IMG/VR virus record: IMGVR_UViG_3300032329_000227
Span: 1 to 35,098 of that record
DNA: 35,098 nt
DNA from: a virus
Lineage: Duplodnaviria; Caudoviricetes
Strand: one strand, 5' to 3'
Shown: positions 1 to 35,098 of the stretch, piece after piece
Position numbering within the stretch: the first letter of the stretch is position 1
Layout of the letters: the number at the start of each line of letters is the position of its first letter
Notes under the pieces: model-generated
Databases searched by the model: none
The model's input: only the letters and a program-made list of their open reading frames with translations
What the model was told of the DNA's origin: nothing
Translations under genes and position numbers: made by a program

Positions 1-20
1 GCCTCTCTATTGTTTAACAC
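1..20. repeat. Terminal direct repeat (copy 1), identical to 35079-35098; circular assembly overlap
   Basis: gcctctctattgtttaacac occurs at both ends, and an ORF reads in frame through the junction. Confidence 0.95.
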
Positions 21-116
21 TAAGCGCTCGGCCTTTTTAATAGGGTTGCAGCCTATTATCAAAATACCTACAAGAATAAGCAAATAAATAATAAATAATT
101 TAGCTTTTGTTGCCAT
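1..116 (-). CDS. N-terminal part of a putative unimolecular spanin (lipoprotein signal), continuing at 35078->34694
   Basis: Manual translation from ATG at 116 gives MATKAKLFIIYLLILVGILIIG-C-NPIKKAERLVLNNREA: basic N-terminus, hydrophobic helix, lipobox-like IIGC. In frame with the 34694..35098 ORF. Confidence 0.8.
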   Translation of the reverse strand, partial: MATKAKLFIIYLLILVGILIIGCNPIKKAERLVLNNRE

Positions 117-294
117 AGCGTGGATCATGTGGATTTAACCAGTTAACTAAAATAGGCAAGATTGAGATCACGGCAGCGCTTATGCACTCTTCAAGTGTCA
201 CCTCATAGATGTTGCCTTTAGATACTATCATGGTAATGATAGCAGTGATTGCAATCTTTAGCCATGATCCATAAATACTATTTAGGAATTTCAT
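100..294 (-). CDS. Putative holin (two hydrophobic helices)
   Basis: 64 aa, two TM-like segments, C-terminal NWLNPHDPRYG; located in the lysis cassette. Confidence 0.6.
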   Translation of the reverse strand: MKFLNSIYGSWLKIAITAIITMIVSKGNIYEVTLEECISAAVISILPILVNWLNPHDPRYGNKS

Positions 295-466
295 CTTTTA
301 CTTTTTTAGTTGCGTTATAGTAATAACGAATAGCCATAAGACCAGAGAAAATAGCAACCAAACCGGCCACCATAGTGACAAAGGGTTGCACTTGTGTGAT
401 GGTTACGCTTGCGGCCGTAATACTTACGGCAGTGTTAACTAAGGCTTGGCTGCTATCTTGTTGCAT
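278..466 (-). CDS. Small membrane protein, holin/antiholin-like
   Basis: Hydrophobic segment FVTMVAGLVAIFSGLMAI followed by a basic tail; start MQQDSS at 466 avoids overlap with the upstream gene. Confidence 0.5.
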   Translation of the reverse strand: MQQDSSQALVNTAVSITAASVTITQVQPFVTMVAGLVAIFSGLMAIRYYYNATKKVKDEIPK

Positions 467-467
467 T

Positions 468-881
468 TTACTTATCAATAAGTTTTAAAAAAATCGGGTA
501 ATTTTCATTTGTTTCTATGCTAGCTAGTGAATCAATGGTGATTTCACCAGACCATAAGTTTTGCACATCAATATCTTTTTCGATGTTTAACACATCATCT
601 TGCTCTTTTTTATACTCTTCGATCTTATCTTGAGGCACTATTTTCTTGCCCTCTTCACCTTCTGCGTACTTGTCAAATAATTCCTTCATTGACTTTTCTA
701 AAAGTTCAGCATCTTCATTTACAATCTTACTTAAGCGTTGCAAATAAAGCTTTACCTTCATGCTCATTTTCTGGCCCAATAATCCAACTGATTGTTGGTG
801 TACTTTTCCATCGGCAGTCTTTACATTCATGCCATTTAACTCAAAGTTAAGATCGTAGATTTCGTTTAATTTCAATTTCAT
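468..881 (-). CDS. Hypothetical helical protein, DUF1617-like
   Basis: 137 aa charged helical ORF (KMSMKVKLYLQRL...ELFDKYA) directly after the tail fibre; family resemblance judged from memory. Confidence 0.45.
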   Translation of the reverse strand: MKLKLNEIYDLNFELNGMNVKTADGKVHQQSVGLLGQKMSMKVKLYLQRLSKIVNEDAELLEKSMKELFDKYAEGEEGKKIVPQDKIEEYKKEQDDVLNIEKDIDVQNLWSGEITIDSLASIETNENYPIFLKLIDK

Positions 882-899
882 AAAATGTTATTTTTTTTA

Positions 900-907
900 C
901 AAATATA
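900..907 (-). promoter_or_regulatory. Bacteroidota sigmaA -7 element (TATATTTG)
   Basis: Matches TAnnTTTG in the intergenic gap 19 nt upstream of ATG 881. Confidence 0.5.
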
Positions 908-913
908 CTTATT

Positions 914-3900
914 TTAAGTAATTAATGCTCCATCTCTTTGTACCGCTTGTATTATAACTTGATAATTTTGATAGTTATAAGGTGCAGTAGTAGTCATTTG
1001 TAAATTATCACCGCTCCATGATAATGATACAAGATAAACATCACCTCCAAATGTAGTATCTAAAGAAACAGATGAAACTTGTCTGCTACCATCTGCTGAC
1101 CAAAAAGCATAAGCAGTTTGAGCATTGCCAGTATTACCAACTGCACTAACAGATAAAATAGTTATTTTTAATAAAACTCTAGAATTACTTCCAGCAGAAT
1201 TAGCTACTGATGCAATTGTATGAGTAATATTTGATGTTTCTCTATTAAATTGCTTATTAAATATATTTGTTCCTCCTTCATTTCTAAATCCAGCACTACC
1301 AAAAACATCAAGTCTAAATGATGGATTACTTAAACCAAGTGCAATTCTGCCATTTCCTTTTATCATAAAATCACTCTCAGTTGTTCTTGCAGATATAGAG
1401 AAAAATCTATCTGCCTCTGCCAATGCTGGATAATATGATATTTTACCATCACTCAATGCATCATCACTAAATAATATTTGCGCTCTTTGATTATTAGATG
1501 CACCTCCACTAATTCTTAATTGAGGATTTGATGAATATGTTGTACCATTTTGTGCAGATATATGAACTTTACTACCTCCTAAAGGGGTTGCAGTTCCTAT
1601 ACCAATTGTACCATTTGCTAATAAACGCATTCTTTCAATAAATGAAATTGATGCACCAGCAATATTAGTAGCTGCATTTGCAAATATCATTACATCCTCA
1701 GCAAATTCAATTTTTGATGTACCACCATTATAAAGTCTTGAAATTGTACCAGAACCATTATCATAATAGTTAACTCCTACTGCAAAATTATTATTTGCAC
1801 CAGTCCAGTTTGATAATACACCACCAGTACCAACTTGTAAAGCTGCAATTGAACTTCCCCATCCGCTATTAGGTGCAACTTTAATACCAACTTGTCCGCC
1901 ATATTTTATAGTAATAGCGTTTGAATATGAACTGCCAGCACTTGTACCATAGCCAATACCTAAATCATTTGAACCAATTTTATAAAAGTTCCAATCGCCA
2001 TATCCACTCTCTGTATTATTAAAAATTAAATAATTGTAATCATTTGAATTTCCATTTTGTGCTGCAAATATTCCTTGTACTGCCGTTACACTACTTGAAA
2101 ACGTAGCACTTGTACCGCTTAAGCCACCATAAAAAGTAATATTAGCACCGCCACCTGCTCCGAAGTTTGCTACTTGAGTACTGCTATTAGCGTTAACGCT
2201 AAGTCCAGCACTTGTTGAAGCCTTAACTTGCGCCGCGCTTAATGTATAACTATTAAGCGTAACGTTACCCGTTGCACCGGTATAAGGTACATAAGTAGAC
2301 GCAGCCGTTGCCGTGCTTAACTTATTGTTAAAAGTATTCCAGTCTGTGCTAGATAATGCACCATTTGCTGATCCACTAGCAAGTCCTAAAGATAAAGCTT
2401 GTGTGCTTAAGCTTAAACCATTTGCAGTGCCTAAAGTAACTGCTGCATGTCTTGCGGCAGTATTAGCAGCCACATCACTATTTGCACTAACTCTTACATC
2501 TGTATAATATAAATTTGTGCCTTCTGTCACTTGCGTTGTTGTGTAGTCGCCACTTGCTGCAACAACTGCACCAGTGCGTCCAAACACTGAACTCACACCA
2601 GTAACTAATCCGTTCACGTTGCCGTTAAGCTTTTGAATTGCAGATAAGATTGTATCGCTTGAACTGATCGTGCCAGCACCGCTTGTATATCCAGTTAAAG
2701 TGCTAGCAATTGATCTTGCATTTGTAAAGTATAAATTCGTACCTTCTGCAATATTGCTAGTTGTTAAACTAACTGCGCCAGTCTCACCATTCACACTCAC
2801 AACCGCGTCTGTGTTATCAACTTGCTGCCATGCAGTGCCATCATAAATAATCCAGTCACCAACATTCCAATCTGTAATGCCGTCAATGTTTGTAGATCCA
2901 GCAACACTGACAATGTAGTAATTGCCTTTTGTACCTACACCGCTAGCTAAAGTAGGAGTGTTTGTGCTTGCATTCCAAATGCCTTTGTATATTGATCCGC
3001 CTATTAAACCATTTACTTGATTTTGTAATTTACCAAATGCAGTCAATATACTATCCGTGTCAGCAATGGTGCCTCCGGTAATATTCACACCGCTCAAAAT
3101 CTTGCCAGTCACCGCGCTATTTACAAGACTTGGATTTGCATAAGTACCACTCAACTCACCGCCAGCAGTGATGCCACTGATCGTTGTTAAATATGTGCTA
3201 TTGTCATAGCTTATTGTAGTGCCACTGATCTTGACAAATCCAGTGCCATTCAAAGCTGCTTGCTTGTTGTTAAAAGTATTCCAGTCTGTGCTAGATAAGT
3301 AACCATTTGCAGCACCACCAGCTTGACTAATACTTACCACGCCAGCACTTACACTAATAGGCAAAGTGCCGCTTATTGCCGCTTTTGCTCTTGCATCTGT
3401 GTAATATAAGTTTGTGCCTTCTGCTAGATCAGTTGTAGTCTTGCCACTAAATGCAGTGTTAAATCTTGCAGCAGTATAATAAAGATTTGTATTCTCTGGC
3501 ACCGCTAAAGTGTCCAAAGTTTGAAAGGTCTTGTCACCTCTGTAATATTGAGCCGTTGTGCCGCTTGCTAAAAAGTTTTCTTTATTGTTAAATGTATTCC
3601 AGTCTGTGTTTGTCAAATATCCATTTGCACTGGTTGTTGCAGCCGGCATACTTAAAGTCCTATCAGCGCTTAAATCACCGCCACCAGTTAAAGGTGCAGT
3701 TGTATTTATTGATCTAGATTGTGATGTATAAGTTGTTGAATCAACAGATCCATCCGCTTTTAAAAATTGTACAGATGTACCACCACTTTTCACAATTGTA
3801 TTACCAGTCACACTACTAGAAAAACTCGCACTGGTACCGCTTAAGCCGCCATACAAAGTCATGTTTGCACCGCCTCCGGCTCCTAAATTAGCTATTTGCG

Positions 3901-4408
3901 TACCACCATTGCTATTGATACTTAAACCAGCACTTGATGTTGCTTTAACTTGAGCGGTCAATAATTTGTGACTATTTAAATCAACATCACCAGTTGCGCC
4001 AGTGTAAGGCACTTTTGCATCTAGGCTAGCCTCTGTTGGTATAACATACCCACTAGCAAGACTAAAAATACCACTTGCACTATCGTAATTGATTCCGGTA
4101 ATATTCTCACTGATCGCCGTTCTTGATCTTGCATTTGTGTAATAAAGATTTGTGCCTTCTGTCAAATCTGTTGTAGTCTTATTACCAAAAGCAGTATTAA
4201 ATCTTGCTTGTGTATAATAAAGATTTGATCCTTCTGCAACTATGCTAGTTGTGTAGTCACCAGCTTGACCTACTACGTTGCCAACTCTACCAAATACGCT
4301 AAATACATTGCTAGGCAATGGATAAGCGCCAGTTTGTGTCACTATATTAACTACTGCCTCTGTGACATTTATTTCAATAATCTCGTCTGTTACGTTTATT
4401 ATTTCCAT
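914..4408 (-). CDS. Long tail fibre / receptor-binding protein
   Basis: 1164 aa, G/S/T/N-rich; six E(G/N)(T/S)NLY(Y/F)T repeats, three TDWNTFNNK, two SVFGRxG; distal ERMR...GTIGIGT fibre motif. Confidence 0.85.
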   Translation of the reverse strand: MEIINVTDEIIEINVTEAVVNIVTQTGAYPLPSNVFSVFGRVGNVVGQAGDYTTSIVAEGSNLYYTQARFNTAFGNKTTTDLTEGTNLYYTNARSRTAISENITGINYDSASGIFSLASGYVIPTEASLDAKVPYTGATGDVDLNSHKLLTAQVKATSSAGLSINSNGGTQIANLGAGGGANMTLYGGLSGTSASFSSSVTGNTIVKSGGTSVQFLKADGSVDSTTYTSQSRSINTTAPLTGGGDLSADRTLSMPAATTSANGYLTNTDWNTFNNKENFLASGTTAQYYRGDKTFQTLDTLAVPENTNLYYTAARFNTAFSGKTTTDLAEGTNLYYTDARAKAAISGTLPISVSAGVVSISQAGGAANGYLSSTDWNTFNNKQAALNGTGFVKISGTTISYDNSTYLTTISGITAGGELSGTYANPSLVNSAVTGKILSGVNITGGTIADTDSILTAFGKLQNQVNGLIGGSIYKGIWNASTNTPTLASGVGTKGNYYIVSVAGSTNIDGITDWNVGDWIIYDGTAWQQVDNTDAVVSVNGETGAVSLTTSNIAEGTNLYFTNARSIASTLTGYTSGAGTISSSDTILSAIQKLNGNVNGLVTGVSSVFGRTGAVVAASGDYTTTQVTEGTNLYYTDVRVSANSDVAANTAARHAAVTLGTANGLSLSTQALSLGLASGSANGALSSTDWNTFNNKLSTATAASTYVPYTGATGNVTLNSYTLSAAQVKASTSAGLSVNANSSTQVANFGAGGGANITFYGGLSGTSATFSSSVTAVQGIFAAQNGNSNDYNYLIFNNTESGYGDWNFYKIGSNDLGIGYGTSAGSSYSNAITIKYGGQVGIKVAPNSGWGSSIAALQVGTGGVLSNWTGANNNFAVGVNYYDNGSGTISRLYNGGTSKIEFAEDVMIFANAATNIAGASISFIERMRLLANGTIGIGTATPLGGSKVHISAQNGTTYSSNPQLRISGGASNNQRAQILFSDDALSDGKISYYPALAEADRFFSISARTTESDFMIKGNGRIALGLSNPSFRLDVFGSAGFRNEGGTNIFNKQFNRETSNITHTIASVANSAGSNSRVLLKITILSVSAVGNTGNAQTAYAFWSADGSRQVSSVSLDTTFGGDVYLVSLSWSGDNLQMTTTAPYNYQNYQVIIQAVQRDGALIT

Positions 4409-4414
4409 TTTTAT

Positions 4415-4783
4415 CTATGCTTTTGATACATCCTCTTGAACAATAAAATTACCCCAAAGATATGTTTTGACCTCTCCGCTAGGGAATGTCACATTCATAT
4501 CGTAAACGTATGCACCGGCGGCCACATCTACAATTTTGTTTAAAGTAATTTGATTGCGATTTATACCTCCAATGCTTATGCTACTATTTGCAGTAGATAA
4601 AGTCAAAGCTACCACGCTGCTTGTTGGCGTTGGCCTTACTTGTATTAAAATTGTTGATCCGCTCAAATCAATAGGCGTAGTGTCTGCTAATAAAGCAAAT
4701 GTTTGCGCCCAGCTATCATTGCGCCAAATCTTTACATTGTATTGCGCCGGTCTTAAATCAGCGCTTGTAGAATTACAACTCAT
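4415..4783 (-). CDS. Putative tail-fibre collar/attachment protein (LtfC/BppU-like beta sandwich)
   Basis: PIDLSGSTILIQVR...YVYDM...G.FIV pattern; immediately upstream of the fibre. Confidence 0.55.
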   Translation of the reverse strand: MSCNSTSADLRPAQYNVKIWRNDSWAQTFALLADTTPIDLSGSTILIQVRPTPTSSVVALTLSTANSSISIGGINRNQITLNKIVDVAAGAYVYDMNVTFPSGEVKTYLWGNFIVQEDVSKA

Positions 4784-4788
4784 TTTTA

Positions 4789-5226
4789 TTATGGGTTTAA
4801 TGGTATGTCACAAGCATCGAAATCGGAATAAGTAGTCATGTTAAAGCTTACCTCAACACCACTCAAATAATCCTCAAACTTATCTAGTATTAAATTATAT
4901 GTTATATTGTCATCAATCTGCCAATCGTTTGCGCCATTCCTAAGCTTGCTGATAATGTCAGCACATATCTGCAACTGATCACTAGTCACATCTTGCTCAA
5001 ACTCACCCTCAAGTCCAGCCTTATCTAGAAACCACAAAGTGATGTTATAGACTTGCTCACGGCCCACGTTAAGCGATCCGTTGTTAATTGCCAAGCAAGC
5101 AATCGGAAATACTGGTTGACTATCTGCGAATAGCCACTCCCTTGGCGTTGCATTTTTGATGCTTTTTATCATCGCATGCGTTGCTAGTATTGCTTTTAGT
5201 TCCTTTATTACTTGATTGTATGTCAT
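4789..5226 (-). CDS. Putative tail terminator / tail-completion protein
   Basis: 145 aa acidic alpha/beta protein after the head-tail adaptor. Confidence 0.45.
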   Translation of the reverse strand: MTYNQVIKELKAILATHAMIKSIKNATPREWLFADSQPVFPIACLAINNGSLNVGREQVYNITLWFLDKAGLEGEFEQDVTSDQLQICADIISKLRNGANDWQIDDNITYNLILDKFEDYLSGVEVSFNMTTYSDFDACDIPLNP

Positions 5227-5261
5227 TAAATTTCATTTTTACTCTTTCTACAAACTCACGT

Positions 5262-5852
5262 TTATAACTGCGTATCTTCATAAGGATTGTTAAAATTATA
5301 TGGCAAATCAAGATTACTGACTTTTCGCGTGCTGTCTCTTCTGCCTAAATAGATCGGTGATGTGTAAGCTTGTATCTGTGGTGCAATAGCATCAAAACCG
5401 CTACCATATTGTAAGTATTGCTCAAACATGGTACTATTTTCTCTTAAATAATCAATCAATCTTTGCTTGTAAAATTCGCCATTGCTCATGTACTTACGCT
5501 CCAATAACTCAAGCTGGCCCTTAGATGGGTTGTTGCTCTCTTCTGCACCTTTCTGCAATACGCCTTTACTAAAAAATTGAAAGCTAGTGCTGATCACCAT
5601 CTCGCCAATTGTAAACCATAACAAAGTATCTGTGATGTAATTGTCAAGCAAGTTCTTTTCATCTTGGCTAAGATTGCCAATATCAATGCCCTCTTGTAAG
5701 CGATTATAGAGTCCAGATCCTAAAGCCGGCAATATGAACTTATCTTGAGCAAGCTTGATCACTGGCAATATTTGCTTACCATCAATCGCGTCACTTATAG
5801 CGGTGCGACTTTTGACAAGTGATTCTGTTATAAAAAGTATGTTTAAACTCAT
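5262..5852 (-). CDS. Putative head-tail adaptor (DUF6712-like)
   Basis: LFIT...I.P.IKLAQD.FI.P.LG..LY..L pattern; directly downstream of portal. Confidence 0.6.
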   Translation of the reverse strand: MSLNILFITESLVKSRTAISDAIDGKQILPVIKLAQDKFILPALGSGLYNRLQEGIDIGNLSQDEKNLLDNYITDTLLWFTIGEMVISTSFQFFSKGVLQKGAEESNNPSKGQLELLERKYMSNGEFYKQRLIDYLRENSTMFEQYLQYGSGFDAIAPQIQAYTSPIYLGRRDSTRKVSNLDLPYNFNNPYEDTQL

Positions 5853-5855
5853 TTT

Positions 5856-7832
5856 TTATTTTTTTCTAGTTACTATTTTAACTTGCCATCTATGTCTGCA
5901 ATATGGTCTATGGTTGCCATTCGGCTCTGTAAACCATCCGCCTCTTCTATCCCAAACAGAATAACCTAAACGCTCGCTGATATTCTCTATGTCTGCGCGG
6001 CTCCAAAGTTTAGTCTTAGCCAATTGCAACATTCTTGCACAAAATGGTCTATTTTTACTATCCTCTGGTCCAGAGTAAGTATATCTAAGCAACACCTCGG
6101 TCTTAGTAGTCTTGTCACCTCCAGCAATCTTGCTTAAAGGCTCAGTCAACTTTCTCACTACTGGCGTGTAATTAGGGACTAAAATACTTATTTCCATTCC
6201 AGTCTGGACTAAGTACCCCTCAAGCTTTAGCGCCTCAAGCGTTTGATCTATTTGCTCAACACTTTTATTTAAGACTTTAGCTAGCACCTCTGGTGTGATT
6301 CTTTTATCTTTACTGATCAAATCAAGCACATTTGCTTTAAGTACATTGATCTCTTCATCTGCAAATGCTTGATACCCTTTAGCGTCATGTGTTTCTACTA
6401 CCTCAAAATCTTCTACATTATCACCACATGCTGCAAACTCATTCACTAGCAAATCATCTTGCATAGATGCAAAAGCTTGCTCAGTTGAAGGATCATCATC
6501 AACACCTAAAAACGTGTCAACATCTGCATCTGTAAAACCAAAGCCACTCTTTAACATCAAGCTAGCTTGTGCCTTGTTGATCTTACCAGATCCGAATTGA
6601 CGCACGATGCGCATCACATTTTGGTGCTGGCGACCGCTTAAGTTAGTCAAAGTTGCGTTTGCTTGTACTGGTTGTGTAGTCACACCACTAGCATCTGTTA
6701 CAACCGAACTTTGTAATCCTAATTTCTCACGGATTTCATCTCTTGTCATATTAGCTGACATCACTGCCTCGCTAAATTCAAAGCTTAATGGCTCAACTGG
6801 TACGATCTTAAATTCGCCCTCTATGCCGGCTAAATTCATTAAAGTTGTGAATGTTTGCTCATGCTCTTGCTGGCGCTCATTTACATAAGTATTTTGAAAA
6901 ATCTGGTAAGCATCACGGATCTCGCTTCTGCCTCCTAATTGGCCCTCTGTCTTGATACCGAATAACATCGGACTTGTAACTTGATGACAAGAGAAAATCT
7001 CTTGCATAATCAAATTATTGACATTTGTGAAATCCTCTTTTGTCAAACTTGTCTCACCTAAGTTCACAATGTCGACTGAATTCTCTCTAGATGGATTAAA
7101 TGCAATCACCACACGATCTCCATCATGATTTGCAAACTTACTCTTTAAGTCTGTCTCAACTTGCTCTTGCTCTTCCTCTTGAGGTAATCCGTTATTGAAA
7201 TTAATCAATTTAGTTGCAACAAAGTTGTGCTTTGCATTGCCTAAAATGTGTCTGCTTACTTGGATGTCACTCTCTATATAGTTAAGACCTTGGAAATAAC
7301 TTGGCAAAGGATATACATCACTTTTAGGATTGTATTGCTTTACAAAGAATATTTGTGGCCCACTAGGATCGTTTGGATTAAATGCTGGATATTCTCTTGC
7401 TTTCTCTTTAAAGTCGCTAGCAGTCCAATCATTCTTTACATAGAATGTACTTAAGTCCTTGCTTGCTCTTACCTTTTGAAACTCAATGTGAAATACATCT
7501 TTGATCTTACCTAACTTGTTGTAGATAATTTGTAGGTAATATCCGCCTTGCAACTCATCATCTAAGATTGAGCGCTTCATTATTTGATTCCATGTTTCGC
7601 CTTGTGAATTAGCCTTTTGCTCAACGCCTTCAAAGCCTTTGCCAAATATGTAGTTGACTTTGCCTTTAATGATTGCTCCGTGCTTAGGTGACTCACCATA
7701 CAAATCAATCAAATAATTTGGATAATTATTCCTTGCACCAAACTCAACATAGTTTTTGCCTTTTTTCTCTTCAAATCTAGGCTGCTGCGCTTGATCAAAC
7801 TCGATTTTTATTAATTGATATTTATTGCTCAC
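5856..7832 (-). CDS. Portal protein with C-terminal wHTH and MuF-like Cys/His extension
   Basis: FG.RNNYPNYLIDLY..SPKH.AII..K and HQVTSPMLFGIK motifs typical of Bacteroidota phage portals; probable GTG start at 7832. Confidence 0.8.
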   Translation of the reverse strand: MSNKYQLIKIEFDQAQQPRFEEKKGKNYVEFGARNNYPNYLIDLYGESPKHGAIIKGKVNYIFGKGFEGVEQKANSQGETWNQIMKRSILDDELQGGYYLQIIYNKLGKIKDVFHIEFQKVRASKDLSTFYVKNDWTASDFKEKAREYPAFNPNDPSGPQIFFVKQYNPKSDVYPLPSYFQGLNYIESDIQVSRHILGNAKHNFVATKLINFNNGLPQEEEQEQVETDLKSKFANHDGDRVVIAFNPSRENSVDIVNLGETSLTKEDFTNVNNLIMQEIFSCHQVTSPMLFGIKTEGQLGGRSEIRDAYQIFQNTYVNERQQEHEQTFTTLMNLAGIEGEFKIVPVEPLSFEFSEAVMSANMTRDEIREKLGLQSSVVTDASGVTTQPVQANATLTNLSGRQHQNVMRIVRQFGSGKINKAQASLMLKSGFGFTDADVDTFLGVDDDPSTEQAFASMQDDLLVNEFAACGDNVEDFEVVETHDAKGYQAFADEEINVLKANVLDLISKDKRITPEVLAKVLNKSVEQIDQTLEALKLEGYLVQTGMEISILVPNYTPVVRKLTEPLSKIAGGDKTTKTEVLLRYTYSGPEDSKNRPFCARMLQLAKTKLWSRADIENISERLGYSVWDRRGGWFTEPNGNHRPYCRHRWQVKIVTRKK

Positions 7833-8196
7833 TTGTATAAGTTTTAAATTCGTTATCTTGCTCGTTGTACTCTGGTTGAGGACAATCGGTTTCGTCATGT
7901 AAATACATAAATCCTTCCTCTACTATCGCACCGCTCAAACTCTCTTTAGTATTAGTTGCGCTTGCTTGCTCTCTTATCTTATACCTCCAAGTGCCACTCT
8001 CTTTGCAATCAAACACAGAATTTAAAACAAGTACCTTTTGGTATCTTGCATCTGTGCTTATGTTTGTCCCTACAAATGTAACACAATTTTCTGTTGCACT
8101 TGTGAAAATAAACAAGTATTTCGGGTTTGAAATTGTTGCCAATTCTAAGCCAGTGAATATCAAATTATTGTCAATGCCTTTGTATATGTGTAACAT
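7822..8196 (-). CDS. Virion-module hypothetical protein
   Basis: Start MLHIYKG at 8196 lies downstream of a terminator; beta-rich; between putative tail tube and portal. Confidence 0.55.
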   Translation of the reverse strand: MLHIYKGIDNNLIFTGLELATISNPKYLFIFTSATENCVTFVGTNISTDARYQKVLVLNSVFDCKESGTWRYKIREQASATNTKESLSGAIVEEGFMYLHDETDCPQPEYNEQDNEFKTYTSEQ

Positions 8197-8200
8197 GTTA

Positions 8201-8241
8201 TAAAAATTAAATGCCCTACCCACACAAAGTAGGTAGGGCAT
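8201..8241 (-). terminator. Rho-independent terminator
   Basis: Stem atgccctacc (8211-8220) / ggtagggcat (8232-8241), followed by a T-rich tail on the minus strand. Confidence 0.65.
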
Positions 8242-8265
8242 AATTAATTACTACTATTGGTAAAA

Positions 8266-8784
8266 TTACCCAGCAGTCTCAAGCGCCGCTCCTACTGATG
8301 CAGACACTTGTAAAAAATCATCTTTCTCAACACCACTCAATGTGATATTGTACCCATTACGATCGCCGGCAGCAGTGCCAGATCCACTCTCTGTGGTAGC
8401 TAAGTAAAGACCATTACCTTCGCCATACATGCGATAGTTGCCATCCATATCTAAAGTAACTGCAACTAGCTTATTTTTAGCTAAAGTGCGTACAATGTTT
8501 GCAGTTGTAGAATCTCTTTTATTTAAAGGGAATACTACTTGATGGGTATAAAATACTGATCCGTTTTCCTCGGATGCAGTTGCATTTGAACTTGTATTTG
8601 CGGTTGCTCTTGGCACCTCAAACTTATAGAATCTCTTGCCAGTTGCTTTTGTAATGCCGGTAACTAAACCGCTTACTTCTGCAACAGACGTAATGTTACC
8701 GAACTCCGCTAAAAATACGGCTTGTAATCCACCGATATTCTCGCGGCAATCAATCGCGTAACCGCTTGTAATTGCACATGCCAT
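8266..8784 (-). CDS. Major structural protein, probable tail tube
   Basis: MAC.I..G....C...GG...VF N-terminus and SGT..GDRNGY.IT motif; directly after the capsid gene and bracketed by terminators. Confidence 0.6.
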   Translation of the reverse strand: MACAITSGYAIDCRENIGGLQAVFLAEFGNITSVAEVSGLVTGITKATGKRFYKFEVPRATANTSSNATASEENGSVFYTHQVVFPLNKRDSTTANIVRTLAKNKLVAVTLDMDGNYRMYGEGNGLYLATTESGSGTAAGDRNGYNITLSGVEKDDFLQVSASVGAALETAG

Positions 8785-8797
8785 GATAAAAAAGTTT

Positions 8798-8830
8798 AAA
8801 AAAAAGGCGGCGTTTATTGCACCGCCTTTC
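8798..8830 (-). terminator. Rho-independent terminator after the capsid gene
   Basis: Minus strand reads gaaaggcgg-tgcaataaacg-ccgcc followed by a run of 8 T. Confidence 0.75.
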
Positions 8831-8847
8831 TTTGGTTATTTATTTAA

Positions 8848-9807
8848 TTAGATAGTTGACTTAAACTTCACACACATTGTTGTGTAAGCTACGTTAATAC
8901 CTAATTTGAATGCTACTCTATAACGAACTTCGTTTGTATCTTTAGAGTACCAGATAGTGTAATTTTCCTCTTCTGCTTCTAAGTCAAACGCCATAGCGAT
9001 GTTAGACAAAGTTGTTGCATAGATGTCGCCAGTACCATTTAAACCATTAACCGCTACTAATTCAACATTTGTACCCGGGATGATAAAAGTTTGATTCATA
9101 TCACCATCAACTTTGTAGTTGTAAAGGTTTAATGCTTGATAAGCTAAAACTGCTAATCTGTATGTGTCATTTCCAACAAATACTTTTAAGTCAGCCATAT
9201 CGATAATCTCAACTGGGATAGCTTTGTAAACTCCGTTCAATGCGCTAACTACGTTTGCAGCAGTGATTTGAGAGATAGGGCCACCAGATACATAACCAGA
9301 TACGTTTGCGTTTACTGGAGATCCAGCATCGATCAACTTAATTAAACCATCAAAGATAGCTAAATTTGGTGTTGAACTTTGAGTATCACCTTGCCATAAA
9401 GCAACCTCTAATTGCTTAGCAATCATCTTATTCTTTTGCTCTGTGAACTTAGTTTGAAATTCTGCCCATCCAAAATCTTCGTAAGTAGATCCAGCTTTTA
9501 AAGCCTCTTGAGAGAAATAAGCTTCAAAATCTTTAGGACAAATTGTCTCTTCGATCTTAACTTTTCCAACTACAACTTCTGCTTGAGATAAAGTAGTTAA
9601 ACCACTAGGATTCCAACCACAAGCGTCTGTTTGGAAATTTGCGTTTGTAGCCAATTTAGGTACTTTAACGCTAGACTTTGTTTTAGGTAATAAGATACCA
9701 CCTTGCTTCACTAAGCCTTGTGTTTTTGCCGCAAATACGGCTTCTGTTAACAATGGAGCAATCTCTTGTTTAGTATATGCTGCAATGTTTGAAAATGATA
9801 ATGACAT
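8848..9807 (-). CDS. Major capsid protein
   Basis: 319 aa; ICPKDF...E.ALWQGDT...FDGLIK motifs; follows protease and scaffold. Confidence 0.85.
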   Translation of the reverse strand: MSLSFSNIAAYTKQEIAPLLTEAVFAAKTQGLVKQGGILLPKTKSSVKVPKLATNANFQTDACGWNPSGLTTLSQAEVVVGKVKIEETICPKDFEAYFSQEALKAGSTYEDFGWAEFQTKFTEQKNKMIAKQLEVALWQGDTQSSTPNLAIFDGLIKLIDAGSPVNANVSGYVSGGPISQITAANVVSALNGVYKAIPVEIIDMADLKVFVGNDTYRLAVLAYQALNLYNYKVDGDMNQTFIIPGTNVELVAVNGLNGTGDIYATTLSNIAMAFDLEAEEENYTIWYSKDTNEVRYRVAFKLGINVAYTTMCVKFKSTI

Positions 9808-9823
9808 TTTATTTAATTTTTAG

Positions 9824-10402
9824 TTATGAACAAATTGATTTAGAAAACTTATCGAACTCTGCTTTTGCATCATTTTTTTGCTCAGCAAAGTTGTTGCTTG
9901 TTTTAACACCAGCATCCGGTGCAGATTGAGGCGCTTCAACCAACATCTTGCTGATCTGCATTAAGCCTTCAATCACTTTGTTTGCTTGGCCTAATTTAGC
10001 CTCATATTGCGCAAACTTGTTTTCGTATGCGCTGAATTTCTCATTTGTTGCAGATTCAAAAGCAGCAAATTTTGCGCTCATATCTTCAACTACTGGACTT
10101 TCAACACTTACCTCTTCTGCCATTTTTGGTTTAATTTCCATGATTGCTCCATTATCGCCTACAACGATAACATCACCGCTTTCAAGTTCATGCTCACCTA
10201 CTGGTGCTGGTACACCTTCAATAGTTACAATACCACCAACTGCTAACTCAGTAACTTCAACAATAGTGCCGTCTTTCAACTTAGCTTCCATCATTTTAAC
10301 TGGTGCTGCCGTTTCGCCGCTTGGCATAGGCATATCTTCATTGTTCACTAATTCAGCGAAAAACAAAGATACTTTCTCTAGAATGTTTTGTGCGTCTTTC
10401 AT
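9824..10402 (-). CDS. Capsid scaffolding protein
   Basis: Acidic; L.DGT.V...PAP.GEHEL..G domain plus coiled coil; between protease and capsid. Confidence 0.7.
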   Translation of the reverse strand: MKDAQNILEKVSLFFAELVNNEDMPMPSGETAAPVKMMEAKLKDGTIVEVTELAVGGIVTIEGVPAPVGEHELESGDVIVVGDNGAIMEIKPKMAEEVSVESPVVEDMSAKFAAFESATNEKFSAYENKFAQYEAKLGQANKVIEGLMQISKMLVEAPQSAPDAGVKTSNNFAEQKNDAKAEFDKFSKSICS

Positions 10403-10439
10403 ACTTTATATATATTATTTAATTGATAAAGGTACTTTT
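10403..10439 (-). promoter_or_regulatory. Candidate late promoter AAAAGTACC-N14-AATATAT
   Basis: Same motif, spacing and 28-nt distance to ATG as at 11444-11480. Confidence 0.55.
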
Positions 10440-11443
10440 AGTAACTCTGCCAGTTCTGCAAGCTTTTGTTCTGCATAGGTTGGTGCCTTTTTTTCTACTG
10501 GATATTCAAAAAATCCTTCAACAGAAAATCCTTTTACTTTGCCCTCTTTAATAAGCTGCCATGCTTGCTCATTTTCAACATAAAAGCTACCAAACCAACT
10601 ACCATCTTTTGCATCTTCAAATCCCTTCATAGGTAATATCCCACGCTCTTTGTCAACTAAAAATGACTCAAACATGATCAAACCATCTAAAGTCATAGAC
10701 TTATCATGCATTAAATTAACCTTGTCTTGATATCCTTTTTTGCTAAATTTGATTGCAATGTCTTTGATTGTATCTGCTGGGAATGTTACAAAATGCTCAC
10801 CAAATTTGCTATTGTTGCGATATATAGGCTTATCTGCTAACATGATCGGCCCAGATATAATATGCTTATCTTCGCTTTGAATAGCAAACATTAAATAGCT
10901 GAACTTTGAGCCAATTGGGCCAAGTTCATCAATTACATCTGCATTGTTATCTACATGTTTTGTAATGCCTAATTCTTTAATTTTTTCTACTTTTGCTTTA
11001 TTTGATCCAGTTGCATAAACTCTGCTTTCTGGTATTCCAAGATCAGCAGCTACTGCAAGCATGCCATCTTTATCTTGTCTTGCTGATATGATATAAAGCG
11101 TATTTCCAGCCTCAATCGCATTTTTAGCCATTTCTTTTCCACGATCTGTACTTAATGTATCATCATAGTCAAAAGATACTTTAGGTGCTGCAAAATGCTG
11201 ATCCCAGATTGAATTGCAAATAGCCACGGCTTGCTCGCTTTCTTTACCTTCATCAATTACATATTTAATGCAACGAGGTAAAAATGCATCTTGTCCTTCA
11301 CCTTTAGATGGCTCAATAAAATCTTGTTTAAACGCTACAAAGTCACGTTGGATTGCTGGCTTATCAACAAGTGCAATAAATGATACCTCAGCATCATCTT
11401 GTAGATCCTCTTGTATTCTTAATTCGTATATAGGTAAGTTCAT
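10415..11443 (-). CDS. XkdF-like prohead protease with inserted HAD-like domain
   Basis: IALVDKPAI, NLMH, GSWF and GKVKGFSVEG protease motifs; internal FDYDDTL...ISAR...K...HVDNN HAD motifs. Confidence 0.75.
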   Translation of the reverse strand: MNLPIYELRIQEDLQDDAEVSFIALVDKPAIQRDFVAFKQDFIEPSKGEGQDAFLPRCIKYVIDEGKESEQAVAICNSIWDQHFAAPKVSFDYDDTLSTDRGKEMAKNAIEAGNTLYIISARQDKDGMLAVAADLGIPESRVYATGSNKAKVEKIKELGITKHVDNNADVIDELGPIGSKFSYLMFAIQSEDKHIISGPIMLADKPIYRNNSKFGEHFVTFPADTIKDIAIKFSKKGYQDKVNLMHDKSMTLDGLIMFESFLVDKERGILPMKGFEDAKDGSWFGSFYVENEQAWQLIKEGKVKGFSVEGFFEYPVEKKAPTYAEQKLAELAELLKVPLSIK

Positions 11444-11480
11444 ACTTAATAAATATTTTTAATTCCATTTAGGTACTTTT
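11444..11480 (-). promoter_or_regulatory. Candidate late promoter AAAAGTACC-N14-AATATTT
   Basis: Repeated motif upstream of protease, scaffold and tail chaperone genes. Confidence 0.55.
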
Positions 11481-13065
11481 AGCTGATCCTAGCGGCTCTG
11501 TTTAATCTTATGATCCTTTCTTGATTTCCACTTATATCACTTTCAACAACGTATGCTCTTGCGGCCACATTCCCTATTTGATTAACTTGCGCTTGATTTA
11601 AAGTTGTAGCTTGGAATGATGGAGAAAGCGGAGCAATAGCGCCAACGCTTGGAATTGATGGCCTTGACATCGTAGGCATTACTGGACTAGGTACGCTTGC
11701 AACTTTACTACTTAATAATCTTTTAGCATTTGCAATGTTAGCAGTAATTCTTACCATACCAGATAAAAACTGCGTTAATCCGGCACTACCAAAAGTCCAA
11801 GCATTTAAAGGATTTTGCTCACTATTTTTTACTAAGGCAGAAATTGCTTGTGCAGTATCAATACCAATTTGAGCTAAAGCAAGACCTTTACTTATTGCTG
11901 AACTGGCACCAGCTATTTCATTAAGATTTCCAAGAATATTGATGACTGCATTTGCATTGCTAATTTTATTTTGAGTGACTGCATCATCTGCTGCTTTCTT
12001 TTTAATAGCTGCCTCTTCATCAATTTGGATTAATCTTTGCTGCAATTGAGTGTCAAAATCTTCATAAGCTTTAGCATCTGCTTTTGCTTTTTCAAGTCTT
12101 GCAGCTTCTTTTGCGTCTTTCTCTTCTTGTATTTCTAAAAGTCTTTGCTGGACTTGTAAATCAAAATCTTCAATTTCTTTTCTTTCTTTGGCTTGTCTTT
12201 CTTTTTCTGCTTTCTCAGCTTCAATCTTTTTTTCTAAAGCAGCTTTTCTTTCTGCTTCTGCTTTTTCATTTGCTGCTTTTTGATCAGCTAATCTTTTAGC
12301 TTGCTCTGCTTTTTCTGTATCTGTTAATTCTTTACTACCAGCAATAAATCTTTTATTTGCAGCCTCGTATCTTGTGCCGAATTCTGTGACAGACTTTTTA
12401 GCATCATCCCACGCACCACTAAAGTCACCACTTATAAACTTTTTGACTGCTGATCCTACAAGGCCCAAACCTTGCAAGAATGAACTCATAGCAGAATAAG
12501 CAACTTTAAAAGCATTTGTCACATAAGGCATTGCTTTAGTTGCTAGATCAATTGTGGCATCTATTAAAGGCTCCATTGCGCCTAAAATACCATTTAAGAT
12601 CCTACCGAATTGAATCATGATAGGCTCAAGCTTTTTCATTGCGCCTTCATTCTTTGCAAACGCAGCAGCAAGTCCAGCTACTAAACTAACTAGCAAGCCA
12701 ATACCAGTTGCTTTAAGCGCAGCACTAAAAGATGTTGTTGCAACCTTTGCTCTATTAAGCGCACCTCCAAGCATACCTAGTGGGCCGCCAGCACTCTCTA
12801 AAGTATCGATCCAGTCGCTAGACGCTTTCTTTGATCCTTTAATTTTATCCTCTAAATCATCAATCTGGTTGTATAATTTTTGAAATTCCTCGGAGCCAGC
12901 AGCCGTATTTTTTAACTGCTTTTTTAATTCTTTAAGCTGGGCAATACTGCCTTCTGTGGCATTGCCAATACCTTGTATGCCATCTTTTAAATCTTTGACC
13001 TCTTTCTCTGCACTACCGGTGTCGACTTTAATCTCGGCTGCAATTGTTGTTTTTTTACTTGCCAT
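11479..13065 (-). CDS. Short tape measure protein
   Basis: 528 aa, helical and Ala/Lys/Glu-rich; ALKATGIGLLV segment; C-terminal RAYVVESDI motif. Confidence 0.65.
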   Translation of the reverse strand: MASKKTTIAAEIKVDTGSAEKEVKDLKDGIQGIGNATEGSIAQLKELKKQLKNTAAGSEEFQKLYNQIDDLEDKIKGSKKASSDWIDTLESAGGPLGMLGGALNRAKVATTSFSAALKATGIGLLVSLVAGLAAAFAKNEGAMKKLEPIMIQFGRILNGILGAMEPLIDATIDLATKAMPYVTNAFKVAYSAMSSFLQGLGLVGSAVKKFISGDFSGAWDDAKKSVTEFGTRYEAANKRFIAGSKELTDTEKAEQAKRLADQKAANEKAEAERKAALEKKIEAEKAEKERQAKERKEIEDFDLQVQQRLLEIQEEKDAKEAARLEKAKADAKAYEDFDTQLQQRLIQIDEEAAIKKKAADDAVTQNKISNANAVINILGNLNEIAGASSAISKGLALAQIGIDTAQAISALVKNSEQNPLNAWTFGSAGLTQFLSGMVRITANIANAKRLLSSKVASVPSPVMPTMSRPSIPSVGAIAPLSPSFQATTLNQAQVNQIGNVAARAYVVESDISGNQERIIRLNRAARIS

Positions 13066-13071
13066 GCTTTA

Positions 13072-14043
13072 TTATTTTAAACAAGTGTTTTGTGCAACTT
13101 GTCTTATTATGTTAGTATAATTAAATGATCCAAAGGTCTCATTGTATTCTGTATTCATGACATCTTCATAAGGCAATTTGTCTGTATAAGCACCTTTGTA
13201 GAATATATTATGATTTTTACCAATATCGTAAGTGACACCAGAATTGTGAAAAATATCGCACTTGCTCCATTTTTCTATTGGATCAGTACCCCAGCAAAAA
13301 TCAAGCCTATCTGTGATTTTTACATTAAGATCATGATACCAGCAATTCCAAAGCATACCCCACATGCCGGCAGTGAACTGCTGGATGCCGTAATAACTTG
13401 GATTCTTTTGCACTCTTAATGGCTCACTCTTTTGGAAATAATCAAATAGTGCTACACTATCACTCTCAACTTTTTGCCAGAATTTATAGTCAGTATTTTT
13501 AAAAATGTACTGAGATCCGCCGCTATGCAATCTGTGCTTTATTGGTACGCTATAATCTAAGCCTACAATGTCGCACATGTCCTCATATAAATCTTGTCCT
13601 TTCTCTAGTATGTAATCGCTCCAGATAAAGCTTTTTGAGTCACTAACATAGCAGCTATCGTCTTGCTCAAGATCAGTAAAATCTACCGGCTTTGTGAATA
13701 TCATATCGCAGTCATGTAAAAATACATTTTCCATCTGCAAATAAGGATAAGCTTGATAGTGATGCTTGACTGCATTCATGATCACACTAGGAATATAAGT
13801 AGGCATGACACGAGTGTCTTTATACTCAAAAAAAGCTATTGTGTTAAATTTCTCTTTTAACCTATCAAACATAGCAATTGTCTCTGGCCAGTTAGTCTTA
13901 TCATTTGGATCTTTACTAACTGATAATAAGACATGGATCTTATCATCTGGTATGCCCACCGACTTAAAGTTGGTGAGCATTACCTCTAAATGCCATGCGT
14001 AATAAATAATCCTAGGTTGTGTGCAAATATATATCATATTCAT
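13072..14043 (-). CDS. GT-A fold glycosyltransferase resembling HPAT/SRGT1 (GT95/GT96) peptide O-glycosyltransferases
   Basis: YYAWHLEVMLTNF, YIPSV...VKHH, FLHDCDMIF (DxD), GGSQY and FTAGMW parallel recalled SRGT1/HPAT motifs YFDWQ..., YPAINKP, ILDADMI and W.SEMY. Confidence 0.6.
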   Translation of the reverse strand: MNMIYICTQPRIIYYAWHLEVMLTNFKSVGIPDDKIHVLLSVSKDPNDKTNWPETIAMFDRLKEKFNTIAFFEYKDTRVMPTYIPSVIMNAVKHHYQAYPYLQMENVFLHDCDMIFTKPVDFTDLEQDDSCYVSDSKSFIWSDYILEKGQDLYEDMCDIVGLDYSVPIKHRLHSGGSQYIFKNTDYKFWQKVESDSVALFDYFQKSEPLRVQKNPSYYGIQQFTAGMWGMLWNCWYHDLNVKITDRLDFCWGTDPIEKWSKCDIFHNSGVTYDIGKNHNIFYKGAYTDKLPYEDVMNTEYNETFGSFNYTNIIRQVAQNTCLK

Positions 14044-14046
14044 TTT

Positions 14047-17000
14047 TTAAAGTTGGCATACATCTGTACAATCCGATCCACTCTTTGCTGATTCTGTATC
14101 TATGTCAAATGTGTAAGATGATCCGCTTGTTGTGCCATTTGTTAAGTAAACATATCCGTCTACAAAGTTAAAGAATAAAGCATTTAAAGCGTTACTTGAT
14201 GACCTAGCAATTGCAACACTTGATCCACTTAAAGAACACGGATCACATGAATATCTATCTAAAATATAGTAGGTATAAGGATCTGCCGTTGTTGTAGTTG
14301 TTGTTGTACTTGTTGTTGTTGTAGGTGCTAAAGTAGTTGTTGTAGTTGTTGTAGTTTGTACGCAACTTGAGTCAGCACATTCTAAAACCGCCGTGTACAA
14401 TGTTATGTTTGTTGGCAATTCAACTGGACCATTATAACTTGTTAAAGTATAACATTGACTGACACCACTAGCTGCACTTGTGTAAGTTTCACCAACACTC
14501 TTGCTAGTTGAGACAATCAATGTACTTGTTGCACCATCACTACATCTTGTTGCCTCATAGCTATAATTAGGAGCCGGAGTTGTTGTAGTAGTAGTTGTAC
14601 TTGTTGTTGTAGTTGTAGCCTCAGTTGTAGTAGTAGTTGTAGTACTAGTTGTTGTTGTAGGTGCAGCAGTTGTAGTAGTAGTTGTAGTACTAGTTGTTGT
14701 TGTAGGTGCAGCAGTTGTAGTAGTAGTTGTTGTACTAGTTGTTGTTGTAGTAGTTGTAACATCCGGACAAGTTTGACATGTCTCTTCTGCCCAAACTGCC
14801 ACAAATTGACCGCCTTCAATAATAATAGTAAATTGTCTGCTTGTACCGCTACATGCACTTATCCAAAAATTACCGCTTATAGTTCCATCGGCAATTGATG
14901 CACTTGTTAATTTAGTAGCAGTACAAAGCGCACCGCCACCAGCTAAAATAGTAAATGTTTCAACTGGACGCGCTGGATTTGGACATACTACATTACAAAC
15001 ATCGTAAGCACTCACCATGCTATATGATGCATTAAAAGTAGCTAGAGTAGTAGTAGTTGTTGTTGTACTAGTTGTTGTAGTAGTTGTTGTTGTTGTAGGA
15101 ACTATGTCTGTACCTACTGCATCAATCACTCTTAATAAGTCAACCTTTGTAGTATCATAAGTTTCTGGACTATAATCATAAACTTTTATAAGTCTATAAA
15201 GTCCGCCATCAATAAAATAATACTTTGCAAAGTCTAAGTTAAAAATGTCTAACTCACTTAAATGAAAAAAGCCAGTAAGTAAACGGCTGTCTTTATCTGT
15301 AATCTCTGCCATATATGGCGAGTAATAAACATTGAATAAGTTATAACTTAAATCACCACTTGTTAAATTAAAAAACAATTGTTGAGGCGCTCCAAAGTTA
15401 ATATCAATATTTGGCGTTGTTGGATTGTTTATATGCCCACAAAATAAATACGCAGTGTTTGATCCTAAGTTAGTCGCTCCATTTAAAATGCTCCAACTTG
15501 CAACGCCGGTAATTTTGTTTATTTGCATAATACGCATAACATGATCAATAGGATCCTCTTTAGTATTATTGTCCGACTTTTTGTAAATTGCTGGAAATAC
15601 TTTATCTGTTGTACTTGTACCAAACAAAGGTGAAGGTGCAAAAATTATTTCAACGCTTTCAGTATCTTTTGCAAATTCAAGGCCATTATCATAAATCCGA
15701 TCACCATATCCCTCATTAAATTTCTTGCGATAGTCCTCATTGTAAAAATCATTATCTTGTTTATATTTAAAATTGTAGTATCTAGCATTGACCTCACTCA
15801 TTGGTTTGATCTTAATTGCTTTGCTATGATCTATCTTATCACTCCAATCAACAATCGTACCAGTATAAAAGTCAACATAAGGCTTGATCACTAAATGGTT
15901 TGTTTTGTATTTATCTTCAACAATCATCAAGTTGTACATCTTCATTATAGATGTTACAAAGTCTTTTTGAAATATACCTTTTGGGATTGTATTATTGATC
16001 ACCATAGTATCACCTAATTCAATCGGAGCCGTTGTTGCTACATTGTTAATTACATTAATTGTACTTTCCGAAACGTAAACAGAATCACCAATATCAAGTA
16101 TGCATGTTGTTCTTACTCTTAATGTATCATTTGTTGCAAGTGTTACATTTAATGTTTTATTGTAGTATAAATTGTCAGTGCCATTATATGTTTGACTTGA
16201 TCCAGATATAACAGATCCGTTTTTTAAAACTGATATTGTCAAAGTTCTAGCAGCTAGAGTATAATCACCAAAAAGTTCGATTGTTAAATTTGTAGTAAGT
16301 GTAGGTGTGCCATTGTAAGTGAATGTAGTATCGCCAACACTTGCGCTGAATAATGATCCTACTTTAGTCTCATAGCTAACAAAATCTTGAGTGCCACCAG
16401 TATTCATTGCTTGCCCTATTGATTTTGTTAAAGCAAGTACATCACTTGTTTCTTTTGTTAACTGCTTAGCATTGTTAGGTATAATTAATTTTCTAAAATC
16501 GCTAGTGTTAAATAAGTCGCATTCATAAGTGTAACCGCTACCAGTGAAAATCTTATCTAGATATTCACGCACAAATAATGCTGGCTTAAATGTTTTATAT
16601 TGGAAATTTATCTTGTCAGTACTTACATTTCCATAGTCAATTAAAGGATAGCAATAACTAGTGCTGCCAGTAGTATTCCAGCTTGCCACAATATTTGCAT
16701 AAGAGTATGTGTGATTGTATGCACTAAAGTCTAAGTCCTCAAGTCTTTTATTGCCTAGCGCGTTAATAAATCCGCCTAATTCACCAAACAATGCGCACTC
16801 GTACTCTATGTGTCCGTCAACATGTATGATCTCAAGCAAACGCAAAACACCTTTCATGATCTGCAATCCGTCAATCTCTATGCGTGAAGATGCACTACGC
16901 GCTGCGTTAAAGTTTGCCAGCACGTTTGGATCAATAGGATTATCAAAGTTTGCATTGTTAAAATCAAAAATATTGCCTAGCAATTTATTGTTGTTAGCAG

Positions 17001-17139
17001 TGCCGGGCAATATTATTGTTTTTGTAAAGCTGGTGCTTTTACTATCTAAGTTTTGTAGATCATCAATGGCATAAGTAATTTGATTACTTAAGCCTTGTGT
17101 CAAATCAAGTTCATATCCTTCAATAAATAATCTAGTCAT
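14047..17139 (-). CDS. Tail/baseplate protein with C-terminal mucin-like Thr-rich stalks and Cys-rich modules
   Basis: N-terminal ~680 aa tail-like (SFTKTI.LPGT.NN..L, YPLIDYG, KMYNL, DWSDK, ending TKVDLLRV), then three poly-Thr tracts and three Cys modules. Confidence 0.75.
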   Translation of the reverse strand: MTRLFIEGYELDLTQGLSNQITYAIDDLQNLDSKSTSFTKTIILPGTANNNKLLGNIFDFNNANFDNPIDPNVLANFNAARSASSRIEIDGLQIMKGVLRLLEIIHVDGHIEYECALFGELGGFINALGNKRLEDLDFSAYNHTYSYANIVASWNTTGSTSYCYPLIDYGNVSTDKINFQYKTFKPALFVREYLDKIFTGSGYTYECDLFNTSDFRKLIIPNNAKQLTKETSDVLALTKSIGQAMNTGGTQDFVSYETKVGSLFSASVGDTTFTYNGTPTLTTNLTIELFGDYTLAARTLTISVLKNGSVISGSSQTYNGTDNLYYNKTLNVTLATNDTLRVRTTCILDIGDSVYVSESTINVINNVATTAPIELGDTMVINNTIPKGIFQKDFVTSIMKMYNLMIVEDKYKTNHLVIKPYVDFYTGTIVDWSDKIDHSKAIKIKPMSEVNARYYNFKYKQDNDFYNEDYRKKFNEGYGDRIYDNGLEFAKDTESVEIIFAPSPLFGTSTTDKVFPAIYKKSDNNTKEDPIDHVMRIMQINKITGVASWSILNGATNLGSNTAYLFCGHINNPTTPNIDINFGAPQQLFFNLTSGDLSYNLFNVYYSPYMAEITDKDSRLLTGFFHLSELDIFNLDFAKYYFIDGGLYRLIKVYDYSPETYDTTKVDLLRVIDAVGTDIVPTTTTTTTTTSTTTTTTTLATFNASYSMVSAYDVCNVVCPNPARPVETFTILAGGGALCTATKLTSASIADGTISGNFWISACSGTSRQFTIIIEGGQFVAVWAEETCQTCPDVTTTTTTTSTTTTTTTAAPTTTTSTTTTTTTAAPTTTTSTTTTTTTEATTTTTSTTTTTTTPAPNYSYEATRCSDGATSTLIVSTSKSVGETYTSAASGVSQCYTLTSYNGPVELPTNITLYTAVLECADSSCVQTTTTTTTTLAPTTTTSTTTTTTTADPYTYYILDRYSCDPCSLSGSSVAIARSSSNALNALFFNFVDGYVYLTNGTTSGSSYTFDIDTESAKSGSDCTDVCQL
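14575..14758 (-). repeat. Thr-codon tandem repeat containing near-identical 45-bp units (STTTTTTTAAPTTTT)
   Basis: gtactagttgttgttgtaggtgcagcagttgtagtagtagttgt repeated in tandem from ~14642; related tracts at 14285-14356 and 15046-15096. Confidence 0.9.
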
Positions 17140-17140
17140 A

Positions 17141-18271
17141 TTATCTTAATTGGCTAAAGCGTGTTTGATTAATGTCAATATCTACTTCAAAAACTCTCAA
17201 TCTATTGTTGACATATTTGCTATATTCAAAATTGTTGTTTCTAATACTTACCGGATAAAAATAACCATCCATCTCAAAGTACACTTGTGGCGAGTCGATT
17301 AACTCTGCAAGCCACTCATACTCATCATCTGTTGGAGCATTCATGGTAAGCTTATAGCTATGATCTTTTTTATTTAGATAGTTGACTTTGCTATCAACAT
17401 ACTTTTTATTTGCATCATAATAAGATACAGATGATGCGCCTAAAGTGTAGTCTCTTTTATCAAATGACTTTCTTTGTACTTCCATCATAAGCCTAGATGC
17501 TAAATCAAATTTGGCAGTCTCAAAAATGCCAAGATGATTCATAAAATGTAGGTTGTAGCTAGTGTATTTAGGATTGCACTGAATATTAACTCTATATGTG
17601 CTAGTGCCTATTGTGATCGTGTAGTATTTCACAGATGATGTGATCACTGGTGTAGGGTTGTTTAATGCCGGCGATCCTACATTAAGCTGAGCAAATGCTT
17701 TAGTACCACCTAGTGAATAGATAGTATCTGCAATCTTTATATTGCTAAAATTGTATGTTGACACAACAAGTCCGCTCACATCCTTTGCACCTATGTAGAT
17801 ATTGTCACCTAAAGCTGCGTTTATTTCATTTGGCCTATTGCTTAATGCTTTGCCATTGTAAGCGCTTAAGTCTGCCACCTTGCGTTTAAATGTTTGAGCC
17901 ACATAATTGTAAGCAGTTACATTGCCGCTTGCTAAGTTTAAATAAGTCACTCCGCTATATTCCTCGCCGATCCTATATTGATAAGTCTGTGCTATTTGTC
18001 CACTTACATTTGGCTCGCACATTAATACGTTTGTGTTTGGTGTAAGCCATTGAAAAGTCATTGTATTACGCACAATAGGACCAGCATCAAAGTAACCGAT
18101 TCCGGTTGTTGGCTCTGGGTAAAGCTTAACTCTTACTTGCTGAACTCCGCCAACGTAAAGATCCACAACATACTTCAAGTCTGCGCTTGTTATGTTTGAA
18201 TCAAATATATGCCATAGTGTGTCTTGCACCGATGGACTGCCACTTGGATAACCTAGGTTTGTTATAGCCAT
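17141..18271 (-). CDS. Tail protein (distal tail/hub-like)
   Basis: 376 aa beta-rich; LHFMNHLG...EWLAELIDSPQVY motif; 1 nt upstream of the large tail gene. Confidence 0.6.
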   Translation of the reverse strand: MAITNLGYPSGSPSVQDTLWHIFDSNITSADLKYVVDLYVGGVQQVRVKLYPEPTTGIGYFDAGPIVRNTMTFQWLTPNTNVLMCEPNVSGQIAQTYQYRIGEEYSGVTYLNLASGNVTAYNYVAQTFKRKVADLSAYNGKALSNRPNEINAALGDNIYIGAKDVSGLVVSTYNFSNIKIADTIYSLGGTKAFAQLNVGSPALNNPTPVITSSVKYYTITIGTSTYRVNIQCNPKYTSYNLHFMNHLGIFETAKFDLASRLMMEVQRKSFDKRDYTLGASSVSYYDANKKYVDSKVNYLNKKDHSYKLTMNAPTDDEYEWLAELIDSPQVYFEMDGYFYPVSIRNNNFEYSKYVNNRLRVFEVDIDINQTRFSQLR

Positions 18272-18927
18272 TATTTATTGCTTTTATTCAAATTAATTCT
18301 ATTAAATGTGATCACTATGTCCGATCCAACCGCCTCTGCCATAGTCACCTCAAAATTCTCAAAGGTCTTATTGAAAGCGTCTGTAAAATAGTTTGTTGTT
18401 TTAATACCAAAGCGTTTGATCAAATATGCCAAGGTTTCAACTTGCCTATCAATCAAAGATGCTTTTCCTTTAAAATTTACCCCTATTTTCTCGCCGCCTT
18501 TTCCAAGCGCTTTGTCATTCATTACGCTCGAAATCTTTGCCTTCCCACTCTGTATGTATCTTTTTAGGGATGCTCGTCCGCTCTCTGCCATTCCATAGTT
18601 CTTGTATTGATATGGTGATTGAGGCGAATTTCTTGAACTTGCCACACCTTTGACACCCTCATTTGGATAGTCATAATAGTCTAGCATTCTTAGTGTAAAG
18701 GTAGTAACACCATTTTGCTCAATAATCTCTGGGATCATATTGCTAAGTAATTCACCGCTACCAACTACGCCTTTATTGTTACCAAAATAGCTGATATTCT
18801 TTAGTAACTCTTCGCCATATTGCTCAAGCACTCCATTAACAACACCAAACTCCATGATGTCAGTACCACCTAAATCGCCGCCTTCCTTAAGAAAGTCCGC
18901 TTGCGCTCTGTTTATATTGATACTCAT
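18271..18927 (-). CDS. Putative neck/tail-completion protein (HK97 gp10-like)
   Basis: SG.L..., Y..Y.NEGVKG and I.R.GIK...YF motifs. Confidence 0.5.
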   Translation of the reverse strand: MSININRAQADFLKEGGDLGGTDIMEFGVVNGVLEQYGEELLKNISYFGNNKGVVGSGELLSNMIPEIIEQNGVTTFTLRMLDYYDYPNEGVKGVASSRNSPQSPYQYKNYGMAESGRASLKRYIQSGKAKISSVMNDKALGKGGEKIGVNFKGKASLIDRQVETLAYLIKRFGIKTTNYFTDAFNKTFENFEVTMAEAVGSDIVITFNRINLNKSNK

Positions 18928-19178
18928 CTAGTTGTTTTTTATTCTTTAAATAGGACAAATCGTTTAAAAATTGAATCACTGGCAAATCATAAACCTTGTC
19001 CAAAGGTATTCCTTCAAATTCAGCTACCTCTTTGGCATTGTAGATCCATCCCCAATTGTTTGCAAAATTCTCTTCAATTGTTGCACTCTTTTTTTGTTTA
19101 CCTTCCTCAAATTCATCTCGCTGATCAAACAAGCCATCGTATTGTTCGTTGAATGTTTTAAGACTTGATAAAAAAAAA
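18887..19178 (-). CDS. -1 frame extension of the tail assembly chaperone (gpGT-like)
   Basis: -1 frame is open from the T9 slippery run: FFLSSLKTFNEQYDGLFD...NFANNWGW...DLPVIQFLNDLSY. Confidence 0.7.
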
Positions 19179-19662
19179 CCATTGCGAAATATCCGTGCTT
19201 AAAATCTGCTTGTTTCATGTCATTTGAGTACTCTTCATGCTTTAGCGCATCATAGTCTAGCTTGACAAAGTTTAACTTTTTCCAACTCCATTGCATAGGC
19301 GTACAAATACTAGCTAAGATATTATGCATGTTCATGATAGGATCGTCTTTGCTAAATGTTAGCACCTCAATATATCTGCCGGTGTTAAATGGCAGCTTCA
19401 CGTCAAAGTTTAAATGGTAAGCTTTGCCATTTGCTTGTATAATAGTTCTAGGCATTGACATAGTAGCTTGATCGATTGTTAAATCAAAATCATCTTTTAA
19501 TCTCTCACAAAGCTTTGCAAACTTTCTAGGAGGCAATGACTCAACATAATCCTCTGTCTTATCAAGTAAGACTTGCACTAATTTGCTGGCTCTCAACAAC
19601 TCATCTGTCTCAATTGTTGCTATGCTTTGCAGCTTTTGGAATTTGTCAATAGTTAACTTCAT
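19024..19662 (-). CDS. Tail assembly chaperone (gpG-like) with slippery site
   Basis: 212 aa; ATG GTT TTT TTT TAT around 19168-19182 leads into an overlapping -1 ORF. Confidence 0.65.
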   Translation of the reverse strand: MKLTIDKFQKLQSIATIETDELLRASKLVQVLLDKTEDYVESLPPRKFAKLCERLKDDFDLTIDQATMSMPRTIIQANGKAYHLNFDVKLPFNTGRYIEVLTFSKDDPIMNMHNILASICTPMQWSWKKLNFVKLDYDALKHEEYSNDMKQADFKHGYFAMVFFYQVLKHSTNNTMACLISEMNLRKVNKKRVQQLKRILQTIGDGSTMPKR

Positions 19663-19699
19663 ACGTTATTAGATATATTTATTAGATGACATGGTACTT
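19663..19699 (-). promoter_or_regulatory. Candidate late promoter AAGTACC-N13-AATATAT
   Basis: Third copy of the motif, 30 nt from GTACC to ATG 19662. Confidence 0.45.
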
Positions 19700-20848
19700 G
19701 CCCACTTGCTTGTGATCAATACGGCACTTGTTAGCTAAAGCCAAAGCGATCACGCAGTCATCATGAAAGCCTTGAGGCGCAGAGTAACGCACGCCAGTTG
19801 GTGTGAACGTGTACTCAAATACCTCCAACTCTTGCTTGATCGGTCCATCTGGATAGCTGATCGCCTTAGTTTGGATCGCACTGCTTAATCCTTCAAGCAA
19901 TTGCTGCTTGCTTGTAGCCGTAAACTTAAAGCCGTGCATCTGTGTGAATTTCTTTTGCAACTCTTCTACTATGGCATCACCCACACCAGTGCTATCAATT
20001 ATGATCGGCAGATTCTTTGGCAATCTTAAAATTGTCTCTTTAGTCTGCATCCAGTCTTTTTGAAAGCGCTCAAAGTGTACCACATTGCCTTGCTTGTCCA
20101 TCCCTATTATCACTGACCAGTCAACAGACTTGGCCAAGTCAATTCCGTAATAAGCAGCTACACCTTTTGTTTCTCTGGTGCAAGCGTATATGAAATCACT
20201 GCCAAAAGGGTTGGCTGCATTTTCCATAGGATCTGCCATGTACTCTTGCTTGAATACCACTGCTGGCAATTGTGCTGCTGCTGCGTCAATCTCAGTGGGA
20301 TCGATGTGTGGGTTGTCATAGGTTGTAAATTTAAACGATTCCCAGTTAGGCTCACCGCCGCGCATAAACATGCTATAAAAATAGTTCTTCCCTCTTGGCG
20401 TGCTTAAAAATATAGCCTTGCCTTTATAGTCTGTCAAGGTAGGTCTTATTGAATTATTCCAGCCATCCTCTAAATTTGGAATATAGGATGCCTCATCTAT
20501 AATCACCAGATGATACTTAGTACCACGCATTGCATCCAATCTCTCACCAGTATAAAAGCGAACTGATCCGCCAGTGACAAAGTCAATAAGCAAATCAGTC
20601 TCATTCTTTTTGTAAACCTTGTCTGGCAATATTTTGCAGATTTCCTTAAAGAACATCTTGCCAAGTTGATAAGTCGGTGTGATATATGCAACATGTTGCC
20701 TCTTTAAGCCAGTCTCAATAGATATGTTTTGACTGATTAATGACTTGCCAAACCTTCGCCCACACATCATGACTCTAAACCTAGCATCCGAGTCAAGCAC
20801 TTGCTTTTGTGCCGGATGTGGCTTAGGTAGTTTTATATCAAGATTCAT
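19682..20848 (-). CDS. terL: Terminase large subunit
   Basis: Walker A GRRFGKS, Walker B LVIIDEA, motif III STP, nuclease GIDLA and HDDCV. Confidence 0.95.
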   Translation of the reverse strand: MNLDIKLPKPHPAQKQVLDSDARFRVMMCGRRFGKSLISQNISIETGLKRQHVAYITPTYQLGKMFFKEICKILPDKVYKKNETDLLIDFVTGGSVRFYTGERLDAMRGTKYHLVIIDEASYIPNLEDGWNNSIRPTLTDYKGKAIFLSTPRGKNYFYSMFMRGGEPNWESFKFTTYDNPHIDPTEIDAAAAQLPAVVFKQEYMADPMENAANPFGSDFIYACTRETKGVAAYYGIDLAKSVDWSVIIGMDKQGNVVHFERFQKDWMQTKETILRLPKNLPIIIDSTGVGDAIVEELQKKFTQMHGFKFTATSKQQLLEGLSSAIQTKAISYPDGPIKQELEVFEYTFTPTGVRYSAPQGFHDDCVIALALANKCRIDHKQVGKYHVI

Positions 20849-21266
20849 ACTTGATTGTGATTGTTTCTATGTTTGTATTTTCAGTAGTCGCGCGATCAGT
20901 CATGCCAAGTGCATTCTTTGCATAGAAAATTGCTTTGCCTTCATTTGCAACAATATCGATAGCCAATGACTTAAACATAAACACAATCCTATTAGCCACC
21001 TCATGATAGGGATGAGTAGGATCTTGTCTTATTTTCCAAAGGCCCATTCTTGTGTAAAATTCAAAGTCATGCTTTCTTAACCAATGATCTAAGAAATAGT
21101 CAATCGTTGGCACAAAGCGATCTCTAATCTCAACGATCTTGCCCGATCCAGTTGCAACTTGCTTTTGGCCCTCCATACAATTGTCGCAATATGCAAAGGC
21201 TAACTCCATCAATTTCTCTTCATCTATGTCCTTAAACTTTCTTGTCACGCTTTCTCTTATTTCCAT
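20838..21266 (-). CDS. terS: Terminase small subunit
   Basis: 142 aa overlapping terL start; PTI..F...AIFYAKN.LG..D pattern. Confidence 0.65.
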   Translation of the reverse strand: MEIRESVTRKFKDIDEEKLMELAFAYCDNCMEGQKQVATGSGKIVEIRDRFVPTIDYFLDHWLRKHDFEFYTRMGLWKIRQDPTHPYHEVANRIVFMFKSLAIDIVANEGKAIFYAKNALGMTDRATTENTNIETITIKYES

Positions 21267-21856
21267 AATTTAATATTTTTAGTGCCATCACGATAGCCTT
21301 TTATGTCAGCTTCATGTTTGGCCCAGTTCTTTTGCAATAATTCGGTCTTGTTATACCCATACTCGTCACCGCTTGCATGTGATCCAATATGCTCTGCCAA
21401 GCAGTCCATCACATAGTAGGTATTAAATCCAGCTATGTTGGCCCTCTCACAATAGTCCAGATCAATCGGTCCATAAGGAAACATGGACTCATTAAAGATC
21501 CCAATCTTGTCAACTACCTTCATACTAAGTAGCCAGTTGCTTATGATATGCTCGCTCTTTATTCCTCGTCTTGATCTATCCAAACTGCTGGCAACAATGC
21601 CGGCATCTGGGTAAGTCTGCAATGCCTCAACCTTTTTAGCAAGCCAATTGTCTGGCTCAATGATGTCATTTGCTAGATAAGCGATTGCATCATATTCATC
21701 TACACCAGCTATGTCAATAGCTTCATTCATTGCGTTTGCTATGCCTTCTTTGTTAACATTAATAAAATCAAATGGATAACCGGATTTACCCATGTTTAAT
21801 GCTATTTGATATAATGGCCTATCGCCATAAGTCAATCCAGCTATAAGTACTCTCAT
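21257..21856 (-). CDS. GT2-like glycosyltransferase
   Basis: GIANAMN.AI, YLANDI, IG.FNE...YG..DLDYC.R...G motifs of GT-A/GT2. Confidence 0.7.
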   Translation of the reverse strand: MRVLIAGLTYGDRPLYQIALNMGKSGYPFDFINVNKEGIANAMNEAIDIAGVDEYDAIAYLANDIIEPDNWLAKKVEALQTYPDAGIVASSLDRSRRGIKSEHIISNWLLSMKVVDKIGIFNESMFPYGPIDLDYCERANIAGFNTYYVMDCLAEHIGSHASGDEYGYNKTELLQKNWAKHEADIKGYRDGTKNIKLWK

Positions 21857-22342
21857 TTAAAATATGTTTTTGCCTATTTCTTTTGCTGGATTGCCAGCGT
21901 ACTTTGTTGCATGTGTAGTATAAAGCTTGCGCGTCACAACTGCACCCATACCGATCATGCATCCTTTTGCAATCACTTGCTTTTGATGGATCACTGCATT
22001 AAGTCCAATGTTGCAGCCATCACCAACAATAGTATGGCCACCGATCTTTGCACCGCAACTGATCGTTACATTGTTACCGATAACGCAGTCATGACCTACA
22101 TGTGAATGCTTAAGCATCCATACACCAGCACCGATTATTGTCTTGTCAATTGTGCCGGCATCAATAGTCACATGACCAGTGATCACGCAGTCATCACCTA
22201 TAACAACTTCGCCGATCGGTGCATTCCAGAAAAGCTTATGCTCTGCTGGCTCACCGATCACACAATATGGCCCAATGTAAACATTGTTACCTAGTGTGAC
22301 ATTTGGCCCTACAATGGCCGTCTTATGAATGAATGTACTCAT
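21857..22342 (-). CDS. Left-handed beta-helix (hexapeptide) sugar acyltransferase, LpxA/PglD-like
   Basis: IHKTAIV start, hexapeptide repeats, HVGHDC catalytic His motif, C-terminal GNPAK. Confidence 0.85.
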   Translation of the reverse strand: MSTFIHKTAIVGPNVTLGNNVYIGPYCVIGEPAEHKLFWNAPIGEVVIGDDCVITGHVTIDAGTIDKTIIGAGVWMLKHSHVGHDCVIGNNVTISCGAKIGGHTIVGDGCNIGLNAVIHQKQVIAKGCMIGMGAVVTRKLYTTHATKYAGNPAKEIGKNIF

Positions 22343-22553
22343 TGAATGTTTTATATACGTTAACTAAAAATGATCCAACGCATGCACCACATCTACTATT
22401 GTATGTGTAGTGTGGATCTTTTATGCGCATAATTTCTACCAGTTCATTTTGGATCTCATGTGTAAATCCTACCAATTCACCAGTTGCCTTAAATAGATCA
22501 TAGAAATGCTTATGCTTTAACAAGGTCTGCAAATGCCTTTCGTCTAGTTTCAT
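22323..22553 (-). CDS. Small hypothetical protein with CxxC
   Basis: Start MKLDERH at 22553; ends RCGACV; fills the gap in a tightly packed operon. Confidence 0.55.
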   Translation of the reverse strand: MKLDERHLQTLLKHKHFYDLFKATGELVGFTHEIQNELVEIMRIKDPHYTYNSRCGACVGSFLVNVYKTFNEYIHS

Positions 22554-23517
22554 TAATTCGCTCATGATTGTATTTGTTTTTTGCCCACTCAAAAAGATCA
22601 TTGCCCATCTTGATCCTTTCATCTGGGTTGTTTACTAAGTATGTCAAATGCTTAAACCAGTCAGCTTGATTCTTTACAAATAGCACTGGTGCATCTTTAT
22701 CTAGGTTATATGGCTCGACATCGCTCACTATCACTGCCACTCTTTTAGCTGCCGCCTCAAGTAGCTTTAAATTGCTTTTGCTCGCATGCCATGGTGACTC
22801 TTGCAAAGGCACAACCATAATGTCTGCATGTTTAAAATGCTCCATGTAATTGCTTGGCAATTCGCTTGCAAGTTTTCTATTAGCTAACTTTCCGCCATTC
22901 GTAAACATTGAGTGTACCTTATCCCAGTATGATTTGCTCACTGGATCTGTGTCAGTATATCCGCCCAGCACCATCTCAATGCTTGATAATCCGCTTAATC
23001 TTTTAAAAGGATTTGCCAACAACTTGATGTCCTCAAGATGTGTTGATCCGCCGGCCCAGAAGATACGCGTCTTGTCGCTTTCATATTTTGAATCATCATA
23101 TTGATGCTCACCATATGGTATGCAGTTTGGTAACACTAATACTTTCTTGTTGTACTTGCTCACCTTGTCAGCGATCCTATCATTTGTGCATGTCACAAGA
23201 TCAGCATTAAAGATGTTGTTAATGATACGCTTTTTGTGTGCCTCATAACCATGATACAAAGGATGATTGTATGGCAATTCCCAGTCATCATCCAGATCCA
23301 TCACTACTTTAAAGTGCTGCTTTGTTTCATCCCAGTCTGTATCAAATTGACTAAATCTATTGTACAATAAAATATCAAATTGCCTCTCTTCAAGTATTTC
23401 TTTAGTAGGCATATTGCACACATGGTTGTAAGAATCCGGCAAGAATGCCAAAGGCAGCATGACTCTATGCCATCCGCAACCGCTCATCTTTTGTGTGATC
23501 CCCAGCACTTGTATCAT
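22510..23517 (-). CDS. GT4-like (GT-B) glycosyltransferase
   Basis: SGCGWHRV..P, DLDD, WAGG.TH..D, KSNLKLLEAA and SDV.PY motifs; start MIQVLG at 23517. Confidence 0.8.
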   Translation of the reverse strand: MIQVLGITQKMSGCGWHRVMLPLAFLPDSYNHVCNMPTKEILEERQFDILLYNRFSQFDTDWDETKQHFKVVMDLDDDWELPYNHPLYHGYEAHKKRIINNIFNADLVTCTNDRIADKVSKYNKKVLVLPNCIPYGEHQYDDSKYESDKTRIFWAGGSTHLEDIKLLANPFKRLSGLSSIEMVLGGYTDTDPVSKSYWDKVHSMFTNGGKLANRKLASELPSNYMEHFKHADIMVVPLQESPWHASKSNLKLLEAAAKRVAVIVSDVEPYNLDKDAPVLFVKNQADWFKHLTYLVNNPDERIKMGNDLFEWAKNKYNHERINETRRKAFADLVKA

Positions 23518-23518
23518 C

Positions 23519-23641
23519 TTAGCGTCCTTGTCCACGATATTGTTTGGGTTTAGGTGAGTGCTTATTAAAACTTTTCTTTGCTGATCCTTGCTTGCGCTTG
23601 CCAAAGGTAACTTTTCGCGCGTCACTTGTTTGCTTTGCCAT
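23519..23641 (-). CDS. 40-aa highly basic peptide ending YRGQGR (not in ORF track)
   Basis: MAKQTSDARKVTFGKRKQGSAKKSFNKHSPKPKQYRGQGR; start overlaps the upstream TAA, and its stop lies 1 nt before the GT4 ATG. Confidence 0.7.
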   Translation of the reverse strand: MAKQTSDARKVTFGKRKQGSAKKSFNKHSPKPKQYRGQGR

Positions 23642-23874
23642 TATAAAAATAATTGTTTAAATTGATCAAAAGGTAAGTTCACAACATAGGCCTCATCATT
23701 GACTACGATCTCTGTCAAGTGCATTCCATCTTTTACATTACCACATGCAAAGTCTATGTGAAAAAACATAAACTCAACCTCGTCAAGACTATTGTAATTG
23801 TAACTAACGCCAAGTTCACTAAATAAGATTGTGTCACTATTATGGCAAAGGATCGGCAATACTACTGGCTGCAT
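23641..23874 (-). CDS. Hypothetical protein
   Basis: Start MQPVVL at 23874, 1 nt after the upstream stop. Confidence 0.55.
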   Translation of the reverse strand: MQPVVLPILCHNSDTILFSELGVSYNYNSLDEVEFMFFHIDFACGNVKDGMHLTEIVVNDEAYVVNLPFDQFKQLFL

Positions 23875-23875
23875 G

Positions 23876-24115
23876 TTATTTAATTTTTTGTCCAATAAAT
23901 CCAGCACCAAAGATAATGCAAATAAATTGCGAATACTCAATCGGCATGAAATATAAAAGCACTGCCGTCCAAACGCTTAAGCACGTCACGCAGTCAAAAG
24001 GCTTGATCCTTTTCTCAAAAGGAATCTGCCATACCTTTTTAATAAAGTAAATTATCCGCGCCACGTTCACGAAATAATAAGCAAAAAAGAAAGCAGCTAA
24101 AATGATTGTAAGCAT
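23876..24115 (-). CDS. Membrane protein with CxxC-W motif (DUF1360-like)
   Basis: Hydrophobic helices and PFDCVTCLSVW. Confidence 0.55.
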   Translation of the reverse strand: MLTIILAAFFFAYYFVNVARIIYFIKKVWQIPFEKRIKPFDCVTCLSVWTAVLLYFMPIEYSQFICIIFGAGFIGQKIK

Positions 24116-24133
24116 TATGTTTATTTTAAATGT

Positions 24134-24349
24134 CTATGATTTATTATATTTTTGGTTATAATATTGCGTCCAATGTCCACCACCTAACATTGATGATGTA
24201 CTTCCATTTCTAAAAGCATCTGCTATCTGCTCTTTTTATTTTTCAAGTGTAGTTGTAGCATACTCAATAAGCGAACCAATATCTACCATATCAACTCTAC
24301 TTTTAAGCATTTCTAAATGGACAATAAATTCTTGCATTGCTGTTTTCAT
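24134..24349 (-). pseudogene. Small phage gene interrupted by an in-frame TAA at 24236-24238
   Basis: MKTAMQEF...LEK*KEQIADAF...QYYNQKYNKS; fills the intergenic gap; a GAA codon would restore LEKEKEQI. Confidence 0.6.
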
Positions 24350-24353
24350 AATC

Positions 24354-24878
24354 TTAAAGATTTTGGTTAAGACATAAATGCCTTAACTCAAGTTTTGTTT
24401 TACGAATAATATCTTTGACATGTTTCTCTGGTATGTTATAAAACTCAGCTACCTTTTTACATGATCTAAATTCAACATATTTATTGAATAGTATTGCCTC
24501 GTGTGCTTGCATCTCATCTTCACCATACTTGTCAATCAATCTTTTATTTGCTATCTTAGCAAAGGTAGGGTTTAATTCTGGTAACTTAAGCTGGCTTTTT
24601 AAGTACATGATCGCCTTTTCATATTCATTTTTTCTAAACTTTTTATAAAACTGGCTTGTGCTGCTAAAAGCCATGTTAGTGATAATCTTAATAGAAAATC
24701 CTAAAAGGCCATTAGAGGCCCAAATTTCGTTTATTTTATCACAATCAATGCCAAGCAAGGCTAAGGCCATTTCTTGCCTTAAATCGTCTTGCAATGACTC
24801 TGGACGCACACTTTTGATCAGTTGATTAATCTGTGGTGATCGATAGATAGCTTCAATATGTTTATGGCAATCTTTCAT
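24354..24878 (-). CDS. ECF/sigma70-like factor (probable late sigma)
   Basis: DDLRQE region-2-like motif and C-terminal HTH SCKKVAEFYNIPEKHVKDII. Confidence 0.65.
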   Translation of the reverse strand: MKDCHKHIEAIYRSPQINQLIKSVRPESLQDDLRQEMALALLGIDCDKINEIWASNGLLGFSIKIITNMAFSSTSQFYKKFRKNEYEKAIMYLKSQLKLPELNPTFAKIANKRLIDKYGEDEMQAHEAILFNKYVEFRSCKKVAEFYNIPEKHVKDIIRKTKLELRHLCLNQNL

Positions 24879-24886
24879 TGTTTATA

Positions 24887-24894
24887 CAAATGTA
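24887..24894 (-). promoter_or_regulatory. Bacteroidota -7 element (TACATTTG) for the sigma gene
   Basis: TAnnTTTG ending 9 nt before ATG 24878. Confidence 0.5.
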
Positions 24895-25030
24895 CTCAAT
24901 GTACTCGGTTTTTGCGTGTTTTTTTATTCCTATACTCTTTTTTTTATTTTTATATACCCCCCCCTAGAAAATCATAAAAATAGAGTACACCGAGTACAAA
25001 TGTTATATTTAGTTAAAAATCAATTAGTTA
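24891..25030. repeat. Inverted heptamer pairs flanking an AT-rich core; putative replication origin/operator
   Basis: TGTACTC at 24891 and 24900, GAGTACA at 24983 and 24992, C8 run at 24957-24964, IHF-consensus AATCAATTAGTTA at 25018-25030. Confidence 0.5.
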
Positions 25031-25210
25031 AGTAGTTTCAAAATTGTGCGAAATTTGTGCAACATGCACATTTTTGATCGTTTTTGCACAATTTTGACGC
25101 TTTTCAACCTTTACTTTTTCTCCATTCCACTCAAAGATACCACCTTTTGGGTTATCCAATAGCCATTTTTCAAATGCTGCTATCGGACTTAGATAAGATT
25201 TTAAACTCAT
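25028..25210 (-). CDS. Small hypothetical protein
   Basis: MSLKSYLSPIAAFEKWLLDNPKGG...; overlaps the primase end; C-terminus runs into the repeat region. Confidence 0.35.
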   Translation of the reverse strand: MSLKSYLSPIAAFEKWLLDNPKGGIFEWNGEKVKVEKRQNCAKTIKNVHVAQISHNFETT

Positions 25211-27665
25211 GTTTGTTGTTATTTTGACGATTTCGTCTTGTTTCAATAGAATAGCCAAAGAGATCACTGGCAACTTGAATGCCTTTTTTAAATCTTAATT
25301 GGGTATAGTCTTTCTTATCAAGATCGTTTGTGTTTAAAAATGATGTGTACTCAATCCCAAACTCCATCCACTTGTCACCTTCTAAGCTATCGTAGTAGTC
25401 TAAAAAATCTTCGCCAAAGTTAAGCTTGACATTCTTACGAATAATGGTGCCACTATTGTCTAGTGCTGGGATGCCGGCCTCAAGGTATATCTGGACGCAC
25501 TCGATCATGTAATTGTAGAAACGATTCCACTCATCATTATCCCAGTCATTAAATAATGCCTTGCCTCCAAAGAAATCAAGCGGCGTGTTTTTATGATTAA
25601 AGAAACTGCTAAACTCGATCACCTTAACTCTTCGCTTGCCATGACCACCAGAGTAGTTGATGGTGTAGTTGGTAGTAAATCCAAACTTCGGTGAGTCCTC
25701 GTATGAAATGTACACCTCGTCTTTGTTTTTCTTTTCTATTGTCACACCTTCTGTGATCTTAGAGTAGAAACCTTCAAAGTCTACATTCTTACGGCAATCC
25801 TCAATGACAATCAACTGCGTGCTTAATTCTACACGTTGGAATGCAAAAGACTTGTCCAGCTTAAAGTTTTTGCCATCGATAGATACCAGATTGATCAGTT
25901 TGCCGATAGCTTTAAAGAATAAACCTTTGCCGGCACCACCACCTTGTGCCTCATCTTCTGTCTCTTCTGCTAGGATCACTGCATAAGATTTGGTAGGATC
26001 TTTGTAAGTATGCAAAAGATAGCCGATCAATGAAATGGCATAAGCCTCTCGATCTTTATCCGAATTGCTGATCTTATTTATAAATTTAGTGTACTGCACA
26101 TTTTCATAGTCAATGTCATGATCAATGTCAATCTTGTACTGGATCACTTGATCGCGCCACACATGCATATTGATCGCGCCATACTTAAGCAATTCCTTTT
26201 TATCTTTTGTGACATGCACCACACCATTAAGGAATGGATAGTACGCAGAGTCTTTGGTATGCTTAAGAAACTTTAACTCTATGTTAGGCATAAACTCAAA
26301 AAGGGCCTTATTAAAATAAGCATCTGCGCCTTTGTAGATCACTTCACGCAATCGCATCTTATTGATGCCGTCAAAGTTATCATAAGGGATTGCGTCAATG
26401 TAGTTGATCAAATACTTTTTGATTTGCTCGATGTTCGTCTCACTGACAAAATTATCTACTACGCGCACCAGTTGATAATTTAGCTTTTTATCATAATAGT
26501 AAAGATAAAAGCCTCCTTCGCTAGATAATAGACTGATCAGTTTATATCTGTCAATTGTGATCTGGCCTTTTGTTACTGACCAGAATGTCAAAAGCTGCGT
26601 GTCATTATCCGAGTCCATGTCTTGCACTAACTTTTTAGCTTGCTTGATGTCAAGCTTATGCTTTTGTGATAAGTACGCAGCGATGTTCTCATTGTCAATG
26701 CCTTCATCTTTTTTGTTGACAAAGTCTTTTTTAATATTACCACCGATCCTATTGCGTTGCTCACCATATCCATCCTTCACCAGTTGCTTGGCAGCTTCGC
26801 TAAAATTACCATTATGCTCTAGTGTCGCATAGATAGCAAATGGCTTATATCCTTTACCGGTGTCAAACTCAGTGCTTGTGCTAAATACTTTAAATAGTCC
26901 AAGACCTTTGTGGTAATCAGCAGAGATGTGCGAGTCAGTTTTGCCCGGCCTTTTAAGAAAGTCACGCTCACCACTTGAGTATATGTAAGTCCAGCCGTGC
27001 GCCTCAAGTAATGCTACCACATCGCATTTGCTATTGTAGTCATCCCACGGCGTTGTCTGGTAAGTGTCCGAGTCAGCAACAACTTGTGTGCGTACCTCTT
27101 TGACTACTTCATTAAATGATCTGCAAATAGATAAGATGGAATCTCTTTGCTCAAGTGTGATGACATTGATCACAAAGTCTTTCTCTTTTGTGTAGCCTTC
27201 GGATGGCGGCGCTAACACATACCCACCTTCACCGCGCGTCTCAATTAAAACGATCTCTTTTGCATGTGGGGTTTCTTTTAATTCATCTTTTGTTGCGTTA
27301 CGCATGGCAAGCTTTTGATTACCTTGCACCTCTTCGCATCGGTAGTACAAATGATACCCACCAGACTTTGTACGCACTACATAAAGTAGTGGCATAAGAT
27401 CGGCCAGTGCATCTTGTAAGCGTGTCCAAAGTGTGCCACTGACATCATACTTAAGATCCACATCTATAATCTCAAGTCCGCCAGATACACCACCACCTAT
27501 AATCGCAATGTTCTTGCAACGATCATTTGTGAACTGGTGCTGCATTGTTACATCATTCATTATCTGTGATTGGAATTCGGTCCAAGGGAAAACCGCGCGC
27601 TTATTTTCTCCGATTGGTATGACGGAGAATCCTTGCTTTGCATAGTAGTTGGCTGCTTTAATCAT
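25170..27665 (-). CDS. Bifunctional primase-polymerase (Prim-Pol) fused to SF3-like helicase
   Basis: Y...GFSVIP, IIDVD, TKSGGYHLY and GGYVLAPPS Prim-Pol motifs; Walker A GGAGKG, IED, FTTN. Confidence 0.85.
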   Translation of the reverse strand: MIKAANYYAKQGFSVIPIGENKRAVFPWTEFQSQIMNDVTMQHQFTNDRCKNIAIIGGGVSGGLEIIDVDLKYDVSGTLWTRLQDALADLMPLLYVVRTKSGGYHLYYRCEEVQGNQKLAMRNATKDELKETPHAKEIVLIETRGEGGYVLAPPSEGYTKEKDFVINVITLEQRDSILSICRSFNEVVKEVRTQVVADSDTYQTTPWDDYNSKCDVVALLEAHGWTYIYSSGERDFLKRPGKTDSHISADYHKGLGLFKVFSTSTEFDTGKGYKPFAIYATLEHNGNFSEAAKQLVKDGYGEQRNRIGGNIKKDFVNKKDEGIDNENIAAYLSQKHKLDIKQAKKLVQDMDSDNDTQLLTFWSVTKGQITIDRYKLISLLSSEGGFYLYYYDKKLNYQLVRVVDNFVSETNIEQIKKYLINYIDAIPYDNFDGINKMRLREVIYKGADAYFNKALFEFMPNIELKFLKHTKDSAYYPFLNGVVHVTKDKKELLKYGAINMHVWRDQVIQYKIDIDHDIDYENVQYTKFINKISNSDKDREAYAISLIGYLLHTYKDPTKSYAVILAEETEDEAQGGGAGKGLFFKAIGKLINLVSIDGKNFKLDKSFAFQRVELSTQLIVIEDCRKNVDFEGFYSKITEGVTIEKKNKDEVYISYEDSPKFGFTTNYTINYSGGHGKRRVKVIEFSSFFNHKNTPLDFFGGKALFNDWDNDEWNRFYNYMIECVQIYLEAGIPALDNSGTIIRKNVKLNFGEDFLDYYDSLEGDKWMEFGIEYTSFLNTNDLDKKDYTQLRFKKGIQVASDLFGYSIETRRNRQNNNKHEFKILSKSDSSI

Positions 27666-27916
27666 TGGTTAATTTCTTGCATTTTATAAATTGTTCGTAC
27701 TTCAAATCCAAGTTCTTGTAGTTGCTCATGTCTGTATTTTTGCAATTCGGATAGTCGGCCTTTCTCTGCTTTACATTCTATAAAGAAAGTCTTGCCGTCT
27801 TTCAGCAACATAAGATCCGGCATGCCGTTCTTATTGCACTGGATAATCTTAACTACATACCATCCGAGTAACTCAAAGTGCCGGATCACTTTGCTTTGTA
27901 GAATAGACTCTTTCAA
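27662..27916 (-). CDS. VRR-NUC domain nuclease
   Basis: E..LQ...GMPDL...FIECK...GRLSELQ. Confidence 0.85.
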   Translation of the reverse strand: MKESILQSKVIRHFELLGWYVVKIIQCNKNGMPDLMLLKDGKTFFIECKAEKGRLSELQKYRHEQLQELGFEVRTIYKMQEINQ

Positions 27917-28031
27917 TTTCTTTAACTTGTTTTTTAGCTTGATTAAAAAATTTACCTTTTACCATAATAGTAAGTGGCTTTTTCTTTTCCTTTTCGGATA
28001 GCGGCTTGCGGCCTCTGGTTTCTTTTTTCAT
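27873..28031 (-). CDS. 52-aa basic DNA-binding-like protein (not in ORF track)
   Basis: MKKETRGRKPLSEKEKKKPLTIMVK...; AT-hook-like RGRKP; starts 1 nt after the upstream stop. Confidence 0.6.
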   Translation of the reverse strand: MKKETRGRKPLSEKEKKKPLTIMVKGKFFNQAKKQVKEIERVYSTKQSDPAL

Positions 28032-28032
28032 A

Positions 28033-28332
28033 TTAGATTGAATTGTTTAAAATTTTAATTAATTGTCCTAAAACATCATTATTTGACTCTAGTTTTTTTA
28101 AAAATACATCTCTATCTTTTAAAAGCACACCAGTCAATTGCCCATCTAAACTAATTGATATTTTAGTATCGACACTTAGTTCACTAGTTAATCTTGCAAT
28201 AGGATTAATTAATTCATTTAAAAGAATTGCTTGATTTTCTAATAAATTAATAGCATAATTGTTTTGTAAAGCAGTAGTTGAACTATTATCAACATATGGC
28301 TCAACACAAACTTTTTCTTCTTGAATTTTCAT
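28033..28332 (-). CDS. AT-rich hypothetical protein
   Basis: Start MKIQEE at 28332 downstream of a -7 element. Confidence 0.5.
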   Translation of the reverse strand: MKIQEEKVCVEPYVDNSSTTALQNNYAINLLENQAILLNELINPIARLTSELSVDTKISISLDGQLTGVLLKDRDVFLKKLESNNDVLGQLIKILNNSI

Positions 28333-28355
28333 TTTATATATTTTTTGATGAGCCA

Positions 28356-28418
28356 CAAAACTAAATAAAAAATAATTAATAAAAAAGTTTTTTTATTTAA
28401 AATAAATACTTAGCTTTG
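28356..28418. promoter_or_regulatory. Divergent Bacteroidota sigmaA promoters
   Basis: TAGTTTTG on minus (28356-28363) and TAGCTTTG on plus (28411-28418) at the strand switch. Confidence 0.65.
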
Positions 28419-28451
28419 TCCTCGTAGTCAAAACAAACTACATTTTATATT

Positions 28452-29048
28452 ATGGCTTTATCAAATTTAGGAGGTGTTAACACAACTTACCTCAGTGTTG
28501 CAGACGGCAACTTAGTACGCCAACACAAACAAGCAAACGATCGCACATCGGAGCGATTAACAAAAACCGGCAAGCTAGTCTTTGAAGAGCGTTTCAAAGA
28601 TTTGACTGCAAAGTTAGATGGTATTGCTACCAGAGAGAATGACTATGGTAAGCAGTGGCAGATCAAGTTTCAAGATAAAGGTGACTTTTACATTGTCAGC
28701 TTGCCTTACTCAAGCCGCTACGCTTCTAGCTTTCTTAAGGTATTGCCAAACATTGATCTTAGTAAAGAGATCCGCTTTATGCCTTGGGCAATGAAAGACA
28801 AGAACGATCCTACAAAGACGATCACTGGTATCACCATGTATCAAGATGGCGAAAAGCTTGCACCTTACTACACTAAAGAGGATCCAAAAGGATTGCCTCA
28901 AATGGTGAAGATTAAAGTTAAAGGCAAAGAGCAGTGGGATGATTCCGACATGATGTCTTATCTTGAAGATATGGCCTTGAATTTATTTGAGCAAGATCAC
29001 AAAGATTTATCAACCGCATCACATGATGATGACGAAACACCTTTTTAG
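28452..29048 (+). CDS. Single-stranded DNA-binding protein (putative)
   Basis: Acidic tail ending DDDETPF; beta-rich core; first gene of the nuclease operon. Confidence 0.55.
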   Translation: MALSNLGGVNTTYLSVADGNLVRQHKQANDRTSERLTKTGKLVFEERFKDLTAKLDGIATRENDYGKQWQIKFQDKGDFYIVSLPYSSRYASSFLKVLPNIDLSKEIRFMPWAMKDKNDPTKTITGITMYQDGEKLAPYYTKEDPKGLPQMVKIKVKGKEQWDDSDMMSYLEDMALNLFEQDHKDLSTASHDDDETPF

Positions 29049-29071
29049 TTGGTGATTATTGGTTAGCGGTT

Positions 29072-29103
29072 TGCAGCTTCCGTACAAAAAGCTGCACTTT
29101 TTT
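29072..29103 (+). terminator. Rho-independent terminator
   Basis: tgcagctt-ccgtacaaa-aagctgca followed by ctttttt. Confidence 0.65.
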
Positions 29104-29122
29104 AAACCAATAAATATTTTAT

Positions 29123-29314
29123 ATGCCCATAGTAAAAATCACCAGTGAAACAAATTTATTGCATAATGAGACGCGATACTTTATTCGTATTGACGGCAAA
29201 TTTATACAAGGATTTGATACTTTAGAAAAAGCCGAAGAGGTAGCAAATCAAATTGCTGCAAATGGCGGCAAAGAAAAAACCGATGAGATCACCATTAAAG
29301 AAATTATATGTTAA
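29123..29314 (+). CDS. Hypothetical protein
   Basis: 63 aa with AT-rich leader; overlaps the next gene. Confidence 0.6.
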   Translation: MPIVKITSETNLLHNETRYFIRIDGKFIQGFDTLEKAEEVANQIAANGGKEKTDEITIKEIIC

Positions 29315-30057
29315 TAAAAAACCAAACAAGCAACCAGCTAACATTTAAAGATGGCCGATTCTACACAGATGAGAACGGAAACTATTTCCCTAGTGCCACA
29401 ACTTTGCTTGAGGCATACCCAAAGCCAGCATCTTTGATCATGTGGATGAAAGAGGTTGGCAGCAAAGCAGATGAAATTAGAGATGCAGCCGGCAAGCGCG
29501 GATCAAGTGTACACCAGTTGACAGAGGACTATGATAATGGCATTGAATGTACTTTGCTTGATGAATATGGCAAGCCTAGATACTCACTGGACGAGTGGTC
29601 AATGTTTGAGCGTTATGTTGAATTCACAAAGAATCACCAGCCAGAGCATCATTTAATAGAGCAAACCTTTATAAGCAGTGGCCTTGGATTTGCTGGCACT
29701 ATTGATCGCGTCTGCACAATAGATGGCAAGACTTATGTGCTAGACATCAAGACAAGTAACGGGATTTACAATTCATACTGGTTGCAGTTGGCAGCGTATC
29801 GCCAATTGTACAATGCAAGCGTACTGCATGGATCTAACATGCCAGACATTGACGGCGTAGCTATTTTATGGCTAAATGCAAAGACTAGGACAAACGGCAA
29901 AAAAGGCGATGTACAAGGCAAAGGATGGCAGATGGTCAGCGAATTTGACACCTCAAAGCAGTGGTCATTATTTCAAGCCGTCCAGCAATTATGGCACGCT
30001 GAGCATGAAGATGACAAGCCTAAAGAATTTAGTTATCAACTTTCTCATAAAAAGTAA
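29308..30057 (+). CDS. PD-(D/E)XK exonuclease (Cas4/RecB-like)
   Basis: PSATT.L, RGS.VH, AGTIDR, LDIKTS, QLAAY. Confidence 0.85.
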   Translation: MLIKNQTSNQLTFKDGRFYTDENGNYFPSATTLLEAYPKPASLIMWMKEVGSKADEIRDAAGKRGSSVHQLTEDYDNGIECTLLDEYGKPRYSLDEWSMFERYVEFTKNHQPEHHLIEQTFISSGLGFAGTIDRVCTIDGKTYVLDIKTSNGIYNSYWLQLAAYRQLYNASVLHGSNMPDIDGVAILWLNAKTRTNGKKGDVQGKGWQMVSEFDTSKQWSLFQAVQQLWHAEHEDDKPKEFSYQLSHKK

Positions 30058-30070
30058 TTAACTTTACCTC

Positions 30071-30802
30071 ATGACTACCAAAAGAAAACGATTATACTTT
30101 GACATTGAAACCAGTGCAAACATCGGTTTTTTTTGGCAGAGTGGGTATAAACTTAACATCGGGCCGCAAAATATTATCAAAGAGCGTGCGATCATTTGCA
30201 TTTGCTATAAGTGGGAGGATGAGAAAGAGACACACGCTTTGACATGGGATAGCAAGCAGAATGATAAAAAGATGCTAATTGATTTTATCAAAGTGCTTAA
30301 CACGGCAGATGAGATTATTGGACACAATGGTGACAAGTTTGATCTTGCATGGGTGCGCACTAGATGTTTATTTCATAGCATTGACATGTTTCCTAAGTAC
30401 ACAACGATTGATACTTTAAAAGTTGCACGTTCAAAGTTCAAATTCAATAGCAATAAATTGAATTACATTGCTCAGTATTTAGGGATCGGACAAAAGATTA
30501 AAACTGAATTTGATCTTTGGAAAGACATCGCACTAAAAAACGACAAGGTTGCACTTGCTAAGATGGTGAAATATTGCAAGATGGATGTGGTGTTACTTGA
30601 GAAAGTACACAAGCTTTTAAATAATCACATAGATGCAAAGACGCATTATGGCGTTGTGTTTGGTGAGTATAAAGGCACATGTCCAGAGTGTGGATCGGAT
30701 GAACTGGTTAAACATAGCAGACAGATTCTAGCTAGTGGCACAATTAAAATAATTTATAAATGCAATACTTGTGGAAAATATCACAGAAAAACCGACAAAT
30801 AA
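30071..30802 (+). CDS. RNase H-like (DEDD) 3'-5' exonuclease with C-terminal zinc ribbon
   Basis: FDIET, HNG.KFD, YC..DV, CPECG...CNTCG. Confidence 0.85.
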   Translation: MTTKRKRLYFDIETSANIGFFWQSGYKLNIGPQNIIKERAIICICYKWEDEKETHALTWDSKQNDKKMLIDFIKVLNTADEIIGHNGDKFDLAWVRTRCLFHSIDMFPKYTTIDTLKVARSKFKFNSNKLNYIAQYLGIGQKIKTEFDLWKDIALKNDKVALAKMVKYCKMDVVLLEKVHKLLNNHIDAKTHYGVVFGEYKGTCPECGSDELVKHSRQILASGTIKIIYKCNTCGKYHRKTDK

Positions 30803-31007
30803 TCAAGTAGGCGGATCGCATTACAAAGATTGCAAGATCCAGCCAACAGAATTTATCCATGCAAACAATATACCTTTTATTGAGGGCAACATTATCAAGT
30901 ATGTGATAAGACATCGCAACAAGAATGGCATTGAAGATTTAAAAAAAGCAAAGCATTATATTGATCTTTTAATACAATTAGAATATGAGACTCCCAAAAG
31001 CATTTAA
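30771..31007 (+). CDS. DUF3310 protein (putative nucleotide kinase)
   Basis: QVGGSHY...IQP...GNIIKY..R...KNG.EDLKKA.HY. Confidence 0.85.
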   Translation: MENITEKPTNNQVGGSHYKDCKIQPTEFIHANNIPFIEGNIIKYVIRHRNKNGIEDLKKAKHYIDLLIQLEYETPKSI

Positions 31008-31182
31008 CAAGATGAAATTATCCGAGCAAGAGGCATGGCTTACTAATAAGCTAGCAGAGGTGCATGATATTGAAATACAAATAAGACGCTATCTTGCAAA
31101 GGTACGCGGAGGGCAAGTTATTTTCACACCTAGTGATGACATAGATCGTCTGGACGAAATAGAATTAAAGAAAGATGCTTAG
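30985..31182 (+). CDS. Hypothetical protein
   Basis: 65 aa overlapping both neighbours. Confidence 0.55.
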   Translation: MRLPKAFNKMKLSEQEAWLTNKLAEVHDIEIQIRRYLAKVRGGQVIFTPSDDIDRLDEIELKKDA

Positions 31183-31609
31183 AGCAAAGAAAATATTTAG
31201 CTTTGGAAATGTTATAAATGAAGATTTATACCAGCGTGTGCAAGTCATGGACTTTAATATCTTCGCTGGTTGTAACAATGAATTTCATAATAACAGAGAA
31301 TGGTGGGTATTTCTAGATGATAGAGGCCAGATCGGTGCTTATTGCGGATCTATTTATTCAAACAATATTTGCATATTTATCCGAGCATGGGTTAAGAAAC
31401 AATATAGAGGTAAAGGTTTGCAAAAGAAACTGATCAAAACAAGGCTCACGTCAGCTAAATTTCACAACTGCCACACTGCGATCACATACACAACAAAAGA
31501 CAATTACCCTAGCGCCAACAATATCATCTCGCAAGGGTTTAAATTATATTTTCCAGAGTACGCATATGGAGGCAAAGAGATGTTGTACTGGTCTAAACGC
31601 ATTGCATAG
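31175..31609 (+). CDS. GNAT family acetyltransferase
   Basis: V...YRGKGLQ acetyl-CoA motif A and N.PS...GF. Confidence 0.85.
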   Translation: MLRAKKIFSFGNVINEDLYQRVQVMDFNIFAGCNNEFHNNREWWVFLDDRGQIGAYCGSIYSNNICIFIRAWVKKQYRGKGLQKKLIKTRLTSAKFHNCHTAITYTTKDNYPSANNIISQGFKLYFPEYAYGGKEMLYWSKRIA

Positions 31610-31638
31610 CCTTTGAGCAATTAAATATGATTAGGCAA

Positions 31639-31850
31639 AAGGCCGGCAAAAATAACAATCAAAAAAAAATTGATAGTAATTACGGGATTGCCGGCCTTAT
31701 ATTTTGTCACAAATATTTTAAAAATTGTGACATAATTTGCATGAAATTTTCTAATAATTCATGCAGATAATTGTAAGAACACTACATTTATTTATACGAT
31801 AATGTGTCATAAAACGCACTTTTTGACACATATTTGCCCCATATAAGTCA
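31639..31850. repeat. GC hairpin followed by an array of distinct 28-bp palindromes
   Basis: aaggccggcaa/ttgccggcctt (31639-31698); palindromes at 31705-31732, 31738-31765 and 31803-31830; overlapping weaker one at 31824-31850. Confidence 0.75.
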
Positions 31851-31866
31851 CATTGAAATATATACC

Positions 31867-33093
31867 ATGCAACTAAGAGACTACCAAGTAGATATTGCTG
31901 AGCAAGCAATTAACATCTTAAAAGAATTTAAGCTAGTGTATCTTGCTATGCAAGTGCGCACTGGTAAGACAATCACCAGCTTGCACATTGCTAGCTTATA
32001 TGGTGCAAACAAAGTTTTATTTGTAACTAAAAAGAAAGCAATCTCAAGTATTCAAGATGATTTTAATAATTCAAATCTTGACTACATTTTCATAGTAACT
32101 AATTATGAATCTTTACAAAATTATCATGCAGATTATGATTTTATCATAATAGATGAGGCCCATGCTTTAGGACAATATCCTCAGCCTAGCATGAGGACTC
32201 AAAATTTAAAAAAAATATGTGAAGGAAAACCAATAGTGTATTTAAGCGGCACACCTAGTCCAGAGACTTATGCCCAATTTTATCATCAATTCTGGGTGAG
32301 TAGTTTTAGTCCATTCAAAGAGTACAAAAACTTTTATGCATGGCATAAAGAATTTGGCATACCGGCTAAAAAATATGTTTATAACAGAGAATTGGCAGAT
32401 TATAGTAAAGTAAAGCAAGAGCGCATCCAAAGTGACATTCAGCATTTAATGTTGACTTATACGCAAGAAGAGGCTGGCTTTGAGTCTTTAGTTCAAGAGA
32501 CAATCTTATATGTAAAGATGAGTGATAAGGTTAAGTGGGCCGTTGACAAGATAAAAAAAGACAAATTATTTAAGACCAAAGATGGGCAAGTTGTGCTGGC
32601 AGATACGGCAGTCAAAGAAATGCAAAAGATCCATCAAATTTGTAGCGGATCAGTCAAGACAGAGGATGGCAATGCGATCATGTTTGATGACACAAAAGCT
32701 ACATTTATAAAAGAGCGATTTAAAGGCCAAAAGATAGCTATTTTTTACAAATACATAGCAGAGGGCATGCAGTTAAGATACACCTTTGCTGGCCGTATTA
32801 TAGAGGATCCAATGGCTTTTAATGAGGCATCTGGTGACGCAGTCTTTATTTCCCAGATCCAGTCGGGCCGTGAAGGCATAAATCTAAGCAGCGCAGATGC
32901 GCTTGTCATGTACAATATTGATTTTAGCGCAGTTAGTTATTGGCAATCTAGGGCCAGAATGCAGACAAAAGACCGAAAAACTGCCTCACATGTGTATTGG
33001 ATATTCACCACCGGCGGCATCGAAGATCGCATTTTTGGGATGGTGCAGAACAAAAAAGACTTTACTTTGAGTCATTTTAAGAAAATATTTTAG
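31867..33093 (+). CDS. SF2 (SNF2/DEAH-like) helicase
   Basis: LRDYQ Q-motif, RTGKT, IIDEAH, LSGTP, EGINL, Q..AR; start MQLRDY at 31867. Confidence 0.85.
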   Translation: MQLRDYQVDIAEQAINILKEFKLVYLAMQVRTGKTITSLHIASLYGANKVLFVTKKKAISSIQDDFNNSNLDYIFIVTNYESLQNYHADYDFIIIDEAHALGQYPQPSMRTQNLKKICEGKPIVYLSGTPSPETYAQFYHQFWVSSFSPFKEYKNFYAWHKEFGIPAKKYVYNRELADYSKVKQERIQSDIQHLMLTYTQEEAGFESLVQETILYVKMSDKVKWAVDKIKKDKLFKTKDGQVVLADTAVKEMQKIHQICSGSVKTEDGNAIMFDDTKATFIKERFKGQKIAIFYKYIAEGMQLRYTFAGRIIEDPMAFNEASGDAVFISQIQSGREGINLSSADALVMYNIDFSAVSYWQSRARMQTKDRKTASHVYWIFTTGGIEDRIFGMVQNKKDFTLSHFKKIF

Positions 33094-33175
33094 GTTGTAA
33101 GTGATTGAAAATCAATTACTTTAAATTAATTTAAAAAAATTTATTAAAAATATTTTTTTATTAATGATAAAAGTA

Positions 33176-33183
33176 TATCTTTG
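33176..33183 (+). promoter_or_regulatory. Bacteroidota -7 element (TATCTTTG), early promoter
   Basis: TAnnTTTG in an AT-rich gap about 22 nt before ATG 33206. Confidence 0.6.
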
Positions 33184-33205
33184 ATTTATCAAAAACGAAA
33201 TAATC

Positions 33206-33442
33206 ATGATGACAACATTATCAACTAAAATCAAAATCGGATTCAAATTTCAAGTAATGGCTGAAAACTTCACAAAGTTAGTTTGTAATAGAAACCGCTT
33301 TGTAGACATTACTTTAGTGAATGATCTTTACAATGTTAAAGCTTACACTTTACGCGGAGTAAATGAAATCAAAGTTGTAGAATTAAACGGAGTATTTGTT
33401 GAGAATTTACAATCCGCAATTGTTACAACATACCAATCATAA
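33206..33442 (+). CDS. Hypothetical early protein
   Basis: 78 aa directly after the promoter. Confidence 0.65.
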   Translation: MMTTLSTKIKIGFKFQVMAENFTKLVCNRNRFVDITLVNDLYNVKAYTLRGVNEIKVVELNGVFVENLQSAIVTTYQS

Positions 33443-33506
33443 AAAAAATAACTGCTAGTGGGGTGCGACACTTAAAACGCACATATTTTTAACCAATAAT
33501 TTAATC

Positions 33507-33635
33507 ATGAACAAATTGAAATCATCTCAGCAAAAAGCAAATGAGCGCTACGCTCAAGAATCAATCAAGCCAGTGTATGCATTTATCATTGTATGCGTTG
33601 CTTTTTTAATCACCGCTATATTGCAAAACTTATGA
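33507..33635 (+). CDS. 42-aa single-TM peptide (not in ORF track)
   Basis: MNKLKSSQQKANERYAQESIKPVYAFIIVCVAFLITAILQNL; ATGA overlap with the next ORF. Confidence 0.6.
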   Translation: MNKLKSSQQKANERYAQESIKPVYAFIIVCVAFLITAILQNL

Positions 33636-33748
33636 GATCACATTTAATCTTTTTGTATGAATTGACATTTTTTATTTTAGTGTCACTTCCTCTAGCAATT
33701 ACATTATTTTTAATTGCAACTATTATTTCAAAATTAAAAAATTTTTAA
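33632..33748 (+). CDS. 38-aa hydrophobic peptide (not in ORF track)
   Basis: MRSHLIFLYELTFFILVSLPLAITLFLIATIISKLKNF; ends 2 nt before the next ATG. Confidence 0.55.
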   Translation: MRSHLIFLYELTFFILVSLPLAITLFLIATIISKLKNF

Positions 33749-33750
33749 TC

Positions 33751-33933
33751 ATGGCAAATCACCAACAATGGCAAGACCTTACGATCATAGAAAAAATTGA
33801 TCTAGTAGGTAAGCTTACACATTTATTGCAAAACGATGTAGATAGTTTTAACGCTTTTAAAAGCTGGGTAGGAGCAAGTGAATTGCTTGGATTGTTTAAT
33901 GAGGTAAAAATCAACAATGAAGGAAATTCTTAA
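33751..33933 (+). CDS. Hypothetical protein
   Basis: 60 aa, tightly packed in the operon. Confidence 0.55.
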   Translation: MANHQQWQDLTIIEKIDLVGKLTHLLQNDVDSFNAFKSWVGASELLGLFNEVKINNEGNS

Positions 33934-34285
33934 ATATATTAAATTGTACACTGGATGCAATGAGCATACCTTAAAGCGTATTGAGGCAATGCTTGAGCCT
34001 AGATTGAATATGGTGCCGCAAGTAATTGAAAAGATAGTGCATGTAGAAAAATATGTCAAGCGCAAGCCAAGACCTAAAACACCGCTTTTAGAATGGAGTG
34101 CAAAATACTGCGAGGAAAATAACATCACATTTGAATATGTAGTACAAGCGCGCAGACTGCAAGAAATTGTTGACACACGCGATGCTTATATAAAGCAAGC
34201 ATACTTTGAGGGTTATTCACCTAGTGAAATCGCAAGGCATTTAAAAAGGAATCATGCAACGATCCTACACACTATAAGTAAATAG
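33917..34285 (+). CDS. HTH protein with DnaA C-terminal (domain IV)-like motif
   Basis: R..EIV..R...S.SEIAR.L.RNHATILH. Confidence 0.7.
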   Translation: MKEILKYIKLYTGCNEHTLKRIEAMLEPRLNMVPQVIEKIVHVEKYVKRKPRPKTPLLEWSAKYCEENNITFEYVVQARRLQEIVDTRDAYIKQAYFEGYSPSEIARHLKRNHATILHTISK

Positions 34286-34721
34286 TTCCCCCACTATTAT
34301 TCTTAACGGCTCGCAAGACTTGATGTCTTTGTGGGCCGTTTTTCTTATAGCTAACATGCACCCATGAGTAGTCAAACTCATTGATCACTTGATCAAATGG
34401 CAGCTTGGCCACAATAAAATCAAAGATGTCTTTATTGGAAATGTTGTGAGAGTGACCATCCATGTCTAGGTCAAGCGCTTCACCTTTGCAATGTTGTGAT
34501 GTTGCGCTGCCCTTCACGGCCTTATTTAAAGCCTTGGATCTGTAAGCACTGGAAATATAAATTGGCACCCTAAACTCAGCACGGATCGGCTCAAAGATAT
34601 GCTCGCACAATGCCTTTAAATTTTCGATATGCTCTGGTGTTGGCATGTTAGATATGCCGTTGCGCTTTGCACTTTCGGATCTAATTAACTCGCCTAGTGT
34701 AACGTGTTGAGAAATGACCAT
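34272..34721 (-). CDS. Endolysin, peptidase M15 family
   Basis: SAYRS, SQHCKGEALD and WVHVS zinc-peptidase motifs; start MVISQH at 34721. Confidence 0.85.
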   Translation of the reverse strand: MVISQHVTLGELIRSESAKRNGISNMPTPEHIENLKALCEHIFEPIRAEFRVPIYISSAYRSKALNKAVKGSATSQHCKGEALDLDMDGHSHNISNKDIFDFIVAKLPFDQVINEFDYSWVHVSYKKNGPQRHQVLRAVKNNSGGTIYL

Positions 34722-35098
34722 ATATAACGCTTTAAAAATATCACGGCTAAAATAATGATTATAAGCCAAAATAAGCGACTCTCTGCTTGTTTCTTATACT
34801 TATGCTCAGTTTGATATAAAGTCTTGTAGAATCGCACAGAATCGCCAAGAATGCCTATCATGCGCATGTCTTGCACATAGGCAGTCTTAATGTCTTTGAC
34901 TTTTATAGTTTTGACAATAGTCTTGCCTTTCTCAGTCAATGTCACAACATTGTTTATTGTGTCACGCTTATAGTCAACAATAGTATCTTGCAAGATTGTG
35001 GTGTCGCTTAATGTCACAATGATAGTATCGTTGGCGCATGGATGATCTAGGGCCAAAGTATTAAAGACGCGATCACTTGCCTCTCTATTGTTTAACAC
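34694..35098 (-). CDS. C-terminal part of the putative unimolecular spanin (166 aa in total, start at 116)
   Basis: Beta-rich DT-repeat periplasmic region and C-terminal TM LFWLIIIILAVIFL followed by KR. Confidence 0.75.
   Translation of the reverse strand: MLNNREASDRVFNTLALDHPCANDTIIVTLSDTTILQDTIVDYKRDTINNVVTLTEKGKTIVKTIKVKDIKTAYVQDMRMIGILGDSVRFYKTLYQTEHKYKKQAESRLFWLIIIILAVIFLKRYIWSFLNTLH
35079..35098. repeat. Terminal direct repeat (copy 2)
   Basis: Identical to 1-20. Confidence 0.95.

Follow-up and report, generated by a model that had tools for sequence, protein, structure and literature searches.

The threonine arm of the tail gene

The window, by which we mean the whole analysed stretch of 35,098 nt of tailed-phage DNA, contains a 1030-aa tail gene (14047-17139), which is followed on the same minus strand by a glycosyltransferase (GT)-like gene and by a tape measure gene (Table 1). 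An earlier sequence-only reading of this DNA gave the spacing correctly, as the GT gene starts 3 nt after the tail stop and the tape measure gene 6 nt after the GT stop. We infer the tail identity of the 1030-aa product from its gene position and fold, independently of any family match, and the protein is likely a tail-tip or hub protein; its core gave no match to cultured phages, and the Atlas pointed only weakly (0.81) to tail proteins of prophages. The motif TKVDLLRV, which had been taken for the natural end of the protein, occupies residues 664-671 and is followed by 359 aa (about 350 had been estimated), and 55 relatives indeed terminate 5-6 aa past it.

Table 1. Features of the tail locus and of a second sugar-related block in the window
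Feature	Position	Strand	Remarks
Conserved core of the tail protein, residues 1-676, likely tail-tip/hub	15112..17139	-	Cassette-less relatives stop here; viral Atlas clusters; precedes tape measure
C1q/TNF-like jelly-roll inserted in core, residues 228-370, candidate binding domain	16030..16458	-	Foldseek E 2.4e-7; VIA Z 13.4
Poly-Thr tract 1, residues 682-698, 17 aa, 16 Thr, predicted acceptor	15046..15096	-	
Cys module 1, ~95 aa, 6 Cys, predicted beta-rich	14761..15045	-	Leads the arm in most relatives
Poly-Thr tract 2, residues 795-854, 60 aa, 48 Thr, predicted acceptor	14578..14757	-	45-nt unit x4.1
Cys module 2, ~74 aa, 4 Cys	14356..14577	-	Swappable
Poly-Thr tract 3, residues 929-951, 23 aa, 19 Thr, predicted acceptor	14287..14355	-	
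Terminal Cys module 3, ~79 aa, 4 Cys, plus stop codon	14047..14286	-	Swappable; poorly modelled
GT-A glycosyltransferase-like gene, 323 aa, phrog_4417 family	13072..14043	-	DxD 13705-13713; GGSQ 13510-13521; AGMW 13360-13371; HNSG 13237-13248
Tape measure protein, flanking gene	11479..13065	-	phrog_1538, E 4e-4
Second glycosylation block: GT2, hexapeptide acetyltransferase, GT4	21257-23625		

The extension does contain the three stalks that had been proposed, but not their supposed Thr/Ser/Pro make-up: the combined tracts hold 83 Thr and 6 Ser in their 100 residues, and with Ala, Pro and Ser so sparse they are almost pure poly-Thr rather than Ser/Pro-rich. The tail protein has nine runs of at least seven Thr (any such run arose in 2 of 2000 shuffles), and the other minus-strand ORFs in the window (n = 23) reach at most five Thr per 12 residues. 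Threonine is encoded in the tracts by a mixture of ACA (46) and ACT (36) codons similar to that of the core (33 and 28), which indicates a Thr run at the protein level rather than a pure microsatellite, and microsatellite slippage was rejected as the origin of the tracts. Misassembly was likewise rejected: over this region the contigs of a public run that may represent the source sample have an even depth of 8-9 and zero listed differences, and they are interrupted solely at the Thr repeats.

The Cys counts given earlier for the three modules (6, 4 and 4) agree with ours. The modules have no match in Pfam, and in the full-length tail model the C1q-like domain dominated both fold searches (VIA rmsd 3.2 over 127 aligned residues; a cyanophage A4 portal-tail chain also scored Z 13.2) while module 3 was modelled at pLDDT <50, so that the Cys modules are left without a fold assignment. 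Together with the occurrence of Cys-rich arms that have neither Thr nor GT, this leaves the adhesin role once suggested for them unproven. Across 62 homologues we found 17 kinds of module architecture; the variable part is the protein module, and the enzyme is highly conserved.

A predicted GT-A enzyme of an unnamed family

The AlphaFold model of the 323-aa protein (pLDDT 97.5) has a Rossmann-like GT-A fold, as the sequence-only reading had anticipated. Comparison by VIA placed it nearest to LgtC (Z 14.6, rmsd 3.5, 234 aligned), glycogenin (14.4), Gat1 and UGGT (both 14.0), the same group being returned by Foldseek at E ~1e-6, and the top matches are all retaining glycosyltransferases. This likeness is one between families of folds, at 8-12% identity, and names neither donor nor acceptor. 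The modelled fold begins at residue 3, and the chain has no signal or membrane anchor. The motifs HDCD (residues 110-113), GGSQ (175-178), QQFTAGMW (221-228) and HNSG (266-269) would provide a DxD after a core strand, a G-loop and a C-terminal His; they were placed by predicted secondary structure against the scheme in the available text of PMC7185993, not by residue-level structural alignment. Among 75 homologues, D111, D113 and G176 are invariant and H266 is present in at least 90%.

Pfam, NCBIfam and PDB sequence searches returned no named family for the enzyme (a TAL-repeat match was discarded as a repeat artefact), and the PDB holds no solved structure for any member of the family. The protein matches the profile of phrog_4417, whose function is unnamed, over residues 3-316 (E 1.7e-53), annotations label the family 'prophage pi2 protein 34', and homologues occur as fusions to GT2, GT6, GT7C, GT25 and GT32-type domains. 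The wider set of GT8, GT24 and GT6 retaining GT-A enzymes (LgtC, glycogenin, Gat1, UGGT and GlyE), together with the capsid glycosyltransferase of chlorovirus PBCV-1 (2p6w), shares with it the whole-chain fold (Z 11.5-14.6), the DxD and the C-terminal His. However, the domain matches none of the Pfam GT8, GT24 and GT6 families, including Glyco_transf_8, even though GT8 supplies the nearest solved folds. Several enzymes of these types extend existing glycans, whereas the enzyme described here would initiate on Thr.

Doubt about activity had been raised by a Gly at position 226, where other clades keep an acidic residue, Asp or Glu. The doubt is weakened because Gly marks a wide and diverse clade under strong purifying selection (dN/dS 0.02-0.045 in 13 of 14 pairs, one pair being saturated), which keeps the DxD, GGxQ and HNxG motifs and the Thr partner.

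Threonine tracts and the enzyme travel together

Whether the enzyme co-occurs with Thr-rich extensions could be read from the relatives of the tail core: 19 have both the Thr arm and the enzyme, 58 have neither, and none of the 77 informative relatives (of 79) is discordant. Three of the 58 enzyme-less relatives (L052, L059 and L060) retain a Cys-rich arm devoid of Thr, indicating that the enzyme tracks Thr and not the modules, and in L052 the tape measure directly follows the tail gene. On a quick tree of the core the sister cores L015, which has both, and L052, which has only the Cys arm, group at 100%, and the state of Thr arm and enzyme changes at least four times. In all five complete relatives, both were absent genome-wide under a search that detected its positive control. 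The pattern supports a cassette of Thr extension and enzyme, and the joint gain and loss of the two among related phages suggests that the phage likely glycosylates its own particle.

By sequence comparison the system is far wider than one tail appendage. The family comprises 576 clusters at 50% identity (E up to 1e-10), a search with one motif retrieved ~1600 viral stretches, and 77 cultured-phage records carry it; in the seven of these that were examined, mostly phages of Firmicutes, the enzyme adjoins a Thr-tagged capsid or tail protein in every case. Carriers in culture include Iacchus and the Lactobacillus phages iLp84 and PLE3, in which a Thr-tagged gp8 immediately precedes the enzyme. 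The Firmicutes partners bear their tags C-terminally, on capsid and tail-tube proteins. Thr tracts occur at 68 of 79 distant viral enzyme loci (within 400 nt in 56), and three of the 11 loci without a tract have <60 nt of upstream sequence; among loci of the WTAEMW variant in bacterial genomes, nearly all Bacillota, 25 of 26 have a Thr partner. In phages of Bacteroidota and Firmicutes the tagged partners are not homologous to one another, and include tail tip, tail tube, major capsid, portal and protease proteins as well as small unannotated frames. The reverse association is weak: of 56 viral loci that show nine Thr within an ORF, only 7 have the family inside the fetched flank. L030, a complete phage of 69 kb, encodes an enzyme that looks intact but contains no run of six Thr.

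The family also has a chromosomal branch in Bacteroidota, which lies in RiPP clusters with Thr-rich precursors. Precursor-like peptides, in which a Thr-rich stretch precedes a Cys-rich body, were found at 17 of 37 fused chromosomal loci and in none of 40 control windows, and this branch lends support to the peptide acceptor that had been put forward for the enzyme. Pairs of precursor and enzyme occur, for example, in Niabella (L208) and Sphingobacterium (L254).

Proposed function, alternatives and known systems

We consider it likely that the enzyme acts late, in the cytoplasm, as a retaining O-glycosyltransferase whose substrates are poly-Thr tags of virion proteins. Its DxD, G-loop and C-terminal His and the lack of an xED base point to a metal-dependent and probably retaining enzyme, and the 3-nt gap suggests that it is made together with its substrate. 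During late infection it would add sugar from a host nucleotide-sugar donor, used in the cytoplasm, to the threonines of the adjacent tail arm, yielding glycosylated tail arms. Dense O-glycans could stiffen the linkers, protect them from proteases and aggregation and hold the variable modules off the tail tip, the module Cys perhaps pairing after lysis, and the DNA repeats of the tracts probably double as crossover points for module swapping. In this view poly-Thr is a portable tag: unrelated phages append it to genes for the tail tip, tail tube, major capsid, portal or protease. With somewhat more belief than doubt, we extend this proposal to the unnamed family as a whole, as a general peptide O-glycosylation device addressed by poly-Thr: tailed phages of Bacteroidota and Firmicutes, cultured dairy, gut and staphylococcal ones included, would modify any Thr-tagged virion protein, here building mucin-like arms that display disulfide modules from a shuffled library, and chromosomal Bacteroidota would produce O-glycosylated RiPPs of a class not yet described, in which a Thr stalk is joined to a Cys-rich body.

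It is improbable, though compatible with this proposal, that the glycan itself is the host-recognition element, serving as bait for SusCD uptake. The host is likely a member of the Bacteroidota, since the capsid and portal most closely resemble those of Nonlabens phage P12024 and the primase those of Cellulophaga phages among others, and the protein that bears the arm is likely located at the tail tip. However, in phages of Firmicutes, a group not known to have SusCD, this enzyme is paired with tags on capsid and tail-tube proteins, close relatives with the same tail core manage without the enzyme, and it is the protein module that varies; the bait purpose that had been suggested is therefore unlikely as a general function.

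Co-occurrence establishes a partnership and not a chemistry, and the enzyme might instead modify the tracts with a group other than a simple sugar (a sugar-phosphate or another nucleotide-activated group), or be a non-catalytic poly-Thr binding or assembly factor, with the Gly clade as possible pseudo-enzymes. GT-A folds include the Stealth phosphotransferases, which appear in lower VIA rows (Z ~10), two of 75 members touch Stealth_CR2 (E 0.019), and the acid at position 226 is gone in the Gly clade. We hold this to be rather improbable, given that the best fold matches are all retaining glycosyltransferases, that fusion with further GT domains points to chain building, and that the Gly clade retains its remaining motifs, an xED base being dispensable for retaining GT-A enzymes according to the available text of PMC7185993. 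Somewhat less probable still is a reading in which the tracts are plain flexible linkers and recombination junctions, whereas the enzyme has a different glycosylation target (host surface, DNA or some other protein) and simply accompanies the end of the tail gene. It draws on the repetitive DNA of the tracts, the varied module architectures, the majority of viral poly-Thr proteins, which have no enzyme, and L030 with its enzyme but no tracts. Hitch-hiking, however, fails to explain the non-homologous partners across two host phyla, and the Cys arms of L052, L059 and L060 vary without any Thr.

Plant HPAT (GT95) and SERGT1 (GT96) are retaining enzymes that initiate on hydroxyl residues of repetitive peptides, and membership of GT95/96 had been suspected for the phage enzyme. 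Sequence matching does not support it: the Pfam HPAT family (PF23452) touched one of 75 homologues (E 0.027) and none of 45 in a second set, the window enzyme did not match it and no member of the family reached the Pfam cut-off. The fold-match lists held no GT95/96 entry, plant HPAT and SERGT1 sequences lying outside the comparison, and one lead came from a neighbouring Atlas cluster (56% viral, score 0.96) in which 10% of members carry PF23452. The plant enzymes act on Hyp or Ser-Hyp, whereas the phage enzyme is paired with poly-Thr of virion proteins and further differs in having no signal or membrane anchor. A search for PF23452 in the phage's own genome and in 401 genomes from the phylum of a Bacteroidota host gave no match, but the control was equally silent and the result carries no weight.

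Glycocin enzymes are of GT2 type, in contrast to the present family, whose domain has no GT2 match. In glycocin systems a dedicated enzyme glycosylates Ser, Thr or Cys of a ribosomal peptide encoded nearby, and the characterised examples are placed in Bacillota in the available portion of PMC9576775; the chromosomal branch of the present family lies in comparable clusters. Phage particles are usually regarded as unglycosylated, with mycobacteriophages as the documented exception: Che8 encodes the glycosyltransferases gp108-110, and its capsid and tail-tube subunits are reported to bear glycans C-terminally (Freeman et al. 2023, as relayed in the accessible text of PMC11256854 and PMC12619734), the same positions as the Thr tags of the Firmicutes partners. 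However, gp108-110 score at most 1.3 bits with the present enzyme profile and belong to a different enzyme family, the last 45 residues of the Che8 capsid and tail-tube proteins hold no poly-Thr, and the genes for the Che8 enzymes are remote from those for structural proteins instead of directly following a tagged partner, as the single enzyme does here. Our literature search, outside which most subscription papers fell, found no paper on poly-Thr virion tags with this enzyme or on the RiPP branch. Virion protein glycosylation goes unmentioned in the available text on the carriers VPE25 (PMC4999554) and the Iacchus/Dionysus group (PMC6669764), the latter reporting Dionysus proteomics in which only four virion proteins were found.

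If the proposal is correct, virion glycosylation would be common, predictable from sequence by enzyme plus Thr tag and testable in cultured phages, and this would bear on how environmental, dairy and therapeutic phages adsorb and on how stable and antigenic their particles are. As a soluble cytoplasmic enzyme that starts mucin-type modification at a short, portable tag, it would define a new CAZy-level family, and could find use in bacterial glycoprotein work. The window's other glycosylation block (Table 1) was rejected as a part of the cassette, as its GT2, acetyltransferase and GT4 genes are all present in the enzyme-less relatives L052, L059, L060, L075 and L091.

The Thr arm of the tail gene and the adjoining enzyme

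In the 1030-aa tail protein the motif TKVDLLRV (residues 664-671) is followed by 359 more residues, an arm in which three tracts totalling 83 Thr in 100 residues alternate with modules of 6, 4 and 4 Cys. The 323-aa ORF of the GT-A-like protein (henceforth 'the enzyme') begins 3 nt past the tail-gene stop and the tape measure lies 6 nt beyond it. The sequence-only reading was accurate as to the extension, the Cys modules and the gene spacing; the tracts it called Thr/Ser/Pro are nearly pure Thr. Nine times in the arm Thr runs reach a length of seven or more (only 2 of 2000 shuffles had any such run), its tracts use the same mixture of ACA and ACT codons as the tail core, and the assembly of the region is matched by contigs from one run, possibly its source. 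The arm and its adjoining gene are real.

Across 24 close proteins the modules form 12 families, all with an even Cys count, and 17 architectures were counted among 62 homologues; the modules are a shuffled library. At distant loci 70 of 76 Cys-bearing inter-tract modules also have an even number, and such counts support putative disulfides. No family name matched the arm modules, so that an adhesin role, which would fit their variability, is a guess. From gene position we infer that the tail core is the tail tip; the jelly roll inserted in it, a candidate receptor-binding domain, is the most variable stretch of the tail-core alignment.

The enzyme matches phrog_4417 (E 1.7e-53) and received no name from Pfam or NCBIfam. 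Its AlphaFold model (75 homologues, pLDDT 97.5) bore out the GT-A fold claimed earlier, aligning over its whole length with LgtC (Z 14.6, rmsd 3.5, 234 aligned), glycogenin (Z 14.4), Gat1 (14.0), UGGT (14.0) and the PBCV-1 capsid glycosyltransferase (11.5), in agreement with Foldseek. D111, D113, G176, Q178, M227 and W228 are invariant and H266 nearly so; judged by where they fall in the model, they would correspond to the DxD, G-loop, xED-helix and C-His elements described in the accessible text of Taujale et al. (PMC7185993), according to which retaining enzymes vary in the xED base. Kinship with plant GT95/96 is a lead: PF23452 lies on 10% of members of one Atlas neighbour cluster, and matched 1 of 75 homologues (E 0.027) and 0 of 45 more diverse members. 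Membership of GT95, GT96 or GT8 was not demonstrated by sequence. Among 40 longer homologues scanned, fused GT2, GT6, GT7C, GT25, GT32-type or GT61 domains were found, and two phage-type homologues (P0055, P0359) carry a fused radical SAM/SPASM domain.

Activity had been doubted because QQFTAGMW has Gly at position 226, a site that different family members fill with D, E or G. The 17 rows with Gly fall together on one side of a branch (FastTree of 68 hand-picked rows, support 92), reach down to about 40% identity and retain Thr partners, and dN/dS is 0.02-0.045 in 13 of 14 close-relative pairs (one is saturated) with all four motifs intact. The breadth of this clade, the low dN/dS and the kept motifs and partners weaken that doubt; a dead gene is unlikely, and an altered donor is possible.

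Co-occurrence of arm and enzyme

With the tail core alone as query, 79 loci were kept from the best 80 of 271 matches; two stop inside the core, leaving 77 informative. At 19 of these a Thr arm is followed 7-11 nt behind by the enzyme, 55 end 5-6 residues past the motif with no enzyme, and three (L052, L059 and L060; cores 77-81% identical) carry a Cys-rich arm of 495-648 residues with neither Thr tract nor enzyme. The proposed co-occurrence was thus found as 19 loci with both, 58 with neither and none discordant in either direction, among loci that are not mutually independent. A quick tree built from 45 selected cores shows five changes of state, at least four of these forced by strong branches; on it L015, which has both, is the sister of L052, which has neither (100%). 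Three loci with the cassette (L016, L017, L025) have cores only 47-57% identical and enzymes 83-93% identical. Genome-wide searches of five complete relatives found neither the enzyme nor a six-Thr run, with L007 as positive control.

Partners beyond the tail gene

At distant viral loci a Thr-tract ORF flanks the enzyme in 68 of 79 cases, within 400 nt in 56. Cultured phages gave 77 records, and in all seven examined, one per main group, a Thr tract lies in the frame directly upstream. This frame is the major tail protein in Enterococcus phiFL1A, Staphylococcus PMBT8 and Clostridium phiCTP1, a small protein annotated as tail protein in Lactobacillus iLp84 and Iacchus, a 428-aa protein in Chryseobacterium MA9V-3 and a short unannotated frame in VPE25, which may be a frameshift extension of the preceding gene. 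Several of the seven also carry Thr tags on the major head protein, on the portal or on the head protease. Among 80 bacterial-genome loci, tracts accompany 25 of 26 enzymes with the WTAEMW variant, nearly all Bacillota.

The chromosomal branch (Chitinophaga, Pedobacter, Sphingobacterium, Mucilaginibacter) falls together on one side of a 95% branch, its domain usually lying within a longer protein, with a second GT domain wherever Pfam names one. A long Thr tract was found at only 2 of its 37 loci; peptidase-type ABC exporters are nearby at 20, and other neighbours are radical SAM/SPASM, grasp-with-spasm or LanM-like genes and double-glycine precursors. Precursor-like ORFs occur at 17 of the 37 loci, at none of the 26 WTAEMW loci and in none of 40 control windows drawn from four of the same genomes; at L208 and L254 the precursor directly precedes the enzyme gene. 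Many precursor cores have a Thr/Ser-rich start and a Cys-rich body, sharing the anatomy of the phage arm in miniature. This branch points to peptide acceptors, and its clusters are candidate sources of O-glycosylated RiPPs.

Proposed function and genomic setting

We consider it probable that the enzyme, synthesised alongside its substrate, works in the cytoplasm as a retaining transferase that moves sugar from a host nucleotide sugar onto Thr of the tracts. The linkers would be stiffened and protected by the glycans, letting the variable modules project off the tail tip. The earlier idea that the glycan serves as SusCD bait is unlikely for the arm, and fails as a general purpose because in Firmicutes phages this system acts on capsids and tail tubes. 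Other chemistry on the tracts, or a binding role, is unlikely. In the reverse test a nine-Thr codon run was the query, and 80 of the 125 viral loci it matched were taken together with their flanks. The run lies inside an ORF at 56 loci, and the enzyme is present at only 7 of these (7 of 30 for ORFs of at least 300 aa), far above a rough background, itself an underestimate, of about 1600 stretches bearing the motif among 2.9 million contigs; most viral poly-Thr would need no such enzyme or use another. No tract was seen at 11 of the 79 distant viral loci (three with <60 nt of upstream DNA), and the complete 69-kb phage L030 has an intact-looking enzyme and no six-Thr run. That the enzyme merely hitch-hikes and has another substrate is very improbable. 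Poly-Thr is most likely the substrate, the strongest argument being that the partner proteins are unrelated.

The known counterpart is mycobacteriophage virion glycosylation, as the accessible texts of PMC11256854 and PMC12619734 describe it; the cassette would work likewise. Its enzyme is unrelated by profile to Che8 gp108-110, and poly-Thr tags are absent from the last 45 residues of the Che8 capsid and tail tube proteins. No description of poly-Thr virion tags with this enzyme, or of its RiPP branch, was found in the literature searched, although subscription papers or supplements could contain one.

Features of the window and of relative loci (L numbers)
Feature	Position	Strand	Remark
Tail gene	14047-17139	-	
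Enzyme ORF	13072-14043	-	
C1q/TNF-like jelly roll	16030-16458	-	residues 228-370
GT2, hexapeptide acetyltransferase, GT4-like (phrog_7162)	21257-23625	-	second glycosylation block, upstream of terminase
Head maturation protease	10415-11443	-	XkdF-like C-terminal part; inserted segment
Portal	5856-7898	-	long C-terminal extension: winged-helix-like stretch, Cys/His-bearing end (weak matches)
Tail-fibre-like protein, 1164 aa	914-4408	-	repeated 'EGTNLYYT'-type motif; Thr/Gly/Ser-rich segments
Tandem Cys-rich repeats, 30-42 Cys	L052:10001-13501; L060:7809-11804		replace Thr arm; no glycosyltransferase
Short Thr-rich frame, Enterococcus phage VPE25	L041:8462-8617		overlaps end of preceding gene, just upstream of enzyme
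N-terminally extended enzyme	L030:9587-10936		upstream 572-aa fibre-like gene diffusely Thr/Gly-rich
Chromosomal Bacteroidota RiPP clusters with enzyme and TIGR04149-like double-glycine precursors	L205:5994-12421; L208:9636-11155; L254:9615-11578; L233:6108-11530; L191; L192; L198; L213		

The window, 35,098 bases long, is a complete virus record whose first 20 bases are identical to its last 20. Genes for terminase, portal, head protease, a capsid-like protein and the tape measure lie on its minus strand. The phage likely infects Bacteroidota, because its capsid and portal have their nearest matches (28-29% identity) in Nonlabens phage P12024, and Cellulophaga phages are among those that its primase matches. 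The fibre-like protein never has more than 5 Thr in 12 residues and holds no poly-Thr tract. Relatives that lack the Thr cassette have the glycosylation block near the terminase, as do relatives that carry it. The segment inserted in the head maturation protease has a DxDDT motif near residue 92 and presumably resembles a phosphatase of the HAD type.
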